A stretch of DNA of 64,000 nt from a virus. Shown in pieces: positions 1 to 64,000 of this stretch. Numbering within the stretch: the stretch's first letter is position 1; every line of letters begins with the position of its first letter. Made by a program: the position numbers and the translations under genes. The DNA lies in the IMG/VR virus record IMGVR_UViG_3300009849_000001, positions 1 through 64,000 of that record, one strand, 5' to 3'. Below the pieces are notes generated by a model. That model ran no database searches. It saw nothing but the letters and a program-made list of their open reading frames with translations, and was not told where the DNA came from.

Positions 1-3000
1 AAGATCATCAACAACATCTTCATCCTGACTTGTATCAACGTCTTCCGATATTGTTTGTTTTGCCCGTTCGGGTGTTAGCTTTTTCTTTGTTGCATTTTTA
101 AAAGCTTTCGCAAGTTCGGCAGATCTACCCCCACCTTTATCTACGGAACCAATACCGTTAGGATGCTTGTCAATAAATTCAACTATGTCATTTTCAGTAA
201 TCTCTGTATTGGCAATACCAGACAACTCTTGTGCAAGATCATCTATATTTCTACCTTTTTCGCTAAAGTAATTAGGGATTATCTGACGGTTTCCCTGTAG
301 ATTGTTTGCATCTACAAAAAGATCATAGCCTATTCTTTTAATTTTACTGAAATTTTCAGATATGATTTTCTCTATATGGCTAATGTTACCGGGCTTATCT
401 ACCTCCTCAAGATAAGCCGTAGCAATTTCTTTAGGATCCTTGCTTTCATTTATTATCTTATCTAATACCTGATCTTGGGTGTCCGGTATCTCATCAGGTT
501 TTTCAACCTTTTCAGGCTTCTTAACCTCCGGTATTTCCTCCGGCCCTTTAACTTTCTCTGCTTTCTCCTGTTGAAATATAGCTGACTGAACTGCCTTAAC
601 CTTTTTGGCAATATTTTCAGCAAATTCACTCTTTTGATTCTGTGACCAACCGGATTCGCTACCCATTACTCCATCATAATCCAAACCTTCCTTTTCTAAT
701 TCAGCCCGAGCAATTCTTTCCGATATCTTAGCAAGATCCTTATTCTTAAAACTGTTTTGGATATCGTTAATATCATTTGTTTTAAGTTTGTTCGTTTCGG
801 GATTAATATGCAGACTTCTTTTTAGCTCAGAAATAGCAACGTCACTAAGCCCATTGCGTTTAGCCACATCAGAAATATGTTCAGCAAAATTAACAATTGT
901 ATTATCTTCTAATTTATTTCTTTCAGATGTTAATGCTTCCAATTCAGCATACTTAGCAGGGAGTGGCTCTGTTAAAAGTTTGCGCATAGCTTGGTCTTCT
1001 GAAATATCAAATTCCACCATGTAATCTTTAATTACCACATCCTCAATCTCATCAATTCTATTCTGTAAGGATTGAATTTTTTTTCCCGAATAATCAGTTT
1101 CAATCTCTTTAGTATCCCTAATATCTGATGTTTTCTCCGCCCCCTTAACTTCTTCTACTTCTACCGGTCTTACAACTTCTTTTTTTACCTCTGGTTTGGT
1201 GACCGGTTTCACCTCTGGGTTTTTGGCTTTTTTTTCTGAGTGTTGTTTCTCAATTTCTTCAATGGAGAGGTTGGAAACATCTACGCCACTTGCTTTTAAT
1301 TCATCGGTTTTAGTTTGCAGTTCATCTACCTTTTTAAGGTCCTCAGCTTGCTTTTCACCCGTTGGAACTTCTGGCACCTGATCTTCTATATCTAAGACTG
1401 TGTTGTTAGCCTCTCTTTCTTGCATGATTTGGTCAAGCATATCCTCATGATTACGTTGCTTGCGCTCTTTAATCATATCCCCAATTTTCTTTGGTGCTGC
1501 AGCTGCAGTAAATCCGGCTCCTGAAACAGTGCCAATGGAAAATGCATCTACCACGTTTGAAAATGGATTAATATCAGGATTAACACCTGTTGCCATATCG
1601 GTGATGTTTCCTAAAAATTGATTTACCGCTTCCGACAAACCCTCTTGTACTGGTGCTGTGTAAATTCCTATTTTCTTGTAATATCTCTTTAAATTATTAA
1701 TGAAACCTTTCTTTATGGCCTCTTGTGCAACTTCTTTACCTGCTTTTTTGTATAGAGATTTAACCATACCACCTAATTGTGCTGTCCCTACGGTCTCTGT
1801 AATCACCTCAAATGATCCAGTAAGTATGGCGTTAGCAACCTTAACAGATTCGGCTACGTCATCCACTTTGTCTAATTCTGCTTTTTTTTCAGCACCTGCA
1901 GATAATCCAAGTGTTATTAATCCTGCACCACCTGTAAACGCTGCCGTTAAACTTGGTATTAAAGATTCACCTGCCCCAAGACCAGCTGCCCCAATAGCAT
2001 TAGAATATTGCCCTGTTTTAAGGTATGCTTCAATACTTTTATCATATCTTTCTGAAACGGTTCTTAAATTATCAGCATTCTTATCAAGAAAATCTGTAAT
2101 CTTATTGTCTGAAACAGTAGTTTTTAACTGTTCTGAAAGTCCTGAACCTGGTCTTATATCCTCTAATAGTTGCAGGGCCTCTTTTTTCTTATCCGCCTTA
2201 AGCTCACCTGAATCAATTGCCTTTGATACAAGATATTCTTTAAATGCGGTTTCAGGAAGTCTACTAATATCATCAATAAGAGCCGGAATTCTAAATAAGG
2301 AACGTCCAAATGATAAACCACCGGCACCAACCCTCTCCATGAAATCTCCAAAATAAGAGGTTTTATCTTTAGAGGTTATCATTGGAGGTAGATCCTGAAA
2401 ATTATTCTCCTCTTCAAGTATTTTATTAACCTCTTCATCAAATCTGTCAGGATCCCCAATTTTCATTTTAGCCAATGGAACACTGTATTCCGGATCATCT
2501 AATTTTGAGGAGGTAATCATTTTTGAAACATCCCTGCCGTCTCGCTTAAGAACTTTAACAGCTTCATTCTTAGTGATACCCATTTCGTCAGGGCTTACGC
2601 CAGTCATTTCAAAATACTCTGTTTTCCATTTTGTAGGATGATTAGGACTTTTCAGGTTTTTACCATCAAGTCCAAAGGAACCCCAATGAGGAACGTCATC
2701 ACCTTCTTCTTGCACTGGAACTTGTCCAGATTGCCATGCCCCCCTGTAATCGTAATTTGAATTATCCGTTTCTGGATACTCCCCAATTTTATCTTTAAAA
2801 GCTTCTTTCCACTCAATAACAGCAGGTTCTGTAGCCATGAAATCCTGATATTCCGCCTCTTCTTGATCTGCAAGTGCAGTAGGTGAGTAATCAGTATTTG
2901 GTTCGGTGGGATTAGTTACTTTTTCAATATCGCTTTCTAAATCAAATTCTTCAAGAACTTCATATTCTGCATTTGGATCAAGCCCCTCTTGATTTATATT

Positions 3001-3069
3001 TACAGATTTTGATTTATCACCATCATCTTCTATCACCTCATATTTGCTTAAATCAAATTCTTCAGCCAT
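1..3069 (-). CDS. Large virion-associated protein, N-terminal 1023 codons (3' end lies beyond the left edge of the window)
   Basis: Absent from the ORF track because no stop lies in the window. ATG at 3069-3067. Hand translation MAEEFDLSKYEVIEDDGDKS... read through to base 1 (...DTSQDEDVVDDL) without meeting a stop; 3069 nt = 1023 codons. Gly/Ala-rich hydrophobic block (GAAGLGAGESLIPSLTAAFTGGAGLITLGLSAG) and K/E/P/V-rich repeats. Distal end of the structural operon. Confidence 0.6.
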   Translation of the reverse strand, partial: MAEEFDLSKYEVIEDDGDKSKSVNINQEGLDPNAEYEVLEEFDLESDIEKVTNPTEPNTDYSPTALADQEEAEYQDFMATEPAVIEWKEAFKDKIGEYPETDNSNYDYRGAWQSGQVPVQEEGDDVPHWGSFGLDGKNLKSPNHPTKWKTEYFEMTGVSPDEMGITKNEAVKVLKRDGRDVSKMITSSKLDDPEYSVPLAKMKIGDPDRFDEEVNKILEEENNFQDLPPMITSKDKTSYFGDFMERVGAGGLSFGRSLFRIPALIDDISRLPETAFKEYLVSKAIDSGELKADKKKEALQLLEDIRPGSGLSEQLKTTVSDNKITDFLDKNADNLRTVSERYDKSIEAYLKTGQYSNAIGAAGLGAGESLIPSLTAAFTGGAGLITLGLSAGAEKKAELDKVDDVAESVKVANAILTGSFEVITETVGTAQLGGMVKSLYKKAGKEVAQEAIKKGFINNLKRYYKKIGIYTAPVQEGLSEAVNQFLGNITDMATGVNPDINPFSNVVDAFSIGTVSGAGFTAAAAPKKIGDMIKERKQRNHEDMLDQIMQEREANNTVLDIEDQVPEVPTGEKQAEDLKKVDELQTKTDELKASGVDVSNLSIEEIEKQHSEKKAKNPEVKPVTKPEVKKEVVRPVEVEEVKGAEKTSDIRDTKEIETDYSGKKIQSLQNRIDEIEDVVIKDYMVEFDISEDQAMRKLLTEPLPAKYAELEALTSERNKLEDNTIVNFAEHISDVAKRNGLSDVAISELKRSLHINPETNKLKTNDINDIQNSFKNKDLAKISERIARAELEKEGLDYDGVMGSESGWSQNQKSEFAENIAKKVKAVQSAIFQQEKAEKVKGPEEIPEVKKPEKVEKPDEIPDTQDQVLDKIINESKDPKEIATAYLEEVDKPGNISHIEKIISENFSKIKRIGYDLFVDANNLQGNRQIIPNYFSEKGRNIDDLAQELSGIANTEITENDIVEFIDKHPNGIGSVDKGGGRSAELAKAFKNATKKKLTPERAKQTISEDVDTSQDEDVVDDL

Positions 3070-3070
3070 C

Positions 3071-4651
3071 CTATTGCTCTTTTATATATTTACCGGTTGC
3101 ATTATCCCAAACAATAACCTCTCCTGTTTCTTTGTTTCTCAACCTTTTACCAATATTTCCTTTTGCTTGAGGTGTTTGTTCAGGGATTGTAAATCCTGAA
3201 TTAGTTATTTGTGCCTTAACATCTTTGTATGGTACTAGATAAGTATTCCCTATATTTTTAACACCTCTAATCAGTTTTTTGTTTTTGTCAAGATATTCTT
3301 GAACATCAGTAATTGATCCAACGGCATAAGGCTCATCACTAATAGCATCACCATATCCAAGGGTTTTCAGGCTGTTCATTTCTCTTTTTGTAAGAGTTAA
3401 CCCTTTTGTTAATATCCCGTTTTCCGCCCGTTGCATCAACTGTTTTTTAGTCAATGAAGGGGGAAGTCTTTTGATATCAATATCCTGATTAGTGCTAGGT
3501 ATCAATGATACTCTGTTTATTTTAAAATCAAAATTTCCTCCAGGTGCTTTAGTGACCCCTTTTTCTGTAAGAATACCTACTGAATTAACATTAGCACTAA
3601 TTGTAATGGGTTTATCGTTCTTATCAGCAATAGCCCATCCTTTTGTAGGGATGGATTCATTATATATTGTTTGCGCCTCTACCTTATTCATACCTTCAGG
3701 AAGTCCACCAGTGACAATATTCTCATCAAAATCACGGGTTATAGAAAGTTGTATCGCCTTTTCATCTTGAGTCACCCGTAAGCCATTTGTAACTATTGCA
3801 CCACCAACATTATTTACTTTTTTATCATCGTCACCGGCTCTTCTTTGTTGTGTTGTTTTAGTGCCTTGTAGAGTTTGATTTACAGATCTTAAGAAGTCAT
3901 CTTTATTAGGGAACTGCGCTTGAACTGTAGGGTCAGTGTCATATTTTTCTGAGGCTGCTGCCTGAACACTTTGCCGGTTAAACTTTTCAGTTGATGTATT
4001 GACAAACTCACCTGAAACATCATCAATCTTTGTGCCTCCTACTGTTTTATCAACCCCTACGACATTTTTTATATCCTTCACAACCTCTAACATATCAAAC
4101 TGCTCAGGCTTTTCGGTTAGTTGGATTGGATTCTGTGTAATGTATTCCAACATACCACCGGCCTCTTTGATTTTTTCAGCATCAAATTCATAAGGATTAC
4201 CAAAACGCTTAATGGCTTCCTTATTTTCAGGGGTATTCCATTTAGGATCTGTAAGAACCTTGTTTTTTAATGTTGTGTAATTTTTATGGGCAGTATTAAG
4301 CAATTCTGTTTTGGCGTTTCGCTCTAATTTGAATATTTCATTTTCAGCCATTTGCCCTGCTGTCAACTTCCCATTTTGCTTGACATTCCAGTCAATATTC
4401 TTCTTTCTGAAATCATTAAATTCCTGCTCAAATTCATTCAAATACGGTGCAGCCCATTTAAGTTTGTCTAGTTCTGGATTCATTGAAGCCAGACTATTAT
4501 CCAAAATAGCCTTTTGTTTCTTCTTTTTCTCTTGAGCTTTTGACGCTTCAAATTTTCCAACCCGTTGATTGAATTCATTAGGATCAAAAGAGGATGAAAA
4601 GGCCGTGGCACCAAAACCTAATGGTGTAGCCTCTGCGTTTGGATTAGCCAT
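3071..4651 (-). CDS. Hypothetical virion/tail-module protein (526 aa)
   Basis: Long ORF tiled head-to-tail in the structural operon (8-nt overlap upstream, 1-nt gap downstream). No motif recognised. Confidence 0.65.
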   Translation of the reverse strand: MANPNAEATPLGFGATAFSSSFDPNEFNQRVGKFEASKAQEKKKKQKAILDNSLASMNPELDKLKWAAPYLNEFEQEFNDFRKKNIDWNVKQNGKLTAGQMAENEIFKLERNAKTELLNTAHKNYTTLKNKVLTDPKWNTPENKEAIKRFGNPYEFDAEKIKEAGGMLEYITQNPIQLTEKPEQFDMLEVVKDIKNVVGVDKTVGGTKIDDVSGEFVNTSTEKFNRQSVQAAASEKYDTDPTVQAQFPNKDDFLRSVNQTLQGTKTTQQRRAGDDDKKVNNVGGAIVTNGLRVTQDEKAIQLSITRDFDENIVTGGLPEGMNKVEAQTIYNESIPTKGWAIADKNDKPITISANVNSVGILTEKGVTKAPGGNFDFKINRVSLIPSTNQDIDIKRLPPSLTKKQLMQRAENGILTKGLTLTKREMNSLKTLGYGDAISDEPYAVGSITDVQEYLDKNKKLIRGVKNIGNTYLVPYKDVKAQITNSGFTIPEQTPQAKGNIGKRLRNKETGEVIVWDNATGKYIKEQ

Positions 4652-5417
4652 AGTATTGAATTATATTATTATCACTTGTGTTTAAACCTGTTCTTCTCTT
4701 TATTCCGGGATAATTAAGATTAGCCATATCACCAGTGTAGGTATCACTGTCAGCAACGGTAGCCGCATCAGGGTTAGTGGCATTTGTTTTAGCCGTAACG
4801 TTTATAGCGGCACTTGTTGTATCGGTATCTGTTTTACCTGCTCCTGTATTTAAAAAATAGTTGGATATCCCCCCTACTGCATCCGATACAGCAGCAAAAG
4901 TATTCTGTTTACCGGCTGCATCTAATGCGCCTGCAGTTTGCATCGCATCTTGATAAGGTTGATTAACATTCGCCTCCCAATTCTTATCCCTGTCATCTCC
5001 TACTCTATTGAGTTGGGATTGTAAAGCTTGTTGGTTCCGGTCTTGTCTTTCTGCAGCCTTGACTTTTAAGTCTCTCAAAGGATTAGTATATAACTTACGG
5101 TAAGCCTCAGTAGCACCACTAGCAACATCGCCGCTAGTTGTTGCCGCCTCTTTTATTGCAGAAACAGCACCACCAGTAGCTCCCATAAACTTACCTTCAA
5201 GAACACCTTGTCCAGGAAGATCAGATTCAGCAGCTTTAGATTCAGCTAATTTTAATGCTTTAAGCTTTTCTGCTGCAGTTTCCCTATCATTAGCATCCCT
5301 TTTTGCTTGCGCTTCTTTTCTTATTTTATTAGACCTCTTATTTTGATCTGCGGCCATTTTTGCCTTTACTCCACTTACTGCCAATGAGGCCCCAAGTGCA
5401 ATTAATGGTAATGCCAT
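4644..5417 (-). CDS. Hypothetical virion protein with N-terminal hydrophobic helix and Ala/Lys/Glu-rich coiled-coil-like region
   Basis: MALPLIALGASLAVSGV followed by KAKMAADQNKRSNKIRKEAQAKRD... Lies between giant structural genes. Confidence 0.6.
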   Translation of the reverse strand: MALPLIALGASLAVSGVKAKMAADQNKRSNKIRKEAQAKRDANDRETAAEKLKALKLAESKAAESDLPGQGVLEGKFMGATGGAVSAIKEAATTSGDVASGATEAYRKLYTNPLRDLKVKAAERQDRNQQALQSQLNRVGDDRDKNWEANVNQPYQDAMQTAGALDAAGKQNTFAAVSDAVGGISNYFLNTGAGKTDTDTTSAAINVTAKTNATNPDAATVADSDTYTGDMANLNYPGIKRRTGLNTSDNNIIQYYG

Positions 5418-5422
5418 AACGT

Positions 5423-8400
5423 TTAGATTGTAAAATTAATATCCACTTCATACAGATTGGTTTCTTCATCGTTACTTTCTTCAAGTAATATGCTCATAAC
5501 CTCTCCTCTTAATTGATCTCCATTCATGAGTAATATGGGTTTTTCAACATTGTTTTTTGTTATCATATTCCTCATAAACTCAGTGTATCCAACACCTTCT
5601 TTGTACTTAAATTTCCCCTGTTTTAACCTTGATAACATACCGCTTGGATATGTTGCCGTTGGGTCAATATTAATGTTTGGTGCTGACCAACCGTTTTTAT
5701 TTGTAAATATACTCATACTATAGAAAGTTTTCACCATAGTAGGATCAATATTTACATACACCCTAAAACGCCTTGGATATTTCACCCCGTAAAACTGACA
5801 TCTAGGTACATTAGCTGAATTTTCAACATATAACTCATTCCCTTTAGAGGTGTAAAACTGGTTGCCAAATCTACACATGAAATCAGGCATTAAAGATAGA
5901 TTACAAGCAAACCTATTTTGCTTTTCATGGAATGCAATAGTTTCATTATTGTCTGGATTTACATCATCAATAAATGTAATAACAACAATATCGTTTTCAT
6001 CATCATACCCAGTCAGTACTTTTATATTATCTAATCCAGATTTTAACAGAGCTTTAGCTTTATTATGGAAAAAACCTGCGTATTTGTAATCTGAAACAGG
6101 ATGCAATCCATTGGCTGAATCTCTAATCATCATCCCTGAATAAATATCAAAGAAATAAATATGTCTTTCATTTCTCAATACACTTTCAGGGTTTGAACAT
6201 CCATAATCTAATTTTGAAGGATCCGCAACCCCAAATGTCCTATCGATAGCTACAAGTTGATTTTCACCATTTGATAATTGGGTGAATGTTTTCCCTATAT
6301 ATACTGGAGTCACCTTTCTTGGTTGGTAAACCTTTAGGGTGTCTCCTATTTGGGTAATGCTGGTAATTTCTCCAAATCGATCATCCAAATTAATCTTGTC
6401 AGCATTCTTGAATCTATTCAGGTCATTTATATCAGTATTATCAAAATACTTGCCTGAATGCCTGATTAGATTATAGACTTTATTTTCTGAATCTCTGTTT
6501 TCAACACCAACCCTTCCGTGACTTGTCATTTTAGAATCAAAAAAATCAGAAGTGTTCATATCAATACATGGAAAATCAGTAAGAGAAGTTAAATTATATC
6601 TGCTTCTTCTTGTGAAATCACCCTCTGTTATGACTCCTATTGCAGGTTGTCCAGATATATCGTTCGGGTCTTGGTCTGTTGTTTGCCCTTGGTGGACTCT
6701 ATTTTCAGTGCCAGGATTAATAATATCATAACAATCCCCAACACCAAAATAAAAATCTTCTTCATTTTCTTTTACGGGGGTAATAATCTCAATAACATCA
6801 CCTGCTGCAAACAAACTCTGTATGTCGGTTATATCTTGAGGTATGGCTACAATTAACTTTTGTGAATTATCTTTATATATGGTTTTGCCGTTACTGTCGG
6901 TTAAATCTATTTCAACATCAACCCACTCACCATCTCCATCGCTATATTCGTAACGCTTAACTTTTTCAGGGTCGTCATATTCTAAACCAAGTATTTCATA
7001 CTGATTTTCATCAGTTCGCTGCCTCCATCTTTCTCCCTCAGGACTCGAATCAAGATACCTGCCTATTGCTTTTACATGATCTCCATCAGTGAATACATAT
7101 GGCTGTAATGATGATTTTGGGATCTGCTCTATGGTGCCTAGTATTGATCTGTTTATGCCTACAATTCCATACTTAATACCAGACCTAACGTCTTCAACTG
7201 CGTTGTCCACTGTCCATTGAAATGATCTTGATTGACTAAGATTTTTAGTGACATACATTTGGTATTTTGTAGCCCATAACGGAGGTTTGTGTTTTAATTC
7301 ATAACCGATATGAATAACGGGTGCTATCAATACGCCATGTTCATCCTCATCCAGATATATTTGGGTGTCATTACCTGTTTGTAATGATGACTTTCTCCCG
7401 TAATTATCGGCATATTCAATAGCTACCTTATATAAACCCGTCTTAAATGTTCTACGCTTTGGATCGGATGCAATACTGGTATCCAATACACCACCAGAAA
7501 CATTTACTATTCCATAAATAATATCCCCCCCATCATCATCAAGGGCATTATAATTCATGGAGTATGGGAATGCAATCTGGCTATTGTCTTTGGTATTATA
7601 GAAAATTTCCAGACCTGTGCTTTTTTCCATATGTAAATTTCCACCTTCATCAATATCATATGTGTATTCCGTATATTCCCCCCCGCTTTCAAATATTTTA
7701 CCCTGCATGCCTAAATCAATTAGTTTCTGTACTAATTGAGATTGTAATTCATTTTGTTGTTCTAAATCAGTACCCGTAATTGTACTCCAGTCATCGGGCC
7801 CTTGAATCGTGATATCTGTACCGTTTGGCAACTCTACATTAATCACATATATTTTATCTCTGTACTCTGCTATGCTTGGAAGATTTAAAACTAAAAACGC
7901 CCATTTATTCCGGTCGAATTGCTGTTCTTCTGTAATCTCTGTTTCGAATCTAACAAAAGCAGGATTGTAACTAATCTGTTCTCCGATTGCATTTAAAGCA
8001 ATGTCTGTTTTTATGTTATCAAAACCTTCCGTAACTCTACCATAAGCTAATTGATTTGATGGTAAATACTCTTGTGTTTCTGCAATTTGTGGAAATATAT
8101 TATTTGAGTCTAAAACATCCCCTTCATCCAAGGCGACAAATGTTCTGTTATTTAAGAATCGGTATTTAATCCTTGAGGAATCAGGGATCAAATCATCTGT
8201 CTTTTCAAGAATATCATAACTTTTCCAGACCCCAAGCTCTCCTGCTTTTACAGCAATCTCTATTTTATCAACCCTTTCACCACCGGTTTCTATCATAAAA
8301 TCAATGGCGTTGTTTATATTTTGATCTGCTGCTGTGAATCCTCCTATTAATTCCTCCTCACTGGTAGGTATTAAGCATTGGGAAAATGGGCTGAATAAGG

Positions 8401-9457
8401 ATTTTTCTTTATCATCATAGATATATCTATAACAAAACTGGAATTGTTTTTCTTTGCAGTTATTGTACCTTATTTCATCGGTATCAATGTATCCCATTTC
8501 ATCACCACTAGCCTGAACTCCTGATTTGCGTTGAGCTGTAAATACATACCTTGTTTGACCATTTATGGGTGCAAGTAAATTTCCAACTACAGAGTCATCA
8601 GATCTGTACGCCAATACGCTTGTAACAATGTCAATCAAATGAAAGGATGATTCAGGTTTAAAATATGCTCCTATTGAGTTGGTTATTGTGATTTCGGAAG
8701 AATTATCATAAATCCTTTTTGTATTTTCAAAATGTTCTATCAAAACACCAGTTGTACTATTTGTTACATCAAAAGAAATGGTAGATTCCACATAATCAAC
8801 ATGACCTAATGAATTATCAAATGTAGCCGTACGGAAAACCCCCACATTAACCGTTTCACCAAGAAACATTATTAGATTTCTTGCAATATAATAATCACTA
8901 CTAGTATTTGCTGTTACATTTTCTTCCATAAGCCTGACAAGCTGTAGGATAGGTGGACATAATGGTGGTTTTATGGCAGCATTAATGACGTTATCATCAA
9001 TAGTATGGTATCCCCCATTTATAGCTGTTTCAATATTTATACTTTTAGGCTCTGGTTGCCCATCTGTCCAGAACAAAAGATCCCCAACAACATTAGCAGA
9101 TAGTATTGGGTGGTCCAGTGAGAAATTAAGGTGAGAATTCTCAGTTATAATATCTAACACAGTATTGTCTTTTGTATTCAGGCTTATGATACTGTGATTT
9201 CCATCATCCTTATGGACAAATATAATTACAGATTGTCTCTTTACGTCCTGAACCTTACCAATGAAACTGCAGCCATTAGCAGCCGTGTAGATAATCTCAT
9301 TACCTTTTTTATTGGTACGTGCCCCCACTTTACCATCAACAAAAGAAATAATATCGTTTAAAATTTCGTCAGAATCCCCCATTGGCTTAAACCTTGAGCT
9401 GACATCACTATCTAAACCAGACTCTACAAGTAAAATTTTATGTTTGTTGATAGGCAT
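5423..9457 (-). CDS. Giant tail/virion structural protein (1344 aa)
   Basis: 4-kb uninterrupted ORF downstream of the head and connector-size genes. Function assigned from position and size only. Confidence 0.7.
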   Translation of the reverse strand: MPINKHKILLVESGLDSDVSSRFKPMGDSDEILNDIISFVDGKVGARTNKKGNEIIYTAANGCSFIGKVQDVKRQSVIIFVHKDDGNHSIISLNTKDNTVLDIITENSHLNFSLDHPILSANVVGDLLFWTDGQPEPKSINIETAINGGYHTIDDNVINAAIKPPLCPPILQLVRLMEENVTANTSSDYYIARNLIMFLGETVNVGVFRTATFDNSLGHVDYVESTISFDVTNSTTGVLIEHFENTKRIYDNSSEITITNSIGAYFKPESSFHLIDIVTSVLAYRSDDSVVGNLLAPINGQTRYVFTAQRKSGVQASGDEMGYIDTDEIRYNNCKEKQFQFCYRYIYDDKEKSLFSPFSQCLIPTSEEELIGGFTAADQNINNAIDFMIETGGERVDKIEIAVKAGELGVWKSYDILEKTDDLIPDSSRIKYRFLNNRTFVALDEGDVLDSNNIFPQIAETQEYLPSNQLAYGRVTEGFDNIKTDIALNAIGEQISYNPAFVRFETEITEEQQFDRNKWAFLVLNLPSIAEYRDKIYVINVELPNGTDITIQGPDDWSTITGTDLEQQNELQSQLVQKLIDLGMQGKIFESGGEYTEYTYDIDEGGNLHMEKSTGLEIFYNTKDNSQIAFPYSMNYNALDDDGGDIIYGIVNVSGGVLDTSIASDPKRRTFKTGLYKVAIEYADNYGRKSSLQTGNDTQIYLDEDEHGVLIAPVIHIGYELKHKPPLWATKYQMYVTKNLSQSRSFQWTVDNAVEDVRSGIKYGIVGINRSILGTIEQIPKSSLQPYVFTDGDHVKAIGRYLDSSPEGERWRQRTDENQYEILGLEYDDPEKVKRYEYSDGDGEWVDVEIDLTDSNGKTIYKDNSQKLIVAIPQDITDIQSLFAAGDVIEIITPVKENEEDFYFGVGDCYDIINPGTENRVHQGQTTDQDPNDISGQPAIGVITEGDFTRRSRYNLTSLTDFPCIDMNTSDFFDSKMTSHGRVGVENRDSENKVYNLIRHSGKYFDNTDINDLNRFKNADKINLDDRFGEITSITQIGDTLKVYQPRKVTPVYIGKTFTQLSNGENQLVAIDRTFGVADPSKLDYGCSNPESVLRNERHIYFFDIYSGMMIRDSANGLHPVSDYKYAGFFHNKAKALLKSGLDNIKVLTGYDDENDIVVITFIDDVNPDNNETIAFHEKQNRFACNLSLMPDFMCRFGNQFYTSKGNELYVENSANVPRCQFYGVKYPRRFRVYVNIDPTMVKTFYSMSIFTNKNGWSAPNINIDPTATYPSGMLSRLKQGKFKYKEGVGYTEFMRNMITKNNVEKPILLMNGDQLRGEVMSILLEESNDEETNLYEVDINFTI

Positions 9458-9461
9458 ATTT

Positions 9462-10181
9462 TTATCTTTTTACGGTTTGTCCAATACCATGATATATGGC
9501 ATCTAGAAATTGTTCCGGGGTAAACATGTTTTCAATATCTCTCATGTTCGTTTTGTGATATTCCATTTGCTGAAATTTCCTTTGTTTCTCTGATCGTGCA
9601 ACTTGGTCATCATTATCAATATCGTTGTATTCCACATAGGCTCTTAATGCTTCAAATGCATGCACGGGAATAAAAGTTTCCCCCTTAAGATTTATGCCGG
9701 TTGATTGATAGACAATAATTACTTTTTCTACATACTCTTTTGTGTACAGGATCAATCTCCTATGACTTTTTTGGTGGGTGTACATGTAATCGTTTTGTCC
9801 ACCCGGTGCTGTGAATCCAGTTACTTTTCTGTCCGGGGTTACGTCTCCCTCTTGTTTTTCTGGATTACGTTTCCTTAATCCCTGTGGTGGTATGCCGTCC
9901 TCTTTTTCTGTAAATGACCAAAATTCCCCATTAATAGGAATGCCAACCGCTTTAAACTGCATTAACTGGTCTGGTAATGGAACACTCATTAAATCCTGAT
10001 TTACATCCACCCATTCGGACTCAACACTAGGAATATGATACAGCCTAAATTCCCTGCATCCTTCAATAGCAAACTGTAGCAATCTTTTATTGTCGTGCTT
10101 TGAGTAATCACCCCTTTTATTTAAGATAGAGGCTACAACCTGTTTTAAACTGATTGCTCCCATTGTTTTAGTGTGCTCCAT
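9462..10181 (-). CDS. Hypothetical structural-module protein (239 aa), connector/tail size class
   Basis: Tiled ORF. TAATG stop/start overlap with the upstream gene at 10181. Confidence 0.65.
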   Translation of the reverse strand: MEHTKTMGAISLKQVVASILNKRGDYSKHDNKRLLQFAIEGCREFRLYHIPSVESEWVDVNQDLMSVPLPDQLMQFKAVGIPINGEFWSFTEKEDGIPPQGLRKRNPEKQEGDVTPDRKVTGFTAPGGQNDYMYTHQKSHRRLILYTKEYVEKVIIVYQSTGINLKGETFIPVHAFEALRAYVEYNDIDNDDQVARSEKQRKFQQMEYHKTNMRDIENMFTPEQFLDAIYHGIGQTVKR

Positions 10182-10795
10182 TACTGTATTTGTTTATCGT
10201 CTTGGTTTGGTGTGTTGTCCGTAGGCAATTGTCCACTTAATATCTGAGTAGTAAATTGAAGGATCATATCTTCTTTTCCTGCAGGGATGGTAATTTCATC
10301 ATCATCCGCATAATCCTCTAATGGTGGGACCAATCTCATTCTCACCTTCTTTACTAATTTTTGTTTCCAATCATAGTATTGGTACACCACCTTTTTAGAT
10401 CTCAAGTAATATGAAGGATCGGAAATTGTTTGCCCAACCTCTAATTGTGAAAATACATCTTCGGCTAAACTATTAATAGGAACAAATGACATAGGCTCTC
10501 TTAGAGGTGAGATTTTATGTACCCCTGAATTCCTTGGAAGCTGAATAACTACTATTGGTAAATCAGAGTAGTATTCATCAAATTCTTCATCATACTTAAC
10601 TTCGGCAACGTAATCCCGTGCATACAAATCTTTTTCATCAAGCTGTCTGTAAAAAACCTGATAAATAGCAGCAGAAAAAGCCATTGAGGCAATTAAATTA
10701 ATTCTGCCAGTATGATACTTTTCAATTAGATCCGGATTGGCATCACCAGAGGTAAGAACCCCCTGTACTATTTCTATAAATTGCTCTTTAGTCAT
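10181..10795 (-). CDS. Hypothetical structural-module protein (204 aa)
   Basis: Tiled ORF. ATGA overlap with the upstream gene at 10792-10795. Confidence 0.65.
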   Translation of the reverse strand: MTKEQFIEIVQGVLTSGDANPDLIEKYHTGRINLIASMAFSAAIYQVFYRQLDEKDLYARDYVAEVKYDEEFDEYYSDLPIVVIQLPRNSGVHKISPLREPMSFVPINSLAEDVFSQLEVGQTISDPSYYLRSKKVVYQYYDWKQKLVKKVRMRLVPPLEDYADDDEITIPAGKEDMILQFTTQILSGQLPTDNTPNQDDKQIQ

Positions 10796-11520
10796 ACTCC
10801 AAGGGTTTTATTTTGCTGTGCATACTGTGCAATATCATTTCTGTTAATTCCTACCCCGATATCCTGTAAGATATACTCTACAATATCATGCAAACAATCT
10901 TGGTCCCATTCCAACTCAATGGATTCAGATAATTTATTTGGTGGTATTGCTGTCCCCGGACTTGTTTCCCCAGGTGCTAAGTAAACCATATTGTCATCCT
11001 CATCCAGATAACTATCAAAAAACGGATCCAATGGTCTACGCAGGTAATAGAAATTGACCTTATTAAGCGTATTTGGTGCAAAAACAAATTGATCACCTTC
11101 CAGTTTACCAATTGGATTTTTCTCTGTGGGGAAAGTAACTGAATTCTTAAGACTGTTAGAGAATTGGTATCCTTTTAAAAATCTACCGGTTCCCGTGGTG
11201 GTTGAAAAATAATCCCTAAAAAAATAATCAGCAGGTTTTGCAGCTCTACCATTCGTAAGAACCATAGGATTTCCCCCGTCATCATCCATAGATACCATGA
11301 ATTTAGATAATTTATCCTTTATCGTATCTGTAATTTCCCATTGAATGCTAGCCATTGCCATTCCGGGTCTATATTCTTCTGGAACACCAAAATACTTTTT
11401 GAAGAATTTATAATTAGCCCTCTTTAACAATAGGGTAAACTGCTGAGGGTCAATGTGTTTCCCTGATTGCTCTTTGTTTATAATAAAATTTATAAAATCA
11501 AGTAAGTCGAATAGATTCAT
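10792..11520 (-). CDS. Hypothetical structural-module protein (242 aa from ATG 11520; track ORF extends to 11559)
   Basis: The track N-terminus MCVFFCIFVKTDI overlaps a TAnnTTTG box. The internal start MNLFDLLDF at 11520 lies 14 nt downstream of that box. Confidence 0.6.
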   Translation of the reverse strand: MNLFDLLDFINFIINKEQSGKHIDPQQFTLLLKRANYKFFKKYFGVPEEYRPGMAMASIQWEITDTIKDKLSKFMVSMDDDGGNPMVLTNGRAAKPADYFFRDYFSTTTGTGRFLKGYQFSNSLKNSVTFPTEKNPIGKLEGDQFVFAPNTLNKVNFYYLRRPLDPFFDSYLDEDDNMVYLAPGETSPGTAIPPNKLSESIELEWDQDCLHDIVEYILQDIGVGINRNDIAQYAQQNKTLGV

Positions 11521-11534
11521 AATATCAGTTTTCA

Positions 11535-11542
11535 CAAATATA
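11535..11542 (-). promoter_or_regulatory. Putative Bacteroidota-type -7 promoter box (TATATTTG)
   Basis: The reverse complement of caaatata matches TAnnTTTG. It sits just upstream of ATG 11520, in the divergent gap with the plus-strand KilA-N gene. Confidence 0.45.
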
Positions 11543-11621
11543 CAAAAAAATACACACAATATAATTTACATTTAAGATGTTACATGAGGTTGTTTATTTG
11601 AAAATCATTGGGAATGATAAT

Positions 11622-11629
11622 TATCTTTG
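11622..11629 (+). promoter_or_regulatory. Putative -7 promoter box (TATCTTTG) for the plus-strand KilA-N gene
   Basis: Plus-strand tatctttg matches TAnnTTTG, about 90 nt upstream of ATG 11721. Confidence 0.35.
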
Positions 11630-11720
11630 TATATAATTGTGTAAATTATTTTCCTAGATCGTATTATATATAAAAGTAATTAACTATATTTATGATATTT
11701 TTTGATGTAAATATGTACAA

Positions 11721-12326
11721 ATGAAAACAAATCAAGTAATGATCAGGAGAGATGAGCGTTTTATCCAGAGAACAAAAGACGGGTATTTTAACGCCACAAA
11801 CCTATTAAATAGTTGGAATAACTATGGTCACAAAAAGAAAAAGCTTATGTCTATTTATAATAAGCTAAAAATCACAAAAGACTTCATTGAGCAATTAAAA
11901 ATTGAAGGGGTAAATGATCCTTTGATATCTTCAACTAAAGGAACTTGGATGCATCCAAAATTATTTATTGATTTTGCAATGTGGTTAAGTGTTGAATTTA
12001 AAAGTCTTGTAATTGACTATGTTTTGGATGGTTTGATTAAATCTAGGCATGATGCAGGTGATTATTACAATCAAATGTGTGCTTCAATACTTAATACGTA
12101 TGTGAATTATTATGGCAGAAAACCACCTGCAACTATATATGTAAAAGAGGCTCGTTTGATTAAATCTATCTTAGGGGTTGAAACTAAGGATAGGAATGAA
12201 ATGACAGAAAAGGAGTTGAGTAATATTACAGTACTACAAAAGTTTAATTCAGAATTATTAAAGAAAAACACAGGGAAACAGTCAAGGGTAAGGCTATTGA
12301 ATGTGCTTGGGCAAAGTCTTTTGTAG
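11721..12326 (+). CDS. KilA-N domain DNA-binding protein
   Basis: IQRTKDGYFNATNLLNSWN...GTWMHPKLFIDFAMWLSVEF is the KilA-N pattern as I recall it. One of only two plus-strand genes, inserted in the structural operon. Confidence 0.65.
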   Translation: MKTNQVMIRRDERFIQRTKDGYFNATNLLNSWNNYGHKKKKLMSIYNKLKITKDFIEQLKIEGVNDPLISSTKGTWMHPKLFIDFAMWLSVEFKSLVIDYVLDGLIKSRHDAGDYYNQMCASILNTYVNYYGRKPPATIYVKEARLIKSILGVETKDRNEMTEKELSNITVLQKFNSELLKKNTGKQSRVRLLNVLGQSLL

Positions 12327-12350
12327 AGTTTAAGTTGGTGAAACAAAAAA

Positions 12351-12379
12351 AAGGTGTTCTTTGTCATAAAGAACACCTT
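12351..12379. terminator. Bidirectional intrinsic terminator hairpin
   Basis: aaggtgttcttt-gtcat-aaagaacacctt, flanked by an A-run and a T-run, between convergent genes. Confidence 0.7.
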
Positions 12380-12402
12380 TTAAATATCTGTAATGATGAG
12401 GC

Positions 12403-13329
12403 TTAATCCTCTTTATCCTTGTTTTCTTTTTCAACTTCTTCAGGCTTAATAAGGTCATCACCCAATGAAGCACAAAGAAGTTTGTAGGCATCATCATTTT
12501 CCGCAAGGAAATTAATCAATGATGAATGCATTGTTTCTTTGGATGGATACCTGGTAATTGCTTTGGTCATTTCACCTTTAGTATCACAATATCCCCATGC
12601 GTTGGACAATTCAGGATAAGCTTTAATGAAATTTTTCTTTTCAGCCAATCTTACGTTTGCAGAAATGTAAACCCTTTCACCAAGGTTAACGGCTTCAATG
12701 AAATTTTTAAATCCTGTTTTATTCGCAACTTGTTCAGCAACTACTTTGTCATATAGCTTGTTTTGAAGAGTTTCAAAACTAGGACTATGTACACCATAAC
12801 CAAGAGCAATCTTGATAAGATCATTCTCAGATAATTTAAAGACATCATGAGTAAATATATGTCCATAAACCTGCGCTTTAAGTTTACGTACTGCGTTTTT
12901 ATCTCTGTTATCTTTTCCTTCATCGATGAGGGTAATGGAACCATTATCAACATAACCGGAAAATGCAATTAAGAAAATGGCCTTTTCAATATCTTCTTTC
13001 CCAATCGCCATTGTTTCTTTAAAATTGATCTTTGGAGGAAAGAATTCAATTTTTTCTGTTTTTGCATTTTTTGAAAATCTATCACAAAAAATGATATCAG
13101 AACTTCCCAATTCGCTTTTAAAGACAGCTCTAGCAACCATCCTGTGAATACCGGGTGTTTCCCTTTGTCCGTCAGGATGAATAGTTATTTTTGTTTTTGG
13201 AATTTTAAAAACTATAGGCCAATCATCTCTTCTTTTTAATTGATCCCTTACCGCCTCTATTTTCTCAGCAGGAGATCCTGCTTTAGGTTTCCCGATTTTA
13301 GAGTATTTTACACCGTCTATTACTAACAT
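12403..13329 (-). CDS. Hypothetical head-associated protein (308 aa)
   Basis: Long ORF immediately downstream of the putative major capsid gene. No motif recognised. Confidence 0.65.
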   Translation of the reverse strand: MLVIDGVKYSKIGKPKAGSPAEKIEAVRDQLKRRDDWPIVFKIPKTKITIHPDGQRETPGIHRMVARAVFKSELGSSDIIFCDRFSKNAKTEKIEFFPPKINFKETMAIGKEDIEKAIFLIAFSGYVDNGSITLIDEGKDNRDKNAVRKLKAQVYGHIFTHDVFKLSENDLIKIALGYGVHSPSFETLQNKLYDKVVAEQVANKTGFKNFIEAVNLGERVYISANVRLAEKKNFIKAYPELSNAWGYCDTKGEMTKAITRYPSKETMHSSLINFLAENDDAYKLLCASLGDDLIKPEEVEKENKDKED

Positions 13330-13359
13330 GTTTTTTGTTTTACTAAAAAAATATATAAT

Positions 13360-13382
13360 GGATACGGTAAAGTACCGTATCC
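13360..13382 (-). terminator. Intrinsic terminator/attenuator hairpin after the capsid gene
   Basis: Perfect 10-bp stem ggatacggta/taccgtatcc with a 3-nt loop, followed on the minus strand by a U-rich tract. Confidence 0.6.
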
Positions 13383-13397
13383 ATGCTGAAATTTATT

Positions 13398-14840
13398 CTA
13401 CACAGGATGAGTCATTACAACCTGATTCATCTTAAGAGCTTCGAGTCCAATATGGGATCTCCAATATACATCAAGCGCATCTGTTTGCCCAGTATATTTT
13501 TCAAGATACATCCCCATACCTGCGGCACCTTCTCTCCAAGCTTCACGTTTACGACTGTAACCATTAAGCTCTTTATAACAGAATGAAACATTAGGTAGCA
13601 TTACCTTTTTCTTGTTTTCATCCATTGTTTCAACATCCGCAATTGGGAATGAAATACCCCTTTCATTCATGCGTAATCCAGAAACACCAAGAAACCAAGG
13701 ATTATCAAATGAATCGATAGTTTGGAAAATGTGAGTGAAATTAGTTCTCTTAATAACACTAAAACCAAGAGATATACTCATAGATTTAGATCCACCAAAA
13801 TAACGATTCACAACACCGGTGAAAATATCGCCTGAATCCAAGCGTTGAGCTTCATCCTGACAAGCTGTGTCAATTTGTGATTTAAGGTTAGAGCCAACTA
13901 AATGAAGGATGTTACCAGAAACAACACCTTGCGATCTGTAATGATCCTCTTGAGAGTCAAGATCGGCAAGTGTCCAGCTACCTGTAGTATAATCAACACG
14001 TCCCCCAAGTTGGTTTCCCCAATCAAACATACCTCTTGAGGTGTTGATTGAATTACCAATACCCTTGTTAGAGTTTTGAGAATTCATATTGTTGGCAGTC
14101 TGAGTAATGTTATTACTATTAATCTGTCCAACAAATGCCATTGAATCTTGATACATATCCATCAACATGTCAGCACGATCAAATTCGTGTGAAAACATAT
14201 TAACGATTTTCTTACCATCATCAAATTTGGTAAACCAAGTTTGATCAGTAATTACACCACCATCAGAACTCATTGTCTCGGCAATAACCTGTAGGTTGTA
14301 ATCACGAGCGATATGAGTGTAACGGCTAGGGTCTGGTTGATCAGTACCAATAGCTTTTGCATGTCCAATGATAGCCAACTCTGTATCTGCAGAAATTGCA
14401 GGTATTGCAACTGTAGAAACGAATGGTGTTAACGTTAAAGTAACAACAGCACCAGCTTGTACGATATTATCGATAATTAAAACAGCAATAGTACCATCAG
14501 CTAAAGCTACCGCAGTTTGATAACCCCTACGTGGATAAAATTGATTGTTTGCATCCAGATCATCCGCGTGTAATTGTACTGCTACAGAGGCACCTGCTGC
14601 ACCTGCTGCAACATCGTTAGCTACACTAAAGGTACGGTGATATTGTCCTTCTTCATAACGTCTCCAATTCTCTCTTGCGATACCTCTGTATCGTTTGATA
14701 GAATTCATTAATAAGGTAAGGGTTACACCATTCCCCCAACGTCTTGATACTTCAAGATAATTTTCAGGCTTTAAAAAGTCTGCCGATCCAACTACGTTCT
14801 GAACGTATGATCCACCGGCTCTTGCTAATCCATCCGACAT
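13398..14840 (-). CDS. Putative major capsid protein (480 aa)
   Basis: Position after the portal and scaffold-like genes, size, and a strong hairpin directly downstream. Fold not verifiable by eye. Confidence 0.55.
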   Translation of the reverse strand: MSDGLARAGGSYVQNVVGSADFLKPENYLEVSRRWGNGVTLTLLMNSIKRYRGIARENWRRYEEGQYHRTFSVANDVAAGAAGASVAVQLHADDLDANNQFYPRRGYQTAVALADGTIAVLIIDNIVQAGAVVTLTLTPFVSTVAIPAISADTELAIIGHAKAIGTDQPDPSRYTHIARDYNLQVIAETMSSDGGVITDQTWFTKFDDGKKIVNMFSHEFDRADMLMDMYQDSMAFVGQINSNNITQTANNMNSQNSNKGIGNSINTSRGMFDWGNQLGGRVDYTTGSWTLADLDSQEDHYRSQGVVSGNILHLVGSNLKSQIDTACQDEAQRLDSGDIFTGVVNRYFGGSKSMSISLGFSVIKRTNFTHIFQTIDSFDNPWFLGVSGLRMNERGISFPIADVETMDENKKKVMLPNVSFCYKELNGYSRKREAWREGAAGMGMYLEKYTGQTDALDVYWRSHIGLEALKMNQVVMTHPV

Positions 14841-14864
14841 AATATATAATTTTTTTTATTTTTT

Positions 14865-16097
14865 TTAATTATAACCTTTCATTGCTGCATTCTCCTGATT
14901 TTGATTGTGTTTTTCATTGTCGCTTAAATCACCATTCCCTGATTCTTCAAAACGCTCTTTAGCTTTAGCAAAGCTTTGACCTGTTCTTTCTTCCCAAACT
15001 TTATCACGTGCCTCAACCCTTTTATCTGCAAGCGCATTAGCTATCTGCAGGTAATTTTTAGTTATAAAGTCTTGGTGCATGACTGCTTTCACATGACTAA
15101 TTGCTTCGGGCGTGTTAGGTAGTCCGTTTTCTTTTACATATTCCGCAATATTCTCTCTGTATTCGGCTCTTAGCTCATCAGAAATAGGAATGTTTGTAAC
15201 CGGTTCCTTACCACCTTTAGCATCTTCAATAGTCGCATAAACAGGAAAATCTTTAAAATCATTAACCACAGTAGGAACAGAACTGCCCCAATCTTGTTCG
15301 TTTTTGACTCTTACCGCCTCTGCTTCTTGGCTACTCTGTGCACGTTGAGCCTCAAAATCAGGTTTGGTTATTTTCCCTTGCAATTCAAGAAGTTTAGATT
15401 CAGCCACTTTACTAGCCTGTTCCACTTCAAATTTATTCAGTTGATAATCCTCTGAGTCCGGATCGCTAATGTCGTATTTTCGCTCTAATGACTCCCTCAA
15501 TAGAGATTCTTTACCTTTTAGCGATGGATCAGTGATTACTGAATGCAAAATCATTTTATCTATAGCATCCATAGTACTTATATCAGTACCATTCAATGCA
15601 GTATATTCTTTGATACCCAATTTGGTTTCAGTAATGAAGTTATGCAACTTAGCCATTTCTTCATTCTCTTCCAAAGGATTTTTAAACGAATTCTCTCTCT
15701 CTTTATAGCTACTAACCTGTTTTTCAAGGTCTGCGTTTGCAGTCAAAGCAGCTTTTATCTGATCAATATTTTTAAATGTTCCTTCTGATTTCTCATTGAA
15801 ATAACTTAAAAACTGATCATCCGTAACTGTTACGTCACCTGCCGGTGCAACATACCCTTCATCACCCGGTTTAAGTTCATCACCAGTTGGTGCAACATAT
15901 CCCTCGTCACCTGGCTTTAATTCGTCACCTGCCGGTGCAACATACCCTTCATCACCCGGTTTAAGTTCATCACCTACTGGCGCATACCCTTCATCACCCG
16001 GCATTAATGCGGCATTACCTTCCATGTCAACTAAACCATTTGAAGTCATTTGGAAAACACCTTCCTCTTCTACTGCTAAATTTCCTAATCCATTCAT
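14865..16097 (-). CDS. Putative scaffolding protein (410 aa, acidic, repeat-containing)
   Basis: Lies between the portal and capsid genes. Highly charged helical sequence. N-terminal GDELKPGDEGYVAPAGD repeated about 3.3 times. Confidence 0.5.
   Translation of the reverse strand: MNGLGNLAVEEEGVFQMTSNGLVDMEGNAALMPGDEGYAPVGDELKPGDEGYVAPAGDELKPGDEGYVAPTGDELKPGDEGYVAPAGDVTVTDDQFLSYFNEKSEGTFKNIDQIKAALTANADLEKQVSSYKERENSFKNPLEENEEMAKLHNFITETKLGIKEYTALNGTDISTMDAIDKMILHSVITDPSLKGKESLLRESLERKYDISDPDSEDYQLNKFEVEQASKVAESKLLELQGKITKPDFEAQRAQSSQEAEAVRVKNEQDWGSSVPTVVNDFKDFPVYATIEDAKGGKEPVTNIPISDELRAEYRENIAEYVKENGLPNTPEAISHVKAVMHQDFITKNYLQIANALADKRVEARDKVWEERTGQSFAKAKERFEESGNGDLSDNEKHNQNQENAAMKGYN
15836..16000 (-). 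repeat. 48-nt in-frame tandem repeat (about 3.3 copies) in the scaffold-like gene
   Basis: Copies 15836-15884 and 15932-15980 are identical at nucleotide level. The middle copy differs mostly at synonymous positions. Confidence 0.85.
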
Positions 16098-16117
16098 AAT
16101 ATTATTTTGCTTTTGTT

Positions 16118-18478
16118 TTATATAGCTGTTTGTTTCTCCTTGTCAGACTCTTCATTCTCCACAAGTTTATATTCATGTAGAGCTTTGTCAGTCTTACGTT
16201 TTTCTTGCTGTTCTAAGATGATCAATTCTTTGGATCTCTCATGTGCTTCCACCGCCGCTTGTCTGGCTAATTCTGCCGCTGCCTGATCACTTTTCCTTTT
16301 TTCATCCCCCTGCATGGCAATGTTCGACTCTTGAATTTTCTGCTGTCTTTTCTTTTCCTTGTTCTCAAAGTATTGTAAAAGAGCAGAAACATGTTTCAAT
16401 GATTGCCCGGACTCTATCATTGTTAGCAACATTGTACCGGTAGATAGATTTATGGAGGATTGTCCTTCCCTGCCAACCTGCATAGATATCTTTATTTGTT
16501 CTTTGATATCCGCCTTCATCTCATCGGTGGCGGCAGGTCCTATTTTTATTCCCATTGAAGAGGCGGCAAGATTTGCCCCTACGCTTAGGGCCTTTAATTT
16601 AGCTTTACCAATAACAGGATAGTAGGCTTTGTAAACATCCGGATTTTGTTTTATTGCAAGTTGAATCCGGTATGTAAAATTGTCTGCAGTTCTGGATTTA
16701 AGGAACAAATAACCATCATACAGAGGTTTTAAAGTATTATTTGTTGCTACTAAAGCATATTCAGAACCTCTAACAGATTGTTTTGGATCTGGATTGGAAG
16801 CGTCAGCAGTTGCATTAACACCTGTATTGTTTTGGATCATTCCAACATTGATTTGTAATGTATCATTAAATTCACTCAAAGCATTACCTAGACCGCCCTG
16901 TAACTCCTCAATTGGTTTCCCTGAATTACCTCTATTCAAAGCACCACCCATTCCCATGGCTGTTAACTTATAAATCAAGTTACCTGTATCGGATTTTAAT
17001 CTTAGTATTTCAAGGGGGTGGAATGTTTCACCAGCCATTCCAGTAGAAATATTATTCAAAGCATCAAATTCAACTGCTACACCAGGAGGAGAAGCTAAAG
17101 CAATGGCATTTTGAAATTTAAGCCAAGCTATCTGTATATTATCAAGGTTTGGTCGTGTTCTTTCTAGAATAGACTGTCCAGACAATTTAAATACATGAAC
17201 ACATGATTTAACTTCATTGTCAGCTCTTACAGTATCGTAAACCCTGCCATAACTGAATACATGATCTGTATCAATTATCCATGAACATTTATACAAGTTT
17301 ATAACCCTTGTTTTCTTAACCTTCCTATCGGGTCTGTTTTGATATTTCTTATCATTATACATTTTTTTACCCGTGTCGTAAAACTCTTCTACTATTTTGG
17401 ATTGACCTTTTTTGTTTGGTTTAATCTGGTCGTAGAATTCATCTGTAGACTCCCATTCACATTCCAGTGTTGGTATAAGAAAATCGTCATAAGCATTTAA
17501 AGTGGAATCGCTATCCCTTTCAAACAGTTCAACATCATCCCACATGCTGTTTCCGTACTGACCAGCAAATTTTCTGGAAAAAGTTCTGATATCATCCTCA
17601 GAAAATCCATGTAGTTTCAAGTCAGCAGCCCTAAGCATTCTTACATACCCATGAAATTCAGGGTTTGAATACTCATCTTCACGAGTTTTTGGGACAATTA
17701 AATTTGCAGGATCAAGATACATAGCTTTAACCTTGTTTGTTCTAAGGTCAAAATATTCTTTAACTGCGGCAATATTAATTTCAATTAAATCTTGAAATAT
17801 TTTCCTCTTTATAGTGTCGCTCCAATTAGAAACATCAAAGCTATGTTTTATTAGGATTTCATGTACAATTTCAATCTTAAGCTTATTACCACCTAAAGAA
17901 TCAAAGAATTCCATTTCCTCTATCGATTCTGGCATAAATGAGGATTCAAATTGAGGCTCACTACCAAGGGCCTTGTAGAAATCTTCAATTTCTTCCCTAT
18001 GTTTTGACTCAAACCACCCTGTCCATTTAAGATTTTCCTTATCTGATCCTGATTTTGGATCACAGGCATTAGCTGTTATTTCATGTTCTATAGCAGAATA
18101 CTTACCAATTAACAAGGATAGATATTTTGGGAATATAGGTAGAATATCTTTTTTGACATTCATGTACCCATTACGCTTTGCGCTTTTCCCTACTTTTCCT
18201 GCTTCTGTGTCGGTTTGACTTATTGGACCTTGACTTATTGGACCACCTTGTGATAATTGTCTCAAATATTGGTCAGGATCTTGTCTACCTGCAGAAAACA
18301 ACCTGTTACTGGTAAATTTAGCAGCTTGTGAATATGGCGTTGTAGATGTTTTCATTCCGTATGATAGGATGTATCTAGCCCAATCCGCACACCATTTGGC
18401 ATCCTTATTTTTAGGATCGATATCACTATCAGGTCTCGGATTAAATCCTGTCTTGTACTGTGAAAAATTCAACGCCAT
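16118..18478 (-). CDS. Putative portal protein (786 aa)
   Basis: Large ORF directly downstream of the TerL-like gene and upstream of scaffold and capsid. Call based on position and size. Confidence 0.55.
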   Translation of the reverse strand: MALNFSQYKTGFNPRPDSDIDPKNKDAKWCADWARYILSYGMKTSTTPYSQAAKFTSNRLFSAGRQDPDQYLRQLSQGGPISQGPISQTDTEAGKVGKSAKRNGYMNVKKDILPIFPKYLSLLIGKYSAIEHEITANACDPKSGSDKENLKWTGWFESKHREEIEDFYKALGSEPQFESSFMPESIEEMEFFDSLGGNKLKIEIVHEILIKHSFDVSNWSDTIKRKIFQDLIEINIAAVKEYFDLRTNKVKAMYLDPANLIVPKTREDEYSNPEFHGYVRMLRAADLKLHGFSEDDIRTFSRKFAGQYGNSMWDDVELFERDSDSTLNAYDDFLIPTLECEWESTDEFYDQIKPNKKGQSKIVEEFYDTGKKMYNDKKYQNRPDRKVKKTRVINLYKCSWIIDTDHVFSYGRVYDTVRADNEVKSCVHVFKLSGQSILERTRPNLDNIQIAWLKFQNAIALASPPGVAVEFDALNNISTGMAGETFHPLEILRLKSDTGNLIYKLTAMGMGGALNRGNSGKPIEELQGGLGNALSEFNDTLQINVGMIQNNTGVNATADASNPDPKQSVRGSEYALVATNNTLKPLYDGYLFLKSRTADNFTYRIQLAIKQNPDVYKAYYPVIGKAKLKALSVGANLAASSMGIKIGPAATDEMKADIKEQIKISMQVGREGQSSINLSTGTMLLTMIESGQSLKHVSALLQYFENKEKKRQQKIQESNIAMQGDEKRKSDQAAAELARQAAVEAHERSKELIILEQQEKRKTDKALHEYKLVENEESDKEKQTAI

Positions 18479-18498
18479 ACTTAAAATTGTATTTTAAA

Positions 18499-18506
18499 CA
18501 AATATA
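18499..18506 (-). promoter_or_regulatory. Putative -7 promoter box (TATATTTG)
   Basis: TAnnTTTG match 20 nt upstream of the portal ATG 18478. Confidence 0.4.
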
Positions 18507-18524
18507 TGTGTTTTTTTTATAAAA

Positions 18525-20855
18525 TCATTGATGCATTGCAACTATATCACTTAGATTCATAGTTGATTTATTATTTTGCACTCTTTTATTCATTAAGGTT
18601 GAGTATCTATTATTGGCGGCAAGTAAGCACCCACCTCCTGCTGTAAGTAAATCATAGTTGGTCATTTGCTTAATGTGTTTTATTTCACGCCATTGCCTTA
18701 CTAATGATAAATGTCTCTCTCTACTTATATGGATTGCAATGTGATTACGGGTAGCTTTAAATAAATCATCCTTTGACTCTTTAAGGGATGCAAAACCAGC
18801 CACGGGCTTAACCTCTTTTGTAACCGGGTCAACCTTATGCATTAGATACCCTTTGCATCCCCTCGCGACAAAATGTGATAATATTAATTTCACATTGTTT
18901 TCCGGATACATGTATCCATTACAATAGATGGTCATCATTAGCATTTCCTCAGCATAGTAAGTATCTAGTTTTGGTCTAGCCAGATATGTAAGGATAAATC
19001 TGCAAGAAGACCACTGACTAACCGGTTTTGAATCCGGATCAATAGATGTATCCCTCTTCCAGAATGCAGCCCCTCCCCCATCAGACATTGTATCTCCATC
19101 AGCTTTTAGTTTTATCAAAGATGGGTCTAAGTGTTGAAAAGGGTCAGCACTGGTAACAATACCATGAATATCATTAGGGAAACTAATCTCATCAGGTTCA
19201 CCCTCTTCATTCATGAAGTATTCAGTGAATTTAAGATTTGTTTGGTCGGTCGGCAATTTTTTAGAAATTTCAAAATTCCCATTCGGATCCGTTTCCCAAA
19301 CAACCCTACCTTTGTGTTCATGAGCTGCGTAATGATTATCTACAAATTCTTTTGCAGAAACTTTAATGCCGTCAATCTCCCACATGAAATTGCCTCTTTC
19401 AACTGGATTTTGGTTATCCTTAAGGCGTTTAAGCTCTGAGATACGCCTATCCAAACCCTCCACGTCAAAACCAACATCACCACCAGTCATCCTAAAACAG
19501 TCATCATACTTACTTGGATACAACTGGACTAATTGTCTTAAATCTCGTAAAGATTTAGCATCACCTGCCCTTTGCAGTTCATCCATTGTTTCCTCAAGAT
19601 ACTGTTTTGCTCCAATATCCCTGTTTGTAAATGCCTTTTGAATATCGGTAGGCTCTCCAATAATAGACTCCCCGTAAGGACCAATAAAACCCTCTAATCC
19701 ATCATATGCAGGAATAAACAACCTGAACAATCCTGATTTGGTTTGCCCTGTAGGTCCTCTCTCGTAAAATTTTGATTGATTACAAAGGTGATTGAAAGCT
19801 TCACCGCCTCCTGACTCCATGTCTGCTACGGTGGTCGGGTGCATTGTGAACCCATGTATTAAGGCTCCACTACCCTGTGCTAATGTTTGTTTTACTACAG
19901 TATGACGTTGTCCAACATCTTCCTCTTTTGTTTTTCCGTTTTCATCGGATAAGTGAGCTATTTGTTTTTTACCATCATAAAATGATCTACTAGCCGTGGT
20001 TGCAAAATTTATTTTACTACCAAGTTGGTTCCCTAATACTTTATTTGATTGTCTTGAAAAATTAAGTTCTCCCGCAGGATCATTTGAACCCGACCACATA
20101 GGTTTTAGGAAAAATGGCAATTTCTGCCAGGCAGGAACTAATTTTGTTGTGAAATGATCACCTGCATTATCCTTATTGAAAGACTGGATACCAAACAGTC
20201 CATTGATACTACGCATAGCAATATGGTAGCCAATGGACAAGCATTTAAATGTAGCCCCATCCCTTCTGTGTTTTGGGTATGTGAATCCAAAGCAAGTTCT
20301 GAAATTAGTATTTTCACCTTTTTCATTCTCCTTTGTTGTATGGCAATATTCGGCAAAATTAAACCATCTTCTGTCTCTGTCTCTGTAATCAGGTAGTCCA
20401 ATATCAAGTTTCCAAAAGGAACAGTAAAAGTAATGCCATTTACTGATATAGGTAGGTTTACCGTTTATATAGCACCAATACCCCTTATCAAGGAATTCAA
20501 GTTCTCTGTATATCCAGTTAATCTCAAATATATATTCGGCTCTTTTATCATTTAAGATTATAAGAGTTTCTTCCAATATTCTTTGACCTGTTATAATCTT
20601 TTTGTTGTTCTGATTATATTCGGCTAATAGTCTTTTTTTGACTCCATCATCCAGTTGCAGTAACCTTTGAGGATATTTGTGTACTTTAAATTTTTGATCA
20701 ACTGCAGGTAATCCGTATCCCTCAATTAGATGTAGAGGTGGTGGTTTTGGTAAGAAAACCCTTATTGGGTCTAGGTCTGGATCATCTTCATGAACCATGA
20801 AAAATTTATCCGGATCACAATACTGATCTAATATTTCTTTTGAGACTCTCGGCAT
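18525..20855 (-). CDS. terL: Terminase large subunit (776 aa)
   Basis: Deviant Walker A-like KHRRDGAT and Walker B-like IAHLSDE. Size and position immediately upstream of the portal gene. Confidence 0.65.
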   Translation of the reverse strand: MPRVSKEILDQYCDPDKFFMVHEDDPDLDPIRVFLPKPPPLHLIEGYGLPAVDQKFKVHKYPQRLLQLDDGVKKRLLAEYNQNNKKIITGQRILEETLIILNDKRAEYIFEINWIYRELEFLDKGYWCYINGKPTYISKWHYFYCSFWKLDIGLPDYRDRDRRWFNFAEYCHTTKENEKGENTNFRTCFGFTYPKHRRDGATFKCLSIGYHIAMRSINGLFGIQSFNKDNAGDHFTTKLVPAWQKLPFFLKPMWSGSNDPAGELNFSRQSNKVLGNQLGSKINFATTASRSFYDGKKQIAHLSDENGKTKEEDVGQRHTVVKQTLAQGSGALIHGFTMHPTTVADMESGGGEAFNHLCNQSKFYERGPTGQTKSGLFRLFIPAYDGLEGFIGPYGESIIGEPTDIQKAFTNRDIGAKQYLEETMDELQRAGDAKSLRDLRQLVQLYPSKYDDCFRMTGGDVGFDVEGLDRRISELKRLKDNQNPVERGNFMWEIDGIKVSAKEFVDNHYAAHEHKGRVVWETDPNGNFEISKKLPTDQTNLKFTEYFMNEEGEPDEISFPNDIHGIVTSADPFQHLDPSLIKLKADGDTMSDGGGAAFWKRDTSIDPDSKPVSQWSSCRFILTYLARPKLDTYYAEEMLMMTIYCNGYMYPENNVKLILSHFVARGCKGYLMHKVDPVTKEVKPVAGFASLKESKDDLFKATRNHIAIHISRERHLSLVRQWREIKHIKQMTNYDLLTAGGGCLLAANNRYSTLMNKRVQNNKSTMNLSDIVAMHQ

Positions 20856-20998
20856 TCTTTATCTTTTTTAGATTTTAACCCTAATCTGGCCATGCGTTCA
20901 AGAGCATAGGAGAAACTTCCGCCCTCATCCTTTATGTTTTCGCGTAATTCATCACACATTTTTCTATCAATTGTGACACTATGCTTTTCTTTTGTCAT
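20828..20998 (-). CDS. Ribbon-helix-helix small DNA-binding protein (candidate small terminase or regulator)
   Basis: From ATG 20998: MTKEKHSVTIDRKMCDELRENIKDEGGSFSYALERMARLGL, a beta-strand plus two helices. The track start at 21064 is a TTG. Confidence 0.45.
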   Translation of the reverse strand: MTKEKHSVTIDRKMCDELRENIKDEGGSFSYALERMARLGLKSKKDKECRESQKKY

Positions 20999-21111
20999 AC
21001 ATGTAAAATTACTTAAAAAAAATGGGAACTGAATAAACAGTTCCCACAGGTAAATTAGTAACAAATTAAAATAGCAATGAATTTTAACTTAAACAGTTAA
21101 TCGAGGCACTA

Positions 21112-21119
21112 CAAAGATA
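21112..21119 (-). promoter_or_regulatory. Putative -7 promoter box (TATCTTTG)
   Basis: TAnnTTTG match in the 21065-21146 gap. Confidence 0.35.
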
Positions 21120-21146
21120 TACTAATTTTTATAAAAAAGAACCAAA

Positions 21147-21869
21147 TTATTCGGTAATAACTTCCATGATTACTATTTCAGGAAGAATTTCTTTTATTTT
21201 TTCTAATTCTTCACCTATAGCCTCATCTTTCATGTCATCAACTAATTCTTTTGCATCAGGAGAAACAAGTTTTATTTGATATGACATAGCGTCTATATAT
21301 AGAGAAACAGGAAATGAAACTTTGTTTTTCCCTTGGAATATAGGCATGTTCAAATAGAAACTTTCCGGTATTGTGTTTTCAATAACCGTTTGCCTTAATG
21401 AGGCTACAACATTAGCCCGATTATCGTCACTTTTTTCTACTTCAGTTTCGACTTTCACTTTCAATTTACTAAGGTCAGCGGCTAAAACTGAAGCTACCTC
21501 CCGATCAGCAAAACAAGATCTGTTCATTTTGATGAATTCAGCTAAATCTTTATGTGACCATGACTTACCAGTATTTATACCAAAAGAAAGAAAATCTGGA
21601 TTCATTGACAATTTACCGGAAACAAAACCACTATAATGATTACACTCATCAATAACAAGACTGATAGTCATTTTCACCCTGTTAACAAGAATATGACACG
21701 TGTCAACCATGGGTGTAATAACATTAAGTCTATATTTAATAAACGTTGTTACCGTTGAGATAATCCCAAGTATGGAAATTTTAACAGGTTCTTTTACTGG
21801 TAGCGCATTTCCTTCTCTTACCACCAATTCCTTTTGCTCCTCTGCTAATACTAATTTAATTCCTTCCAT
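21147..21869 (-). CDS. Hypothetical protein (240 aa)
   Basis: Tiled ORF sharing base 21869 with the upstream gene (TAATG). Confidence 0.65.
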   Translation of the reverse strand: MEGIKLVLAEEQKELVVREGNALPVKEPVKISILGIISTVTTFIKYRLNVITPMVDTCHILVNRVKMTISLVIDECNHYSGFVSGKLSMNPDFLSFGINTGKSWSHKDLAEFIKMNRSCFADREVASVLAADLSKLKVKVETEVEKSDDNRANVVASLRQTVIENTIPESFYLNMPIFQGKNKVSFPVSLYIDAMSYQIKLVSPDAKELVDDMKDEAIGEELEKIKEILPEIVIMEVITE

Positions 21870-22306
21870 TATGAAATCTCCCTATCTTTTGATTCTTGAA
21901 AAACATTTTTTTGCATCTCGTGTGCCTCTAATGGTCGAGAGCTTATGTAATAGCCTACCTGGTCATACATATCCATCATTAAACTTTCATAGTTGGCAAT
22001 TTCAAAAACAATACCAACCACGGTTTTTTGAGAGAATTCAATCTCTGTCATTCTATCAGAGATATCGGTTTTAATCGCCTTGCATTCAGTATTATGAAGC
22101 TTGGTGATTTTCTTGTGTGCTCTTTGTTTCACTGATAGTTCATGTGATTTCTTAAAGAACTCAGATTTAGCAACAACTAACTCATCATCGGCCAATGGGC
22201 GTGTATAAGTTTGGTCCTCTTTAAATGAATAGCACCGATCCTGAATATACTCTGCCCTTTCTTCTTCGGGCATGTTTGGGAATAGCACTTTTTCTACTTT
22301 GTGCAT
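21869..22306 (-). CDS. Hypothetical protein (145 aa), first gene after the long noncoding leader
   Basis: ATG-start ORF, charged globular-looking sequence. Confidence 0.65.
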   Translation of the reverse strand: MHKVEKVLFPNMPEEERAEYIQDRCYSFKEDQTYTRPLADDELVVAKSEFFKKSHELSVKQRAHKKITKLHNTECKAIKTDISDRMTEIEFSQKTVVGIVFEIANYESLMMDMYDQVGYYISSRPLEAHEMQKNVFQESKDREIS

Positions 22307-22714
22307 AATAAAAAGTTTTAGTTAAAAAAAATGAATAATGTTTAGTAGGAGTCGTGGAATTGAACCACCCGTCATAAACCAGTAAATAACGGTACCTAGT
22401 GAACATGGGGAAATATGGAAACCCTGTCAACCTAACCCCTGTGTAGGTGGAGAAAACCCCACCTAACTCATTCAAAAAAACCATTCTCGCCAGATATTGT
22501 GGTCTGAAATATCGATAGTGGCACATGCAAAAAAACAGTAAAGGAAGTGTAAACGAATACACAGTCTTATGGGTATAGACTTTATCTAAAACAACACCTT
22601 TAAAAAAATCAGAGGAGTGGGAAAACCCAAAATGACAGAAAATCAATAAACCCCACCCCTCTAATCAAACTATCCACCTAAAACTATGATTGTCGCATAC
22701 CCAATACAACAACA
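22307..22714 (-). ncRNA. Candidate structured noncoding RNA / long 5' leader of the late operon
   Basis: About 400 nt with no credible ORF, downstream of a TAnnTTTG box. Contains the 10-bp stem 22661-22652/22621-22612, which is perfect only in minus-strand RNA (G.U), the 7-bp hairpin 22444-22465, and a T-loop-like GGTGGTTCAATTCCAC (reverse complement of 22354-22369). Confidence 0.45.
22601..22661 (-). terminator. Promoter-proximal intrinsic terminator-like hairpin plus U-tract
   Basis: Minus-strand RNA GAGGGGUGGG-30 nt-CCCACUCCUC followed by UGAUUUUUUUA, about 50 nt downstream of the predicted transcription start. Confidence 0.5.
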
Positions 22715-22722
22715 CAAATGTA
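22715..22722 (-). promoter_or_regulatory. Putative -7 promoter box (TACATTTG)
   Basis: TAnnTTTG match at the upstream end of the 450-nt noncoding gap. Confidence 0.45.
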
Positions 22723-22756
22723 TGAAAACTTTTATAATAATACTACTTTATCTTAC

Positions 22757-23452
22757 TTATTTTTTCAATAAATCTTGTTCGCTATACTTTTCCACCTGAT
22801 AATCTTCACCATATGGAGGATCATTAGAAATGGGTTTTCCTGAAGCAAGCCTTTCGGCAATGTGTTCAGGAGTTAATTCCAATTCCTCAAAAGTGGCCTG
22901 TTCGTAGAAATCATGTATAAGTTGCTTTGTTTCAGTAGGATAGAAGATTTTAGCCTTTATAGTATCCACCGTATCGGCCATAGTATTAATGGTCTTCATT
23001 ATATTTTCCATAGATTTAGGGTCTGACTCTTCCCCGAATTTTTGAAGCAACTCAAAATGTTTTACTTTATACATCCTGAGGGTTGCAAAGTCAAGATCAT
23101 GAAAGAATGATAGGAATCTTATCACCATATGGTTAATGGTTTTATTTCCTCCAACTATCATTTCATCAACATCCTCTCTAAATGCCCCACCGGCACTTTT
23201 CCTGAACCCTGCCAATGTAGCAGCCTCCATTTTCATCATCAAGATATTTTCAATCTTATCAGGAAGCGGACTGCCTTTATCGTAAGCTAAACAAATATAT
23301 CGTATAACCTTTTCCTTATCCAGATCCCCAACCGACAACCCAAATATGTCTGGATGGTCCTTAAAGTCCGGAAATGACTTAATTAAGTTTTTACTTTTAT
23401 TTTTCCAGACATTGTACTTCATGGATGCAAAATCCCCGTCAATCCATTCCAT
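22757..23452 (-). CDS. Hypothetical protein (231 aa)
   Basis: Tiled ATG ORF. No motif recognised. Confidence 0.65.
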   Translation of the reverse strand: MEWIDGDFASMKYNVWKNKSKNLIKSFPDFKDHPDIFGLSVGDLDKEKVIRYICLAYDKGSPLPDKIENILMMKMEAATLAGFRKSAGGAFREDVDEMIVGGNKTINHMVIRFLSFFHDLDFATLRMYKVKHFELLQKFGEESDPKSMENIMKTINTMADTVDTIKAKIFYPTETKQLIHDFYEQATFEELELTPEHIAERLASGKPISNDPPYGEDYQVEKYSEQDLLKK

Positions 23453-23453
23453 A

Positions 23454-24494
23454 CTATACCTCCTCTTTTACGGTAGGAGTCTTCCACCAGTCAAGGGAAT
23501 TAACAGGGACCTTCCTGTAGGTCTTCCCCTCAAAATCTATCTCTTTGGAATGGATGCTATAAGACACCTCTGATCCTATTTCAAGACCTTTGTAGTCGCT
23601 AAGATTAATACCGGCACCGATCTTACGAACAATACCTATGTTCCCTCTTTCTGCTGAAATAGGAATAATAATACCACCGCTAGTTGTTTCGTTGGTGATT
23701 GGCTCTACATACAGTTGAGCTGGTGAAATGTTAATGTCTTGTAAACTCATGTTTTTATTTTTACTTGAACAATCTATGTTTTTTCTTTGACAAATAATAA
23801 AATTGGTTTTACCATCGAACTGAAGGTACTTTGAATCCTCTAACCTGATAATATGCTTTGGAAGTTCTACGTATATACCAGGATGAATATTAATACAATC
23901 CGAATAAGAGTCGATATCGTAGTAATCATTAGGCCTACCAGAATGAATAACTTCTCCAAATCCCGTGGGAACTTCTTTGCTGAATGATTGAAACCCTTGT
24001 GTTTCAAACAATTCTTTAATGAGAATATAACCATTCAAACAAATGATATCCTCACCAAAATCAAAGCCACTATACAAAGGGTTAAATGGTCTTTTAGCCA
24101 CAATGAACTTAGCGTAATTAACTAGGAAGTATCTTTCACCATCACAGATATAAACCTTTGAATCAATATTGTTATCTATAATAACTGCCTCCGGGCTAAC
24201 CCATGCGATATCCCCAACTTGTAATTGCATCTCAGTACTCCACCTTATAGTCTCTAAATGCTTATCCTGAACACCGTCACCAATACATCCAAATACAGTA
24301 GGGACTTTTATAACCTCAACTATCCTATTAGAGGACTCGGATTTATCGAAGCTTTGGATATGAATACTACCAGACTTCCTTGTGTCAAGAATGGTTTTAA
24401 CAAGGATCATATTAAACCCCGTTTTTATTGACATTATATCATCAATACGGGTAATTAACGTATCATCCTCAAATTTATAATCAGAGTCGTGCAT
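23454..24494 (-). CDS. Hypothetical protein (346 aa) with a possible GroES-like C-terminal segment
   Basis: GGIIIPISAERGNIGIVRKIGAGINLSDYKGLEIGSEVSY resembles the GroES/Hsp10 core pattern from memory. Weak. Confidence 0.6.
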   Translation of the reverse strand: MHDSDYKFEDDTLITRIDDIMSIKTGFNMILVKTILDTRKSGSIHIQSFDKSESSNRIVEVIKVPTVFGCIGDGVQDKHLETIRWSTEMQLQVGDIAWVSPEAVIIDNNIDSKVYICDGERYFLVNYAKFIVAKRPFNPLYSGFDFGEDIICLNGYILIKELFETQGFQSFSKEVPTGFGEVIHSGRPNDYYDIDSYSDCINIHPGIYVELPKHIIRLEDSKYLQFDGKTNFIICQRKNIDCSSKNKNMSLQDINISPAQLYVEPITNETTSGGIIIPISAERGNIGIVRKIGAGINLSDYKGLEIGSEVSYSIHSKEIDFEGKTYRKVPVNSLDWWKTPTVKEEV

Positions 24495-24729
24495 ACTTAT
24501 TGTCTTTATAAATTAAATACTTTTTACCTTTGATAACATAGTAGGAACAACGCCTGAAAATCCGCAGATCTCCAACCGTAAGTAATACATATCTCACCTT
24601 CTCAAAAAATGAAAGCTTAAGCCATTGAGAGTAATTGTATTTGGTGCAACTAAGATTAACCCCCATATATGTAAACACCACGTAATCGTTTAAGTTATCA
24701 GAAACATTTTTCTTATTTTGCTCTTCCAT
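24481..24729 (-). CDS. Hypothetical protein (82 aa)
   Basis: Tiled ORF, 14-nt overlap with the downstream gene. Confidence 0.55.
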   Translation of the reverse strand: MEEQNKKNVSDNLNDYVVFTYMGVNLSCTKYNYSQWLKLSFFEKVRYVLLTVGDLRIFRRCSYYVIKGKKYLIYKDNKYARL

Positions 24730-24838
24730 CTTTTACCGTAAAAAAATACACCAATCTCCAAAGGGCTTAAGGGGAATGAAAGCGATAACAAACCCCATAA
24801 ACCAAATTGAAGAATAAGTGCATTTCAAAGTTATAACA

Positions 24839-25336
24839 TTATTCTAAATCCTCAATTCTTTCAGCAAGAGTATTCGCATAATATTCCATGCCGTTTAATT
24901 GCTTTTTTAGTAGATCCTGCTGAGTGTTGCTAATAGCTTTAAAATTATCACTACCGATAAAATCGGTAATAAAGTCGATTTTTAAAGACAAATCATGTTC
25001 TTCAACCACAAGACTGTCCATCGAAGTTTCTTCCTTTGCATCCACAACAAACCAATCCTCTGCAAATGTATCAGAACTACTAGCTACCCATGAATCTACA
25101 CGGCCGTCAGGTTGAACCAAGGCCATTTGGTTAGAGTACTTTAGGGTAGTCTCTAATTTTAACATGTGTTCTTTAGCAGGTGCAGGAACACTTTGCATTT
25201 TTGGAATGATCTCCAAAGGAATTTCAGTAGGGATTTGTCTGAAAACAAACATTCCACTCTTGTTCCAACCAGTTCTGGCAATAATCTCACCTCTCTTTAA
25301 AGCTTCAATAGCTTCACCGTAATTTAAATTTTTCAT
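24839..25336 (-). CDS. DUF2829 (Tad2-like) protein with a C-terminal helical extension (165 aa)
   Basis: LNYGEAIEALKRGEIIARTGWNKSGMFVF...VQPDGRVDSWVASSSDTFAEDWFVV matches the DUF2829 pattern. An extra 65 aa follow it. Paralogue at 47453-47752. Confidence 0.75.
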   Translation of the reverse strand: MKNLNYGEAIEALKRGEIIARTGWNKSGMFVFRQIPTEIPLEIIPKMQSVPAPAKEHMLKLETTLKYSNQMALVQPDGRVDSWVASSSDTFAEDWFVVDAKEETSMDSLVVEEHDLSLKIDFITDFIGSDNFKAISNTQQDLLKKQLNGMEYYANTLAERIEDLE

Positions 25337-25655
25337 TTTTCTCTATTAATTTTTGTTTAGCAAGTCCTTTATTAGGATTGCTCTGGTAATATTTAAGTTG
25401 CTTATTAATCCTACTGATACTAAGCAATAACTTCTTATTCTTGCGCTGAAGTTCAATAAGCTCACTTTTACACTCCAATAATTCCTTTATCTGAATTAAA
25501 GCACGTCCGGCTCTCCTGAAATTTAAATTGAATTGAGCCATCATTAAAGGGATGGTAATACCATAACCGCTATTTTCACAGAAAAACCGGATTATTTCTT
25601 TCAGCCGTTCTTCTGGCATGCTGTGGAATTTTTCATCTGCTTCCTCTTTAGTCAT
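25314..25655 (-). CDS. Hypothetical protein (113 aa)
   Basis: Tiled ORF. Confidence 0.6.
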   Translation of the reverse strand: MTKEEADEKFHSMPEERLKEIIRFFCENSGYGITIPLMMAQFNLNFRRAGRALIQIKELLECKSELIELQRKNKKLLLSISRINKQLKYYQSNPNKGLAKQKLIEKNEKFKLR

Positions 25656-26223
25656 CCAAATCCCTTTCCTTCATTTTATTGAACTTATTCAGGTTGGTTT
25701 TATGGATAGCCCTTTTCCTTCTTTCTTCGGACAAAGAATTTATTTTTTCTTCTATGGTAGAATCAAGTCTCTTTATCTGTCTATTAATTTTGCCTATGGC
25801 TTTATCAAGAGCTTCACGCTTTGTTTTGAAATGACTCTCATTATACATCATGTAACCATCATGTGTTGTATTAGGCCACCCGTAATGAGCACAATAACTT
25901 TTGATTATAATCCCATTCTTCTCATACCATACCGGTTTTGCATTCTTAATAATATCGTTCTTGCTAATAAGAATGTCAAGCTCTCCCGATGAGGATAACT
26001 CTTCTAACTTCTTAGAAATTAGATGTATCTCTCTTCTAATCCCAAGGTTTTCTACGTAATTAGATTCTCTTGAATATGGGCTTAAGAGGGAAGTTATCTT
26101 CTTTGACTCGATATCATATCTCACACAATCATGAAACACAACACTCTCAACCTGTATGTATGTGTCATTATATGACACTACAAAATCTGTATCCAAAATC
26201 TTCTTTAATTCAATTGCTCTCAT
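25648..26223 (-). CDS. Hypothetical protein (191 aa)
   Basis: Tiled ORF with a coiled-coil-like C-terminus. Confidence 0.6.
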   Translation of the reverse strand: MRAIELKKILDTDFVVSYNDTYIQVESVVFHDCVRYDIESKKITSLLSPYSRESNYVENLGIRREIHLISKKLEELSSSGELDILISKNDIIKNAKPVWYEKNGIIIKSYCAHYGWPNTTHDGYMMYNESHFKTKREALDKAIGKINRQIKRLDSTIEEKINSLSEERRKRAIHKTNLNKFNKMKERDLDD

Positions 26224-26243
26224 TTAACTGATTTTTTAATTGT

Positions 26244-26969
26244 TTATTTTAATTCCTTTAAGGCTTTACCGTGTCTTCTGTGCCATTCTTTGCGCAAAAC
26301 TATCAACATTTCATCTTGAGTTTTAATGTATCCCATGTCAATTAGAGAGGTCGTCAGCTTTTCTAATTCATGTAATTTTTTTAATTGATCTTCAGAGGCT
26401 TCATTCCTAATAGCAGTCGCATGCTTGTTAAATATAACGTAATTCAAAGCTTTGGCAGATTTACAGTAATCAACGTCCTTGAAATTATTTCTCATTGAAA
26501 TAGATAATTCCTTATAGAAGTTACCTGCTTCAATTCTATTAATGATAAGCTTGTCTGCAAGCCATACAACAACCTTAGCGTACAATACAGGATTCAACTC
26601 CATTGCTATAAGAACCCATACGTAAGGATTAGCCCATACCGATGTGTTTTTACGTGCTCCCTTGGTTACGTAAAGATTATATTTTTTTAATAGTTTAGTT
26701 GGGGTAATACTTTCAGATTCCTGCATGAACGTATCAAGGCTGTTCTTTGTCAAATTCTGTTCCTTGGATATATAGTAAAACCTTTCTAGGTTCACTTTAT
26801 TCGTGACAATATCTGAAATTCTTTTATCACACCAACCGTTTTCAATCCTAGCTCGTGTATATGCTTCCTGCAAATCTGTTACATTTAGCATTCCAGTAAA
26901 ACTTTCTTGTCTTATTGTAATTCCAAACAACTCCCTGTCTGAACTACTAACTACTACATTTGTTTTCAT
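26244..26969 (-). CDS. KilA-N-like domain protein (241 aa from ATG 26969)
   Basis: ITIRQESFTGMLNVTDLQEAY...WANPYVWVLIAMELNPVLYAKVVVWL parallels the KilA-N gene at 11721. The track start at 27038 adds an implausible hydrophobic leader. Confidence 0.55.
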   Translation of the reverse strand: MKTNVVVSSSDRELFGITIRQESFTGMLNVTDLQEAYTRARIENGWCDKRISDIVTNKVNLERFYYISKEQNLTKNSLDTFMQESESITPTKLLKKYNLYVTKGARKNTSVWANPYVWVLIAMELNPVLYAKVVVWLADKLIINRIEAGNFYKELSISMRNNFKDVDYCKSAKALNYVIFNKHATAIRNEASEDQLKKLHELEKLTTSLIDMGYIKTQDEMLIVLRKEWHRRHGKALKELK

Positions 26970-27076
26970 CCTATAAAGGTATGTTTTTATTTTCACAATA
27001 AAAACCATTAATGTAAATTGCATGTTAATATATTGCAAATTACAACAATCTGTGTTTGTGTTGTTTATGCGATGAA

Positions 27077-27094
27077 AACGGGAATTCCCGTTTA
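27077..27094. repeat. Perfect 18-bp palindrome (AAACGGGAATTCCCGTTT)
   Basis: Seen directly. Overlaps the stop of the 46-aa KilA-N fragment. Possible terminator or protein-binding site. Confidence 0.8.
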
Positions 27095-27232
27095 TATAAC
27101 ATACTGATTATCAGTGTGTAAAAAATGCTTTACCTCCTTACCTGATTTCTCTTTTTTATTCCACTGTTTTAAAAGATCAGTAGCGTTAAAAAACCCGTCT
27201 TTTGTTCTTTGAGTGATATTAAAATCACCCAT
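27092..27232 (-). CDS. 46-aa KilA-N N-terminal fragment (truncated paralogue, possibly a gene remnant)
   Basis: Below the ORF-track size cut-off. MGDFNITQRTKDGFFNATDLLKQWNKKEKSGKEV... matches IQRTKDGYFNATNLLNSWN of the gene at 11721, with nucleotide-level similarity too. Its ATG overlaps the upstream stop (ATGGGTGA). Confidence 0.45.
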   Translation of the reverse strand: MGDFNITQRTKDGFFNATDLLKQWNKKEKSGKEVKHFLHTDNQYVI

Positions 27233-27458
27233 TTTTCTTAATAAATTCTGATTTGTTTTCATTTAACTGCTTTTTTAATTGTTCATTTTCACTCTCTAAC
27301 TTGAATATTCTCTCCTTTAACTTTTCTTTAGTTTCAGGAATGATGTAAGGACTACACACACAGAAATCAATACTACCATGAACAGCCACACTCATACATC
27401 CGGGGATGAGGACCATATCACCGTTTTCAGGATCCTTTACGTAATGACACTTACTCAT
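27225..27458 (-). CDS. Hypothetical small Cys-containing protein (77 aa)
   Basis: Tiled ORF. Confidence 0.6.
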   Translation of the reverse strand: MSKCHYVKDPENGDMVLIPGCMSVAVHGSIDFCVCSPYIIPETKEKLKERIFKLESENEQLKKQLNENKSEFIKKNG

Positions 27459-28059
27459 GACACTCTGCTATCATGTACATTAACTTATCAATACCAAGGC
27501 AATGTTTAGGGGAATGTTTAGGATTGGTATATATGTTACGTTTAAGATATTCTTTGCGATGAGGCGAAGTCTTTTCAAAAAACCTATTTTTTAAAGAATT
27601 ACTCGATACAAAAACCTCAATGAAAATATGATCATTAAACTCTGCTGTCATACTATAGTCCTCCTGTTCCTCAAAGTTTAATTCCTCGAATATAGATTCC
27701 TCAATACTGTAAATACCATCTTTCTTGTATTTATATGGACCACTACGAAGACTGTCAATACACCTAACAATCTTTTTTGATTGCAGGTTGTTGACTATCG
27801 TTTGTTTAATGAAATCCACCTTATCTAAGATGTTATTAATCGATTCATCATTATGAAACACGGGTTCAGTACCATACATAGAGATTGGGAAAACCTCTAT
27901 GTAATCACTTAAAGATACGTAATCACACTCTCCCCTGTCATTACCATACTCTAAACTTATCAACTCTTCATCATTAGGATGAGGTTGTTTATACTTGTAA
28001 GGTGTGTTGAGCTTAAACCCGTCCTCTTCACCTCCTATTTTCACGAAATACCTGTCCAT
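27451..28059 (-). CDS. Hypothetical protein (202 aa)
   Basis: Tiled ORF. Confidence 0.6.
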   Translation of the reverse strand: MDRYFVKIGGEEDGFKLNTPYKYKQPHPNDEELISLEYGNDRGECDYVSLSDYIEVFPISMYGTEPVFHNDESINNILDKVDFIKQTIVNNLQSKKIVRCIDSLRSGPYKYKKDGIYSIEESIFEELNFEEQEDYSMTAEFNDHIFIEVFVSSNSLKNRFFEKTSPHRKEYLKRNIYTNPKHSPKHCLGIDKLMYMIAECHE

Positions 28060-28084
28060 TGCTTTTGTTATTAATTACATTTAA

Positions 28085-28276
28085 TTATTTATTCTTTAGG
28101 TCTTTAAAATGTGAAATTATTTTTTGAATAAGGCTCTTGTTTTTATACTCATTAAACTCAGCCTTTAAATCCTCAAGTGATTTTTTTAAATCTCCACATT
28201 GGCTATCTATTACACGAGATTGTATTTTAATCCGAAACTTCAAATCCTCAATTATCTTATCCTTATCCTTTGACAT
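28085..28276 (-). CDS. Hypothetical coiled-coil protein (63 aa)
   Basis: Tiled ORF. Confidence 0.5.
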   Translation of the reverse strand: MSKDKDKIIEDLKFRIKIQSRVIDSQCGDLKKSLEDLKAEFNEYKNKSLIQKIISHFKDLKNK

Positions 28277-28610
28277 TTGGTAGGTTTTTGTCGTAAATAA
28301 ACGAAATTGTTTTTGTTGTAACCTCTTTATCTTCCAGATCTTCTGTTAGGAATGCTATCATAACCCTTTCACCACCATTAACAAGTGTTGTTATTGCCAT
28401 TCCTACATTTTCTGTTTCAACTTGATCATCCGGGTGCGGATTAGCCATTGTTAATGGGGAACCACTTAAAAACTCAACCATATTGACCATTTGTTCAGGA
28501 GTGATTTTTATCACAACTTGCGAAATCTTAAATTCTGCAGTTAAACCAATTAATGAATTGAAATAGGGTGCTGCATTAACACCTTTTGAATTTAAATAAA
28601 TTACTTTCAT
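28263..28610 (-). CDS. Hypothetical protein (115 aa)
   Basis: Tiled ORF. Confidence 0.6.
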   Translation of the reverse strand: MKVIYLNSKGVNAAPYFNSLIGLTAEFKISQVVIKITPEQMVNMVEFLSGSPLTMANPHPDDQVETENVGMAITTLVNGGERVMIAFLTEDLEDKEVTTKTISFIYDKNLPNVKG

Positions 28611-28612
28611 TA

Positions 28613-29029
28613 CTATATTTTTTTTGATTTGATAATCATTTTAATTGACGAAACAATCTTTAATTGCTCATCTTCATCAGCATTCCTACATAATTCAATT
28701 AAATCATTCAAGAAATCACTACTATCAGCCAGTAAATCGAATTGCTTTGAAGTGAAATTACGCGTTGCCTCTTTCCTCATAAACTTTGAATGTCGGTTAA
28801 TCTCTTTTGCATGAAGATCTTTTTGCAAGGCGAAATTCCCTGTTTTGTTAAGCATCTCAGCCATATATGACACCCTACCCTCTATCATATCCGAAAGAAA
28901 ACAGATTATAGATATATTCATTGCTAATACGGTGGGGTCTATGCCACTTTCTTTAAGTTTATTCAACTTCTCTACTGACGAATTGTTCTTGTTTGCATTT
29001 TCTGCCTGTCTTAATGCTGCTCTACCCAT
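28613..29029 (-). CDS. Hypothetical protein (138 aa)
   Basis: Tiled ORF. Confidence 0.6.
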   Translation of the reverse strand: MGRAALRQAENANKNNSSVEKLNKLKESGIDPTVLAMNISIICFLSDMIEGRVSYMAEMLNKTGNFALQKDLHAKEINRHSKFMRKEATRNFTSKQFDLLADSSDFLNDLIELCRNADEDEQLKIVSSIKMIIKSKKI

Positions 29030-29031
29030 TA

Positions 29032-29328
29032 CTATTTTGCTTTAATTGTTATAACTATGCTTACTGCATCTAAATCCATTTTGAGGCATTTAACCTTCCA
29101 AAAATGGGTACCGTCACAATGAATACACCTACCAATAAGCCTATCTCTATTTGTTTTTGATATGTGATCAAGGGCCTCTTCAAACTTTTCTTTGTTTTTC
29201 ACCTTGTCAATACTCATACGTTTATCGATAGGAAGAACTATGAGTAAATATTCTACAATCTTAAAAAGTAGTTTGTCATTTTGTATTTCATCATCGAAAG
29301 ATTTTATTCTATCTTGTAATTCACTCAT
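29032..29328 (-). CDS. Hypothetical protein (98 aa)
   Basis: Tiled ORF. Confidence 0.55.
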   Translation of the reverse strand: MSELQDRIKSFDDEIQNDKLLFKIVEYLLIVLPIDKRMSIDKVKNKEKFEEALDHISKTNRDRLIGRCIHCDGTHFWKVKCLKMDLDAVSIVITIKAK

Positions 29329-29340
29329 AATGAATATGTT

Positions 29341-30843
29341 TTAAAAAGGTGGTGTGTCATCATCTGTGGGTTTTAGAAAATCTTCATTATTATCAAAACC
29401 TTCTAATATCCTAGATTCTGGAGAAAGCATTCTATCCATATGTCCGGCCACCTTACCTTTATCCGTTGCCTCGTAGTCATAGTCGTCAACATCGAACATT
29501 TCTGTCATTGAACCATTGTGACGTAAAGTAACATCCCCCGGACTACCATCTCTAAATTTGGCAATTATAAGCTGAACAATATTTACAAGACTATTACCCT
29601 CTGAATCCTCTGTTATTCCATACATATCGGGTCTATGGATAAACACCACCATATCTGCATCTTGCTCTATTGCTCCTGACTCTCGAAGATCAGATAAAAT
29701 AGGTCTCTTAGCATCACCAGTTCTTTGTTCAAGCCCCCTATTTAATTGAGCCAATAATATGAATGGAATATCCAATTCCTTAGCAAGTAACTTCAATCCC
29801 CTTGCTAAAATAGCAACCTCCCTCTCTCTACTTCCTCCCTCTTCCGCATCGATTAACTGTAAGTAATCAATTGCAACCATGCCTAATTTACCCTCTGATT
29901 TACGAAGAAGACATTTTGATCTTATTTTAGAAAGGGTAACTTCTGTATCATCATCGATCCTTAGTTTAGTGTTGTTACCAAGTACTCCAATACTATTTGT
30001 AACAACTGTTAACTCATGGTCCTCTAATGTTCCTGTTTTGAATCTCCATGCATTAACGCCTGAATGGGCTACTATCATACGATCCCCAAGCCTTTCACTA
30101 ACCATTTCCAAAGAAAATATATCTACATATTTACCTGCATTGGTTGCCGCCATAGCCATTTTTATTAATAAAGCAGTTTTACCACCTCCTGGTCTTGCTG
30201 CAATTACAATTAAATCACTATTACGCCATCCATCAGTGGCTTTATCTAAACCTTTTGATCCGGTTGGAATTCCTGTTATTTCACCAGAACGCCCCTTTTC
30301 CATCCGTGCAGTAAGCTCTTTAGCACACGAATCCATTATATTGGAAATGTCTCTTACTTTTTGTTCTCCTCCATAGATCATTTTTGATGACTCAAGTAAA
30401 TGATCCTGCATAATCTTCATGTACTCATCGATAGTAATCCCTGCAAAAGATTCCTTTTGAAGATTATTAGCGAAATTTATACCGTGCCGAAGAATAAATC
30501 TTGCTTTAATCTCATTGCACATGAGGGTTACGGATTGACCGGATGATCCTCTATTTGTTAATTGAGCAACATAAAAAGGCCCGCCAACATCAGCAATGTT
30601 TTTATTGTCGGTCAAATACTGAGTTAAGACTAAAATATCAATCTTAACACCCTTTTTAGTTAGATCTAACAACGCTTTCCATATTATCCGGTGCGCATCT
30701 TTGTAGAAAAAATCAGGGTTATCCAGTATCTGCATGCAAGACAATATAGCCTTTTCATACAGCAGACAATTACCTATTACCGCCTCTTCATATTCTAATA
30801 CCTGTGGGGGAATGTGCCCGTAATCTAAGTTTATATCTGTCAT
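29341..30843 (-). CDS. dnaB: Replicative DNA helicase, DnaB family
   Basis: N-terminal PPQVLEYEEAVIGNCLL, Walker A AARPGGGKTA, IDYLQLI, LLAQLNR, LSDLRESGAIEQDADMV: a full DnaB motif set. Confidence 0.9.
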   Translation of the reverse strand: MTDINLDYGHIPPQVLEYEEAVIGNCLLYEKAILSCMQILDNPDFFYKDAHRIIWKALLDLTKKGVKIDILVLTQYLTDNKNIADVGGPFYVAQLTNRGSSGQSVTLMCNEIKARFILRHGINFANNLQKESFAGITIDEYMKIMQDHLLESSKMIYGGEQKVRDISNIMDSCAKELTARMEKGRSGEITGIPTGSKGLDKATDGWRNSDLIVIAARPGGGKTALLIKMAMAATNAGKYVDIFSLEMVSERLGDRMIVAHSGVNAWRFKTGTLEDHELTVVTNSIGVLGNNTKLRIDDDTEVTLSKIRSKCLLRKSEGKLGMVAIDYLQLIDAEEGGSREREVAILARGLKLLAKELDIPFILLAQLNRGLEQRTGDAKRPILSDLRESGAIEQDADMVVFIHRPDMYGITEDSEGNSLVNIVQLIIAKFRDGSPGDVTLRHNGSMTEMFDVDDYDYEATDKGKVAGHMDRMLSPESRILEGFDNNEDFLKPTDDDTPPF

Positions 30844-31557
30844 TTATCTTCTGCTTTCACCATCAATACGGATGACATTAAACATTTGTACCATTCTATC
30901 TGCAACAGCTTTTCCATAAATTTTTGAATATGTTTTATCTATACTGTAATTTCCAGTAGCAAACGTTAGTTTGCCATTTTCATAACGAAAAGTTAAAGCT
31001 TGTGATAATGGTTTTTTTTTGGTTCCAAAATCATTTGCGGATTCTTCTTCCTTACCTAAATCATCAATGTAAAGAATTGACGAAAGTAATTTATTTAACC
31101 ACTCTCTTTCTGCCGTGGTTTTTAAACTTAAAGACCTATTAAATAAATTATGCGCTGTTATTTGTTTAATCCGATTCTGATTATCCGGTTGGAGAATTGG
31201 AGAATTACTGTATTTATGAACATAGTAATTCCATAAATCAATGAATGATTTCATTAATACGGTTTTCCCCGGTCCGATTTTACCAATAAGTAGGATGCCT
31301 TTGTTTAAATCTCCATCCTGATTTTCAAAATCTCCTTTGAATTTATCACTCCCAACGAAATAATAATATAATTGGTTTATTATATAACGGTTGTTATTTA
31401 CAGGGATTTCAGTTCTTGGATCAAGTTCAAATACAGACATTGGTTTATCCTTTCTTACCCATTTGTTTGCAAAATGAATAAAAACATCACCGAATTCTTT
31501 GGATGGTAATCCAGGAAAATATGGTCTGTTTAATATTTGAATTTTATCAGTGCTCAT
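30844..31557 (-). CDS. DnaC/IstB-like AAA+ helicase loader
   Basis: Walker A GKIGPGKT and Walker B LYIDDLG. Abuts the dnaB start. Confidence 0.6.
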   Translation of the reverse strand: MSTDKIQILNRPYFPGLPSKEFGDVFIHFANKWVRKDKPMSVFELDPRTEIPVNNNRYIINQLYYYFVGSDKFKGDFENQDGDLNKGILLIGKIGPGKTVLMKSFIDLWNYYVHKYSNSPILQPDNQNRIKQITAHNLFNRSLSLKTTAEREWLNKLLSSILYIDDLGKEEESANDFGTKKKPLSQALTFRYENGKLTFATGNYSIDKTYSKIYGKAVADRMVQMFNVIRIDGESRR

Positions 31558-31566
31558 TTATTTATT

Positions 31567-32133
31567 TTAAAAATCACTATCTTCTTTTTCATCTGGTGAT
31601 TGCGTTTTACCTACATGACCTGATATTTCTTCTTCCCATCTAAAAATGTATGTAAGGCTTTGATTTTGGCCTTTTGATCTCAATTTCAAAAGAGAATTAA
31701 ATTGCTTACTCCAAAACCAGTCTGTTCTAGCCCATTTTACGATATTGAAAATTTCCTCATATGAAAATTTATCTATAGAACGGCATTTCTCTATAGTATC
31801 AATCCATTTCACTTTGTCTGCATCCGTCAATGATGCCTTTGCTTTTGGTCGCATTGTATTAGTGAACCAATTACAGATTTTTCTTACCTCCTCGTTGGTC
31901 TTGGATTTATCTAAATTTATTTTTTTACCTTTTCTTGCTTTAAGTCCACCTAATACTCCAGTGGTCTTTTCACAATAGATAAGATCTGCCCCATTAATCA
32001 GGACTATGGTTAAATCTCCATCATTAGCCATTTTGGTAACTACACTAGGAAATATATCGTTACCCCTGGCATACTCTGACCTTGTGAAACAATATTTAGG
32101 ATCCACAGGCCCATTTTTAATTTTTTTGCTCAT
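31567..32133 (-). CDS. Hypothetical protein, possible replication initiator/organizer
   Basis: First gene of the loader-helicase operon, directly downstream of a 610-nt repeat-bearing noncoding region. Positional inference only. Confidence 0.6.
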   Translation of the reverse strand: MSKKIKNGPVDPKYCFTRSEYARGNDIFPSVVTKMANDGDLTIVLINGADLIYCEKTTGVLGGLKARKGKKINLDKSKTNEEVRKICNWFTNTMRPKAKASLTDADKVKWIDTIEKCRSIDKFSYEEIFNIVKWARTDWFWSKQFNSLLKLRSKGQNQSLTYIFRWEEEISGHVGKTQSPDEKEDSDF

Positions 32134-32542
32134 TTTAAAATGTTTTAAATGTTATTTAAATAGTTTAACTAATTTAAGATAAAAAAAGGCGAATTACGCC
32201 AATAAATTAACAACATGTAAGCTGCGATTAATAACAAATAATAATCTTCTTTTGGTTACGTATTGTTTTACTGCTTAGAATTGAAGTTTCAGGAGTGATT
32301 GGTCTGATAAAATAAGTTATAACAAACCCCTTACCCCGAAAAAAGATTTGTTATAATTATCCTACCAAAACTGCTTGTCATCTCGCTCTCTCGTTTCATG
32401 GCTCAATTAGGAAAATAAGTTCAAATCCTTCAATTGATTTAACTGGAAAAATTTATGCAACATTCGTTACATGTTTCTTTTTCTCAGATTCTAATGATTT
32501 TTTTCGGGTGCTTTTCATTTAACACACATAGATTAAATGAGA

Positions 32543-32592
32543 AGAACCTGATAACAGGCCACTTGCGTGGATACAGATTGCTATCAGGTTCT
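32543..32592. repeat. 11-bp perfect inverted repeat (AGAACCTGATA / TATCAGGTTCT) enclosing a CCACttgcGTGG hairpin
   Basis: Seen directly. Lies in the noncoding gap 32134-32744, next to the serine recombinase stop. Confidence 0.8.
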
Positions 32593-32656
32593 ATAAACTC
32601 ATAAGAGTTTTAATATTTTTAATCTTTAGATCTGTATCTCTAATCTTTCAATACGA

Positions 32657-32664
32657 CAAATATA
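32657..32664 (-). promoter_or_regulatory. Putative -7 promoter box (TATATTTG)
   Basis: TAnnTTTG match about 520 nt upstream of ATG 32133. Confidence 0.4.
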
Positions 32665-32744
32665 GAAATAATCTTTTTAATTTTCACAATGTTTTTTTAA
32701 AAAAAACCACATTTGCCGAAACCTTTTTTTGAAAATATTGATAT

Positions 32745-33563
32745 TCAGTCAATAAGAACCTTGTAATTTGGATTGTTTTTATACCGATCAGCTATTGATT
32801 TTACAGTTGATGCATAATACTTGCTTCCAGAAGAAGTGCGGTACCCCCCATCATTTAAAGTATTAGCGATAAAGCGCAGGGATTTTTTTTGATTCTTCAT
32901 TAGATTGATCACCACGAAAGCTTTTTTATTATTAGGATCATCCAATGATTTTTTAACTAAGGATCTTGTACCGGCCTTTCTTCCGGAGTCAGTTAGGTAT
33001 TTTTTGTTCCCCCACGTCAAATTTTCAATTTCACTCAGGATCCTTTTTATATCTTTTTTATTTTCAGCCGAAATACACTGATTTTTATTTAACACGTCTA
33101 GTTGTTTTTGTAATGCCGAAATCTTAACCGATCTACGGGCTATTGATTGCTGAATAGCAGCTTTTGTAGATGTTTGAATGTTGTTTACTTCTTGCTCTGC
33201 TATTGCGGCCATGATCTGAAGTACAGTCTTATTGGCATCTGGTTGGTCACAAAAGACAACATTTTGTGGTGAGTCTAAAATTAGCGATAGGAAATGAAAG
33301 TTACGACTTAACCTATTTAGCCTAGAGACGATTAGGGTAGAGTTATTATGTTTACACAATTCTAAAGCTTTACATAATTCAGGCATTCTCCTCTTATTTG
33401 TTCCTGTCTCAACCTCTATAAATATTCTGATTAGCAACCCATTACGGTTTTTTATGAATTCTTCAATTTTTTGTTGCTGATCAGCCAATCCAAGCCCTGT
33501 TTGGCCCTGTCTCGGAGCAGACACCCGAATATAGGCCACGTAGTTAATAATTTTGTTCTTCAT
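32745..33563 (-). CDS. Serine recombinase (resolvase/invertase family, 272 aa)
   Basis: YIRVSAPRQ catalytic-serine motif, LIVSRLNRLSRN, and a C-terminal HTH-like SLRFIANTLNDGGYRTSSGSKYYASTV. The linker is longer than in typical 185-aa resolvases. Confidence 0.85.
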   Translation of the reverse strand: MKNKIINYVAYIRVSAPRQGQTGLGLADQQQKIEEFIKNRNGLLIRIFIEVETGTNKRRMPELCKALELCKHNNSTLIVSRLNRLSRNFHFLSLILDSPQNVVFCDQPDANKTVLQIMAAIAEQEVNNIQTSTKAAIQQSIARRSVKISALQKQLDVLNKNQCISAENKKDIKRILSEIENLTWGNKKYLTDSGRKAGTRSLVKKSLDDPNNKKAFVVINLMKNQKKSLRFIANTLNDGGYRTSSGSKYYASTVKSIADRYKNNPNYKVLID

Positions 33564-34767
33564 GCTTTTTGTATTTTACTTGTTACTAATTGTTTACGAA
33601 GCGAAAAGTTTAAAAGTGGTTAAATGAAACGCCATAAAACACCACTTTCTAAAGGAAAACGCATAATACACCAACCTTGTAATTATAGACTGACACGGGC
33701 AAAAAACCTCATAATATACCCATGTAAAATCAATCCTCTACACCTCTCATGTACAAAGGTAGGAAACCTATATTTAAAAAACAAGCTTTTTTTAATGAAG
33801 TTAATACTATTGAAACGCCATAAATTAACAATAAGTAGGTCTTATGGTTCAACTCAGCGAAATAGAACAAAGTGCTGAACTATGTAATTTTACTATAAGA
33901 ACGTTAAATTTACCCCTATTTTTTGTCGCGTTATTTTTAGGGAGTCATAAAATGCAACAGTACAAACATGTACGGATACGGGCAATTTGGAAAACAGCCT
34001 AATCAACAATAAAAAAAGGTGTTAAATATGCTTAATTTCCAAGTTATGTTTATGGCTATTGAAATATACTGATTACTTTGCCCCTCTGAACATCCTATTT
34101 TTTGCAGGGAATGTAGACACTTAAGCACTTAATGATAAGGATAGTACCCACGTTTACGCTAGGAAAATTGAAAAGTGCTAACCGGTGTGGGTCTTTAAAC
34201 ACCTGTATTTACATAAATTAGCCCTAATACCTTAAAAGCTTATTTTCCTGCCTGTTAAAGGCGTTGATAGCGTTAGCGTTACGGGTAATGTACATAGACT
34301 GGTATCTTCGTTTCAAAACATGTACACTATGCTAAAGTAAAGTGTATCAGCGCGTTGTATGTATGGAAAGCGTTAGACCTATGCCTATTCACATGTAGGT
34401 CCATGAGCGGAAACGCCTGCACGTGTAGCGTTTTAAACGCGACTGCCAATCTGTCAAAACAAAATAAGGAATCTATTTAACATTTTTGGGCGGTGGAAAC
34501 GCCTGCTTAACAATTTAGTGCTGTTTCAGGGGCTTTCATTATGTATTCGATTATGGCTATTTAACATCTATTTGATATTAACGTATCTACATTAGCGTAT
34601 AATGTCGCAAAAACGGTCATTTTGGCCTATTTTTCGCATTCACGGATAATATTAATGAATCTGTCTTGTATACCTCTTGTTTGTTGGTGTTGCGGTTGAT
34701 TTGTTGAAAACATTAAAAAGCATTAATTTTGACCTATTAAGTATCGTTTAGCGAAAATAAGTAAGTT
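33564..34767. other. 1.2-kb ORF-free repeat-rich spacer between divergent recombinase genes (candidate attP / recombination substrate / ncRNA locus)
   Basis: No credible ORF. Direct-repeat pairs: TGAAACGCCATAAA (33625, 33811), TTATGGCTATT (34050, 34551), AAACATGTAC (33964, 34316), GGAAACGCCTGC (34409, 34495). Many GCGTT/AACGC cores and small palindromes. Confidence 0.5.
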
Positions 34768-35514
34768 ATGAGTTCACATCTGAAATATTTAAAAAAAGAG
34801 TTGCACGAAAATGCTGAGAATACAACTATTAAAAAAAAGGTTGGGCGAAGTAATTTGGGCGGAAAGGATCCAATTCCATGGAGCCTTGCAAAACTGGTAT
34901 GTATTGCAGCAGCGAAGGAAGATAAGGAAATAGGGTTATTGTTTTGTGTAGGATTTTATTCTGGCCTAAGATTTAGCGACATTCTAAAAATTAACAGGAC
35001 TAATATAATCAGGCACGGGTTTAAGATAAGAGCTAAAAAAACCGGCAAAATCGAACTTAGGCCGTTTCCGCCTGGCTTTTATGATCTGCTTAAGGAATGT
35101 AATATAATTATAACATCGTTGCCTAAGGGCAGGCTTTTTGGTGCTAAAACTAATAAAGATATAGATATTAGTTCGCAAGTTGTTGCTATCGACTTTAAAA
35201 AGTACTGTAAGGCTGCAGGGGTGTCGGACACTTACGATGTAAGTACACACACATTAAGAAAGACTTTTGCCCGTAGGTTATATGATATAGCGGATAATAA
35301 GAGTAATGTATTAATCTACATTTGTCAAATGTTCAATCACTCTGATGTGTCTATAACACTTAGATACATAGGAGTAACAAAAGAAGAAATTCAGGATCTA
35401 GTTATGAACATTGACAATGATAGCTATCAGGATTCTGAAGAAAAGAAAATGATATCTTTAATAAAAGGTGGTTTTGAGCAAATAAATAATCGTATAGATG
35501 AATTAAAAGAGTGA
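34768..35514 (+). CDS. Tyrosine recombinase/integrase, catalytic domain only (248 aa)
   Basis: SGLRFSD (Arg I), HTLRKTFA (His-x-x-Arg) and HSDVSITLRYIG (His/Tyr nucleophile region). No room for an N-terminal arm-binding or core-binding domain. In-frame stop 2 codons upstream of the ATG. Confidence 0.8.
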   Translation: MSSHLKYLKKELHENAENTTIKKKVGRSNLGGKDPIPWSLAKLVCIAAAKEDKEIGLLFCVGFYSGLRFSDILKINRTNIIRHGFKIRAKKTGKIELRPFPPGFYDLLKECNIIITSLPKGRLFGAKTNKDIDISSQVVAIDFKKYCKAAGVSDTYDVSTHTLRKTFARRLYDIADNKSNVLIYICQMFNHSDVSITLRYIGVTKEEIQDLVMNIDNDSYQDSEEKKMISLIKGGFEQINNRIDELKE

Positions 35515-35573
35515 ATTAGTATAATTGTACGTATTAGCTCAGAATATTTGATTCTAAGAGAGTTAAGCACAAG

Positions 35574-35607
35574 AAAAAGCCTTATTCTGGTGTGAATAAG
35601 GCTTTTT
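35574..35607. terminator. Bidirectional intrinsic terminator
   Basis: aaaaagccttattc-tggtgt-gaataaggcttttt between convergent genes. Confidence 0.75.
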
Positions 35608-35636
35608 TATGGTGAAAATTTTAGTTTTCAATAAAA

Positions 35637-35849
35637 TCATTTATTATTTGCTATTAATAATGCTGATTTTCTTCTAGCTTCCAAAGCAGCCTTTTCAGTT
35701 TCATTTTTAGCAAAGGAAATGGAAGAATCTACTTTAAAATTAATTACTTCCGTTACTGGTTTGCTTAGCCTTGTAGCCATTTCTTTAGAAGAGTCAACCA
35801 ATTGTCTTATTTTTAAATTATTCTCCTCTATTGCTTGTCTTGCATTCAT
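35637..35849 (-). CDS. Hypothetical small helical protein (70 aa)
   Basis: ATG ORF in the accessory island. Confidence 0.5.
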   Translation of the reverse strand: MNARQAIEENNLKIRQLVDSSKEMATRLSKPVTEVINFKVDSSISFAKNETEKAALEARRKSALLIANNK

Positions 35850-35897
35850 TACGTTTGTTTTTTTTGAAGTTAATTACCCGTGTTTGATTAATATACG

Positions 35898-36170
35898 CTA
35901 TCTAATTAAAGAGCTGAAAAACTCTTTTAGTGTGTTTTTTAAATCGAAAACAACAGCTGTAATTAATAACATTGTGGCCGTGATCGAAAGCGGATACATA
36001 GAAATGATACAGAATGTTGAAAAATGAGATTCTTGAGCTAAAGCGTTAATACATACAATGTCTAACAAAATAGTTAGTAACCAGCCTGCAATTAAGATTG
36101 TTTTCCCTGATTTTTTAGAAGAATTAGTATAATTAGATACTCCTCGATTAACGTATTTCCTGTTTTCCAT
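35898..36170 (-). CDS. Hypothetical membrane protein (90 aa, two TM segments)
   Basis: TILIAGWLLTILLDIVCINAL and LSITATMLLITAVVF hydrophobic helices. Confidence 0.5.
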   Translation of the reverse strand: MENRKYVNRGVSNYTNSSKKSGKTILIAGWLLTILLDIVCINALAQESHFSTFCIISMYPLSITATMLLITAVVFDLKNTLKEFFSSLIR

Positions 36171-36292
36171 CTGTTTTGTTTTTTTAAAAAGTTAATAAAA
36201 AAAGAGGCTCCCCAAATCCTAACCTCTATATGTACTCCCTTACATTCGACTAACTTGCTTTAATAGTTCATTTAAGAGCACGCCCGTTTTTT

Positions 36293-36715
36293 TTAAAATA
36301 AATTTTTCAATTTGTCCGCGATAGAATTAGATTCTTGTGTGTTTTCCTGTAATTTCAATATCCCTTTATTTAACAAATTAGGGATTTTAACAGAAAATTC
36401 AAGCATTTGAGAATAATTTGAACCCTTAACACGCGCGTTAAAATCATTCCCTATACAGTAACCTGAACCTGCAGTTCTGTATATAGAATACCCTTCTTCA
36501 TTTTCGCTTTCAAATCCGAAATGACTACCAAATTGCTGGTGTGTTGCGGTTTTTCCAATTCCAAAATGAAATCTAAATTCAGAAGGGACATTATTCTCTA
36601 TAAAATTAATGTAATCCTGCAAAATAGATTCTAACGCCTCATTTGTTTTTACATTTAAATCTAACACTTCTTGTAATTTAATCACTACTTCTTTTTTAAT
36701 TTCAATTGTCGTCAT
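36293..36715 (-). CDS. Hypothetical protein (140 aa from ATG 36715; track ORF extends to 36787)
   Basis: ORF-track ORF. The internal ATG avoids a Lys-rich leader. Confidence 0.55.
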   Translation of the reverse strand: MTTIEIKKEVVIKLQEVLDLNVKTNEALESILQDYINFIENNVPSEFRFHFGIGKTATHQQFGSHFGFESENEEGYSIYRTAGSGYCIGNDFNARVKGSNYSQMLEFSVKIPNLLNKGILKLQENTQESNSIADKLKNLF

Positions 36716-36830
36716 TTCTTTAGTTTTTTTTGTTTTGAATACCTCAAAGTAAAGTATTATTTTTTTACCATGCAAATCTTTCTTCAAAATAATTGAAAAT
36801 AATCTTTCTTTTCAGGTGTTTAGTCATAAA

Positions 36831-36855
36831 AAAACCCCTTGTTTAAAGGGGTTTT
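36831..36855. terminator. Intrinsic terminator hairpin
   Basis: aaaacccctt-gttta-aaggggtttt immediately after the methyltransferase stop. Confidence 0.75.
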
Positions 36856-36872
36856 AAGAATAATTATTTTTT

Positions 36873-38330
36873 TTAATAAACTTCAACGCCTGACGTTTTT
36901 TGTCTGAAATCTGAGGTGAATTTTGATGCTAAATTAAACCCTTTTGCTTTTGCGGCCTCCCTATTAAATAATTCATGTACCTTATCATCTTTAAAAATTA
37001 CATGAATGGTGCCTTTTTTAAACCCCTTAAGCTTAAAAAAACCCCAGTCGTACCAAGTGTTGAATTCTCTGTATCGGCTTTTTGCGTGATATTCATTTAT
37101 TTTTACATTGTTGCACATAAAAGAATAAAAGCTTTCATTTTTTGCAAAATCAGTACCCGTAAGCCAACACAGAGCCTTATTTAGATCATCCATATGCCCG
37201 TTGTCTGAATAGCTAGAACTTTGCATATCATTATTGTAGCCTTCTTTAACCATAGAGGGAATTATAAATTTTTTGTTGACAACGTACTCAGAATTTGTTT
37301 TCCAACCTTCATTGCAGTACCTATTTTCCTTACATCTCATCGTCACATTATCAAATGCCTCTACAATTACCTTACTCATTCGGGCAGGGTGAGTCTGAAT
37401 AATCATATCAATCATTTTGTAGATGTTATTTCGAGTAAAGGGTACTTTTATTTGCTGTTCGATAAATTTATTAATTTCCTGAATTACGTTATAAGTTACA
37501 AACCTATTCATATTCAGCTTGTTAATTATCGTTTTCCAAGCTGTTTTTTGCAGTTCAATTTTAAAATCCTCTTTAGTTATATCACTAGAGTAACTACTAG
37601 ACCTTTTAACACATCCAAAATGAAAATTTCCGGAACCAATTGGAGTAATTAGGTCCTCCATTATTTTATTTTTTTCTTCAACTTCGCTAAACATCTTAAC
37701 CGCTCCAACATACCTACTTACAACGTTTAAGATGTCATCTGTATTCATAAGACCAGGCTGGGAGTCCTCAAAACACTCATCTAAATCAAAATAGGAATCA
37801 AATATTTTTTCATCTTCAAAGGGCTTATTTAGTTTAATTAACCCTATTTCTGCGTTAGTGGTTCTTTCAGCGTTTTTAAAAACATTTCCTAAATTTTCAA
37901 AGGTCCCATTTTTTTCAATTATAGAATTAACTTTTCTTTTAATTCTAGTATTTCGAAATTCACAAATAGAAGCGTTACACAGAGAGATTATTTTGCAATT
38001 ATCGGGTGCTATTTCCCAAGCATGTAAAATGTGCTTCTCTTCGTTACTAAAAGGTGGATTCATAAAAATATAATCCATATGAGCCACTTCTTCTTTTGTA
38101 ACTCTTAAAAAATCAGGTTTTAAAAAAACATCAGATTCAGCGGCACAAATGGCCGCTAAATCTGTATTTATTTCGCAGGACGTAACCCGTGCACCTTCTA
38201 ACTTTAAGCGTTTAATTATGTTGGCTTTCCCCCCTTGTGGCTCCAACACATTTTTATTATTAAAAGAAATTCCAAAAAACATTGTATCTATTACATTTTC
38301 AGGGGTTGGGTAAAAGTCTCTATTGAACAT
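36873..38330 (-). CDS. N6-adenine DNA methyltransferase (gamma-type) with a large C-terminal domain (485 aa)
   Basis: FYPTP, VLEPQGGKANI (motif I-like) and FMNPPFS (motif IV NPPF). No adjacent restriction-endonuclease candidate. Confidence 0.8.
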   Translation of the reverse strand: MFNRDFYPTPENVIDTMFFGISFNNKNVLEPQGGKANIIKRLKLEGARVTSCEINTDLAAICAAESDVFLKPDFLRVTKEEVAHMDYIFMNPPFSNEEKHILHAWEIAPDNCKIISLCNASICEFRNTRIKRKVNSIIEKNGTFENLGNVFKNAERTTNAEIGLIKLNKPFEDEKIFDSYFDLDECFEDSQPGLMNTDDILNVVSRYVGAVKMFSEVEEKNKIMEDLITPIGSGNFHFGCVKRSSSYSSDITKEDFKIELQKTAWKTIINKLNMNRFVTYNVIQEINKFIEQQIKVPFTRNNIYKMIDMIIQTHPARMSKVIVEAFDNVTMRCKENRYCNEGWKTNSEYVVNKKFIIPSMVKEGYNNDMQSSSYSDNGHMDDLNKALCWLTGTDFAKNESFYSFMCNNVKINEYHAKSRYREFNTWYDWGFFKLKGFKKGTIHVIFKDDKVHELFNREAAKAKGFNLASKFTSDFRQKTSGVEVY

Positions 38331-38337
38331 GTTTTTT

Positions 38338-38907
38338 TTATTTAAAAGCTTTGAAAAAATTTGAATTTCCTAATATGTCGGTTCCCTGTTCTGCGAGAGG
38401 AACAATAAACGCCTCGTTTTTAACTACTGCAGGAAAAGAATCAACCTTATCAACACTAATTTTTTCTGTTGAAATCTCAGTTTTTTCGCTCTTATTTTGC
38501 TTGTAATCTTCCCATGTTTCGACTTGATTTTTACAAAACAAAATACACATAGGGAATAGCTTATATTTCCGCTGCTCTTCTTTTTCGGTGTTGGGTTCCA
38601 CTTCTTTTTCCGCTTCCTTAACCTTTCTAGGTGCCCCCCAGATTGTAAAACCTTTAGATCCGGCTTTAATTTTAAAACCTTCTTTTTTCCAAATCGCGGC
38701 CGGTTTGCGCTCTTGATCCTGAATTTTGTAAAAGAATTCTATTAAAATGTCATTTACCCCCATCATGCTGTATCTCTCCATTAATTCAGGGGTTGCCGCA
38801 TCCTGTATTAATTTTTCCCGTAATGCCTTAGCTTCCTGAGATCTTAAAGAAAGCGCTGCCCTTCTTGCTTGCGCTGCTGGACTTGGTGTATATTTTTTCT
38901 TAGCCAT
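38338..38907 (-). CDS. Hypothetical protein, possibly ArdC-N-like ssDNA-binding
   Basis: WKKEGFKIKAGSKGFTIWG loosely recalls the ArdC N-domain (..lGg.VrkGEkg..i). Adjacent to the orphan methyltransferase. Weak. Confidence 0.55.
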   Translation of the reverse strand: MAKKKYTPSPAAQARRAALSLRSQEAKALREKLIQDAATPELMERYSMMGVNDILIEFFYKIQDQERKPAAIWKKEGFKIKAGSKGFTIWGAPRKVKEAEKEVEPNTEKEEQRKYKLFPMCILFCKNQVETWEDYKQNKSEKTEISTEKISVDKVDSFPAVVKNEAFIVPLAEQGTDILGNSNFFKAFK

Positions 38908-39035
38908 ATTTTTTATTTTTTTAAATTAATTCATTTGGAGAAACGTATTCAAGTTGGTACTCTCTTTCACCAGAAAAACCCTGTGTTTCTGTGCCAGTTA
39001 TCTGTTTTATAAATTAATGTTACCATTGTTTTTGT

Positions 39036-39296
39036 TTAAATGTTTTTTTTATACTCATTTTCCTTTTCAAGGCCTAAAGCAATTATAGAATTAATTTCTT
39101 CAGCGATTACCGCTGTTTTAGAATTAATTATATCAAGGCCTTTTTTTATCTTCCTTAGATTAACTAATCGATTCACATCAGCAGAATCATTTTTCATTTG
39201 GCTAACCCTAGCCTGGTTAATATTAGCCAAATCTGCTAGTGCAGAGCCTTTAATTATTTTCAACAAATCGGTTAACACTTCGTTAGATTTTCTCAT
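39036..39296 (-). CDS. Cro/CI (XRE)-like HTH regulator (86 aa)
   Basis: SALADLANINQARVSQMKN helix-turn-helix-like segment. First gene downstream of the repeat-rich gap. Confidence 0.5.
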   Translation of the reverse strand: MRKSNEVLTDLLKIIKGSALADLANINQARVSQMKNDSADVNRLVNLRKIKKGLDIINSKTAVIAEEINSIIALGLEKENEYKKNI

Positions 39297-39511
39297 TTTT
39301 ATATATTTAAAAGTTACTTGTTGTAATCTGACACAAATTAAATGTATATTTTTCTAAAAAACAAATTGTTTTTCAAAAAAAATGAAAAAAAACATTCAAT
39401 ACACTGAATTTGCACGGGTTGAAGGATCCTTTTTAAAAGGAGTATATAATTACATTACTTACTACATATGCATTATCTTCGTAGGGCTTACGATTACTTT
39501 TAACAAAACAT

Positions 39512-39615
39512 CCCTTATAAAGGACCTTCTAAAGGACCTCCCAAAGGATCCCTTCTAAAGGACCTTCTAAAGGACCTCCCAAAGGATCCCTTCTAAAGAA
39601 CCTCCCAAATGATCC
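39512..39615. repeat. Iteron/operator-like tandem array: 38-nt period x about 2.7, built from 12-14-nt near-palindromic units (CCTTCTAAAGGA / CCTCCCAAAGGAT)
   Basis: cccttataaaggaccttctaaaggacctcccaaaggat / cccttctaaaggaccttctaaaggacctcccaaaggat / cccttctaaagaacctcccaaatgat. The 38-nt period is not a multiple of 3 and TAA occurs in the units. Confidence 0.85.
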
Positions 39616-39861
39616 AGGCAGGAACATGATTTTACATCAGACCAAACCATGAGGGGCGGCAAAAAATCTGATTATATTTACCCATCCCCCTGAGTTACCC
39701 ATATCACATTCTTACCGTAGGCATATACATTTTAAATTAGTAAAACCTTATCGTTTAAACATTTTTACCCAAAAAGCGTTTTGGATTTTAGGTGTTTTGG
39801 ATTCTGATTGAAATTTAAAAGCTATTTTCTACAGAAATAAATAGCATAGAAATAGCATAGA

Positions 39862-39894
39862 AAAACCCGATTCAATGGCAATGAACCGGGTTTT
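39862..39894. terminator. Intrinsic terminator hairpin
   Basis: aaaacccgattca-atggca-tgaaccgggtttt with one mismatch. Ends the upstream early operon. Confidence 0.6.
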
Positions 39895-40007
39895 AATAAT
39901 AATAACCTTAAATATTCTGAACAGATTTGTTTGTTCATTGATACACCTTACTGTGTGTATTTCTCAATAGACTTCTATTTATGGACCTCTTATCATATCT
40001 TTAGTAT

Positions 40008-40154
40008 TTATTTTGTTACTTCCTTTTGGGGATCCCTTATAATCTTACTCTTCAAATTACCTGTATTATCCTCAATTACTAAGTAAATTATTAAACAAAT
40101 AAAAGCAATTATTAAAGTATATTTAACTTCTTTAATTAAAGTGTTGTTTTTCAT
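40008..40154 (-). CDS. Small membrane protein (48 aa)
   Basis: Below the track cut-off. MKNNTLIKEVKYTLIIAFICLIIYLVIEDNTGNLKSK... has one TM helix. The ATG lies 3 nt after the upstream stop. Confidence 0.45.
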   Translation of the reverse strand: MKNNTLIKEVKYTLIIAFICLIIYLVIEDNTGNLKSKIIRDPQKEVTK

Positions 40155-40157
40155 TAC

Positions 40158-40367
40158 TCAAAATTTATATGGTAAATGAGGGTCCCAGCCAATCTTTTTA
40201 CTCAGTTGTGGAGTGAATCCCCCTAAAGACATAAAGCGTTTTAGAATTAAATTTATTTTATCTTCTTCATCTTTATTTGAAGGTAAAATTAAAAACCGGC
40301 TCCATCTGGCTAATTCAACTTTTTGAGCGTTATTTATTTTATCTAAAGTTTCCGGATAAGTTACCAT
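40158..40367 (-). CDS. Hypothetical protein (69 aa)
   Basis: Tiled ORF. Confidence 0.55.
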   Translation of the reverse strand: MVTYPETLDKINNAQKVELARWSRFLILPSNKDEEDKINLILKRFMSLGGFTPQLSKKIGWDPHLPYKF

Positions 40368-40368
40368 A

Positions 40369-40695
40369 TTACTTTTTTAAGTAGTCAGAAATAACAGGGA
40401 TACAAATAATTACTGCAGCTTTTATTTGTATTGTTGTGGCTACAGAGGATGTCCGTTGGATTAAATGAGACATTGCGTTTACTATTTTATCATCATTATC
40501 ATCCAATGATTTTTTTTCCACGGAATTTTTAAATAATATATTTGCATCCGTATTCACACCATGCTCTTTTTTTATTTCATCAGCAATAGCGTGAATTTCT
40601 TCCTGCTGTGATCTGATTGACTCAATTGAATACCCGTGGTCAGTTGGGGTAAGGTTCTCAACTATATCGGCAATTCTGCCATAAATTCCTATCAT
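40369..40695 (-). CDS. Hypothetical protein (108 aa)
   Basis: Tiled ORF. Confidence 0.6.
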   Translation of the reverse strand: MIGIYGRIADIVENLTPTDHGYSIESIRSQQEEIHAIADEIKKEHGVNTDANILFKNSVEKKSLDDNDDKIVNAMSHLIQRTSSVATTIQIKAAVIICIPVISDYLKK

Positions 40696-40697
40696 GA

Positions 40698-41285
40698 TTA
40701 ATTTATTTTATTCCATCTCTTATGGAATGGTTCGTACTCGTATAATTTTTGATTACTAATTAATGAAAGATTACAAATAAACCACCTAAAATCAAGTTCC
40801 CCGTTTTCGGTTGGTAAATCTTTGGTTAGAAAATCATCTAAACATAGGCTTATTCCTTTTTTGAATATATTTGCGCTTTCTTCAGGATCTGTACAAATAC
40901 AGTATAAATTTATTTGGTTTTCAATGCAATGATGTATTACACCATGATTTTTATTTATCCATTGGGAAATTAATCGGTTCCACTTCAGGTCAAACATGTT
41001 CCACATTATATAGGATAAATACATTTGCTCCTGACAAAATTCATCCACAACCATGTCACACTGATCTATCTGCGTGTTTGTATGATTAAAAACCCGAACT
41101 GCTGTTTTAAAAACAAGAGCCTGTTTGTTTGTAGCCGTAGTTATACTTTCGGCTATTTCCACAAGAGAAATTAATCTAGGATTCCAAGTTTGTCCATCCT
41201 TGGCTTTATCCTTAAAATGTTTTTGAAAATCAATAGAGCTATCCACCATCAATTTATAATACGGGTTAATCTTCATATCCTGCAA
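40698..41285 (-). CDS. Hypothetical protein (195 aa)
   Basis: Tiled ORF. Confidence 0.6.
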   Translation of the reverse strand: MQDMKINPYYKLMVDSSIDFQKHFKDKAKDGQTWNPRLISLVEIAESITTATNKQALVFKTAVRVFNHTNTQIDQCDMVVDEFCQEQMYLSYIMWNMFDLKWNRLISQWINKNHGVIHHCIENQINLYCICTDPEESANIFKKGISLCLDDFLTKDLPTENGELDFRWFICNLSLISNQKLYEYEPFHKRWNKIN

Positions 41286-41586
41286 TTTTTTTAGTAATCA
41301 TTTTAGCCCAATGGGGTAACTGGTGAGTATCCTGGCTGTAACAGGTTTCGTGGTCCTCTTTTAGCAGATCTTCACCGCATTTTGCACAAGTGTAGTTCCT
41401 AGCTCTATAAAACTCTTTATTATTTCTACCACACCAACACCAATATGATTCAGTATAATCATATTGAAAATCGTGATTGCATTTTTCGGACTCTGAAAGG
41501 GAATTATAAAATTCCTCAAAATCAGTATTTGTTCTAGCGGCCTCAAATGCTTTCCTTAACCTTGCTTTAATATTGCTCATAATCAT
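41266..41586 (-). CDS. Hypothetical Cys-rich protein (106 aa)
   Basis: CWCGRN...CAKCG zinc-ribbon-like pairs. Confidence 0.55.
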   Translation of the reverse strand: MIMSNIKARLRKAFEAARTNTDFEEFYNSLSESEKCNHDFQYDYTESYWCWCGRNNKEFYRARNYTCAKCGEDLLKEDHETCYSQDTHQLPHWAKMITKKIAGYED

Positions 41587-41968
41587 ATTTTAAATTTGTC
41601 CAATGAATTATTTTACCTTCAAAAGGAGAATATTGATCAAACCATGCCCAAAAATCTTCAATGTTTTCAAAACCATCATTAATTGCTAACCATTCCACTT
41701 CATCAAGTAAAAACTCTTTACCATCTACCCATATTTCTCTACCTCTTATTACTATTCGCTGAGTACTTACACACTCGCCCATTTTAAAGCAATGGTAGTT
41801 ATTAGTTCTTGAACCAGTGGAAAAATGAATTGTACACCCACTTATCCAACGCTGTGAGGCATCGTGTCTGATTGTATGTAGTTTTATACCAGTTTTGATT
41901 TTCTTTTCAAAATCGGTTTGTTTTCGCTTTCCATCTACAATGAAAGTCTTTAAGAAGTTTAGTATCAT
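41567..41968 (-). CDS. Hypothetical protein, possibly ASCH/PUA-like fold
   Basis: GIKLHTIRHDASQRW..G..IHF pattern recalled from ASCH-like phage proteins. Weak. Confidence 0.55.
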   Translation of the reverse strand: MILNFLKTFIVDGKRKQTDFEKKIKTGIKLHTIRHDASQRWISGCTIHFSTGSRTNNYHCFKMGECVSTQRIVIRGREIWVDGKEFLLDEVEWLAINDGFENIEDFWAWFDQYSPFEGKIIHWTNLKYDYEQY

Positions 41969-42258
41969 TATAGCATGTCTTTATAAGATGATTTAATACT
42001 ATCTATTGCTGCATTCATTTCATCCTCTAGCTTTGCCTTGTATTTATTGTGTAAATACGATAAATCTTCATCATCTAGGGTAAACAGCTCTTCAGTTTGG
42101 GAACCACACACAACATCATATCGATAATGTTTAATTGTAAAATTAACAATTGGTGGTTCCTCCATAACATCATACCTCTTAGGTAATTCATCCTTTTTTT
42201 TGTCATATTCAGCTTTCTCTTTAAGCAGCTGACAAAACCTTTTATAATAATTGCTCAT
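41968..42258 (-). CDS. Hypothetical protein (96 aa)
   Basis: Tiled ORF. Confidence 0.55.
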   Translation of the reverse strand: MSNYYKRFCQLLKEKAEYDKKKDELPKRYDVMEEPPIVNFTIKHYRYDVVCGSQTEELFTLDDEDLSYLHNKYKAKLEDEMNAAIDSIKSSYKDML

Positions 42259-42268
42259 AACTATTTGA

Positions 42269-43216
42269 TTATTTGTTATTACTATTCTTATGAATTAGCA
42301 TACAATTTAGTATGTGTTTAATCATTCCTACATCCCAACCGTTTCCGGTTATTTTAACGGCTTGACTTAGGCTTACTGAATCACAATAATCATCTGGGAG
42401 ATTCATAAACCTGCAACGTTCTGTTTTGGTGTAATACCTGAATGGTAGTTTTTTATTAAAAGCATCTGGATGTCTGCCTATTGGCATTGTTGTAAGGACT
42501 GTATCTTTAGCAACCGTTGTAAGGCAATTGCTTTTATCCCTATTGACCGGCCTAACTTCTAAGCACTGAGTTATAGGTATTGATTTGTTATAATCTTCCC
42601 TTTTCCCATCGCTGTTTACTCTCCTTCCTAGTATAGTAGCTTTATTTAGATATCTACCTCTGATTGCTGCAGGATCTATCATTTTAACATCTTCTAATAC
42701 ATCTTCAATCTTAATTCCCTGATCAATTGGCTGTGTTATTTTGAAATTAGCCCAATAATACCTTACCCGGTTTTGAGCTGACGTTTTACTGCTGTTTAGG
42801 ACCACATAATCAACACCCAATAATTTAGATATCATATCAGCCCACTCTTGTTTTTTTGGTTTTACATTTTCAAGAAACCAATATTCAGGCTTCAATTCTT
42901 CTTTTAAACGGACAAATTCAAAGAACAACTTACTTCGCGGATCCTCAAAATTCAAACCCTTACCGCTACTACTGAAACCTTGGCACGGACTCCCACCCAT
43001 TAGAAAATCAATGATGGGAAAATCACCACCTTTAAGCTTAGTTATATCACCAACCTGAATCGTGTTAGGGTGGTTTTTCATTGTAACCGCCATAGCGTGT
43101 TTATCTATTTCGCTTGCAAAATACCTACCAATAGGTATCCTTGATTCTTTAAAAGCTACTTGACCACAACTTCCACCGTCAAATAGGCTTAGTATATTAA
43201 TAGGGGTTAATTCCAT
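42269..43216 (-). CDS. DNA (cytosine-5) methyltransferase
   Basis: Motif I LFDGGSCG, motif IV GGSPCQGFS, motif VI FLENVK, motif VIII QNRVRYYW, motif IX-like FMNLPDDY, motif X-like TGNGWDV. Confidence 0.85.
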   Translation of the reverse strand: MELTPINILSLFDGGSCGQVAFKESRIPIGRYFASEIDKHAMAVTMKNHPNTIQVGDITKLKGGDFPIIDFLMGGSPCQGFSSSGKGLNFEDPRSKLFFEFVRLKEELKPEYWFLENVKPKKQEWADMISKLLGVDYVVLNSSKTSAQNRVRYYWANFKITQPIDQGIKIEDVLEDVKMIDPAAIRGRYLNKATILGRRVNSDGKREDYNKSIPITQCLEVRPVNRDKSNCLTTVAKDTVLTTMPIGRHPDAFNKKLPFRYYTKTERCRFMNLPDDYCDSVSLSQAVKITGNGWDVGMIKHILNCMLIHKNSNNK

Positions 43217-43653
43217 TATTCTGTATCGTTATATTTCTTTTTACTTGAGTATCCTAAAGCAGTTGTTTTCTTTAAAGAAGGAAATTTGAGATTGTACTCA
43301 ATTCTTAGTAATTCCTGTTTCTTTGTGAAAGCCGGATATGATTCCTGCTTTGTGTGTTCTTCGGGCAGGGCCAAAAGTATGTTTCGTTTATTAAACTTAT
43401 ATTTTTTATATAAGCTCTTACACAATACATGTAGAAACTGGTGGTGCCATTGCGGATGCCCTTCCGGCAATAGTCGTTTACCTGTCAATTGTGATACGTG
43501 AGATCTTTCACTCCAAATGTCTAAGTACATTGCTTTTTCCCTGCTTACTTTTGGTGCTTTGTAATCTTTAGAGAGTGACCCCCAAGTTTTACAATAAGGG
43601 CACCGGCCTAATTCTACGGTTTGTTTGCATCCGCATTTACTGCATGTGTACAT
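43216..43653 (-). CDS. Zinc-ribbon protein (145 aa from ATG 43653)
   Basis: CSKCGC...CPYC N-terminus, then FLHVLCKSLYKKY..NILLALPEEH. The track start at 43734 overlaps the upstream gene. Confidence 0.55.
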   Translation of the reverse strand: MYTCSKCGCKQTVELGRCPYCKTWGSLSKDYKAPKVSREKAMYLDIWSERSHVSQLTGKRLLPEGHPQWHHQFLHVLCKSLYKKYKFNKRNILLALPEEHTKQESYPAFTKKQELLRIEYNLKFPSLKKTTALGYSSKKKYNDTE

Positions 43654-43664
43654 ATAAATTACTT

Positions 43665-43880
43665 TTAATCGTGTAAAAATTTTTTTAAAGATTTTTTTAA
43701 CTGCAGGATATTGTTTCTGTTTTCCCACAACCAAATAATATCCTCAGTATTTTGGTCGTTTGGATTTAAATCATCAATAGCTTGACTGATTTCAATTAGC
43801 TTTACTTCTTTGGCTCTTCTGGACGCCTCAAAAGCTGAAATTTCCTGATCTTCCTGGTGATTTGTAATGATGCTTGACAT
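43665..43880 (-). CDS. Hypothetical protein (71 aa)
   Basis: Tiled ORF. Confidence 0.5.
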   Translation of the reverse strand: MSSIITNHQEDQEISAFEASRRAKEVKLIEISQAIDDLNPNDQNTEDIIWLWENRNNILQLKKSLKKFLHD

Positions 43881-43928
43881 TTGTTTATTTTTCTAATTGT
43901 GCTTTTGCAAATCCTGCAAGTGTATATT

Positions 43929-44240
43929 TTAGTCTTTCAATTTTTCAATTTCGTACCAATCAAATATAATCCTGCTTCTTTTACCTAAAGTTCCATCCTT
44001 CTTTAATAGCTGGATTTGAGGGCATGTTTTAAGATTGGATGTAGATGGAATGAACTCAGTTATTACACCAGCCCCTTTGACGGTTCCGTAATTTTTAAAC
44101 TGTATTTTATCACCTACAGTAAGATTATTATCTTCCTTATAGATATCTATCATTAAGAGCTTGATTTGCTCAATATTATCATCTAATATAGCCCTAAGTT
44201 TATTAGACTCTTCCAGTAATAATTTTAATTTGTTTCTCAT
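43929..44240 (-). CDS. Hypothetical protein (103 aa from ATG 44240)
   Basis: The track start at 44285 lies inside the promoter box. MRNKLKLLLEE begins 43 nt downstream of the box. Confidence 0.55.
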   Translation of the reverse strand: MRNKLKLLLEESNKLRAILDDNIEQIKLLMIDIYKEDNNLTVGDKIQFKNYGTVKGAGVITEFIPSTSNLKTCPQIQLLKKDGTLGKRSRIIFDWYEIEKLKD

Positions 44241-44282
44241 TTTATTGATTTTATGGCAATTGCCGTTAGTTAAATCACAACA

Positions 44283-44327
44283 CAAATCTACACATTAAAA
44301 AACAAAAACGCAACAATGTGTTGCGTT
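44283..44327 (-). promoter_or_regulatory. Terminator-promoter cassette, copy A
   Basis: Hairpin aacgcaaca-atg-tgttgcgtt (44307-44327), then on the minus strand UUUUGUUUUUUAAUGUG and the TAGATTTG box (44290-44283). Confidence 0.6.
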
Positions 44328-44346
44328 TTGTAATATTAATTGGCTA

Positions 44347-44910
44347 TTAGAACAGCCTTGCGTTTTGTAATATTAGAATACCTTCATCAATTATCTTTTT
44401 AGTAGCCTCATCCTTATCACTTCCTCTTATCAGCTTCTGGATGAACTCTTGTCTTGGATTTAACTTATAAGCCTTTAAACCTTCGTAAAATGGCTTTGCC
44501 TTACATTCGTATAGTTCGTGCTTTTTATCTCGCAGAAAATACAAGTTTAAAAGTCTTATTGATTCTGGAAAGATACTGAACCCGTAGAAATGTTCAAATG
44601 TCAACATGCATACAGAACTGTTAATGCTTCTTATACCTTTTATTGGTGGCATGTCGCTGAAATTTATTGCGGACCGGTTCATCCAATAAACAAAGCATTT
44701 TTTGTTTAGTAGCACCATATGGTCCGCGTTTAGTGTCAAACCAATAACGTAAATCCGGCTGTTTGGGTGGATTCTGTCAATTTTAAGCGCACCGGGATTC
44801 TTTAGTGGTATTAATTCACTATCAGGATACATTGATAATACTATCCCTACAGAAATAATACTATCCCAATTTTTTGAATTGTAAATACAATAGCAATTTT
44901 TCTTATTCAT
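44347..44910 (-). CDS. Hypothetical protein (187 aa)
   Basis: Tiled ORF. Confidence 0.6.
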   Translation of the reverse strand: MNKKNCYCIYNSKNWDSIISVGIVLSMYPDSELIPLKNPGALKIDRIHPNSRIYVIGLTLNADHMVLLNKKCFVYWMNRSAINFSDMPPIKGIRSINSSVCMLTFEHFYGFSIFPESIRLLNLYFLRDKKHELYECKAKPFYEGLKAYKLNPRQEFIQKLIRGSDKDEATKKIIDEGILILQNARLF

Positions 44911-44913
44911 GAC

Positions 44914-45591
44914 TTATTTGTTTAAAATTATTTTATTCCCCTCAAACCTGAAAGTCTTAACCACCCCATTTCTTACGTGATTTCTTAATGTTTGTTTTGC
45001 GGATTGGATGGTAGAATAGGTACTCACAGTTTCGTCATACACCTTGTCAAAATCTGCAGTACCGCCTAATCTTCTTAATTTGTGTTCAATTTCCTCCAAC
45101 ATTATAGTGAATGCTGTCACCCTATCGTTTTTAGATCCTGATACAGATCTCTTCATCCATTGTGCCAATCTCGGCTTTACAATGTGTCTGTTTAAGGTTG
45201 CGGTTTGAACCAAAGATATTTGGTTGTAGTTGAAATCAGTGTTTATAGTAATCAATCCAATGCCGTAATCACTGCATAATTGTTTTCTGAATCCTATTTT
45301 ATTAAAATTAGGGACTGCTATGTATGAGTAGTGAGCTATCCTTTTGTTTCGTATAGCCTGTTCCAATACGTCAAAGGAAAATGACTTCTTAACTTCAATT
45401 GCTGTGTAGATATTTATATCCTTTAAGATTATATCAGTTATTCCGTTCATACTTGGAACCTCTGGGAAAACCTCAAATATATCATTGTAATGATTTATCA
45501 CTATTTCGGCTAAATCAGATTCTTTAATGTGTCCAGGTACTGAATTAACCTGATTAGGTTTCGTTTTAATTGCTCTGCCCTTTATTCCCAT
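44914..45591 (-). CDS. Hypothetical protein, possible PD-(D/E)xK nuclease fold
   Basis: GITDIILKD...YTAIEVKK resembles D...E.K. Weak. Confidence 0.55.
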   Translation of the reverse strand: MGIKGRAIKTKPNQVNSVPGHIKESDLAEIVINHYNDIFEVFPEVPSMNGITDIILKDINIYTAIEVKKSFSFDVLEQAIRNKRIAHYSYIAVPNFNKIGFRKQLCSDYGIGLITINTDFNYNQISLVQTATLNRHIVKPRLAQWMKRSVSGSKNDRVTAFTIMLEEIEHKLRRLGGTADFDKVYDETVSTYSTIQSAKQTLRNHVRNGVVKTFRFEGNKIILNK

Positions 45592-46148
45592 TGTAATCTA
45601 TTTTCGTTTGCATCTTCGTAATTATCTAAAACAGTAATTACCATACCCTGTTTTTGCTTGTCAACAATATACCCCTCCGGGATTATCTTGATGTTTTTCA
45701 TGTCATCATCTATTATCCAACCAAATTCCTGCATCAGATCTGCAGGGCCCTGCCCCATGTTCAGGTAATCAAATTTTCCTTTTGTACACCGGATGAAGAA
45801 AACACCTAACAAAATCGGTTTCGGCTTCCCTTTTATGAGATTTCTAAATCTAACCTTCGATCTTAACCAATACCCACCAGATAACTTTTTATACTTCTCG
45901 TATGCCTTTGAAGGAATTGATATTGGATGAGATCTGCCTTTTGGTGTCACTAACCTGCGGCTGTTTTTAGAGCTTATCACATTGTAAGGGATGTAAATAC
46001 TTCCTTCCTTGTGAAATTGCTCTGTGAGTTCGTCTATTGCCTCATGAGTTAAATGTTGATACATTGGCTTCACTGTCCTCTTCAATTTCTTCGTGTGCAA
46101 CTTCTTCAATAGAGCTTCGTACTCCGGATTCCTTTTACCAAACACCAT
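45582..46148 (-). CDS. RusA-like Holliday junction resolvase (188 aa, N-terminally extended)
   Basis: VISSKNSRR (compare RusA PSNN) and FDYLNMGQGPADLMQEFGWIIDDD (compare D.DN..K..D......DD). Confidence 0.5.
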   Translation of the reverse strand: MVFGKRNPEYEALLKKLHTKKLKRTVKPMYQHLTHEAIDELTEQFHKEGSIYIPYNVISSKNSRRLVTPKGRSHPISIPSKAYEKYKKLSGGYWLRSKVRFRNLIKGKPKPILLGVFFIRCTKGKFDYLNMGQGPADLMQEFGWIIDDDMKNIKIIPEGYIVDKQKQGMVITVLDNYEDANENRLQWE

Positions 46149-46151
46149 AGC

Positions 46152-46391
46152 TTATTGATTTTTTCTTTCATGAAAAATTAAACATGTATCGTAACCAGAA
46201 AATGATGCTAATTCAATTAATACTAATATATCAAACTGTTTTCCGTTTAGGATGCGACTTGCTTTAGATTTTGATATTCTTAAATGCTTCGCATCTTTTA
46301 CTTTAAATCTTTCATTCACTTTTTGCAATAATTCAAAGTATGCATGTTTAAATCTTGCACTTTCTGAAATATTAATTTCTTTATATCCCAT
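46152..46391 (-). CDS. XRE-like HTH regulator (79 aa)
   Basis: HLRISKSKASRILNGKQ helix-turn-helix-like segment. Preceded by an operator-like inverted repeat. Confidence 0.5.
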   Translation of the reverse strand: MGYKEINISESARFKHAYFELLQKVNERFKVKDAKHLRISKSKASRILNGKQFDILVLIELASFSGYDTCLIFHERKNQ

Positions 46392-46427
46392 GAGATTAAG
46401 TCATTACGTTGTTAATGCACTATATTA

Positions 46428-46517
46428 CATTGTTATGCACCATGCTATTATTTATAAATACATTTTTATTGTTACGTCCGTGTTTCAAAATTACTGAAAG
46501 CACGGTGCATAACAATG
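46428..46517. promoter_or_regulatory. 14-bp perfect inverted repeat (CATTGTTATGCACC / GGTGCATAACAATG) with extra ATGCA(C/T) half-sites and an embedded TAATTTTG box
   Basis: Seen directly: arms at 46428-46441 and 46504-46517, an inner imperfect hairpin ccgtgtttca..tgaaagcacgg, and caaaatta at 46486-46493 (TAnnTTTG on the minus strand). Confidence 0.6.
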
Positions 46518-46550
46518 CATAAAAATAATGGCTTGGTATGGTACATTTAA

Positions 46551-47309
46551 TCAACATTCTGCGTTAATCTCATATTTTATTTTGCCCTCCCGCTTTTGCT
46601 TTTTCAAAGCAATTTGGATTCTGGTATCTGCATCTTTAAAGCATCCGTTTTCTATTCCAATAAATGCTCTATTTGTATTTACACAAGCTTCGCCAGTCGT
46701 TCCGCTACCCATTGCGTTATCAAGCACTAAATCTCCTTCATCAGTATAGGTTTTTATTAAGTATTCAATAAGTTCAACAGGTTTTTGGGCAGAATGTATT
46801 CTGCTGTAATTATCTACACATTTAAAATCAAGTACATTATTAGGGTATCTTGTTGTTTTCCCTCCTTCGTAATTGCGTTTATTTGTTCCGTGGTATGCCT
46901 TACCGTTGCTACATCCTTTTGCGCTATTCGTTGGCTCGTGTCCATCTGTTATTTGTGGGTAATATTTACCTTTTTTAAATATCACAATTTCTTCTACTTT
47001 TCTAACAGGCATTCTTTTAGCGTGGAAAAAATTTGTAGCTTGGTTTTTAACCCAGTACCAACAATATCTATAATCCTTCTCGTTACTGCTTATTAGCTTC
47101 GTAGTAAATGGCTGTGATGCAAATAAGGCAATCGTTCCATTTGGTGCTAATATTCTATTGTAGTGCCTCCAAAGTTCATCTGCTGGCAGTATTTCATCCC
47201 ATTTAGGTGCAGTTATACCATAAGGTAAATCACAACAAATAAAATTAACGCTTTTACTTGGTATGTTTTGCATTTCAATTAAACAATCTCCTTCTAATAA
47301 TGTAATCAT
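46551..47309 (-). CDS. N6-adenine/N4-cytosine DNA methyltransferase (beta class)
   Basis: CDLPYG (DPPY-type motif IV) near the N-terminus, then SAQKPVELIEYLIKTYTDEGDLVLDNAMGSGTTGEA (motif I FxGxG region). Confidence 0.85.
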   Translation of the reverse strand: MITLLEGDCLIEMQNIPSKSVNFICCDLPYGITAPKWDEILPADELWRHYNRILAPNGTIALFASQPFTTKLISSNEKDYRYCWYWVKNQATNFFHAKRMPVRKVEEIVIFKKGKYYPQITDGHEPTNSAKGCSNGKAYHGTNKRNYEGGKTTRYPNNVLDFKCVDNYSRIHSAQKPVELIEYLIKTYTDEGDLVLDNAMGSGTTGEACVNTNRAFIGIENGCFKDADTRIQIALKKQKREGKIKYEINAEC

Positions 47310-47452
47310 AAAAACCCTCCCTAAAAATAAAATATTACTGTATCTCTTTTCTCAACTTTCGTGCGTTATTGTCGCCACTATTCTTATGCTAACCGTTATG
47401 GGCAATACTATGGCGCATATATCAACATACGCCATAGAAGCCCTAATAACTA

Positions 47453-47752
47453 CTATACGATACACCAGTCATCTGCAAATGTATCTGAACTACTTGCCAC
47501 CCACGAATCAACTCTACCGTCAGGCTGTACAAGTGCCATTTGGTTAGTGTATTTCAACGTGGTGTTTGTTTTAAGCATTCGGTTTTTTGCTGCTTGTGGC
47601 ACACTCTGCATTTTCGGAATTATATCCAATCCAATTTCAGCAGGTATTTGCTTAAAAACAAACATTCCTTTACCATTCCAGCCCGCACGAGCTACTATTT
47701 TGCCTTCTTTTAGGGCTTCTATGGCTTGCCCGTAATTTAAACCTTCTACCAT
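47453..47752 (-). CDS. DUF2829 (Tad2-like) protein, minimal 99-aa form
   Basis: LNYGQAIEALKEGKIVARAGWNGKGMFVF...VQPDGRVDSWVASSSDTFADDWCIV. About 70 percent identical by eye to the core of the gene at 24839-25336. Confidence 0.75.
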   Translation of the reverse strand: MVEGLNYGQAIEALKEGKIVARAGWNGKGMFVFKQIPAEIGLDIIPKMQSVPQAAKNRMLKTNTTLKYTNQMALVQPDGRVDSWVASSSDTFADDWCIV

Positions 47753-48004
47753 TTTTGTAAGGTATTAATGTACTGCCCATAACAATAAATATAACCCAGC
47801 AGGGCAGTGTGCTGTATTATAAGTTTGTGCTACTATTCAACATTAGTAATCGGCTGTTAGGGTTTTGCACTTAATCCCTGCCGTGTCATATTCTCAACGT
47901 TACCAACCATTTTAAAAGCTTATTAAGTTATTAAAATTGAAACAAAAGTTCGCTTTTAAAACAGATAGGTAACAACATGTATATTTCATAGCTTATCATC
48001 ACAT

Positions 48005-48199
48005 TTAATCTTTGTCTGTACAAGTTTCATTTTCTTTTTCTGCCTTGCTTTTTACAAAAGCATAAAATGAACATAGGGCTTGTTCGTGTCGCTTCTTAGC
48101 TGAACTATTTCTAAAGCTTAAATAGTTTTTATATCCGAAAAACTCAGCTATCTGTTTGCCAGATAGTCCGAGTTCCTTTTTTAGTTGTTTAATATTCAC
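48005..48199 (-). CDS. Small HTH protein (64 aa)
   Basis: LGLSGKQIAEFFGYKNYLSF helix-turn-helix-like segment. Confidence 0.5.
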   Translation of the reverse strand: MNIKQLKKELGLSGKQIAEFFGYKNYLSFRNSSAKKRHEQALCSFYAFVKSKAEKENETCTDKD

Positions 48200-48209
48200 G
48201 TTATTTTAT

Positions 48210-48578
48210 TTAAATTTCAACGTTACTTAATTCAATCTCTCCATCCATAGCATTTGCATATCCTCCAATTGTCTTAGCTGCCAATATAATTATGTCTACA
48301 TTACCTTGCTCTTTAGGATGTTTAAATATAACTTTCTTTTCAGCCTCTTGCCATTCGTCAATTTCATCCTTAGACCATGAATTTGGCGAATTAAGATGCT
48401 CTGAGTCAAGTTCAAATGGTTGATTTAAAATAAACATATCCTTTGTTAGTGGGATCTTTAGGAAGTTATTGTAGTTCCTTACGGAGTCTACGATAGCCGA
48501 TGGAAATGGCAAATCCTCAATGTCGTTGCAGTTTTGATCTACAAACTGCGATAGTGTTAATAATTTTTCTATCTTCAT
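48210..48578 (-). CDS. Hypothetical protein (122 aa)
   Basis: Tiled ORF. Confidence 0.6.
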   Translation of the reverse strand: MKIEKLLTLSQFVDQNCNDIEDLPFPSAIVDSVRNYNNFLKIPLTKDMFILNQPFELDSEHLNSPNSWSKDEIDEWQEAEKKVIFKHPKEQGNVDIIILAAKTIGGYANAMDGEIELSNVEI

Positions 48579-48587
48579 TTCGTTTAA

Positions 48588-48755
48588 TTATTTAATTTGA
48601 ATTACCGTTTCTGGCTTACACTCTGACCACTTCGGGAACTCGTCCTTAGTTTTTAAGAAAATTCTTTTTCTTCCGTTTTGTTTGCCTTGCAATATTGAAT
48701 CACTCTCTACCCATTCGGAAGTAGAGAGTTTTTGACCTTTAAATTTTATATCCAT
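48588..48755 (-). CDS. Hypothetical small protein (55 aa)
   Basis: Below the track cut-off. MDIKFKGQKLSTSEWVESDSILQGKQNGRKRIFLKTKDEFPKWSECKPETVIQIK. TAATG overlap with the upstream stop. Confidence 0.4.
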   Translation of the reverse strand: MDIKFKGQKLSTSEWVESDSILQGKQNGRKRIFLKTKDEFPKWSECKPETVIQIK

Positions 48756-48973
48756 TACGCTAATTTTAGCCAGTTTATATACTCTTGTTCTGTAATGTTA
48801 TTAAAAAAATCTTTCATTGAGCTATCGTTATTTTCTCCCTTTAATATGCAAGCTAAATTTATACTTTTTCTAACTCTTAGAGGCAATACGGTTAATCTTC
48901 TAAATCCTAATGAATAATTAGATGGTTGCTCTGATACTTTTTTTAAGGTCTTTGTAATTGTTGAATTAGTCAT
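48755..48973 (-). CDS. Hypothetical protein (72 aa from ATG 48973)
   Basis: The internal ATG lies 40 nt downstream of the TACATTTG box. The track start at 49039 overlaps that box. Confidence 0.5.
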   Translation of the reverse strand: MTNSTITKTLKKVSEQPSNYSLGFRRLTVLPLRVRKSINLACILKGENNDSSMKDFFNNITEQEYINWLKLA

Positions 48974-49012
48974 GGTTTTTATTTTAAGTGTTATTTTCTC
49001 TGTTTGTTGTAA

Positions 49013-49020
49013 CAAATGTA
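49013..49020 (-). promoter_or_regulatory. Putative -7 promoter box (TACATTTG)
   Basis: TAnnTTTG match. Confidence 0.4.
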
Positions 49021-49177
49021 AGCAATAAATTACAATCATGCAAATAAAGTAAGCAATTATTTACAAATAAATTAAAAATAAATAAACCCAACCGCGCAAA
49101 AAGAAAAATAAAACAGTCTGAAATGTACGTTTAATCAAGGTTTGTAATGTTTTACGCTACGCAACATACACAAGTGC

Positions 49178-49262
49178 GTTGTGCTCCATTGCAAACAAAA
49201 AATAAATCTGAGTGCAATTGTAGAAGTGTTGCTCGTTTAAACGGAAGCAACTGGAGCACAAC
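49178..49262. ncRNA. Candidate small structured RNA or protein-binding cruciform in a 240-nt gap
   Basis: 11-bp inverted repeat gttgtgctcca/tggagcacaac (49178-49188 / 49252-49262) enclosing the hairpin gttgctcgttt..aaacggaagcaac (49228-49251). Strand undetermined. Confidence 0.3.
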
Positions 49263-49278
49263 AATGTGTAATAAACAA

Positions 49279-49566
49279 TTAAAAAGCAATTCGCTCGGTG
49301 CGTCTATTGTACTTTAGCATCTTGTTTACCGTTTCAATCCTTTTTATATTCACGTCACCGAATTCATCATTTTCTGTATCCTCGTTACCTCCTATCAGAC
49401 TTGCATTTTCTAATGCCATATTGAAAAAGGATTGAAACTCCTTTTCGCTCATTTTTAAAATTACATCTCTCATTCCATTACTTTTTAAAAGTTCATACAC
49501 TAAGTCATTATACACAAGCATAAGAAAGTTTAGTTCACTTAATAAATGCCTGTGCAAGCTAACCAT
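49279..49566 (-). CDS. Hypothetical protein (95 aa)
   Basis: Tiled ORF. Confidence 0.55.
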   Translation of the reverse strand: MVSLHRHLLSELNFLMLVYNDLVYELLKSNGMRDVILKMSEKEFQSFFNMALENASLIGGNEDTENDEFGDVNIKRIETVNKMLKYNRRTERIAF

Positions 49567-49568
49567 AA

Positions 49569-49736
49569 TTATTTTTTGCCCTCGCTCTTACAATTTTTCA
49601 AATTGTTTTGGTTTATCCAATAGCTTATCATCCCACTTTTATTAGGCTTGCCAAGTGTGTCTTTAGCAATCTTTTCTAATTGCTCTACCTCCGTAGCTGT
49701 TAAGCTAAATGTAACTTTTTTAGTTAGCTCTTTCAT
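49569..49736 (-). CDS. Ribbon-helix-helix (CopG/Arc-like) protein (55 aa)
   Basis: Below the track cut-off. MKELTKKVTFSLTATEVEQLEKIAKDTLGKPNKSGMISYWI... ATGA overlap with the upstream gene. Confidence 0.45.
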   Translation of the reverse strand: MKELTKKVTFSLTATEVEQLEKIAKDTLGKPNKSGMISYWINQNNLKNCKSEGKK

Positions 49737-49939
49737 CGTACAATAATCCCTTCATCAGTACCTGTGTGTATTTTCTTTATATCTCCGAAATGAGAAGTAA
49801 CTGGTTTTTCACCTGCTGTTATCATTTCAGTATATTTCATGCCTTTTATATAAGCATCGCTATACCTTTCGCCAGTAACTTCATACATAGCTTTCATATA
49901 TGCCTCGTGTGCTGCTGAGTAATAATAATCGTAAATCAT
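49733..49939 (-). CDS. Hypothetical protein (68 aa)
   Basis: ATG 37 nt downstream of the TATATTTG box. Confidence 0.55.
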   Translation of the reverse strand: MIYDYYYSAAHEAYMKAMYEVTGERYSDAYIKGMKYTEMITAGEKPVTSHFGDIKKIHTGTDEGIIVR

Positions 49940-49975
49940 AATACTGTATTTTAGTTTTATTGCGTTATTGCTCTA

Positions 49976-49983
49976 CAAATATA
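49976..49983 (-). promoter_or_regulatory. Putative -7 promoter box (TATATTTG)
   Basis: TAnnTTTG match. Confidence 0.4.
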
Positions 49984-50210
49984 GTAAATACTTTTTAAAT
50001 ACAAACTATTTATTAAATAAAAAGCCCTCCCTAAAAATAATTATTAGAGCAGAGCATTTAATCAAGTTCAGTATAAAACGCCAGTGTATAACACGTTGTC
50101 ATACGTAATGGCTTACGGTAATTTGTGGCTAAGTAGGTGTTAATTAACATTGTAGATTTTTGGTAGTGAAATACATTTAGTTACCAAGCCACTACGCATA
50201 CAACCATACG

Positions 50211-50564
50211 TTATGTCTCATATTCAGGCTCTAAATCTATTGGAACATCACCTAATCCAAACACCTCTTTTGTTTCAAAGCTAATTTTACCTTCATCATC
50301 CAGCTTGCAATTAATCTCGCATGGTTCATATTTGTTGCCTTGCCAATCTTCTGCATAAGAAATACGAGGCATAACAAGCGGTAATAATTCATTTGCTTGT
50401 TCACGCTTGGTGGTTTCTGCCACCGCACGTTCAACCCAATTTAGGCTCATGCAACAATTCATTCTTTTGCCTTTATATTTTTCGTACCAATCAAATAACT
50501 GGTCTTCTTCCTTATTTGTTTCTGGTGTTATATAAGGGATATTATCTTTAAATTCTATTTTCAT
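50211..50564 (-). CDS. Hypothetical protein (117 aa)
   Basis: ATG ORF. Confidence 0.6.
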   Translation of the reverse strand: MKIEFKDNIPYITPETNKEEDQLFDWYEKYKGKRMNCCMSLNWVERAVAETTKREQANELLPLVMPRISYAEDWQGNKYEPCEINCKLDDEGKISFETKEVFGLGDVPIDLEPEYET

Positions 50565-50744
50565 CCTACGCTCGGTTATTTTAAGTTTCTACCACGCTCT
50601 AAATTTTCTGCGGATTCGTGGAGCAAACGAAATCATACCGCATCCACGTTAGCTGCAAGTGCTACGTAAGTGCTATTAATAAAGCTTGGTGGGTAATCAC
50701 TAAAAAATAAAAAATGCCCTCGCGCTTTGTCTGCTTCGCAGCCA

Positions 50745-51668
50745 TTAGAATGGTTCACAGCTTTCTGAGCAAAGCCCAGTTGAAACATTAAAATCAACTC
50801 CAAATAAACTTGATTGAAAACTGTATTCTTTTGAATCATCTTTCGACTTTTTAAATGGCTGTTTTGCCAATGTTCTTAAATCCTTTGCAGATAAATTGTT
50901 CCTATAAAATGTCAATTTACCTTCAAGTGGTTTACGTTTTTCTTTTCTGTGATCTGGAACGTAATATCCATATTTATCTTCCATATTAGACCACCAATCA
51001 TCTACTATTCCTGTAATAGTTTCTTCATATTCAATGGTTAAAAGCTTATTAAGTGTCTTTTTCCAGCATTTACCACAATTACCTTCATAACCTTTCAATT
51101 CTAGTCTAAACGGCATAGCATTCCAAAAACTATTAATCTCTGGTTTTGTAACTCCATTTATCACGTGCGGATATAGGTACTTCAACTCCTTCCAATCCTT
51201 ATTAACTCTGTCAATTTCATCTACTCTAATCCCAATTACAGTATAGAAATCTTCGCCTAAAATATCGTGTGCAAGTTTTTGAAGAGGAACGGTTTTTAAC
51301 TCTCGTGTACAATGTGGGTAGGCTTGATTTGGTATGCCGTAATCTTTTATCATTTCTTCAAATACTTCCCCATTTCTACAAGCATTTTCAAAGTCTGTAA
51401 ATCTATATGTAGTTTCACCCCTGTACTTATATGACATTACGGCTTCGATCCAAACAATTTCAATATTGTAATGCCTTGCTAATCTATCTGTAAAAACAAG
51501 AGTTTCCTCACGTTCTTTTGATGTGTTCGCAAAACCATATAATACTTCATCTTCTGGATGTTTATTTTCTTCCATCCATTGGATCAGATGCCCTGAGCTT
51601 TCACCACCAGAAATAGAAACAAAATATTTTTTGCCTTCCCTATTTTTTATTTTTTTACCGTTGTACAT
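50745..51668 (-). CDS. PP-loop ATP-pyrophosphatase / PAPS-reductase-family protein (307 aa)
   Basis: FVSISGGESSG PP-loop (SGGxDS-type) near the N-terminus and a C-terminal CGKC pair. Confidence 0.6.
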   Translation of the reverse strand: MYNGKKIKNREGKKYFVSISGGESSGHLIQWMEENKHPEDEVLYGFANTSKEREETLVFTDRLARHYNIEIVWIEAVMSYKYRGETTYRFTDFENACRNGEVFEEMIKDYGIPNQAYPHCTRELKTVPLQKLAHDILGEDFYTVIGIRVDEIDRVNKDWKELKYLYPHVINGVTKPEINSFWNAMPFRLELKGYEGNCGKCWKKTLNKLLTIEYEETITGIVDDWWSNMEDKYGYYVPDHRKEKRKPLEGKLTFYRNNLSAKDLRTLAKQPFKKSKDDSKEYSFQSSLFGVDFNVSTGLCSESCEPF

Positions 51669-51760
51669 TTAATCAAAGTTTGTGGTTAAAATCCGCACCA
51701 GACAGCTAACAAGCGGTCATAATGCACCTCGTTCCTCGGCGGCATCATACCGCCATCCCG

Positions 51761-52084
51761 TTATACCTCATTTATTTCTGTCACAGCCTTTAACATTAAT
51801 CCCATACCATCCGTTTCTTCTTTGAAGTATTCAATGGTTTCCAATAAAGCATTAGCCTTATCTTTAGCGTTTAATATTAAAGTCCTAAGCATAACACTTT
51901 TTACATTTTGATACACCAATGAAACGGAAAAACGAGGCATAACACATTGTATAGGCAAAGTTTTAGCCTTAACTTCCTGCTCTTTTTCGGCTTTGGCTCT
52001 ATCAGCTCTCATCTTTTCTCTAATCTCTGGTGGTATGCTATCTTGCATTTCTTTATTGAAGGTAGCGCATTTAATTCTGTCCAT
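51761..52084 (-). CDS. Hypothetical protein (107 aa)
   Basis: ATG ORF. Confidence 0.55.
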   Translation of the reverse strand: MDRIKCATFNKEMQDSIPPEIREKMRADRAKAEKEQEVKAKTLPIQCVMPRFSVSLVYQNVKSVMLRTLILNAKDKANALLETIEYFKEETDGMGLMLKAVTEINEV

Positions 52085-52141
52085 TTTATAAATTTTAGTT
52101 GTTAATAAATCGGCTAAAAATCAGCCCATACAATCGGCACG

Positions 52142-52468
52142 TTAAGAACAATTTTTTAATTGTTGTATTATCTCGCAAGTGTAATTGTACTTGTGGTTTA
52201 TCCTTCGCTTAGTCTCCTTCAGTAGCGTGTCGTAGCTTAATTCCTTTTTTCTATCTATGTTTTCAGTCTCTAGTTTTTTAATCAGCTTCTGCACTTTGGT
52301 TTCAATTAAAACACAGTTCTTAACACTAGCTAAAGAAAATGATTTTTCAATTTCATTAGCTATATTACTAACAGAGTCATGCGTAGCAAACATTCCATGT
52401 CCGTAATTCTGATTATATTCACCGTGGCAATTTCCCGTTATTATCTGTATTATTTTATCTTTAGTCAT
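52142..52468 (-). CDS. Hypothetical protein (108 aa)
   Basis: ATG ORF. Confidence 0.55.
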   Translation of the reverse strand: MTKDKIIQIITGNCHGEYNQNYGHGMFATHDSVSNIANEIEKSFSLASVKNCVLIETKVQKLIKKLETENIDRKKELSYDTLLKETKRRINHKYNYTCEIIQQLKNCS

Positions 52469-52536
52469 TTGTCAAATCTTTAAATCCATTAAAAAATTAA
52501 ATTCCTTAGCCCTGTCCATTGTATGCCATCGCTCAA

Positions 52537-52692
52537 TTAGTCATCTATAGGCTTATCATCTACATCACCCATTGCCCATTCTAAAGCAGCCTTAACTCCA
52601 TCTTCATAACTCATTCCACCAAACCCTTCACCACTTTCTTGTTTTTCTGTAGCAATGTCAATTTGGTCGTACATTTCATCTTTTGTTCTCAT
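52537..52692 (-). CDS. Hypothetical acidic small protein (51 aa)
   Basis: Below the track cut-off. MRTKDEMYDQIDIATEKQESGEGFGGMSYEDGVKAALEWAMGDVDDKPIDD. Confidence 0.4.
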   Translation of the reverse strand: MRTKDEMYDQIDIATEKQESGEGFGGMSYEDGVKAALEWAMGDVDDKPIDD

Positions 52693-52881
52693 TGTATTTT
52701 ATGAATTAATTAAGTCAGCGTTTATTTAACCCAACGCTAAAAAAAAAAGGTTTTACTATTCATACACAATTCGTTACCAATCCATTTTAAAAACTTAAGG
52801 TTATTTTCAATTCCAACAAATATTGTTTTTTTAAACGGATGGTAACAAGGCAATAAAAATAATAATTAAAATTGCCTACGC

Positions 52882-53118
52882 TCAAATAGTGCTATCTCCA
52901 CTAATTATCGATTCTAGTATCGTATATTCGCACTCGCAGTAATCTTCAACATTATCCATGTCCCCCTCATTGTTAAAAGTTTCGGCAACTGCACCAGAAT
53001 TAAACACAGTAACACTAGCTGGGTAGGCTACAACTTCGAGGCTTTCAGGCTTCCTCTTTAAGCATCTTTCCAAGCTTTTTACCCATCTCTTTTCATCTTT
53101 TGTAAACTCTCTTTTCAT
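52882..53118 (-). CDS. Hypothetical protein (78 aa)
   Basis: ATG ORF. Confidence 0.55.
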   Translation of the reverse strand: MKREFTKDEKRWVKSLERCLKRKPESLEVVAYPASVTVFNSGAVAETFNNEGDMDNVEDYCECEYTILESIISGDSTI

Positions 53119-53163
53119 CGCTAAATAATTTTAATTACAATTCTTATTCAAAGTGTGTTGCCA

Positions 53164-53883
53164 TCAGTGGCAATTCAAAGAACGCCATATATCAGAGCAG
53201 TACCCTATTTGAAATTTACAATCATCTACCGCATTATGGGCAGTACCTATTGACTTATAATTTACTTTTATTTCAGGAACAAAACTTACAAGAGTTCTAA
53301 CACATCTTTCTTTTCTAAAATCCCAAGGTATAGGAATACCTGCCTTATTGTAGGCGTTTTGTAAAATACCACAATCAAACCTCGCAGAGTTTCCCCATAT
53401 TTGATAGTCCTTATTACAAAATTCAGCAAAGTCCTCCAACGCTTTTATTATTGGTAATGTAGTTCGGTCTGTTAAGTCTTTTCTTGCTTGTTCATTTTGC
53501 TTCATCCACCACATTACAGTGGAAGCATTTATAGTTAGCCCTAAATCTACACAACTCTGCAAGTCCACATTTACATAAAATTCTTTTCCAATTTTACCTG
53601 TGTTTATATCAAATTCAACTGCCCCAATACTAACAATGCTTGAAAATGATTCATTCCCCATTGTTTCAATATCAACCATTAAGTGATGAAAAAAACTACC
53701 ACTAGCAAGCGGTGATATTGCAGTTGCTTCTTTCGCTTCAGCATCGCTCACTACGTCCATTAATAAATTCTGGCTATTTATAAATAAATTGCCGTATGTC
53801 TCTATATCTATGCTTGCAACAGTTGTATGTTCGTTCATCCATTCTATTGCTTCAAGTATGTATTTTGCATCTTCTTTTTTCAT
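53164..53883 (-). CDS. DnaQ-like (DEDDh) 3'-5' exonuclease
   Basis: MVDIETMG (Exo I), WGNSARFD (Exo II-like) and GTAHNAVDD (Exo III with His). Confidence 0.65.
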   Translation of the reverse strand: MKKEDAKYILEAIEWMNEHTTVASIDIETYGNLFINSQNLLMDVVSDAEAKEATAISPLASGSFFHHLMVDIETMGNESFSSIVSIGAVEFDINTGKIGKEFYVNVDLQSCVDLGLTINASTVMWWMKQNEQARKDLTDRTTLPIIKALEDFAEFCNKDYQIWGNSARFDCGILQNAYNKAGIPIPWDFRKERCVRTLVSFVPEIKVNYKSIGTAHNAVDDCKFQIGYCSDIWRSLNCH

Positions 53884-53911
53884 ATCCGTTCGCTATTTTA
53901 TTATTTATTCG

Positions 53912-54163
53912 TTAAAAGTCTGTTTTGTATTCATTTTTAGAGGCCCATTTACTAAAGTTTCTTTTTCCTACTATTTCAATGTTTTGTTTTGCTTCGCTAT
54001 CCCATACATTATAGTACTTCCCACAAATTGAAGTAAGTAAATAACGTGTTTCTTTCTTTTCTCTATCAATAGAGGTTTCAACTTTGCATCCTTGAAATGT
54101 TCTTGTTGTTTCTGTTAAAATAATCATATCCTTTGTTTTTGTGCTATCATCATTAACAACCAT
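53912..54163 (-). CDS. Hypothetical protein (83 aa)
   Basis: ATG ORF. Confidence 0.55.
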   Translation of the reverse strand: MVVNDDSTKTKDMIILTETTRTFQGCKVETSIDREKKETRYLLTSICGKYYNVWDSEAKQNIEIVGKRNFSKWASKNEYKTDF

Positions 54164-54295
54164 TTAGAGATAAGTAATTATATCTAGTACTCTATCATAA
54201 CAGGCAATTAATATTGATATATTATAATTTTACTTAAATATAAGTTGCCTTAACCTTTTTTAAAGTGGGTTATTATCTTTTTAGGAAGCTCATCT

Positions 54296-54661
54296 TTAAA
54301 GTTGATCAGATCCAATTAGCGTACGCAAATCTAATAACATCTCTTTTTTTAAACTATCTTCCTCACAATAAGGGAACCATTTACTGTACTTTTTTATGAA
54401 TTTTTCACTGCCTATGATATTACTTTTAGGCATGTGACCGACATTAATATCGGTCGGTTCAATCGCTATTTTAGAGACTTTCCCCTGTAATTCCTCAATC
54501 AGGAGATTGTTTTCCCTGATTTCAATTAGGCATGTATCACTGACCCCGGTGCTCTCTATTATATTTACCGGTAGATCTTCTAACTTCGCACCATCGTAAT
54601 TATATGCAGCGTACACAAGGGCCCTACTGCATGCATCTAATCTTTCTATTAACTTTTCCAT
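54296..54661 (-). CDS. Hypothetical protein (121 aa)
   Basis: Tiled ORF. Confidence 0.6.
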   Translation of the reverse strand: MEKLIERLDACSRALVYAAYNYDGAKLEDLPVNIIESTGVSDTCLIEIRENNLLIEELQGKVSKIAIEPTDINVGHMPKSNIIGSEKFIKKYSKWFPYCEEDSLKKEMLLDLRTLIGSDQL

Positions 54662-54667
54662 ATTGGT

Positions 54668-55270
54668 TTATTTTCTAGTATTGTTTGCTTCATCAATTAA
54701 ACCCCTGCAGGTAATTCGTCTATGGACAATTTGTTGCCGTAAAAACTTCATTTTTTTTATTGGCATACAGCTAGAGTATTGTTTTAAAAGAATACATGGG
54801 GTTGAATCAAATTTCAAATAGTTTGATTTACGTAACATTCTTTCGGCACAATCAGGACATATCTTATCTGAATACACAGGACTGTACACAAGACCACACT
54901 CAATACTTTTAAAATAATTTATACGGATAGGAAGTATTAACTTATCGTTGTGGTATATTCCTGGCTTCATATCGTAATCGCTTGCATCATTTTCGGTAAC
55001 TACCCTATATTCGCTTTCACCTTTGTAAATATCGTAACTGTCTTCACATATAGGGCATGCTGGCCTATACTTATCACCATAACAATACTCGCATAACAAT
55101 TCATCATCCTTAATAAGAAACTCAGGGAAATCACACATTTCAAAAATATCAGCTTCACAATTAAAACATTTACATTCATGTTTAATAATGAAATCAATTT
55201 CTTTTTCAGAAATATCTATAGGAGAACTGCTAAACCCTTCTTTGTACCGTTTTTTTATCCTGCCTCTCAT
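54668..55270 (-). CDS. Cys-rich (multi CxxC) zinc-binding protein (200 aa)
   Basis: CKCFNC, CEYC, CPIC and CPDC pairs. Confidence 0.6.
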   Translation of the reverse strand: MRGRIKKRYKEGFSSSPIDISEKEIDFIIKHECKCFNCEADIFEMCDFPEFLIKDDELLCEYCYGDKYRPACPICEDSYDIYKGESEYRVVTENDASDYDMKPGIYHNDKLILPIRINYFKSIECGLVYSPVYSDKICPDCAERMLRKSNYLKFDSTPCILLKQYSSCMPIKKMKFLRQQIVHRRITCRGLIDEANNTRK

Positions 55271-55324
55271 TTTCTAAATTTTATTTAAGTAGTTCGGTAT
55301 TTCCGAACTACTTAAAGTTATTGC

Positions 55325-55600
55325 TTATCTTATTTCACGAAGGTCATCATATGTCATGATGGTTGGCTCTTCAAATAGCATATAATGGGTTACTGTTTCC
55401 CCTTCGTACCCCATGAACCAAACCCATTCTTTTTCACCAACCTGCATTTTGATTCTTTTATTGTCAGTAACAGTACCGCAGTCTGTTAATACAATAAGCT
55501 TTTTAGTTGTCTCAGGATTGAGACAGTCATTCTCATTTCGTTTAATTACCAATTCGGGTAACTCTTCTGGCATTGCCGTACTTACTTCTATCCAATTCAT
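55325..55600 (-). CDS. Hypothetical protein, DUF551-like
   Basis: MNWIEVSTAMPEE...VTHYMLFEEP resembles the DUF551 pattern (W..v.d.lPe...vTHWmplPepP) from memory. Confidence 0.55.
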   Translation of the reverse strand: MNWIEVSTAMPEELPELVIKRNENDCLNPETTKKLIVLTDCGTVTDNKRIKMQVGEKEWVWFMGYEGETVTHYMLFEEPTIMTYDDLREIR

Positions 55601-55624
55601 ATCTTTATTTTATTTAATTACATA

Positions 55625-55677
55625 CAAATCTACACATTAAAAAAGGGAAATGCAACAACGTGTTGCGTTTCCCTTTT
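55625..55677 (-). promoter_or_regulatory. Terminator-promoter cassette, copy B
   Basis: 17-bp stem aaaagggaaatgcaaca-acg-tgttgcgtttccctttt (55641-55677), with the TAGATTTG box at 55632-55625, 25 nt before ATG 55600. Confidence 0.6.
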
Positions 55678-55714
55678 AATCTTTTTGGATTTAACATGAA
55701 CCCTATGTGTTGCT

Positions 55715-55927
55715 TTATTTTATGTTGTGGAACCTATCTCTCATCGAGATATCAAGCTCTTGCTCCATCTGGAATAAATCTTCTGCCAGTTTATGTGCGG
55801 CATCATCGGGAACATGAAAGCGTTTTAAATAATCATCAACTATTTCAGGTGATGATTTATTAGTTCCAATAGGTACGTTGTTTTTATACCACTGCATAAA
55901 CTGGGTTAATTCTGTTTTTAAATTCAT
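55715..55927 (-). CDS. Hypothetical protein (70 aa)
   Basis: ATGA overlap with the methyltransferase stop. Confidence 0.55.
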   Translation of the reverse strand: MNLKTELTQFMQWYKNNVPIGTNKSSPEIVDDYLKRFHVPDDAAHKLAEDLFQMEQELDISMRDRFHNIK

Positions 55928-56682
55928 TTTATTTTATCGTTATGGATTTGTATGCATTTAAATAAATAAAGAGCCACTAAAGGCATTACCGCGTTTCCTA
56001 TCGCTCCAATTCTGTCCAGGCTAAAGGGAATCCTATTAAATTTTCGCAGAAATCTGGACTTGGGTAAATCGGATCGTTTTCGCCATCCCGGATATATTCG
56101 TGTAAATTCCCTTTGTAAGTTGAGCTTCCTAAATATCTGTTGCGTGACGCTCCTTTCTTCGTGCTTGCTATGACGGTAGGCAATACAATATAGTCTTTTC
56201 CTACCCTGTTGGATTCCAAAGGTTGTGCCTGAAAGACATTGCCATTCTGCATAATACCCGATTCTGGAAAGGTCGCATAAGACTTGTTCGAATCCTCGAA
56301 CAGCAAGCATTGGGCTGTTTTCAATGATAATGTACTTGGGTCTAACTTGCCCCACAATCCTAAACATTTCACTCCACAATCCAGAACGCTGTCCTTTAAT
56401 TCCTTGGCCTTCTCCTGCAATGCTGATATCTTGGCATGGAAATCCACCGCTGATAATGTCAACATAGTCCGGGGTTTGTAATTTTCTAATATCTTCATAC
56501 TGCTTTGTTTCTGGAAAATTCTTCTTTAAAATTTTACGCTGAAATTCCTGTAGTTCACAACTCCATTTTGTTCTGATATCTAATAATCCTGCACCTAACT
56601 CAAATCCTCCAATACCGCTAAACAGTGAGCCATGGGTTAATTGTTCGTTATTGCTCATCGTGTTTCTTGTTGTATGTATCAC
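55924..56682 (-). CDS. Compact DNA (cytosine-5) methyltransferase (252 aa; alternative start ATG 56658)
   Basis: Motif I LFSGIGGF, motif IV GGFPCQDIS, motif VI IIIENSP, motif VIII QQGRKRLYCIAY, motif X IGNAVMPLV. Very short target-recognition region and no motif IX in this frame. Confidence 0.8.
   Translation of the reverse strand: MIHTTRNTMSNNEQLTHGSLFSGIGGFELGAGLLDIRTKWSCELQEFQRKILKKNFPETKQYEDIRKLQTPDYVDIISGGFPCQDISIAGEGQGIKGQRSGLWSEMFRIVGQVRPKYIIIENSPMLAVRGFEQVLCDLSRIGYYAEWQCLSGTTFGIQQGRKRLYCIAYRHSKHEERSVTQQIFRKLNLQREFTRIYPGWRKRSDLPKSRFLRKFNRIPFSLDRIGAIGNAVMPLVALYLFKCIQIHNDKIK
55998..56498 (-). CDS. Nested +1-frame ORF (166 codons) inside the C5-methyltransferase gene; candidate overlapping gene or frameshift product
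   Basis: Same strand, +1 relative to the methyltransferase frame. ATG start. Ends ...PDFCENLIGFPLAWTELER (motif IX-like GFP..W) just where the methyltransferase-frame motif X begins. Longest same-strand nested ORF in the window by almost 2-fold. Confidence 0.35.
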   Translation of the reverse strand: MKILENYKPRTMLTLSAVDFHAKISALQEKAKELKDSVLDCGVKCLGLWGKLDPSTLSLKTAQCLLFEDSNKSYATFPESGIMQNGNVFQAQPLESNRVGKDYIVLPTVIASTKKGASRNRYLGSSTYKGNLHEYIRDGENDPIYPSPDFCENLIGFPLAWTELER

Positions 56683-56911
56683 AAGCCTCTAAGAATGGCA
56701 CTACAGATACTTCGTTATCGTATGAATCCTCCATCCATTCAACATCTTTATCTTGTCCTTCTTTTCGTTTTGGATACGCATCGTCATGAGGTGCATATCT
56801 CGTAGCTTCCCATGGATTTGATTTGAGTTGAAAATTACCTGAATTTAGATAGAAATCCCCATCATCAAATGAAACTCGTATCACTGTTCTTTCTTTGTCT
56901 GTTATCTCCAT
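56648..56911 (-). CDS. Hypothetical protein (87 aa from ATG 56911)
   Basis: TAATG overlap with the HAD gene stop. The track start at 56968 would overlap the HAD gene by 58 nt. Confidence 0.55.
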   Translation of the reverse strand: MEITDKERTVIRVSFDDGDFYLNSGNFQLKSNPWEATRYAPHDDAYPKRKEGQDKDVEWMEDSYDNEVSVVPFLEACDTYNKKHDEQ

Positions 56912-57345
56912 TAATCTAAACCTCCAATTAAATTCATTTCCAAAAGCATATCTTCCACAGCATCCCAATCAACATATGGTCGGTCGGATAAATCGGGGTC
57001 ATCTGTTAATGGAATACCTAACGCAGCATCATCAATATACAACTGACAATAAGCTTTTGGGGAATTAGTCCAATTTTTTTGCGTGGGATTAGTCTGGATA
57101 CCGTACAATGGGATATCATTTTCTTTAAACCAATTAACTGCTGTGGTTAAATGATCACCGCCTTCAGGTATTATCTCTGGCCCTACCGGTTCGGGATTAG
57201 GTTTATTGCCTCGCATTGTAAACAATATTAACTGGTGGCCTTTTTCAACCAATTTCTTTAATACCGGCACTGAACCAATATTTTTACCCACTCTTGGAAA
57301 ATCATGCGTTACACATGTTCCATCAAAATCAATTCCTATAATCAT
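56911..57345 (-). CDS. HAD-superfamily phosphatase-like protein (144 aa)
   Basis: N-terminal IGIDFDGT (DxDxT nucleophile motif) and LFTMRG. Confidence 0.5.
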   Translation of the reverse strand: MIIGIDFDGTCVTHDFPRVGKNIGSVPVLKKLVEKGHQLILFTMRGNKPNPEPVGPEIIPEGGDHLTTAVNWFKENDIPLYGIQTNPTQKNWTNSPKAYCQLYIDDAALGIPLTDDPDLSDRPYVDWDAVEDMLLEMNLIGGLD

Positions 57346-57349
57346 ATCG

Positions 57350-57649
57350 CTATTTTTTTCTATTAATAAAATACCATTCGGTATTGCATTCTAAGCAGAA
57401 ATATCCACCATTAGGATTTTTACGGGAATTCGGATCACCGCATTCAGGACACAACGCTTTAATATCTTTAGGTGTTTCTTTTGTAATGATACAGTCATCA
57501 AAATCTACAAAACCAATGCACCTAACACTTATTTGCACCTTATATTTACTTGGATGCGGATCACCATCAGAAATGGTGGTGAATTCTTCTCCCACCTTAT
57601 CATTGTACCACCATTCAGGATTAGTACATTTTGTTATTTTTATTTTCAT
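57350..57649 (-). CDS. Zinc-ribbon protein (99 aa)
   Basis: CPECGD...CLECN. Confidence 0.55.
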   Translation of the reverse strand: MKIKITKCTNPEWWYNDKVGEEFTTISDGDPHPSKYKVQISVRCIGFVDFDDCIITKETPKDIKALCPECGDPNSRKNPNGGYFCLECNTEWYFINRKK

Positions 57650-57761
57650 GGCATATCTAATTTTAAATTCTGTCTGTAATTCTCAAGCCTTTTAATACTA
57701 TCTGAATTATTTTTTCTTACCACATTTTGTGCATTTCCGGATAAATAGTGTATTTCATAAA

Positions 57762-58052
57762 TTAAGGTTGTGAATCCATATCGTAAAAACCCATTTGCTT
57801 TAATACTGGATCATCCTTAACATCTATATCAAGAAGATCCACTAATAGATAATTTTGAAAATCCTCAATTACTTTAGCTGATAGTTTTTTCTTAACACGG
57901 GTTAATGCATCCTTACCACGCATCATCTTATCTATAAGTTCAATTTTCTGAATGATGATTTCTTTTAACTGTTTTTCACTATAACCTTCCAGTTGTTTTT
58001 CAAGAGCCTCACGCTTTGCTTTGTCCATACTATTGTTGTTTTGGTTCCCCAT
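57762..58052 (-). CDS. Hypothetical protein (96 aa; alternative start 58028)
   Basis: Tiled ORF. Confidence 0.55.
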   Translation of the reverse strand: MGNQNNNSMDKAKREALEKQLEGYSEKQLKEIIIQKIELIDKMMRGKDALTRVKKKLSAKVIEDFQNYLLVDLLDIDVKDDPVLKQMGFYDMDSQP

Positions 58053-58431
58053 GTAAATATCCTAGCTCTGTGGCTAATTGTCGAATCTCCTTCATTGCTT
58101 CATCGGGATAACCCCAATGAGGACAATACAAACCGCCATATCCGTTATTGTGATTGGTATCCGCTCCTGTTTGAATGAACTCTTTAAAATCCTTCGTTAA
58201 ACTCCATAGAGTACCGCCATGGTGAAAGTGTTTTGGTGGGTATCCGTTTTTGGTATTCAAACACATTTGTTCGCCATTCCATTCATTCACCATGTAGAGT
58301 CTACCGTTGCGTTGGAATATTTCAGACACAGCTATTCCGTGCTTGAAAAATTGACGGCCAGTGGATGCAATTTTTTGAATGATTTTATTAACTGTATCAA
58401 TCCTTTGCTGCCTTGTTTTGTTATTTTCCAT
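58030..58431 (-). CDS. Hypothetical protein (133 aa)
   Basis: Tiled ORF. Confidence 0.6.
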   Translation of the reverse strand: MENNKTRQQRIDTVNKIIQKIASTGRQFFKHGIAVSEIFQRNGRLYMVNEWNGEQMCLNTKNGYPPKHFHHGGTLWSLTKDFKEFIQTGADTNHNNGYGGLYCPHWGYPDEAMKEIRQLATELGYLHGEPKQQ

Positions 58432-58789
58432 TTTCCTCTAATTTATTGTAACAATCTAAAATCGATTTCGGGGATGTTTTTTGAGTGTAAGCAATTGATT
58501 CCCCACCATACTTAATGAAGTTATGCATTAACTTACATGTAAATGCCGCATTACCAACAATAGCAATCACGAGGAATGGGAAAAACACAAGGATCCGTAA
58601 TAATATTGCATAGGGTGTTTTCTTGTATGGTTTATTAAAACGGTATTCATTCAACCAATTTTCAAGATCCTGAGAAGTTACCGGAATATAATCCCCTTCC
58701 TTCAAATGCCCATATCCAGATCCAACCATTTTCATTTTAACAAACTGCTTTGCTGTTAATTTTGTACTGACTGTTTTTTGACTATTCAT
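58421..58789 (-). CDS. Hypothetical membrane protein (122 aa)
   Basis: ILLRILVFFPFLVIAIVGNAAF TM helix. Confidence 0.55.
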   Translation of the reverse strand: MNSQKTVSTKLTAKQFVKMKMVGSGYGHLKEGDYIPVTSQDLENWLNEYRFNKPYKKTPYAILLRILVFFPFLVIAIVGNAAFTCKLMHNFIKYGGESIAYTQKTSPKSILDCYNKLEENGK

Positions 58790-58806
58790 AAAGCTTTAAA
58801 TTTTGA

Positions 58807-59226
58807 TTATTTAAGTGTCTTTAACTTCTCTTTGATTGAGGATAGTGTTTTTAGGGCTTCCTTTAATTCGGCTATAGGTAAATTGTGATTTATATTCCAA
58901 AAACAGCCCGTAATGCTTTCTATCTTGTCTTTAAGCTTTACCTGCTCCCTTAAAATGTTCATGGCCGCTGATTGATCTTCAATTTTAACAGGGCCCTTCA
59001 TAGTTTCCATGTATCCGGCACTGGATATGGCTGTATCCAGAAAAATACCTCCAACCCTTCTCCCATCTGATTTACGATACCTCACATGTCCGTCAACAAT
59101 AAATTGGGTTTTTATAACCCTACTGACCAACTTCTCTATATAGAATACTTTGACTTTAGAATGATCTATCGCCACATACTCCTGTATGAACACCTTGTCA
59201 TTAACTTTTACGTCCTGAAAATTCAT
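58807..59226 (-). CDS. Hypothetical protein (139 aa)
   Basis: ATG 23 nt downstream of the cassette C box. Confidence 0.6.
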   Translation of the reverse strand: MNFQDVKVNDKVFIQEYVAIDHSKVKVFYIEKLVSRVIKTQFIVDGHVRYRKSDGRRVGGIFLDTAISSAGYMETMKGPVKIEDQSAAMNILREQVKLKDKIESITGCFWNINHNLPIAELKEALKTLSSIKEKLKTLK

Positions 59227-59248
59227 ATCAATATTTATTTATTTACCA

Positions 59249-59294
59249 CAAATCTAAGCATTAAAAAAGAAAAACGCAACAGCGTGTTGCGTTT
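59249..59294 (-). promoter_or_regulatory. Terminator-promoter cassette, copy C
   Basis: Hairpin aaacgcaaca-gcg-tgttgcgttt (59272-59294), with the TAGATTTG box at 59256-59249. Confidence 0.6.
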
Positions 59295-59299
59295 ATTTG

Positions 59300-59836
59300 T
59301 TAAGATATCAGTCTGCTTTTAAGATCGTTTATCTCAGCCTCTAACATCTTATTGTGTTCTTTGATGTTTATTGGTATTACTGAGATGTTATCGCAGTTTT
59401 CTGCACTGTAGATAGCATCCTCTTTAGAATAAACCCCTGCATGCTTTTTGTCAGTTGAGTACCCTTTGTAATCAGGTCTATAATAACCGCCTTTAAGAAT
59501 GTAGCAATATTTAATTTCCGGATTATCCGCAATTGCTTTTAATTTCACACTCCTTTCACGTTCTGTTATTAATAATGCTGCCTCTGATCTGGGAATTCTT
59601 TTACCTTCAAAAATAATTACATCTAAGTAATCACATCTTTTAACAGGAAGATTATCGGCTGTTACAATATCACCATCCACTAGGTACCATGTTTCCATAT
59701 ATAATGACTGGAAAAGCCCCTCTTGTGCTCTGGTTTCTTCGTCACAAAAAACCACACCACAGATACAATTGTGTCCATCTTCAAGCTTATCGCAATCTAT
59801 TTCCCAAGCTTTTTTAATAATTTTTGCCTCTTTCAT
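59300..59836 (-). CDS. Hypothetical protein (178 aa)
   Basis: Tiled ORF. Confidence 0.6.
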   Translation of the reverse strand: MKEAKIIKKAWEIDCDKLEDGHNCICGVVFCDEETRAQEGLFQSLYMETWYLVDGDIVTADNLPVKRCDYLDVIIFEGKRIPRSEAALLITERERSVKLKAIADNPEIKYCYILKGGYYRPDYKGYSTDKKHAGVYSKEDAIYSAENCDNISVIPINIKEHNKMLEAEINDLKSRLIS

Positions 59837-59838
59837 CT

Positions 59839-60372
59839 TTATATTTTTTTATGTCTGCAAATTCCCTTTTCATCTGGCTTAGTCCATTCCCTACGCCTAT
59901 TTTTATGTAGTTTACGTCTACTGTAATCAAGTAGTGTTTTGGTATCTACACCAAATATTCTGGATGTATCTACAAGAAGAGTTAAGCAGTCTGCTAATTC
60001 ATAACAGACTTCTTCTTTTAACTCTCTAAGTTCTTTTATTGTGGGTTCTTCGGTATGATCATATATTAAAGATAACGCTTCAATAAGTTCGCCTACCTCT
60101 TCTTTAAGGTGGTTGGCTGGTCCTATTGGATTCCATCTATCCCCAAACACAGAATCAGACCATTCACCGGTATCATCCTGAAATAACTGGAAATCACTCT
60201 TTTTATTTCGTTCCATCAACTCCAAACGTCTCTTTATGCCAAATGGGTTACACCTATCATTATCACACACTGGACAATTATCTAATTCTGGTGCATCACT
60301 GTTACATCTAGGACAAAAGGCCCCTTGAAAAATAGCCTTTATGTATTTTATAATTTTATTCAGTTTTTTCAT
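59839..60372 (-). CDS. MazG-like (all-alpha NTP pyrophosphohydrolase) protein with an N-terminal zinc ribbon (177 aa from ATG 60372)
   Basis: CPRC...CPVC, then HLKEEVGELIEA and ELADCLTLLVD, which resemble the MazG EExxE/ExxD helices. Confidence 0.5.
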   Translation of the reverse strand: MKKLNKIIKYIKAIFQGAFCPRCNSDAPELDNCPVCDNDRCNPFGIKRRLELMERNKKSDFQLFQDDTGEWSDSVFGDRWNPIGPANHLKEEVGELIEALSLIYDHTEEPTIKELRELKEEVCYELADCLTLLVDTSRIFGVDTKTLLDYSRRKLHKNRRREWTKPDEKGICRHKKI

Positions 60373-60877
60373 TCTGTTCAGTTTTGGGATTAATAGTAAA
60401 ATCATTTGGCAGTTGTGACGTAATTGTTTTTTGACAATTATAACACAGTTCACCAGGCTTTAGAACGGGAATACTTTTACAGTGGCCACAGAAATACAGA
60501 GGTGGTTCCCTTTTATCCTTAAAGCTACAATCACCATCAGAAGAACAACCATGAGTAACTGTCACCTGATCACAAAAAGAATCATGTAGACATTCCGGGA
60601 ATGGTTCTATTATTTCATCGTAAGCAACTGCAATACCCTCTTTAAAAGCTTCAATTTCTGTAAGCCTGTCATTTAAGTTTTGTAAATGCATACCGTAACA
60701 CCATTCAACAAATGCCTCTCTCTGCAGGTCGGCAGCCTGAACCTTTATATCACAGGCACTTTTAAAATTTACCTTTTCCTGTTTTTTATTGGGCTTCCGG
60801 CGGTGGATTATATCCCTAACCATTAAATACAATGCGGTAATCATTATAAATACTTCCATTAAATCAAATTTCATCAC
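60356..60877 (-). CDS. Hypothetical membrane-anchored Cys-rich protein (173 aa)
   Basis: N-terminal TM FIMITALYLMV. Several Cys pairs, including GHCKS and CYNC. Confidence 0.55.
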   Translation of the reverse strand: MMKFDLMEVFIMITALYLMVRDIIHRRKPNKKQEKVNFKSACDIKVQAADLQREAFVEWCYGMHLQNLNDRLTEIEAFKEGIAVAYDEIIEPFPECLHDSFCDQVTVTHGCSSDGDCSFKDKREPPLYFCGHCKSIPVLKPGELCYNCQKTITSQLPNDFTINPKTEQNEKTE

Positions 60878-60894
60878 TTTGGTTTTAATTATTA

Positions 60895-61215
60895 TTAATC
60901 GATTTTTATCCTGAATTCCTCATCAACACCAACCTCATCCATCATTTGATTACAGGCGTTGATATTTATTAACACAAACTCATCCCAAGTGTTATGCTTT
61001 CTGTCAAACATTTTTTCAACATTACACAATGTAGGTCTGTTTTCGTAGACTGAACATTTATTATCCACAAGTTTGGAACACACTCCTTTTTCATCAAACT
61101 CATATGGGAAATATAACTTACTGTTAGGATCACTGCACTCTCTTAAGTTCTCCACTATAAAACCTATTCTAGTACAACAAACACCGCATTTGGTGCATGG
61201 AAATTTCTTTTTCAT
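60895..61215 (-). CDS. YkgJ-family (CxxCxxCC) zinc/iron-binding protein
   Basis: FPCTKCGVCCTRIG matches the CxxCxxCC signature. Confidence 0.6.
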   Translation of the reverse strand: MKKKFPCTKCGVCCTRIGFIVENLRECSDPNSKLYFPYEFDEKGVCSKLVDNKCSVYENRPTLCNVEKMFDRKHNTWDEFVLININACNQMMDEVGVDEEFRIKID

Positions 61216-61266
61216 TTTGCAGGTTTAAAAAAGGCTGTCTTATTGTGAAGACAGCCTTGAGTTATA

Positions 61267-61977
61267 CTAAAAAGGTAAATCATCATCCTCTTCTGTTTCC
61301 GGTGGTGCATCCTCCTCGGTATGAGGTGGAGGTGTAGCGGTATTTGGTGGGTTCTGCCCACTAGCATTATTTTGTTCGTAATCCTCTGGCTTGTGTGCTT
61401 CATATGAAGCATGTACCGCAGGGATTAAGTGGGTTTCAACCAGTTCTTTTATAAGAAGGTCAACTTTCGTAAAATCCCGCCTCTCTATCCCGTTTTCCGT
61501 GTATTTTGACATTAACGGATCAAACTTTTCTTTAGGATCGTATTTGTTTGGGACCTTCTCACCTGCATCAATAACAGCACAATTTACATACTCTATAGTA
61601 TTGTCAGCACCTTCCGGTTTAAACTTCCCTTTAAAAACTCTTAGAGTCATATTGGAAAAGTCTCTAACTGACAAAAGTTTATTGATTATACCTCTTGACA
61701 TTTGAGTCATATTCATCTGAACAAAATACAATTCATTTTTGCCATTAGGGGAAACTTTCATGCAAAAATTATGAATTGCTTTACCTTCATAATCTCCAAC
61801 TTTCCATTCTACAGATTGAATTCTGACATCTCTTAGTGTCGTGTGTGTGCCTACGGGTTCGTTTGGAACATCTTTCCCCATGGCCTGCTCGATACTCCAA
61901 CCCCATTCACCATCTGCTTTCCCTCTTAATCGTATGAAAAAGATTTTGCCCTCATCATCACTTGTAAATCCTGACAT
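61267..61977 (-). CDS. Single-stranded DNA-binding protein, T7 gp2.5-like
   Basis: Acidic C-terminal tail ending ETEEDDDLPF (SSB-type DDD[IL]PF tip). Length of 236 aa is close to gp2.5. The core is not a canonical bacterial OB-SSB sequence. Confidence 0.55.
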   Translation of the reverse strand: MSGFTSDDEGKIFFIRLRGKADGEWGWSIEQAMGKDVPNEPVGTHTTLRDVRIQSVEWKVGDYEGKAIHNFCMKVSPNGKNELYFVQMNMTQMSRGIINKLLSVRDFSNMTLRVFKGKFKPEGADNTIEYVNCAVIDAGEKVPNKYDPKEKFDPLMSKYTENGIERRDFTKVDLLIKELVETHLIPAVHASYEAHKPEDYEQNNASGQNPPNTATPPPHTEEDAPPETEEDDDLPF

Positions 61978-61978
61978 T

Positions 61979-62194
61979 TTATTTTGTTTTATAACGTTTC
62001 AAATACTCATCGGCATACTCATCTGGAACCATGAATTCTGTATTACCATTAATTAAACTGAGCCTAGACTTTAATCTTTTGTCCTTATTCTTACAGTCTA
62101 TTCGCCTGTATATAGTAGCTCTATTCAGTCCCATCAACTCAGAGAGCCTAATAGGAGTTGTCCATATTTTATTAGGTTTTCTCTTTTTCCTCAT
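61979..62194 (-). CDS. Excisionase/AlpA-like HTH DNA-binding protein (71 aa)
   Basis: IRLSELMGLNRATIYRRI fits the AlpA/Xis-type HTH pattern. Confidence 0.5.
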   Translation of the reverse strand: MRKKRKPNKIWTTPIRLSELMGLNRATIYRRIDCKNKDKRLKSRLSLINGNTEFMVPDEYADEYLKRYKTK

Positions 62195-62208
62195 TTTTAC
62201 ATTTAAAA

Positions 62209-62667
62209 TTAAAACTTAAAAATCAATCCTCCATGAATAGGAGATAAGGTGTAATCTATTTCGGCTAAAATTTTTCTATTCTTCCGGATCTTTAAAGTTC
62301 CATCTGCAATAAACAATATTGATACTGCAGATACTACATATCTTGCATTCCTACGCCTAATACCTCTGTTTTTACACCTTCCATTCTCCCAATATTGAGG
62401 AACATCCATGAAGCATCCGGCAAAAGTAAGGCCGGCTGTACCAATAGCAAGCTCTATATATCCAATATCTATATTAGTTTTGTACTTCTTTAATTGCCTA
62501 CGGGCATAATTAGCATTTTTAAATAGCTGAATTTTATTCTCCCGGATAGTATGCTTTGTTACTCCATTAGGATTTGGAATGTGTAAACCCCAATCTTTTT
62601 CCTGAGCATAGGAGTTGGATCCTATGCTCAAGATAAATATCAGCAATAAACATCTGAATACTACCAT
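62209..62667 (-). CDS. Secreted OMP-like protein (152 aa from ATG 62667)
   Basis: Signal peptide MVVFRCLLLIFILSIGSNSYAQE. C-terminus ...GGLIFKF ends in an aromatic residue, as in outer-membrane beta-barrel proteins. Confidence 0.5.
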   Translation of the reverse strand: MVVFRCLLLIFILSIGSNSYAQEKDWGLHIPNPNGVTKHTIRENKIQLFKNANYARRQLKKYKTNIDIGYIELAIGTAGLTFAGCFMDVPQYWENGRCKNRGIRRRNARYVVSAVSILFIADGTLKIRKNRKILAEIDYTLSPIHGGLIFKF

Positions 62668-63683
62668 TTGACTACACTGTTTGTATAATCCCACTCTATA
62701 CGCTCCCAATTACCATTCCATATGATGTTTAATGTACCATCAGCATTAAATGGGTTGGCAGGAAGTTCTAATTTTAGTTCATGGGTTTTCATTCCTTGGA
62801 TTAATGGCACTGGAATAGAAAACTTATGCACTACACATGAATTATGGCGTTTGGTAATAGTTATAACCAGTTCAAGCTTTTGATTATTATTGGTAGTTAT
62901 TAATTCTTTGTTATTAAATACAGTTAGATAATTGGAGTGTTTCTTTGAATCACAGGGTACATACTGCCCAATCATATCCCCGTTGAATTTAAGAATGTAT
63001 GAGGGATAGTATTTATTGATACAATTATTCACAAACTGGACCGCTAACATATCATTAATTGGAGTCATATTTAATACAGCATCGTATGTTTTTGCCTCAG
63101 CAACATTAATAGTAGTATCCCCAACAAAATGTTTATAGATTAGACTCTGATAATTATCAGCCTTTTCGAGTTCATTCAATTCCAAATATGGACCATGGTA
63201 TAAAAATCCTGTCCATCTATCAAAATAACCTATAGCATTGGCCGATGTTTCGCCCTGTGCTTTATTCTGAAAGGAAACACCCTTCACAACATTAAGTCCG
63301 TGTTGTAATGCCAATAGCTTTATATCTTCTCCACCAGTTTCACCATACTCAACATAGTCAAATTCTTTATTATGAGTCCGAACACCTTCATAGTTGTCTA
63401 CAGTGATACTTATAGTGTCTACTCCTATTGGCGCACCACCTCTTTTGTATGTTCCTGACTTCAATTCACTTTTCTGTTTTGAACTAATACCGATGTTTGA
63501 TTTTTCAATACCTGTGTGATTTTGAGTAATCACATAACCACCACCTGAAACAACATCGTAGCTCTGAGTGTGTAAAACCAAATCACCGGTTAAGTCATCG
63601 GTTAAAACATTGTTTTCATTGCACGATGTAAATAAGAACATCATAAACAATAGTACAGTAAAGCAACCTAATAATTTTTTCAT
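62661..63683 (-). CDS. Lipoprotein (340 aa)
   Basis: MKKLLGCFTVLLFMMFLFTSCNENN: signal peptide with a lipobox Cys. Confidence 0.7.
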   Translation of the reverse strand: MKKLLGCFTVLLFMMFLFTSCNENNVLTDDLTGDLVLHTQSYDVVSGGGYVITQNHTGIEKSNIGISSKQKSELKSGTYKRGGAPIGVDTISITVDNYEGVRTHNKEFDYVEYGETGGEDIKLLALQHGLNVVKGVSFQNKAQGETSANAIGYFDRWTGFLYHGPYLELNELEKADNYQSLIYKHFVGDTTINVAEAKTYDAVLNMTPINDMLAVQFVNNCINKYYPSYILKFNGDMIGQYVPCDSKKHSNYLTVFNNKELITTNNNQKLELVITITKRHNSCVVHKFSIPVPLIQGMKTHELKLELPANPFNADGTLNIIWNGNWERIEWDYTNSVVKW

Positions 63684-63706
63684 TTTTACGTTTAAATTTA
63701 ATTAAT

Positions 63707-63741
63707 AAAAAAAGAGTTTACGTTATAACAAACGTAAACTC
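63707..63741 (-). terminator. Strong intrinsic terminator between cassette D and the lipoprotein start
   Basis: Perfect 11-bp stem gagtttacgtt-ataaca-aacgtaaactc followed on the minus strand by U7. Confidence 0.65.
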
Positions 63742-63766
63742 TGTTCGTGTTATACACTTGTGGCTA

Positions 63767-63810
63767 CAAATATACAACTACTTTTTATAAATGCAACAAT
63801 GTGTTGCGTT
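63767..63810 (-). promoter_or_regulatory. Terminator-promoter cassette, copy D (variant)
   Basis: Hairpin aatgcaaca-atg-tgttgcgtt (63790-63810) directly after the endolysin stop, with the TATATTTG box at 63774-63767. The T-run lies on the plus-strand side in this copy. Confidence 0.5.
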
Positions 63811-63819
63811 TTTTTAATA

Positions 63820-64000
63820 TTATGGGATTATTAATTCAAAATGAGGTCCGTCATCAAAATTTTGGTCTATTAATATGACTCCATCCATATCCCAATTACC
63901 ACCCCACCTTATCTTGTGTTTTGTTTTCCCCGTGGAAAAATAAGTTTCCGATACAACATGTATGATTCCTGCTAAATAACACAACTGCTCAATATCCCAA
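63820..64000 (-). CDS. Peptidase M15-type endolysin (L-alanyl-D-glutamate / D-Ala-D-Ala peptidase-like), C-terminal 59 codons; the start lies beyond the right edge
   Basis: Not in the track (no start in the window). Hand translation WDIEQLCYLAGIIHVVSETYFSTGKTKHKIRWGGNWDMDGVILIDQNFDDGPHFELIIP* carries the WGG.W....D..HFE signature. Stop at 63820-63822. Confidence 0.65.
   Translation of the reverse strand, partial: WDIEQLCYLAGIIHVVSETYFSTGKTKHKIRWGGNWDMDGVILIDQNFDDGPHFELIIP

Follow-up and report, generated by a model that had tools for sequence, protein, structure and literature searches.

A predicted promoter, a terminator-like hairpin and a tRNA-like element in a gene-free gap of a temperate Bacteroidota phage

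Introduction

To our knowledge, how Bacteroidota phages control transcription has hardly been explored, and we know of no antitermination system in these phages. The window analyzed here, a stretch of 64,000 nucleotides of the viral record IMGVR_UViG_3300009849_000001, belongs to a temperate Bacteroidota phage and contains a gene-free gap of 450 nt (positions 22307-22756), in which all features described below lie on the minus strand. A sequence-only reading had taken this gap for a structured leader with a promoter-proximal terminator, placed directly before the late (packaging/head) operon and organized like the lambda pR'-tR' (6S RNA) unit on which Q-type antiterminators act. Does the gap indeed switch on late genes, does it only separate two operons, or does it mark the edge of some other element?

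Results

Coding content of the gap

We found that the gap encodes no protein. As had been noted from the sequence, it holds no credible ORF, and the only long one (141 aa, 22646-22221) starts with TTG and runs into the next gene, with an overlap of 86 nt. This frame is open and its codon score within the gap is not negative (log-odds of 0.077/codon), which would be in favor of a protein-coding gene, either this ORF or a small peptide. However, the genes of the window score 0.348 +/- 0.112, the ORF product showed no Pfam or PHROG match, a search of 5.8 billion proteins yielded no homologue of it, and no counterpart ORF was present in the equivalent gaps of two related phages, L059 and L067 (no gene was called in the L059 gap). 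The probability of a protein-coding gene is negligible. The gap might also have contained a decayed neighboring gene, for example one for an MBL-fold nuclease, the gene of which is disrupted in the related phage L002; this idea was rejected because a tblastn search of the gap with 4018 ORF products of related loci produced only noise. At the nucleotide level, the 1.7-kb region had no blastn match among 50,697 phage records, and no Rfam family reached the gathering level in the region, the matches at E up to 10 being of chance level only.

Genomic setting

The proposed position at the head of the late operon did not hold. Two early-type genes (145 aa and 240 aa), a second promoter-like box at 21119 and a terminator (21047-21022, followed by T8) intervene before the RHH-terL pair, and the 231-aa gene upstream of the gap is, by synteny, itself part of the packaging module. 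Its product is 52% identical to a 224-aa protein of L059 and 43% identical to a 244-aa protein of another relative, L061, whose gene overlaps the start of terL, and in more distant relatives the gene at the terS position and terL are contiguous, with no gap between them. Judged by synteny, the gap is located inside the packaging module, after the 231-aa gene at the terS position and before RHH-terL, and not at the module head.

The 145-aa and 240-aa downstream genes form an early-type cassette, and their homologues in relatives are found in recombination/replication modules together with RecT, AAA_23, an MBL-fold protein, DnaA_C and NinG. Beyond this cassette, and outside the gap, the second promoter-like box TTATAAAAATTAGTATATCTTTGT (21134-21111, box 21119) is followed after 64 nt by a canonical terminator, GTGGGAACTG-TTTATT-CAGTTCCCAT with T8 (21047-21015, z = -5.0), directly after which come an RHH-like 56-aa gene (20998-20828, a weak match to RHH_1) and terL (20855-18525, matching phrog_6681). 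IMG/VR scans for close relatives with the 145-aa, 231-aa and TerL proteins returned one marginal locus or nothing, and in an exact look-up the 145-aa protein was not on record. Relatives are prophages of Draconibacterium and Anaerophaga, which makes a member of Marinilabiliales or of a related Bacteroidota group the likely host.

Predicted promoter and promoter-proximal hairpins

The box that had been pointed out at 22722-22715 on the minus strand was present (TACATTTG). The consensus reported for Bacteroidota is TAHHTTTG, which refines TAnnTTTG, with AT-rich upstream motifs (PMC6847099), and in a pattern match TACATTTG agreed with both forms of this sigma-A -7 element. Together with the AT-rich TTATAAAA and the following T, the box makes up a predicted promoter (22714..22737) with a predicted transcription start at about 22710. 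No TTTG was found at the -33 position; TTATAAAA is located at about -28 to -21, and the same AT-rich element is common to the boxes at 21134 and 63774 and to the L059 promoter. The bare 8-mer was not enriched in the window (77 found vs 95 expected). When extended to TAnnTTTGT and counted on the coding strand, the box occurred at 12 intergenic and 5 genic sites (p = 4e-8), that is, at a density of 1.52/kb in intergenic and 0.09/kb in genic sequence, a 17-fold difference. Besides, the promoter region was 74% identical over 27 nt to the region of the second box (21137-21111), the L059 promoter at the homologous site had almost the same sequence, and a pairwise DNA alignment with L059 identified the promoter as the best-conserved part of the gap. 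Taken from the sequence, a Bacteroidota-type promoter at 22722-22715 is credible. When IMG/VR was scanned with the promoter pattern TTATAAAAGTTN{2,3}ATANATTTGT, the five loci obtained were unrelated, and the promoter-hairpin unit was not found in any of them.

A small hairpin, UUGUUGUAU-UGGGU-AUGCGACAA (22690..22712), appeared in both the MFE and the centroid folds where the transcript is predicted to begin, and may have a function there. Further on, 48-52 nt from the promoter box, folds and our own wider-loop scan (dG -19.0) revealed a terminator-like hairpin with U7 (22602..22666). Its core consists of 11 bp (22662-22652 / 22621-22611) with one G.U pair and can be extended to 15 bp (22666-22652 / 22621-22607) with three; the U7 (22608-22602) follows the core as GA + U7 and leaves U5 after the extended stem. 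Because of the G.U pairs this hairpin is better on the minus-strand RNA, in agreement with what had been claimed. The G+C-rich stem of 11-15 bp with its U-run is as expected of an intrinsic terminator, but the loop has 30 nt where about 3-8 nt would be usual, and a standard terminator scan did not call the hairpin (22666-22602) because its loop exceeds 8 nt. Such a loop is atypical for an intrinsic terminator and counts against the explanation favored below. The 113-nt 5' segment (22712-22600) was strongly structured (z = -4.26; none of 200 shuffles folded as well). An RNA from the promoter start to U7 would have about 108 nt, which at the level of sequence only corresponds to the short RNA of a pR'-tR' unit, whose terminator lies less than about 200 nt from its promoter.

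Spacer and tRNA-like element

The minus strand folded with z = -2.86, vs z = -2.01 for the plus strand. The gap is not a uniformly structured leader of 450 nt. The region following the U-run (22600-22471, z = +0.27) includes a T-rich unstructured spacer (22469..22537), and the tRNA-like element described below, taken alone, was no better folded than shuffles (z = -1.1). Two mutually similar boxes in the spacer, TGTTTTTTTGCATG (22537-22524) and TGGTTTTTTTGAATG (22483-22469), are weak -7-like elements with one mismatch, which falls at the near-invariant A, and to regard them as promoters would be speculative.

The second hairpin that had been reported, TAGGTGGGG-TTTT-CTCCACCTA at 22465-22444 of the minus strand, was confirmed. 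In the folded RNA, UAGGUGGGG-UUUU-CUCCACCUA (22444..22465), it has 9 bp including one G.U pair, it is not followed by a U-run, and it ends 3 nt ahead of the tRNA-like element; the 50 nt 5' of this element had a dG of -16.4 and a z of -2.9. Similarly, a stable hairpin ended 2-14 nt before the acceptor in all eight intergenic tRNA(-like) elements examined in relatives.

The non-canonical tRNA-like element itself (22346..22440) was seen as a multiloop in the RNAfold MFE structure. It includes the T-arm noticed earlier, GTGG-TTCAATT-CCAC (22368-22354, minus strand), which had been described as not closable into a tRNA or tmRNA acceptor stem. We found that a 7-bp acceptor-like stem, AGGGGUU (22440-22434) with GACUCCU (22353-22347), does close and directly abut this T-arm, so that GUGG-UUCAAUU-CCAC has the T-loop consensus, the T-stem and the adjoining acceptor of a tRNA; the element is neither a tRNA nor a tmRNA. 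The interior has 65 nt and the tail is A-C-U, and a 7-bp hairpin at 22392-22369 resembles a long variable arm. Apart from a forced solution (a 6-nt "intron" at the 80% threshold), the element had neither a canonical D-arm nor an anticodon stem of 5 bp that closes a loop of 7 nt. ARAGORN did not call the element at default settings and did so only at -ps80 with an intron allowed. With Rfam there was no match to RF00005, the match to tRNA-Sec (RF01852) reached 16.4 bits vs a cut-off of 47 bits, and the Rfam alignment skips both the D-arm and the anticodon arm. A tmRNA was found neither by ARAGORN at default or 80% thresholds nor in Rfam, with implausible calls only at 60%. In Markov simulations a T-arm with an abutting 7-bp acceptor was expected by chance 0.053 times per 64-kb window, and the element is unlikely to have arisen by chance. 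It may be inert, since it has no convincing D-arm and anticodon arm.

Between this element and the next gene, a 16-mer, CATTTTTTTTAACTAA (22318..22333), is located 12 nt before the ATG at 22306 and belongs to the repeat families D13 and D16. Its near-copy at 21024-21009 is the U-tail of the canonical terminator before RHH-terL, and in L059 GTTTTTTTTTAATTAGTA follows a hairpin at the equivalent place.

The same layout in related phages

Three genomes only (the window phage, L059 and L067) showed the layout at the homologous position. In L059 the promoter TTATAAAAGTTGCATATATTTGT is followed after 64 nt by a hairpin with T6, and a tRNA-like gene begins within 3 nt of the T-run; this gene is devoid of an anticodon arm and scored 43.5 bits to RF00005. 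The same region of L059 contains, all before RHH-terL, a tRNA-Ala scoring 63.9 bits, a further aberrant tRNA with 49.7 bits and a lipoprotein-like cargo gene of 125 aa. In L067 the promoter TATATTTGT is followed after 53 nt by a hairpin with T6ATT and then by a tRNA-like start, the junction of T-run and tRNA-like gene being identical to that of L059. The 3 nt at this junction leave no room for a separate promoter in either phage, and the tRNA-like gene would therefore be expressed only by read-through. The element of the window phage lies 160 nt from the T-run, vs 3 nt in these two relatives. An identical box-to-hairpin spacing of 64-65 nt at three sites had been considered as well and was ruled out by exact coordinates, the spacing being 64 nt at 21119 and in L059, 53 nt in L067 and 48-52 nt at the gap.

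Pairwise and three-way comparisons showed no DNA alignment of the three gaps beyond the promoter and the T-run. The order of promoter and hairpin is nevertheless kept in L059 and L067, while the hairpins themselves are unrelated in sequence. The combination of a promoter and a subsequent hairpin with U-run was also found in L058, another related phage, and at two further promoters of the window, 63774 and 21119. On these comparisons, the promoter-then-hairpin layout is real and looks selected. In addition, tRNA-like genes with a lost or distorted anticodon arm recur in related phages, and L018 illustrates how such elements decay through deletion of half the T-arm.

Discussion

The reading that we prefer, with a probability of roughly one half, is that the gap represents the 5' boundary of a variable island of cargo and small-RNA genes within the packaging module, gated by a terminator and containing a tRNA relic. 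Host RNA polymerase would start at the Bacteroidota-type promoter with its -7 box at 22722-22715, and about 50 nt further on the G.U-containing hairpin with U7 would end an RNA of about 108 nt or attenuate transcription. Transcripts reading through would cross the T-rich spacer, the hairpin at 22465-22444 and the degenerate tRNA-like element (22440-22346) and then reach the early-type genes of 145 aa and 240 aa. We take the tRNA-like element to be related, as a diverged copy or a relic, to the tRNA(-like) genes found at the same position in the nearest relatives; if still active, it would most likely serve as an RNase P/RNase Z processing signal that parts the hairpin-ended RNA from the downstream mRNA. 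The analysis shows the sequence elements and their significance, the lack of a protein in the gap, and the conservation of synteny and layout; from these we infer that the promoter is active, that the hairpin terminates with some efficiency, and that transcripts are read through or antiterminated and perhaps processed. The tRNA-like gene that begins no more than 3 nt past the T-run in L059 and L067 points to an island and not to a pR'-tR' analogue. A simple island model accounts for a terminator directly after the island's own promoter only if termination is incomplete or under regulation.

A late switch of the lambda type would consist of a constitutive promoter, a hairpin stop and a phage factor making RNA polymerase terminator-resistant, so that terL and other genes are expressed late. 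The recurrence of a promoter with a hairpin and U-run in the window and in L058, L059 and L067 is consistent with it, as is the read-through that the tRNA-like genes of the latter two would need. Besides, two terminators separate the terS-position gene from terL, genes that are contiguous in relatives, and late transcription would therefore need read-through or the 21119 promoter. The likeness to lambda extends to a hairpin and U-run within about 100 nt past the promoter on the coding strand, to downstream genes that only read-through can reach and to the repetition of the layout before terL. However, early-type genes and not lysis or packaging genes follow the unit, which is located inside the packaging module, after a gene that already belongs to it. 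A Q-family antiterminator gene is usually found just upstream of the pR'-tR' unit, whereas the upstream gene here encodes the terS-position protein, and none of the 88 ORFs of the window had a Pfam match to the Q, NusG/KOW, N or sigma families (about 12.7 kb of the 76.7-kb contig lie outside the window, and novel factors would escape such a search). The host sigma factor and promoter type also differ from those of lambda; QBE and pause signals of the lambda type are defined for sigma-70 and can be neither defined nor scored for the Bacteroidota sigma factor. The promoter-hairpin layout of the sequence-only reading stands and is shared by two relatives, whereas its Q part, with no Q gene detected and a unit that does not head the late operon, is unsupported. 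We regard a Q-type mechanism, and the late switch as a whole, as unlikely. Antitermination in leaders may also do without Q, as with the put RNA of HK022 or the NusG-like proteins UpxY and LoaP, whose targets in Bacteroides and Firmicutes are long 5' leaders. The gap shares with these systems a long untranslated leader, promoter-proximal stem-loops, internal terminators and the Bacteroidota context, but it differs in that no NusG/KOW paralogue was found among the ORFs of the window, and the three phages have in common neither a conserved leader sequence nor a put-like double hairpin.

A rather unlikely alternative is that of a plain spacer between operons, in which the hairpin ends the unit of the Cpn10-like and 231-aa genes, TACATTTG is weak or unlinked, and the rest is junk with a dead tRNA gene. 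The position of the hairpin, on the same strand as the upstream stop codon (22757) and about 90-150 nt past it (from the stem start at 22666 to the U-run end at 22602), would fit this, as would the unstructured middle 130 nt, a tRNA-like element failing the tRNA models and the decay seen in L018. It is at odds with the promoter being the best-conserved part of the gap, with the order of promoter and hairpin kept in L059 and L067 between unrelated hairpin sequences, and with the same order at two further promoters of the window. The gap might instead encode independent trans-acting small RNAs, either the sRNA of about 108 nt or a stable tRNA-like RNA serving, for example, as a decoy for host defenses that target tRNAs. 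In favor of this, promoter and terminator are both complete, the segment is strongly structured, and tRNA-like genes with a missing or distorted anticodon arm recur in related phages; yet the window phage, L059 and L067 have no conserved sequence in the sRNA body, Rfam had no match and the tRNA-like element folds poorly alone, which makes such genes very unlikely. An attP site, or a host tRNA 3' fragment (T-arm and 3' acceptor strand) captured for integration, is extremely improbable. The phage is temperate, with a tyrosine integrase (34768-35514) and a serine recombinase (32745-33563), and the prophage edge of L058 lies just upstream of RHH-terL, but there is no tRNA at that junction, and the integrase of the window is 12 kb away, beside a 1.2-kb gap that is a more obvious attP. 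Moreover, no exact copy of the 22-mer GGTTCAATTCCACGACTCCTAC was present among 241 million metagenome records (JGI), a 26-mer probe of the GACGGGTGGTTCAATTCCACGACTCCTAC type (T-arm and 3' acceptor strand) had no exact match in IMG/VR viral contigs, and the complementary 5' acceptor strand, needless for an att fragment, is also present.

The island that we favor has partial parallels in known systems. The morons of lambdoid phages and HK97 are cassettes of promoter, gene and terminator located between late genes. Similarly, variable cargo (the 145-aa and 240-aa genes here, the 125-aa gene in L059) is found between genes that are contiguous in relatives, with a predicted host-type promoter at the 5' edge and the canonical terminator (21047-21015) at the 3' edge; unlike morons, the island has an extra terminator-like hairpin right after its promoter and carries tRNA(-like) genes. 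With regard to the latter, the tRNA region of T4 encodes the stable tRNA-like RNAs C and D. Candidate structured RNAs classified as "tRNA or tRNA-like" have been described (PMC10690425), and the elements discussed here resemble these and the T4 RNAs in keeping an acceptor-like stem and T-arm while the other arms are missing or distorted, and in occupying intergenic phage islands where they are probably co-transcribed with their neighbors. They differ in that the copy in the window scores far below tRNA models, with 16 bits vs 43-64 bits for the L059 members.

A distinctly unlikely further reading is that this clade of Bacteroidota phages uses an undescribed two-part scheme of transcript control, in which host-type promoters capped by terminators are combined with a "punctuation" of hairpins and tRNA-like units, or that it makes tRNA-like decoys. 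A phage factor or RNA may override the promoter-proximal terminators late in infection, and units with acceptor and T-arms but a lost or distorted anticodon arm may be cut by RNase P/RNase Z and so split long transcripts. As for decoys, tRNA-like RNAs without an anticodon arm could divert host defenses that attack the acceptor end of tRNAs. Under the two-part scheme the element at 22440-22346 would be a diverged yet working member.

Should the gap contain no more than a terminator and a dead tRNA, the region would be ordinary, and the value of the analysis would be a corrected annotation, with a gap inside the packaging module and not at its head. The layout of promoter and terminator, which occurs at the same position in three diverged phages and again before terL, offers a testable handle on late-gene timing in these phages and is also relevant to the insulation of inserted cargo from the packaging operon.

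Promoter and hairpins in the gene-free gap

The stretch 22307-22756, between a 231-aa gene (22757-23452) and a 145-aa gene (21869-22306), had been described in the sequence-only reading as lacking a credible gene, and our analysis agreed. All the sequence features named in that reading were found, on the minus strand. Its sole long ORF has a TTG start, overlaps the next gene by 86 nt and shows a codon log-odds of 0.077 per codon, compared with 0.348 +/- 0.112 in real genes. This ORF had no Pfam or PHROG match and no homologue among 5.8 billion proteins, and the gap itself matched none of the proteins of related loci.

We found that the promoter in the gap is of the type used by this genome. 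The -7 box TACATTTG was located at 22722-22715 (minus strand), as named earlier, and fits the Bacteroidota -7 consensus TAnnTTTG, refined as TAHHTTTG (PMC6847099). The bare 8-mer was not over-represented in the window (77 observed vs 95 expected). On the coding strand, the longer motif TAnnTTTGT occurred at 12 intergenic and 5 genic sites, a 17-fold higher density between genes (p = 4e-8). An AT-rich upstream element, TTATAAAA, is common to this box and to copies at 21134-21111 and 63774.

The hairpin proposed downstream of the box was recovered with an 11-bp core (22662-22652 / 22621-22611) containing one G.U pair; when extended to 15 bp it includes three G.U pairs, and it therefore forms properly only in the minus-strand RNA. 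It is followed by U7 (22608-22602), and this strong, strand-specific hairpin with its U-run lies about 50 nt downstream of the promoter. The 113-nt segment from the predicted start had a folding z of -4.26, and 0/200 shuffles folded as well. Its loop of 30 nt is unusual for an intrinsic terminator, and for this reason a terminator consensus scan missed it. The second hairpin (22465-22444) was also as described. The picture of a structured leader did not hold along the whole gap: 22600-22471 is unstructured (z = +0.27), the tRNA-like part alone had z = -1.1, and the gap as a whole gave z = -2.86 for the minus strand and -2.01 for the plus strand. Two minus-strand copies of the 8-mer TTAGGTGG are present (22681-22674 and 22466-22459), which is approximately chance level for 450 nt; a long-range alternative fold, in which the upstream copy pairs with the 3' arm of the 22465-22444 hairpin, would be possible.

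A tRNA-like element in the gap

The T-arm noticed earlier is located at 22368-22354. RNAfold closed it with an abutting 7-bp stem, AGGGGUU (22440-22434) with GACUCCU (22353-22347), and placed an extra 7-bp hairpin where a long variable arm would be. The element (22440-22346, minus strand) was undetected by ARAGORN under its defaults; lowering the threshold to 80% and allowing introns made the program force a tRNA-SeC(tca) call. In Rfam the only match was tRNA-Sec, at 16.4 bits vs a cut-off of 47, in an alignment that bypasses the D and anticodon arms. Because both tests failed, identity as a tRNA or tmRNA was ruled out. Simulated first-order Markov sequence yielded T-arms of this type abutted by a 7-bp acceptor 0.053 times per 64-kb window, both strands included. 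Given this chance rate, and since L059 (the closest relative) and L067 (a 1.4-kb metagenome contig) have tRNA-like genes in the same interval, the element is probably tRNA-derived and not a chance occurrence.

The same arrangement in related phages

The nearest relatives were chosen by TerL homologues. The gap lies inside the packaging module, and two relatives conserve its order of promoter, hairpin and tRNA-like element. In L059, whose TerL is 66% identical, a 224-aa gene precedes the series. Its promoter, TTATAAAAGTTGCATATATTTGT, is almost the same as that of the window, TTATAAAAGTTTTCATACATTTGT, and a hairpin, AACGTAGAG-N8-CTCTACGTT with T6, lies 64 nt past it. A tRNA-like gene that has its acceptor, D and T arms and lacks an anticodon arm begins 3 nt after the T-run (43.5 bits to RF00005), followed by a terminator, a promoter, a 125-aa lipoprotein-like cargo gene and another terminator. 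After this second terminator come a genuine tRNA-Ala (63.9 bits, also called by ARAGORN) and a further aberrant tRNA, with an anticodon loop expanded by 27 nt (49.7 bits); the series ends with a terminator, a 49-aa RHH-like gene and terL. L067 encodes a homologue 50% identical to the 231-aa protein, then promoter TATATTTGT, 53 nt, and hairpin GACGTAGC-N10-GCTACGT with T6ATT, after which a tRNA-like gene begins; L067 and L059 have the identical junction, CTACGTTTTTTATTGGGGA. When the three gaps were aligned, nothing aligned past the promoter and T-run; it is the layout that is conserved, not the sequence. In L058, a prophage locus with a TerL 63% identical, a promoter box is followed after about 80 nt by a strong terminator, then by the RHH-like gene and terL at the prophage edge.

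Many non-canonical tRNA-like elements were found in related phages via the 240-aa protein encoded after the 145-aa gene. Minihelix genes, which have acceptor and T arms and in some cases a D arm but lack an anticodon arm, were present in related loci L059 (5739-5797), L008 (1661-1719), L007 (6323-6377), L009 (4833-4879), L012 (6689-6742) and L017 (4550-4608). In L009, L012 and L014-L017, acceptor-plus-T-arm minihelices directly follow the stop codon of the 240-aa-protein homologue, and L018 has a copy of the tRNA-like element in which half the T-arm is deleted. Enlarged-anticodon tRNA genes of L059 (6634-6730, 49.7 bits), L011 (6841-6927, 47.1 bits) and L025 (6766-6850, 38.3 bits) exceed the Rfam threshold; in these, 24-30 nt replaces the 7-nt anticodon loop, which is too short for a group I intron. 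The expanded loop of L059 starts AUUCAU, and UCA would fall at the anticodon position. In 8/8 intergenic cases, that of the window among them, only 2-14 nt separate the end of a stable hairpin from the acceptor strand; the elements thus have no space for promoters of their own and must be co-transcribed with upstream sequence. A related viral contig, L049, carries a type-P3 twister ribozyme at 476-546 (48.5 bits vs a gathering score of 39.9).

Packaging module and genome context

The gap had been placed immediately upstream of the packaging operon, a position that the gene order contradicts: two early-type genes, a second box and a terminator separate it from the RHH-like gene and terL. The 145-aa and 240-aa genes belong to phrog_12688 and phrog_11501, and homologues of the 240-aa protein carry PF10065. 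In every relative examined, the pair belongs to an early module for recombination and replication, alongside RecT, an AAA_23/SMC-like ATPase, an MBL-fold protein, a DnaA_C-like protein and NinG. A 600-nt "gap" upstream of the homologous pair in related locus L002 (3417-4026) proved to be no RNA region but a broken gene for an MBL-fold nuclease. The 148-nt gap after the pair contains a second promoter-like box, TTATAAAAATTAGTATATCTTTGT (21134-21111), and, 64 nt past it, a textbook terminator (21047-21022) with T8 (z = -5.0); beyond are a 56-aa RHH-like gene (weak Pfam match) and terL.

Two proteins are encoded upstream of the gap: one of 346 aa, with an end that weakly resembles Cpn10, and the 231-aa protein, which is 43% identical to the 244-aa protein of L061 and 52% identical to the 224-aa protein of L059. 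In related loci L060 and L061 (TerL 57-58% identical), terL comes straight after a Cpn10-like gene and a 243/244-aa gene, and the reading frames overlap. The 231-aa gene therefore holds the small-terminase position, and the 1.9 kb separating it from terL in this phage is an insertion. The prophage edge of L058 (6614-6770), directly upstream of the RHH-like gene and terL, adjoins host SusC/SusD, NHL and thioredoxin genes; in that relative, the genome is therefore opened for integration after the terS-position gene and before terL, in the interval that holds the island here.

Similar units occur elsewhere on the minus strand of the window. Four near-identical cassettes (44326-44283, 55673-55625, 59292-59249 and 63810-63767), upstream of early gene blocks, each consist of hairpin CGCAACAnnnTGTTGCG with a T-run and, immediately after it, TTTTTTAATGTGTAGATTTGT or TATATTTGT; they amount to terminator-promoter fusions and look like a repeated early regulatory unit or operator. 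A second large gene-free gap of similar build (32134-32744, 611 nt) has box TATATTTGT at 32664 and, about 80 nt on, a 14-bp large-loop hairpin (z = -4.95 for 32655-32520); it continues for about 350 nt without an ORF to terminator GGCGTAATTCGCC with T7 just before the next gene. At 63774-63707, box TATATTTGT, 22 nt and a 12-bp hairpin with T7 (z = -3.77) just before an ATG at 63683 form a third promoter-proximal terminator of the window.

The window is part of a 76.7-kb contig (G+C about 35%), and nearly all of its genes are on the minus strand. They encode TerL (phrog_6681), a portal protein, structural proteins, methyltransferases and a DnaB-like helicase. Matches to the Tad2-like (Thoeris anti-defence 2) family came from two ORFs, and the protein at 24839-25336 (minus strand) joins a Tad2-like domain to a crAss001_48-related one, with E = 2e-17 and 1e-12 for the two. 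The phage is a temperate Bacteroidota phage, because its gene relatives are Bacteroidota prophages or phages, including one in Draconibacterium (L007), one in Anaerophaga (L057) and one adjoining SusC/SusD genes (L058). No close relative was present in phage, IMG/VR or JGI collections. A non-coding 1.2-kb gap (33564-34767), flanked by a minus-strand serine recombinase (32745-33563) and a plus-strand tyrosine integrase (34768-35514), is likely the attP or recombination site. Several TerL homologues (P0046, P0048, P0060, P0115 and P0147), with lengths of 900-1200 aa and homing-endonuclease or intein-type domains (PF05204, PF05203, PF14528), appear to be intein-containing large terminases.

Discussion

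We suggest that host polymerase would begin near 22710 and that many transcripts would stop near 22602 as RNAs of about 108 nt; the remainder would pass the tRNA-like element into the two early-type genes. Acceptor and T arms form the minimal RNase P substrate, so the element, if still active, may be a cleavage signal for RNase P or RNase Z. Late transcripts from the terS-position gene would have to cross two terminators to reach terL unless the box at 21119 serves terL, and for this reason processive antitermination at the promoter-hairpin unit, the lambda pR'-tR' layout of the sequence-only reading, is still a live rival. Against it, the unit is not at the head of the late operon, and Q, NusG/KOW, N-like and sigma genes were undetected among the 88 window ORFs.

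A plain spacer, in which the hairpin terminates the upstream operon and the remainder is junk, agrees with the poor conservation of the gap but leaves unexplained the promoter-before-hairpin order, which three diverged phages share and which recurs at two further sites of this genome. An attP site within the gap is unlikely, as the integrase is 12 kb off with a 1.2-kb gap of its own, and none of 241 million metagenome records matched the 3' half of the tRNA-like element exactly.

Taken singly, the Bacteroidota promoter, hairpin-type terminator and pseudo-tRNA are ordinary. The island resembles phage morons and the promoter-proximal terminator resembles that of lambda, so their joining is a new variation on known arrangements. 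A wider meaning of the promoter, hairpin and tRNA-like arrangement is possible and would depend on experiment.

Follow-up and report, generated by a model that had tools for sequence, protein, structure and literature searches.

Here, we describe a 1204-bp gene-free spacer between two divergent recombinase genes in a 64-kb stretch of phage DNA (the window, i.e., the whole stretch that was analysed), and tentatively propose that it is a cis-acting platform used by the flanking proteins, on which divergent promoters are combined with arrays of binding sites and probably a site for recombination. We hold this reading with moderate-to-low confidence. The gene-free region is enriched in short motifs, its layout recurs in a second lineage, oriented motifs are common to the spacers of both lineages, and the recombinase-proximal DNA of the relatives bears marks of selection. 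From these observations we infer a pairing of the flanking proteins with the motifs and recombination at the spacer, with dimer or concatemer resolution or genome cyclisation as its outcome. A promoter/operator region without recombination would account for most of the same facts.

According to the model that we favour, the spacer would be the middle of a conserved three-part module that heads the replication genes of the phage. Its left partner would be a protein with a serine-recombinase-type DNA-binding domain, which here is still fused to a resolvase catalytic domain, and its right partner a small Xer-like tyrosine recombinase devoid of N-terminal DNA-binding domains. The spacer would carry the divergent promoters of both flanking genes, and the oriented motif arrays between these promoters (AGCGTT/AACGC, RAAACRCC, and TATTTAAC) would be binding sites for the flanking proteins. 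Its likeliest use would be that of a site-specific recombination locus, with a crossover site and accessory sequences in the style of cre-loxP, xerS-difSL, res, or cer/psi, at which the left-hand protein might act as accessory factor and autoregulator.

The spacer and its flanking genes

The spacer and the two recombinase genes occupy the following positions in the window:

33564-34767, no strand assigned: ORF-free spacer, presumed cis-acting region (1204 bp)
32745-33563, minus strand: serine recombinase, 272 aa (PF00239, E=5e-19; weak PF07508 match; PHROG 'DNA invertase')
32781-32957, minus strand: 'Recombinase'-type DNA-binding segment, residues 203-261 of the serine recombinase
34768-35514, plus strand: Xer-like tyrosine recombinase, 248 aa, catalytic domain only (PF00589 at residues 52-206)

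An earlier note on this DNA had described a spacer without a credible ORF between divergent serine and tyrosine recombinase genes. Both flanking genes were confirmed, and the sole long ORF of the spacer has 84 codons (33624-33878), all others having at most 52. Frameshifted homologues of a known gene, which the note had named as the finding that would speak for a decayed coding sequence, were not detected: ten six-frame segments of the spacer gave no match to Pfam and three weak matches only to PHROGs (E=0.03-0.29), and tblastx against the spacers of the relatives returned nothing below E=0.18. The spacer is most likely not a decayed protein-coding gene. The note was also right about a centre richer in C+G and CG dinucleotides. 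GC content rises modestly in 34100-34520 (39.9% vs 34.8% for the 64-kb window), and the CpG observed/expected ratio of 1.15 (0.68 for the window) is the top value among all 1.2-kb windows. Its picture of tight gene tiling elsewhere was too strict, as an ORF-based screen found further stretches without long ORFs, of 611 bp (32134-32744), 711 bp (39297-40007), and about 1 kb (630-1699). DNA similarity of the window to 50,697 GenBank phage records was not found.

The serine recombinase comprises a catalytic domain with a YIRVS motif, a long helix E, and a C-terminal helical domain; its AlphaFold model has an alpha/beta domain, a helix at residues 112-160, and C-terminal helices at residues 210-262. 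With the YIRVS motif kept, the enzyme looks functional. Segment 203-261 is 44% identical (E=8e-11) to a 100-aa stand-alone protein that adjoins the spacer of the relatives (L002 8063-8365, minus strand), and the C-terminus of the serine recombinase and this 100-aa protein both match positions 10-50 of PF07508, with scores near the family threshold. Homologue searches returned nothing close for the serine recombinase of the window, a protein search with its 78-aa C-terminal domain gave no match, and neither of the two window recombinases was on record in exact-protein look-ups.

In the tyrosine recombinase, R68, H161, R164, H191, and Y200 are invariant in the alignment, and with these catalytic residues intact the enzyme looks functional. 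XerA/XerD/XerC are the best among its weak NCBIfam matches, and XerA (5hxy) is its best structural match. The absence of an arm-binding domain, as claimed before, was borne out by Pfam and AlphaFold, which show no canonical core-binding domain either: Pfam gives PF00589 at residues 52-206 only, and AlphaFold predicts disorder for residues 1-31 and places just one helix ahead of the catalytic fold. Homologue searches found two close relatives only (P0006 and P0007).

Motifs and promoter-like sites in the spacer

Repeats, short motifs, and promoter-like sites are distributed over the spacer as follows:

33625 and 33811: exact repeat pair TGAAACGCCATAAA (14 nt)
33964 and 34316: exact repeat pair AAACATGTAC
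34050 and 34551: exact repeat pair TTATGGCTATT
34409 and 34495: exact repeat pair GGAAACGCCTGC
34428-34440: palindrome GCGTTTTAAACGC
34259-34279: ggcgttgatagcgttagcgtt
34259-34503, no strand assigned: dense AACGC/GCGTT cluster (9 of 13 copies)
33626-33643, plus strand: two RAAACRCC sites (GAAACGCC at 33626, AAAACACC at 33636)
33812-33819, plus strand: RAAACRCC site GAAACGCC, inside the 14-nt repeat TGAAACGCCATAAA
34020-34028, minus strand: TATTTAACA-type site (reads TGTTAAATA on the plus strand)
34474-34482, plus strand: TATTTAACA site within CTATTTAACAT
34558-34566, plus strand: TATTTAACA site within CTATTTAACAT
33754-33784, minus strand: promoter-like site TTG-N-TACCTTTG, Bacteroidota-type (consensus match only)
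34701-34731, plus strand: promoter-like site TTG-N-TAATTTTG, Bacteroidota-type (consensus match only)

The four direct-repeat pairs and the palindrome, which the earlier note had listed, were all recovered. Repeated 10-mers number 15 (2.5 +/- 2.1 in 1000 dinucleotide shuffles) and repeated 12-mers four (0.18 in dinucleotide shuffles). About 5% of equal-sized real windows of the genome also reach 15 repeated 10-mers; the repeat count of the spacer alone is unusual, not unique. The many GCGTT/AACGC cores proved to be a marked feature, with 13 copies vs 1.5-1.7 expected, which makes the spacer the densest 1.2 kb of the window. Within the 34259-34503 cluster, AGCGTT occurs at 34269, 34275, 34369, and 34427, and the palindrome GCGTTTTAAACGC and GAAACGCC at 34410 and 34496 are also included; a dyad-type arrangement, AAACGC-N11-GCGTTT-T-AAACGC, is found at 34411-34440 and direct AACGC triplets at 34259-34281. 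The four copies of GAAACGCC in the 64-kb window all sit in the spacer, where same-strand copies of RAAACRCC, a motif defined post hoc, number five vs 0.27 expected (Poisson P ~1e-5). Three of the nine window copies of TATTTAAC also lie in the spacer (~0.17 expected there), and the site at 34474-34482 overlaps the best match of the window to the upstream profile of the relatives, which is marginal (E=0.29).

The several 6-7-bp hairpins that had been pointed out are no more than chance expects; hairpins and inverted repeats in the spacer are at chance level, the best inverted-repeat score being 11.5 vs 11.6 +/- 1.3 in shuffles. Motif spacing is irregular, and the spacer has no tandem array or regularly phased iterons. 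The promoter-like site at 33754-33784 is one of 12 minus-strand promoter matches in 64 kb and faces the serine recombinase and replication genes; the site at 34701-34731 is one of six plus-strand matches in 64 kb and lies 37 nt before the start codon of the tyrosine recombinase. The two sites face outward, with ~915 bp between them. Another promoter-like element, CCTATTTTTTG, recurs three times in the spacer on the plus strand. A scan for sigma-70-type promoters and terminators stayed at background level.

Related contigs and candidate crossover sites

The only close relatives found are contigs L002-L007, whose tyrosine recombinase is ~50% identical to that of the window. In L002, L003, and L005, a 1.6-kb (1.64-kb) ORF-free spacer directly precedes the orthologous recombinase, in the same position as in the window. 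The common layout comprises replication genes, a protein with a serine-recombinase-type DNA-binding domain, the spacer, the small tyrosine recombinase, and a methyltransferase, with a DnaD-like initiator further left. In the relatives, the catalytic domain of the serine recombinase is lost and the DNA-binding domain kept. A decayed catalytic domain was searched for within the L002 spacer and is not there. Searching viral contigs with patterns derived from the proteins or from the spacer DNA yielded chance matches only, and the metagenome scan was dominated by the pattern THTLRKTF, its results being mostly a distant 182-aa family.

The spacers of the window and the relatives are not alignable overall, with BLASTN, shared k-mers, nhmmer, and near-match counts at background, except for short motifs and one marginal block:

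34100-34187, plus strand: block weakly similar to L002 9087-9175 (GAATnnAGACA...ACTTAATG...TGCTAACCnGTG), marginal

This block reaches a local alignment score of 51 against L002 (36.1 +/- 4.5 in shuffles, with a shuffle maximum of also 51) and is weaker against L003 (z=1.0). In an unbiased screen of the window and L003 spacers, a comparison that rests on two independent lineages only, AGCGTT was the top hexamer enriched on the same strand (combined P 2e-8); none of 100 shuffles reached it and the opposite-strand control was four orders of magnitude weaker. CATGTA ranked second. Same-strand copies of RAAACRCC are enriched in both lineages, yet on opposite strands between them. TATTTAAC is enriched in both lineages as well and forms the arms of a conserved palindrome in the relatives.

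L002 and L006 are 70-80% identical over the 300 nt upstream of the recombinase vs 43% at the fourfold-degenerate sites of the recombinase gene; judged by these identities, the upstream DNA is under purifying selection. This conserved stretch contains the palindrome AATGTTAAATA-TTTTACT-TATTTAACACA (L003 5997), ~200 bp before the gene, which is invariant between L002-type and L006-type sequences. A second palindrome, a perfect 11-7-11 (L003 5574, 11/11), is located 420 bp upstream of the first. The two would not recombine together because their central 7-mers differ. A hypervariable central segment between L002 and L003 is explained as ordinary mosaicism: it is as divergent (82-85%) as the neighbouring methyltransferase gene is at synonymous sites, and its flanks are identical.

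This lox/dif-like feature (9-13-bp arms, 6-8-bp centre) is present in the relatives and absent in the window, where no tight palindrome was found; three candidates match at 9/11 vs 1.9 expected and none at 10/11 or better. The Bacteroidetes dif site has 28 bp in an 11-6-11 arrangement with the consensus TATAA-N6-TTATGTWAAAT. A weight matrix built from seven predicted Bacteroidetes dif sites (PMC3025954 supplement) revealed no host-type dif site, as scores did not exceed 9.7 in the window or 6.0 in the relatives, compared to at least 26.6 for real sites.

Alternative explanations and known recombination systems

Among the explanations that had been raised earlier, the one that agrees best with the data is that the adjacent recombinases use the spacer as their DNA substrate; a structured RNA found no support and an origin was weakened. 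The main competitor is purely transcriptional control, in which divergent promoters and operator arrays would time the replication operon and the tyrosine recombinase without any recombination, the left-hand DNA-binding protein being only a repressor or activator. We consider this somewhat unlikely. The outward Bacteroidota-type promoter matches at both ends, the repeated short motifs, and the position at the boundary of early genes and replication module in both lineages are consistent with it, and retention of the DNA-binding domain, not the catalytic domain, in the relatives favours binding or regulation as the conserved role. However, 1.2-1.6 kb, with ~915 bp between the promoter candidates, is far beyond the needs of promoters and operators in a compact phage genome, the conserved 11-7-11 palindromes of the relatives are of the kind that tyrosine recombinases act on, and the recombinase is catalytically intact. 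In some lactococcal phages, the replication origin is a repeat-rich non-coding region near replication genes. The spacer resembles such regions in being non-coding, in its repeated short motifs, and in its closeness to the replication module, and could by analogy hold initiator sites (AACGC/RAAACRCC) and nearby easily melted DNA upstream of the DnaD-like, DnaC-like, and DnaB genes. An origin is nevertheless improbable here, and the case for it is weakened by iteron arrays of a more typical kind that both lineages have in other places, namely ~9 AAAGGAYCY units with 12-14 bp spacing at 39510-39615 of the window and ~10 GATGAGGC units at ~2518-2982 of L003. The spacer itself lacks phased iterons, the 611-bp gap at 32134-32744 is nearer the initiator gene, and GC skew tracks gene orientation only, with no replication-related signal. 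Non-coding RNA, as one long transcript or several short ones acting with a recombinase or regulating phage genes, would suit a long, non-coding, and positionally conserved region with three plus-strand copies of CCTATTTTTTG, and RNA-guided recombinases are a recent precedent (PMC13604230); our literature search on RNA-guided tyrosine recombinases found nothing relevant. We regard this as very unlikely, given that Rfam had no match in the window or relatives (at the gathering score or with E up to 10), that folding of the 551-nt central part is not stronger than in shuffles (z +0.68 and -1.34), that no 120-nt window on either strand has a z below -2.1, and that the alignment of the relatives lends no covariation support (covariation term +0.24). 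The wider recombinase family also lacks such an upstream region.

FimB and FimE are small tyrosine recombinases without N-terminal domains that act on adjacent invertible elements. The spacer could likewise be a fim-type switch, with a recombinase flipping ~34029-34473 between oppositely oriented TATTTAAC sites. As in fimS, a small recombinase adjoins non-coding DNA in which short motifs of opposite orientation enclose a few hundred bp: TGTTAAATA at 34020 and the TATTTAACA sites at 34474 and 34558 face in opposite directions, with the GC-richer part in between. The serine recombinase matches a 'DNA invertase' PHROG. We give this little credence, since the inverted repeats do not surpass those of shuffled sequence, the segments adjoining the candidate half-sites differ, the promoter consensus is absent inside 34029-34473, and the related contigs (4/4) share one orientation. 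Chromosomal integration at an attP, in which the dispersed repeats would serve as arm-type or accessory sites, is not supported and is the most improbable of these explanations. Dispersed direct repeats around a central region beside an integrase-family gene do recall lambda-type attP, and phage sequence continues on both sides without a break, as it would in the unintegrated form. The reservation of the earlier note that 1.2 kb is large for an attP was justified, as the region is five times larger than that of lambda type. Moreover, the recombinase lacks an arm-binding or core-binding domain, the window contains no tRNA or tRNA fragment and no dif mimic, a search of 185,579 species genomes with a subfamily-specific pattern gave chance matches only and no prophage copy, and related small recombinases sit mid-genome in phages that have separate integrases. 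Also quite improbable is a split recombination system, in which the tyrosine recombinase, minus both N-terminal DNA-binding domains, would be guided by a separate serine-recombinase-derived DNA-binding domain on the spacer arrays; if true, arm-type sites would here be recognised in trans, through a protein from another recombinase superfamily.

The cis-acting platform that we favour has its closest parallels in simple recombinase/site pairs. In P1 cre-loxP, the recombinase gene has a simple target site just upstream. The same arrangement is reported for streptococcal xerS-difSL (PMC2731167). As in both, non-coding DNA lies immediately upstream of one tyrosine recombinase gene at the present locus, whose product resembles Xer proteins in weak profile and structural matches, and in the relatives L003 and L006 a conserved 11-7-11 palindrome is found ~200 bp ahead of the gene. 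In contrast, no tight palindrome is present in the window, the N-terminal core-binding domain of Cre and Xer is missing from the recombinase, and the non-coding region is 1.2-1.6 kb long with extra motif arrays. Tn3/gamma-delta res and cer/psi are comparable in other respects: the intergenic region lies between divergent genes, adjoins a gene for a resolvase-type serine recombinase, and carries multiple short motifs in both orientations, e.g., at 34411-34440; autoregulation is plausible. However, res is ~120 bp long and its three defined dyad subsites adjoin the gene, whereas here 700-900 bp separate the densest cluster from the serine recombinase gene, the AACGC half-site groups (34259-34281, 34411-34440) are >690 bp away with no three-subsite pattern definable, and the catalytic domain is lost in the relatives. 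Another difference is that cer and psi use host accessory proteins.

The locus is a testable system, as a conserved partner with a serine-recombinase-type DNA-binding domain is combined with a cis region carrying oriented motifs in two lineages, to which the relatives add candidate crossover palindromes. If binding and recombination prove true, one clade of catalytic-domain-only enzymes would be explained, maybe with a compact recombinase/site pair. If they do not, the spacer would be a phage control region of unusual length, and its interest would be local.

Resemblance to integron attC/attI was also considered, as ATTTAAC and GTTAAAT fit RYYYAAC and GTTRRRY; it was set aside as the recombinase has no integron-integrase features and a cassette structure is absent. 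PADLOC defence models had no match. The wider family of small recombinases is found inside phage genomes without long spacers, and distant members have ~200 nt upstream; the long spacer is clade-specific. Catalytic-domain-only tyrosine recombinases are widespread in phage genomes (>100 clusters; 87 GenBank phage records).

Genome context and content of the spacer

The phage contig, of which the window is a part, is about 76.7 kb long with 35% GC and carries nearly all of its genes on the minus strand. Along the direction of transcription, many small early genes and methyltransferases precede a replication module, followed by lysis, terminase, portal and structural genes. GenBank phages gave no DNA match to the window. 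At the protein level, a Bacteroidota host is plausible, because phages of Flavobacteriia (Cellulophaga, Tenacibaculum, Leeuwenhoekiella and Riemerella hosts) encode the proteins most similar to the terminase and to a DUF4942 methyltransferase. Among the structural genes, one encoding 410 aa (14865-16097, minus strand) contains a 45-nt tandem repeat at 15835-16001 (3.8 copies, 79% match), which corresponds to a 15-residue protein repeat.

Features of the spacer and its surroundings
29341-30843: DnaB gene, replication module
30844-31557: DnaC-like gene, replication module
31567-32133: DnaD/O-like gene, replication module
32745-33563, minus strand: serine recombinase gene, left neighbour of the spacer
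33784-33754: predicted Bacteroidota-type promoter match, directed toward the serine recombinase and replication genes
34701-34731: predicted Bacteroidota-type promoter match, 37 nt upstream of the start codon of the tyrosine recombinase gene
34768-35514, plus strand: tyrosine recombinase gene (248 aa), right neighbour of the spacer and among the few plus-strand genes

The serine recombinase retains its active-site motif, and its AlphaFold model comprises a catalytic domain, a long helix E, a disordered linker and a small helical domain (the segment of residues 203-261). The tyrosine recombinase is catalytically intact as judged by its sequence and is nearest to Xer-type enzymes, both by profile and by structure.

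The spacer of 1204 bp holds one 84-codon ORF, basic and of low complexity, and otherwise ORFs of at most 52 codons. Ten six-frame segments had no significant match in PHROGs or Pfam, which agrees with the earlier note that a plausible gene is missing here. Its central part is indeed richer in C+G and CG, as had been claimed (39.9% GC vs 34.8% for the window; CpG observed/expected 1.15 vs 0.68, the top value among all 1.2-kb windows). The tight gene tiling described for the remaining genome is not uniform, since an ORF-based screen also returned stretches of 611, 711 and about 1070 bp without long ORFs. One of about 1 kb (630-1699, no ORF >78 codons) lies upstream of a plus-strand gene (1700-2356). 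The ORF-free 611-bp gap (32134-32744) between the serine recombinase and DnaD-like initiator genes has a raised CpG observed/expected of 1.02, the palindrome TTTTTTTAAAAAAA and a hairpin whose 14-bp stem pairs 32543-32556 with 32579-32592 at 93% complementarity.

All four pairs of repeats reported by the earlier note were found in place, as were its palindrome and its run of GCGTT cores. Repeated 10-mers number 15, vs 2.5 +/- 2.1 in dinucleotide shuffles, a count also reached by about 5% of equal-sized real windows. The strongest signal is AACGC/GCGTT, with 13 copies vs about 1.5 expected in what is its densest 1.2 kb of the window; all four copies of GAAACGCC in the 64-kb window fall within the spacer. 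Inverted repeats and hairpins, the latter listed in the earlier note, are at the level of shuffled sequence.

Layout, motifs and selection in related phages

Among 5.8 billion proteins, the only close relatives of the tyrosine recombinase are P0006 (50% identity) and P0007 (52%), encoded on the phage contigs L002-L005 and L006-L007, respectively. In L002, L003 and L005, too, the recombinase gene stands alone on the plus strand, downstream of an ORF-free 1.64-kb stretch. On the far side of this stretch, L002 has a minus-strand gene (8063-8365) for a 100-aa protein that is a homologue of the 203-261 segment of the window's serine recombinase (E=8e-11, 44% identity); both segments match the start of the Pfam family 'Recombinase' (PF07508), with scores near the family threshold. 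The L002 spacer showed no sign of a decayed catalytic domain, and across lineages only the C-terminal DNA-binding domain of the serine recombinase is conserved. L002 further shares a DnaD-like initiator on the left (33% identical to that of the window) and, on the right, a large methyltransferase after three small genes. The two lineages thus have a common layout of replication genes, a serine-recombinase-type DNA-binding protein, a long spacer, a small tyrosine recombinase and a methyltransferase; the comparison of layout and spacers rests on sequence data from n=2 lineages. More remote recombinases of the family, about 182 aa long, have only about 200 nt upstream, and the long spacer is therefore a property of this clade and not of the whole family; in cultured phages these remote members occupy internal genome positions, either among early genes or ahead of packaging genes. 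L002 carries a second small tyrosine recombinase (16153-16716, 187 aa), also encoded by a solitary gene on the plus strand. About 500 nt of non-coding DNA precede this gene; behind it, a strong terminator-like hairpin is followed by about 800 nt free of ORFs (16750-17525), and no Rfam family matched.

The window spacer does not align with those of the relatives: BLASTN, shared k-mers and near-match counts were at background, and one marginal similar block was found (34100-34187 vs L002 9087-9175). In a screen of all hexamers for same-strand enrichment relative to the recombinase gene, performed jointly on the window and L003 spacers, AGCGTT ranked first (4 vs 0.25 expected in the window, 4 vs 0.27 in L003) and CATGTA second. 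The enrichment of AGCGTT, which also occurs three times vs 0.21 expected in the L002 spacer, was reached by 0/100 shuffled controls, and the best opposite-strand hexamer was weaker by four orders of magnitude. Judging from this top rank in both spacers, the GCGTT cores of the earlier note are a feature conserved in both lineages. TATTTAAC is likewise enriched in the spacers of both. GAAACGCC of the window and AAAACACC of L002 and L003 may be grouped as a single family with the consensus RAAACRCC, which has five copies in the window spacer, all on the plus strand (0.27 expected), and four in L002, all on the minus strand (0.34 expected). We give this family less weight because it was defined post hoc, after data inspection, and its orientation differs between the lineages. 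An 11-bp unit of Tenacibaculum phage Larrie (L009, Cbastvirus), TTTTAACAAAA, resembles the spacer motif ATTTAACA; it forms perfect tandem pairs at many intergenic positions (e.g., 3315, 3943, 5805 and 6532) and could be a promoter or regulatory motif specific to the phage.

Between the L002-type and L006-type recombinase genes, synonymous sites are saturated (43% identity at fourfold-degenerate sites), yet the 300 nt upstream are 70-80% identical, in blocks, which indicates purifying selection on this non-coding DNA. In the longest invariant block, AATGTTAAATA-TTTTACT-TATTTAACACA, a 7-bp centre separates two inverted arms, the geometry found in simple sites of tyrosine recombinases. Another palindrome, this one perfect, is located 420 bp further upstream (TACTTTAACTA-TTGTTAT-TAGTTAAAGTA); recombination between the two would not occur, as their centres differ. 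In the window the arm motif occurs three times, inverted at 34020 and direct at 34474 and 34558. No tight palindrome was found in its spacer, and the best match to the relatives' upstream profile in the whole window is marginal (34447-34487, E=0.29). Over the central 500 bp of the spacer (L002 9166-9666, L003 5365-5880), the contigs L002 and L003 show 15-18% divergence, with about 90 nt replaced; outside it the flanking genes are 100% identical, and both palindromes are conserved within or beside the segment. The adjacent methyltransferase gene diverges to the same extent at synonymous sites, and we read the difference as ordinary phage mosaicism rather than targeted hypervariation.

Possible functions of the spacer

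It is tempting, if still tentative, to propose that the spacer is a combined promoter/operator and recombination platform used by both flanking proteins. As the cis-acting platform of the recombinase module, it would supply promoter and operator function for both flanking genes; the two predicted promoters point outward, and the about 915 bp between them hold the motif arrays. We infer that the small tyrosine recombinase would recombine DNA at the locus within the spacer, assisted by the serine-recombinase-type DNA-binding protein, which would serve as accessory factor and also regulate its own expression. A likely purpose, suggested by the parallels with cre-loxP, xerS-difSL, res and cer/psi, would be to resolve replication dimers or to cyclise incoming DNA. 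The main rival explanation, in which the spacer would be purely regulatory, seems to us rather unlikely. Recombinase genes placed next to their own target and control sequences are a known arrangement. Within the sources searched, the length of the spacer, the combination of a tyrosine recombinase that has only the catalytic domain with a separately encoded DNA-binding domain of serine-recombinase type, and oriented motif arrays common to two otherwise unalignable spacers appear to be undescribed.

The lead idea of the earlier note, a lambda-type attP with arm-type repeats, is not supported: the tyrosine recombinase lacks an arm-binding domain, as the note had recognized, and also a canonical core-binding domain, the window contains no tRNA, and a pattern specific to the recombinase subfamily detected no copy in 185,579 species genomes. 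Mimicry of a host dif site fails as well, as a matrix derived from predicted Bacteroidetes dif sites (PMC3025954) scored nothing above 9.7, vs at least 26.6 for real sites. The suggested structured RNA finds no support: no Rfam family matched in the window or relatives, the central 551 nt fold no better than shuffles on both strands, no 120-nt window has a z below -2.1, and the alignment of the relatives gives no covariation support. Inverted repeats at chance level and a single orientation of the spacer in all four related contigs speak against an invertible switch, and a dead gene, the decayed coding sequence that the earlier note named as a refuting case, is dismissed since no coding remnant was detected.

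An origin, another of the earlier alternatives, looks unlikely for the spacer because it has no tandem or phased iterons, cumulative skews track gene orientation only, and far more origin-like iteron arrays occur elsewhere in both lineages. In the window, a 711-bp ORF-free gap (39297-40007) contains about nine head-to-tail AAAGGAYCY units at 12-14 bp spacing (39510-39615; 38-bp super-period, 96% match), with related GGATCC-containing copies at 39422 and 40030. As its period is not divisible by 3, the array is non-coding; it resembles a set of iterons and is thus a candidate for an origin or a partition site. Its likely counterpart in L003 is an iteron-like array at about 2518-2982, where GATGAGGC recurs about 10 times as part of degenerate direct repeats; this array lies in a 1.2-kb ORF-free gap (1803-3001; L002: 5628-6949) between the replication genes and the recombinase module.

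What the first reader, a model, noticed from the sequence alone, without database searches (positions are those of the whole stretch)
55924..56682. 166-codon +1-frame ORF nested in a compact C5-methyltransferase gene, with methyltransferase-like motifs split between the two frames
What the sequence shows. Frame A (55924-56682) is a complete but unusually short C5-methyltransferase. It has motif I LFSGIGGF, IV GGFPCQDIS, VI IIENSP, VIII QQGRKRLY and X IGNAVMPLV, but no recognisable motif IX. The +1 frame is open for 501 nt (55998-56498, ATG start). The next longest same-strand nested ORF in this AT-rich window is 89 codons. The +1 product ends ...IYPSPDFCENLIGFPLAWTELER, which looks like the missing motif IX (..L.GFP..W). 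Its stop lies inside the codons for RIGAIGNAV of frame A. Reading frame B and then frame A therefore gives a textbook IX-X junction. The +1 segments FHAKIS and SGIMQNG are literally the +1 readings of FPCQDIS and IGYYAEW. Recollection and hypotheses. From memory, strings of the type F[PH]AKTS...SGMM.NG...LPT...[LM]MGFP..WT occur in a family of phage hypothetical proteins; I cannot verify this here. Three explanations are possible: (i) a genuine overprinted gene; (ii) programmed frameshifting that produces alternative methyltransferase isoforms (A to B to A); (iii) a stop-free shadow of a constrained frame.
Basis: partly seen in the sequence, partly recalled or inferred. Interest (0 to 1): 0.85.

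Follow-up and report, generated by a model that had tools for sequence, protein, structure and literature searches.

The report
Two-subunit phage cytosine methyltransferase, nested genes
One stretch of phage DNA is read in two frames to make the two halves of a single DNA cytosine methyltransferase, an arrangement first described in 1995 for the E. coli enzyme M.EcoHK31I that turns out to be very common in phages and is routinely mis-annotated.

Summary
On the minus strand, a 166-codon ATG-to-stop ORF (beta, 55998-56498) lies in the +1 frame inside a 244/252-codon C5-methyltransferase gene (alpha, 55924-56658/56682). No synonymous shuffle of alpha (0 of 20,000) gives so long an open +1 frame. 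The +1 ORF stays open in 48 of 50 related phage loci, whereas ordinary C5-methyltransferases carry 3-15 stops across the same motif IV-VIII span.

Across the overlap, alpha's synonymous diversity falls by about 40%. In the stretch between motifs VIII and X the most variable codon position is beta's wobble position, not alpha's.

Alpha holds motifs I-VIII and X. It models as the M.HhaI large domain plus a low-confidence 55-residue spacer. Beta carries the LPT and motif IX-like (LIGFPLAWT) segments that alpha lacks.

This matches the architecture published for M.EcoHK31I. GenBank records of phages MM1 and Lily already annotate such nested genes. Programmed frameshifting is not supported. The "shadow" idea explains only part of beta's N-terminal sequence similarity.

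Verdict: new member of a known kind. Beta-like proteins form at least 42,513 clusters (50% identity) and match no Pfam or NCBIfam model.

The parts
55924..56658 (-). alpha gene: C5 DNA methyltransferase large (catalytic, AdoMet-binding) subunit, 244 aa from the ATG. An alternative GTG start at 56682 gives 252 aa.
   Evidence: Pfam PF00145 E=1.1e-40, but only profile positions 4-181 of 324 are matched. phrog_363 E=5.8e-58. TIGR00675 E=1.1e-33. Residues 11-165 align to M.HhaI 16-175 at E=4e-17. AF2 model has pTM 0.77; Foldseek matches M.HhaI and M.HaeIII over 162-170 columns, about half of the target. An identical 244-aa protein, P0242, is in the database.
55998..56498 (-). beta gene: 166-aa ORF in the +1 frame, wholly inside alpha. 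Proposed small subunit carrying the LPT and motif IX-like segments.
   Evidence: ORF verified. It cannot be obtained by chance. It is conserved and open in 48 of 50 related loci. phrog_1008 E=2.5e-14. There are 29 close and 42,513 distant protein-cluster homologues. Codon-position signature.
56499..56528 (-). A-rich leader upstream of the beta ATG (taaagaagaattttccagaaacaaagcagt ATG), lying inside alpha codons KKNFPETKQY.
   Evidence: Sequence. No Shine-Dalgarno sequence is present, which is what I would expect for a Bacteroidota-type host (my own knowledge; the host is inferred from homologues in Bacteroides phages). In Firmicute relatives the equivalent ATG has AGGAG or AGAGG 12-13 nt upstream.
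56602..56625 (-). alpha motif I, LFSGIGGF (AdoMet binding), in the alpha-only region
   Evidence: In this alpha-only region, diversity at alpha codon position 3 is 0.34.
56422..56448 (-). alpha motif IV, GGFPCQDIS (catalytic Cys). The same bases read in beta give DFHAKIS.
56311..56328 (-). alpha motif VI, IIENSP
56188..56211 (-). alpha motif VIII, QQGRKRLY
56164..56499 (-). Overlap zone 1: alpha motifs IV-VIII are the dominant frame, and the beta N-terminal half (residues 1-~111) is overprinted on them.
   Evidence: Diversity at alpha position 3 is 0.21 here against 0.34-0.41 in the alpha-only regions (Mann-Whitney p=6e-10). Amino-acid identity is 0.85 for alpha and 0.74 for beta, against 0.58 for the +1 frame of the non-overlapped N-terminus.
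55999..56163 (-). Overlap zone 2: the beta LPT and motif IX-like segments are the dominant frame. Alpha reads a variable, poorly modelled spacer here.
   Evidence: Alpha position 1, which is beta's wobble position, is the most variable: 0.275 against 0.205 at alpha position 3. Against the closest homologue the figures are 0.364 and 0.127. Amino-acid identity is 0.72 for beta and 0.66 for alpha. AF2 pLDDT of alpha residues 166-220 is 36-65.
56160..56186 (-). beta VLPTVIAST. The T is invariant across the beta alignment (LPTPTA in most relatives). Read as a target-recognition-type segment.
   Evidence: T108 is invariant in alignment A2. LPTPT(A/K)S(D) is seen in relatives. The target-recognition reading rests on resemblance to the P-T-L-T motif of C5-methyltransferase recognition domains (my own knowledge; inference).
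56010..56045 (-). beta ENLIGFPLAWTE, a motif IX-like segment
   Evidence: Consensus E.LMGFP.GWT. The only region that hhalign aligns between the beta tail and canonical C5-methyltransferases is their motif IX (P=0.017, 17 columns). The best PDB profile hit is motif IX of a plant DRM methyltransferase (E=1.6, not significant). The motif is present in beta only where alpha lacks RLQGFP.
55975..56001 (-). alpha motif X, IGNAVMPLV, starting just after the beta stop
   Evidence: AF2 pLDDT is 82-93 for the C-terminal helix. Diversity at alpha position 3 returns to 0.41 here.
55924..55927 (-). ATGA overlap between the alpha stop and the start of the next gene (70 aa, 55715-55927)

Best explanation
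The locus encodes a cytosine-C5 DNA methyltransferase made of two polypeptides that are read from the same DNA in two frames.

Alpha (244 aa) is the large domain: the AdoMet-binding and catalytic motifs I-VIII, plus motif X, which folds back onto that domain. Where a single-chain enzyme has its small, DNA-recognising domain, alpha has only a roughly 55-residue spacer that models poorly.

Beta (166 aa) starts at its own ATG in the +1 frame just upstream of motif IV. Its C-terminal 60-70 residues carry the LPT and motif IX-like segments that alpha lacks. Its N-terminal roughly 100 residues are the alternative reading of alpha's motif IV-VIII region. By analogy with M.EcoHK31I, they probably hold beta on alpha.

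The two chains would assemble into one enzyme that methylates the phage's DNA, most likely to protect it from host restriction.

Shown here: both ORFs exist; both are under purifying selection; the motifs are shared out between the frames in a complementary way. Inferred: that beta is translated, that alpha and beta form a heterodimer, that the complex is active, and what its biological role is.
For: - The ORF cannot be obtained by chance.
- The +1 ORF is at least 150 codons long in 48 of 50 related loci from Bacteroides, Porphyromonas, Paenibacillus, Mycobacterium, Stenotrophomonas, Vibrio, Acinetobacter, Microcystis and Sulfitobacter phages and from viral contigs. About 27 canonical C5-methyltransferases that share GGFPCQD.S have 3-15 stops in the +1 frame.
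- Codon-position diversity in 28 distinct close homologues: alpha's synonymous position falls from 0.34-0.41 to 0.21 in the overlap (p=6e-10). Between motifs VIII and X the most variable position is beta's wobble position. The closest homologue shows the same pattern.
- Alpha aligns to M.HhaI residues 16-175 only. Its AF2 model is confident for residues 10-165 and 221-244 and poor for 166-220. Foldseek matches cover about half of M.HhaI.
- Complementarity: LMGFP..WT occurs in the +1 frame in the 18 of 80 genome loci where my pattern found it. In none of those does alpha carry the [LM][QM][GS][FY][PD] motif IX pattern (for example RLQGFP).
- hhalign places the beta tail on motif IX and nowhere else.
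- Streptococcus relatives have a conserved AGGAG, and phage Lily an AGAGG, 12-13 nt upstream of the beta ATG.
- Literature: in M.EcoHK31I, beta is encoded entirely in another frame of the alpha gene. Alpha has motifs I-VIII and X, beta has motif IX, both chains are required, and deleting the beta N-terminus weakens association (PMC2836561; PMC3404938).
- GenBank annotators already mark such nested genes: MM1 orf13/orf14, 'C5 methyltransferase alpha/beta subunit', and Lily LILY_63, 'g62 internal gene'.
Against: - There is no direct evidence of translation or activity for this locus.
- Beta alone models poorly (mean pLDDT 53).
- Beta matches no Pfam or NCBIfam model.
- A spliced alpha-beta-alpha sequence does not extend the PF00145 match.
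- The motif IX assignment rests on a 17-column profile alignment (P=0.017) and a non-significant PDB hit (E=1.6).
- Part of beta's N-terminal similarity is a by-product of alpha's conservation.
- Two close relatives (L021, L038) have a stop in the N-terminal half of beta. Either that half is dispensable there or those copies are decaying.
- I could not obtain the M.EcoHK31I sequence, so homology to it, as opposed to the same architecture, is untested.
Confidence: 0.85

Rival explanations
1. Beta is a real, translated, conserved overprinted protein, but it is not a methyltransferase subunit. It could be, for example, a regulator of the enzyme or an unrelated phage protein, and alpha works alone or with a host factor.
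For: A beta-like +1 ORF of 142-188 codons also sits in Streptococcus phage and prophage methyltransferases whose main frame already has motifs IX (RLQGFPDW) and X. So the beta core is not tied to supplying motif IX. Beta alone is predicted to be largely unstructured.
Against: - In the window's class, alpha has no small domain at all, and beta carries exactly the missing segments.
- In the Streptococcus class the beta tail (CSLSDILEE.V..YFLS) is a segment that a canonical enzyme without a beta ORF has in its main frame (L130). This again points to a piece of the enzyme.
- M.EcoHK31I needs both chains.
Confidence: 0.07
2. A single polypeptide is made by two programmed ribosomal frameshifts (alpha to beta after motif VIII, then beta to alpha before motif X), which would restore the canonical order I-VIII, recognition domain, IX, X.
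For: Splicing the frames gives ...LIGFPLAWTELE/RIGAIGNAV, a plausible IX-X junction. Rare relatives have beta and motif X in one frame (P0050, P0188, P0208, P0226; L136).
Against: - This model does not explain why the +1 frame is kept open, with an ATG, about 100 codons upstream of the first shift, and up to the first codon of alpha in many relatives.
- The beta stop moves by up to about 6 codons and the surrounding sequence varies among close homologues.
- Long beta forms read through and past motif X in their own frame.
- I saw no slippery motif at the window's beta-to-alpha crossing (GGAGCGATAGG). This was read by eye, not scanned, and the alpha-to-beta crossing was not examined.
- An SD-like sequence precedes the beta ATG in Firmicute relatives.
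- M.EcoHK31I is biochemically two chains.
Confidence: 0.04
3. The +1 ORF is a non-coding shadow of a constrained frame, a chance ORF, or a methyltransferase pseudogene broken by two compensating indels.
For: With stops masked, the +1 reading of canonical methyltransferases still scores up to 27 bits against the beta profile. So some of the similarity is automatic.
Against: - 0 of 20,000 synonymous shuffles keep the frame open.
- Canonical enzymes have 3-15 stops there.
- The ORF is kept across phyla and at GC contents of 0.35-0.45.
- Beta's wobble position is the fastest-evolving position in the tail region.
- Independent assemblies agree.
Confidence: 0.02

Closest known systems
M.EcoHK31I (E. 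coli; Lee, Kam and Shaw 1995, as described in PMC2836561 and PMC3404938)
   Same: A C5-methyltransferase made of two polypeptides. Beta is encoded entirely within the alpha gene in another reading frame. [quoted passage not shown] The N-terminal part of beta matters for binding alpha. From my memory of the 1995 paper, beta is 176 aa, much like the 166-177 aa seen here.
   Different: It is part of a cellular restriction-modification system, whereas this is an orphan phage enzyme. The literature places the predicted target-recognition domain of M.EcoHK31I in alpha (309 aa, from memory). Here alpha is 244 aa with only a poorly modelled 55-residue spacer, and the LPT segment lies in beta.
Streptococcus phage MM1 orf13/orf14 (GenBank DQ113772, 'C5 methyltransferase alpha/beta subunit')
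   Same: A phage gene with an annotated nested +1 ORF over motifs I-VIII. Its beta core resembles the window's beta: FRARLSAL...SLKTS...WGMMWNG. Bacterial-genome loci of the same architecture (Streptococcus prophages, same beta tail) score E=1e-12 to 1e-18 against the beta profile.
   Different: MM1 alpha is a complete 385-aa enzyme with its own recognition region, motif IX (RLQGFPDW) and motif X. Its beta ends in CSLSDILEE.VDERYFLS and has no motif IX.
Paenibacillus phage Lily LILY_62/LILY_63 ('g62 internal gene') and Mycobacterium phage Che9d gp80
   Same: The same class as the window. Alpha is 252-254 aa with motifs I-VIII and X. The nested +1 beta is 163-198 aa with LPTPTA/HTPTT and LMGFP..WT.
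   Different: Beta is only 28-34% identical to the window's beta. The hosts are in other phyla. In Che9d the nested ORF is not annotated.
M.AquI (two-subunit C5-methyltransferase; PMC3404938)
   Same: A natural split of a C5-methyltransferase within the variable region into two polypeptides. A relative of the window's family, L136, is built this way: alpha holds I-VIII, and beta holds the recognition region, IX and X.
   Different: In M.AquI, motifs IX and X are both on the small subunit. In the window, motif X is back in the alpha frame and beta is fully nested.
Monomeric C5-methyltransferases (M.HhaI, M.HaeIII)
   Same: Alpha residues 11-165 align to M.HhaI 16-175 (E=4e-17). The alpha model superposes on their large domain.
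   Different: In those enzymes a single chain holds the small domain between motifs VIII and X. The canonical relatives sampled here have a closed +1 frame.

Membership tests
C5 DNA methyltransferase (Pfam PF00145 / TIGR00675) | Motifs I (FxGxG), IV (PCQ, catalytic Cys), VI (ENV) and VIII (QxRxR) in one chain | tested here: met
   LFSGIGGF, GGFPCQDIS, IIENSP and QQGRKRLY in alpha. PF00145 E=1.1e-40. TIGR00675 scores 117 bits against a cut-off of 100.65.
C5 DNA methyltransferase (Pfam PF00145 / TIGR00675) | A target-recognition (small) domain and motif IX between motifs VIII and X in the same chain | tested here: not met
   The Pfam match stops at profile position 181 of 324. Nothing in alpha corresponds to M.HhaI 176-327. 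The spacer has pLDDT 36-65. The motif IX-like segment is in the +1 frame.
C5 DNA methyltransferase (Pfam PF00145 / TIGR00675) | Motif X (GNxV) at the C-terminus | tested here: met
   IGNAVMPLV at 55975-56001. The C-terminal helix is modelled with confidence.
M.EcoHK31I-type two-polypeptide C5-methyltransferase | The beta ORF lies entirely within the alpha gene, on the same strand, in another frame | tested here: met
   Beta 55998-56498 lies inside alpha 55924-56658, offset 184 nt, which is the +1 frame.
M.EcoHK31I-type two-polypeptide C5-methyltransferase | Alpha carries motifs I-VIII and X but not IX | tested here: met
   No RLQGFP-type motif is present in alpha (pattern, and the window sequence).
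M.EcoHK31I-type two-polypeptide C5-methyltransferase | Beta carries motif IX | tested here: inconclusive
   ENLIGFPLAWTE fits the motif IX pattern. hhalign aligns the beta tail only to motif IX of canonical enzymes, at P=0.017 over 17 columns. The best PDB profile hit is motif IX of a DRM methyltransferase, but at E=1.6. Pfam does not recognise it. The distribution is complementary to alpha's motif IX across loci.
M.EcoHK31I-type two-polypeptide C5-methyltransferase | The predicted target-recognition domain lies in alpha (as stated for M.EcoHK31I in PMC2836561 and PMC3404938) | tested here: not met
   The alpha spacer is only about 55 residues, poorly modelled, and evolves under beta's reading frame. 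The conserved LPT(P)T segment is in beta.
M.EcoHK31I-type two-polypeptide C5-methyltransferase | Sequence homology to M.EcoHK31I alpha and beta | not testable with these tools
   The sequence was not retrievable. The 1995 paper is not held, the 2009 paper has no supplement held, and no hit was named EcoHK31I.
M.EcoHK31I-type two-polypeptide C5-methyltransferase | Both polypeptides are made and both are required for methylation | not testable with these tools
   This needs expression and activity assays. The only indirect support is selection on both frames and an SD-like sequence upstream of beta in Firmicute relatives.
M.AquI-type split C5-methyltransferase | Motifs IX and X are both on the small subunit, and alpha ends after motif VIII | tested here: not met
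   In the window, motif X is in the alpha frame. The AquI-like layout does occur in a relative, L136, and in 4 of 241 sampled beta proteins.
Programmed ribosomal frameshift gene | A conserved slippery site at each frame junction, and no independent start for the second frame | tested here: not met
   I saw no slippery motif at the window's beta-to-alpha junction; this was read by eye and no scan was run. The alpha-to-beta junction was not examined. The beta stop position and its context vary. Beta has its own ATG far upstream, with an SD-like sequence in Firmicute relatives.

The most novel reading that the evidence does not exclude
The nested +1 gene may not be a rare curiosity of M.EcoHK31I. 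It may be the default architecture of a very large clade of phage and prophage C5-methyltransferases.

A profile of beta finds at least 42,513 protein clusters (50% identity) among proteins that gene callers have predicted. No Pfam or NCBIfam model covers them, and annotation pipelines pick alpha or beta seemingly arbitrarily.

Across the clade, pieces of the small DNA-recognition domain are shared between the two frames in complementary ways:
- recognition segment and motif IX in beta;
- recognition segment, motif IX and motif X in beta;
- only the first recognition segment in beta, with alpha otherwise complete.

The N-terminal 'core' of beta is an overprinted reading of the catalytic domain. 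In some lineages it runs from alpha's first codons (MSWL... is the +1 reading of NELALFAG) to beyond motif X. That would make this one of the largest families of long same-strand, fully nested dual-coding genes in prokaryotic viruses, and a natural system for swapping methyltransferase specificity by exchanging beta tails.
Probability: 0.4. Interest if true: 0.75.

Novelty: new member of a known kind. Interest (0 to 1): 0.5.

Why it matters
For this locus, the short "methyltransferase without a recognition domain" is only half of an enzyme. Its specificity cannot be predicted from alpha alone, and the other half is hidden in a frame that annotation pipelines discard.

Practically, gene callers report either alpha or beta for the same locus:
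- ENA calls beta (P0005) and NCBI calls alpha (P0250) on contigs of identical length that I take to be the same contig.
- The GenBank CDS of Vibrio phage 1.236.O is the beta frame.

As a result, tens of thousands of "hypothetical proteins" and truncated-looking methyltransferases in phage and metagenome databases are two views of one gene.

Scientifically, the family offers hundreds of independent, deeply conserved examples of 150-350-codon same-strand overlaps between two interacting polypeptides. That is useful for studying how overprinting arises and how two frames share constraint. The codon-position signal switches frame inside the gene. The variable beta tails may also explain how phage methyltransferases diversify their targets.

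Tried and rejected
- AF2 of beta alone with 61 homologues gave mean pLDDT 53 and pTM 0.26. That is too poor for a fold search, so none was run.
- A spliced alpha(1-165) + beta tail + alpha C-terminus sequence, the beta tail plus motif X, P0050 and a long beta were scanned against Pfam at E up to 10. The PF00145 match was not extended and no family matched beta.
- A profile search of beta against PDB sequences gave only non-significant hits (best E=1.6, DRM motif IX; glycolipid transfer protein at the same level, which I regard as chance).
- hmmsearch of the beta-tail profile against 13 canonical enzymes gave 6 bits or fewer, always at motif IX. hhalign gave P=0.017.
- I tried to obtain M.EcoHK31I and MM1 primary papers (PMC306636, PMC151507) and the phage orphan-methyltransferase review (PMC3837797). 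None is held. No supplement is held for PMC2836561.
- Four literature searches for a description of a widespread nested beta gene in phage methyltransferases found none. They did turn up the ShiLan out-of-frame HNH element in actinophage methylases (PMC11855218), which is a different phenomenon.
- megablast of 20 kb of the window against the phage collection gave no match. There are no tRNAs in the window.
- An exact look-up of P0242 found no contig on record.
- Chance, shadow frame and double-indel pseudogene were considered and rejected on the comparative data. Programmed frameshifting was considered and rejected for the reasons given under the rival explanations.
Full report
**1. What is in the sequence**

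Both reading frames are on the minus strand.
- Frame A runs 56682 to 55924 (GTG start, 252 aa). Homologues begin at M(x)THGSLF, and a 244-aa protein identical to the ATG-started version is in the protein database (P0242). The likelier start is therefore the ATG at 56658.
- Frame B runs 56498 to 55998 (ATG start, 166 aa). It begins 184 nt into A, which is the +1 frame. It is stop-free for 175 codons, whereas the +2 frame of A has 22 stops.

Permuting synonymous codons of A 20,000 times never produced 175 open +1 codons (mean 54, maximum 159). The +1 stop frequency in the window's long ORFs is 0.078 per codon, giving P of about 7e-7.

**2. What the two products look like**

Alpha (frame A):
- It matches Pfam PF00145 at E=1e-40, but only profile positions 4-181 of 324.
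- It aligns to M.HhaI residues 16-175 at E=4e-17, with nothing corresponding to M.HhaI 176-327.
- An AlphaFold2 model built on 86 homologues (pTM 0.77) is confident for residues 10-165 and 221-244. It is poor (pLDDT 36-65) for residues 166-220.
- Foldseek superposes the model on M.HhaI and M.HaeIII over 162-170 columns, about half of the target.

So alpha looks like the large, catalytic domain (motifs I-VIII plus the motif X helix), joined by a poorly modelled spacer where single-chain enzymes have the small DNA-recognition domain.

Beta (frame B):
- It matches no Pfam or NCBIfam model.
- It matches PHROG 1008, "DNA methyltransferase", at E=2.5e-14.
- Its tail reads ...VLPTVIAST...ENLIGFPLAWTELER.
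- In a 61-sequence alignment the T of LPT is invariant, and the consensus of the tail is E.LMGFP.GWT.

**3. Both frames are conserved**

Protein search with beta found 29 relatives of 145-227 aa. In two of their contigs the gene caller had called beta rather than alpha, although both frames are open.

tblastn of beta against the phage collection found 46 records, 38 of them covering at least 80% of beta. They come from phages of Bacteroides, Porphyromonas, Paenibacillus, Mycobacterium, Stenotrophomonas, Vibrio, Microcystis, Sulfitobacter and Acinetobacter, and the matches lie under genes annotated as methyltransferases.

Across 50 related loci fetched from phage records and viral contigs, the +1 ORF is at least 150 codons long in 48. 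The exceptions, L021 and L038, have a stop in the N-terminal half of beta but keep the tail. In several lineages beta starts at alpha's first codons (MSWLFSQ... is the +1 reading of NELALFAG) and runs to or past motif X, covering 230-345 codons.

A negative control came from 80 bacterial-genome loci that share GGFPCQD.S.
- About 51 of 78 keep the +1 frame open across motifs IV-VIII.
- About 27 are canonical enzymes, with RLQGFP or RLMGFP in the main frame and G+C of 0.30-0.45. They carry 3-15 stops there, and their open stretches are only 29-88 codons.

An open +1 frame is therefore not an automatic property of C5-methyltransferase genes.

**4. Which frame is constrained where**

I built a codon alignment of 28 distinct close homologues (alpha identity 48-100%) and measured nucleotide diversity at each alpha codon position.

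| Region | Position 1 | Position 2 | Position 3 |
|---|---|---|---|
| Alpha-only N-terminus | 0.16 | 0.15 | 0.34 |
| Overlap, alpha motifs IV-VIII | 0.15 | 0.10 | 0.21 |
| Overlap, alpha VIII-X spacer | 0.275 | 0.18 | 0.205 |
| Alpha-only C-terminus | 0.17 | 0.10 | 0.41 |

- The drop at alpha's synonymous position (position 3) in the overlap is significant (p=6e-10).
- In the spacer region the most variable position is alpha position 1, which is beta's wobble position.
- There, beta is more conserved as protein than alpha (amino-acid identity 0.72 against 0.66).
- The closest homologue (78% alpha identity, L134) shows the same switch. Alpha position 3 differs at 0.41, 0.20, 0.13 and 0.52 of sites across the four regions, and position 1 differs at 0.36 of sites in the spacer.

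Alpha is thus the dominant frame over motifs IV-VIII, with extra constraint from beta. Beta is the dominant frame between motifs VIII and X.

**5. Is the beta tail the missing small-domain piece?**

- A profile-profile comparison of the beta tail with an alignment of 13 canonical enzymes aligns only one region, y.nP..EwLMGfPiGW on kLT..E..RLqGFPd.f. That region is motif IX (P=0.017, 17 columns).
- The best PDB profile hit is motif IX of a plant DRM methyltransferase, but at a non-significant E of 1.6.
- Pfam does not extend its match on a spliced alpha-beta-alpha sequence.
- The strongest argument is distribution. In the 80 genome loci, my pattern finds LMGFP..WT in the +1 frame of 18. In none of these does alpha carry the [LM][QM][GS][FY][PD] motif IX pattern.
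- Rare relatives carry beta and motif X in one frame (4 of 241 sampled). In the one whose contig I read (L136), alpha stops after motif VIII. This gives the canonical order recognition segment, IX, X in a single frame.

I rate the motif IX assignment as probable but not proven.

**6. Independent initiation rather than frameshifting**

- Beta has its own ATG about 100 codons upstream of the tail.
- In Streptococcus relatives that ATG is preceded by a conserved AGGAG, and in phage Lily by AGAGG, 12-13 nt upstream.
- The window has an A-rich leader and no Shine-Dalgarno sequence. That fits a Bacteroidota-type host (my own knowledge; the host is inferred from the Bacteroides-phage homologues).
- The beta stop and its context vary among close homologues.
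- I saw no slippery motif at the beta-to-alpha crossing. This was read by eye, and the alpha-to-beta crossing was not examined.

**7. Comparison with what is known**

Two papers describe M.EcoHK31I. It has alpha and beta chains that must associate for activity. [quoted passage not shown] N-terminal truncations of beta weaken association (PMC2836561; PMC3404938).

The window has the same architecture. GenBank records already mark nested genes of this kind in phages:
- MM1 orf13/orf14, "C5 methyltransferase alpha/beta subunit";
- Lily LILY_63, "g62 internal gene".

There are two differences from the M.EcoHK31I description. Alpha here has no room for a recognition domain, and the LPT segment is in beta. 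I could not obtain the M.EcoHK31I sequence, so homology, as distinct from the same design, is untested. I therefore file this as a new member of a known kind.

**8. What goes beyond the known example**

*Scale.* A profile of beta finds 42,513 protein clusters at 50% identity with E of 1e-3 or better, 24,431 at 1e-10 and 8,595 at 1e-30. No Pfam or NCBIfam model covers them.

*Annotation.* Pipelines report one frame or the other for the same locus.

*Shadow effect.* Part of beta's N-terminal similarity is a by-product of alpha's conservation. With stops masked, canonical genes still score up to 27 bits against the beta profile. What is selected is mainly the open frame, the start, and reduced synonymous change.

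*An unexplained class.* Streptococcus phage and prophage enzymes have a complete main frame, with motifs IX and X. They still carry a 142-188-codon +1 ORF over motifs I-VIII. Its tail, CSLSDILEE.V..YFLS, is a segment that one canonical enzyme without a beta ORF has in its main frame (L130). This suggests a general rule that beta carries whichever piece of the small domain alpha lacks. What beta does in those enzymes is unknown.

**9. Context**

The window is part of a tailed-phage genome, with portal, large terminase and structural proteins all on the minus strand. It has no close relative in the phage collection and no tRNA genes. The alpha stop overlaps the next gene's start (ATGA). No restriction endonuclease was identified nearby: the flanking ORFs have no PHROG match except a phosphoheptose-isomerase-like protein. 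I take the enzyme to be an orphan methyltransferase, probably used against host restriction (inference).

**10. Verdict**

- The best explanation is a two-polypeptide C5-methyltransferase with a nested beta gene (confidence 0.85).
- Frameshifting (0.04), an unrelated function for beta (0.07) and shadow, chance or pseudogene (0.02) are the rivals.
- Interest is 0.5. The prototype is 30 years old and phage examples are already annotated. The size of the family, its invisibility to standard annotation and the Streptococcus-type puzzle are still worth following up.

Noticed in passing
L051:482-1768(-), L052:611-1768(-), L053:796-1749(-); also L089, L090, L093, L097, L106, L110, L115, L116: Streptococcus phage and prophage C5-methyltransferases with a complete main frame (motif IX RLQGFPDW, motif X GNSV) still carry a 142-219-codon +1 ORF over motifs I-VIII. 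The ORF ends in CSLSDILEE.V..YFLS, and an AGGAG lies upstream of its ATG. One canonical enzyme without a beta ORF (L130) has the equivalent segment in its main frame. The role of this 'beta' is unexplained.
   Followed up: partly
L136:97-1449(+) and L136:153-848(+): An M.AquI-like variant of the same family. The alpha frame holds motifs I-VIII and then stops after 232 codons. The +1 frame gives a 450-aa product in one frame: beta core, five WPTP/LPT repeats, LMGWPSNWT, then GVPARVERLKAIGNGQVP (motif X).
   Followed up: partly
L021 and L038 (viral contigs), alpha ORFs at about 1500-2230: Two close relatives have a stop codon in the N-terminal half of beta, leaving only 96-98 open codons from ...SKSYATFP onward. 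They may be decaying copies, or copies that use an internal start.
   Followed up: no
Proteins P0064, P0036, P0052: These database 'proteins' begin in the alpha frame (motif I, or I-IV) and continue in the beta frame. They may come from frameshifted contigs or be real fusions. P0052 also has an HNH_3 (PF13392) insertion, reminiscent of the ShiLan out-of-frame HNH element of actinophage methylases (PMC11855218).
   Followed up: no
L013:1003-1701 (Vibrio phage 1.236.O, NVP1236O_59); L003:3001-3501; L004:3001-3534: The deposited or called CDS at these loci is the beta frame, annotated 'hypothetical protein', and the methyltransferase frame is left uncalled. On a 2.97-Mb Bacteroides contig, ENA calls beta (P0005). 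An NCBI-sourced alpha (P0250) is listed on a contig of identical length, which I take to be the same one.
   Followed up: partly
L008, L011 and L048 against the window, at the beta tail / alpha pre-X region: In the nested forms, beta's MGWPIGWTDL..EMDKFQSW and alpha's DGV.NRVDRLKAIGNGQV are encoded by the same bases. In L136 the two motifs lie about 35 residues apart in a single frame. So two separately conserved motifs appear to be superimposed in the compact genes. How that arose is unclear.
   Followed up: no
window 18525-20855 (-): The second-longest same-strand nested +1 ORF in the window, 89 codons, lies inside the large terminase gene.
   Followed up: no
window 56911-57345 (-): A 144-aa ORF two genes upstream of the methyltransferase matches phrog_1238 ('phosphoheptose isomerase', E=2e-29). 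Its start, MIIGIDFDGT, looks like a HAD-type phosphatase motif (my own reading).
   Followed up: no
window 55924-55927 (-): The alpha stop codon and the start of the next gene (70 aa, 55715-55927) overlap as ATGA, which suggests translational coupling within the operon.
   Followed up: no
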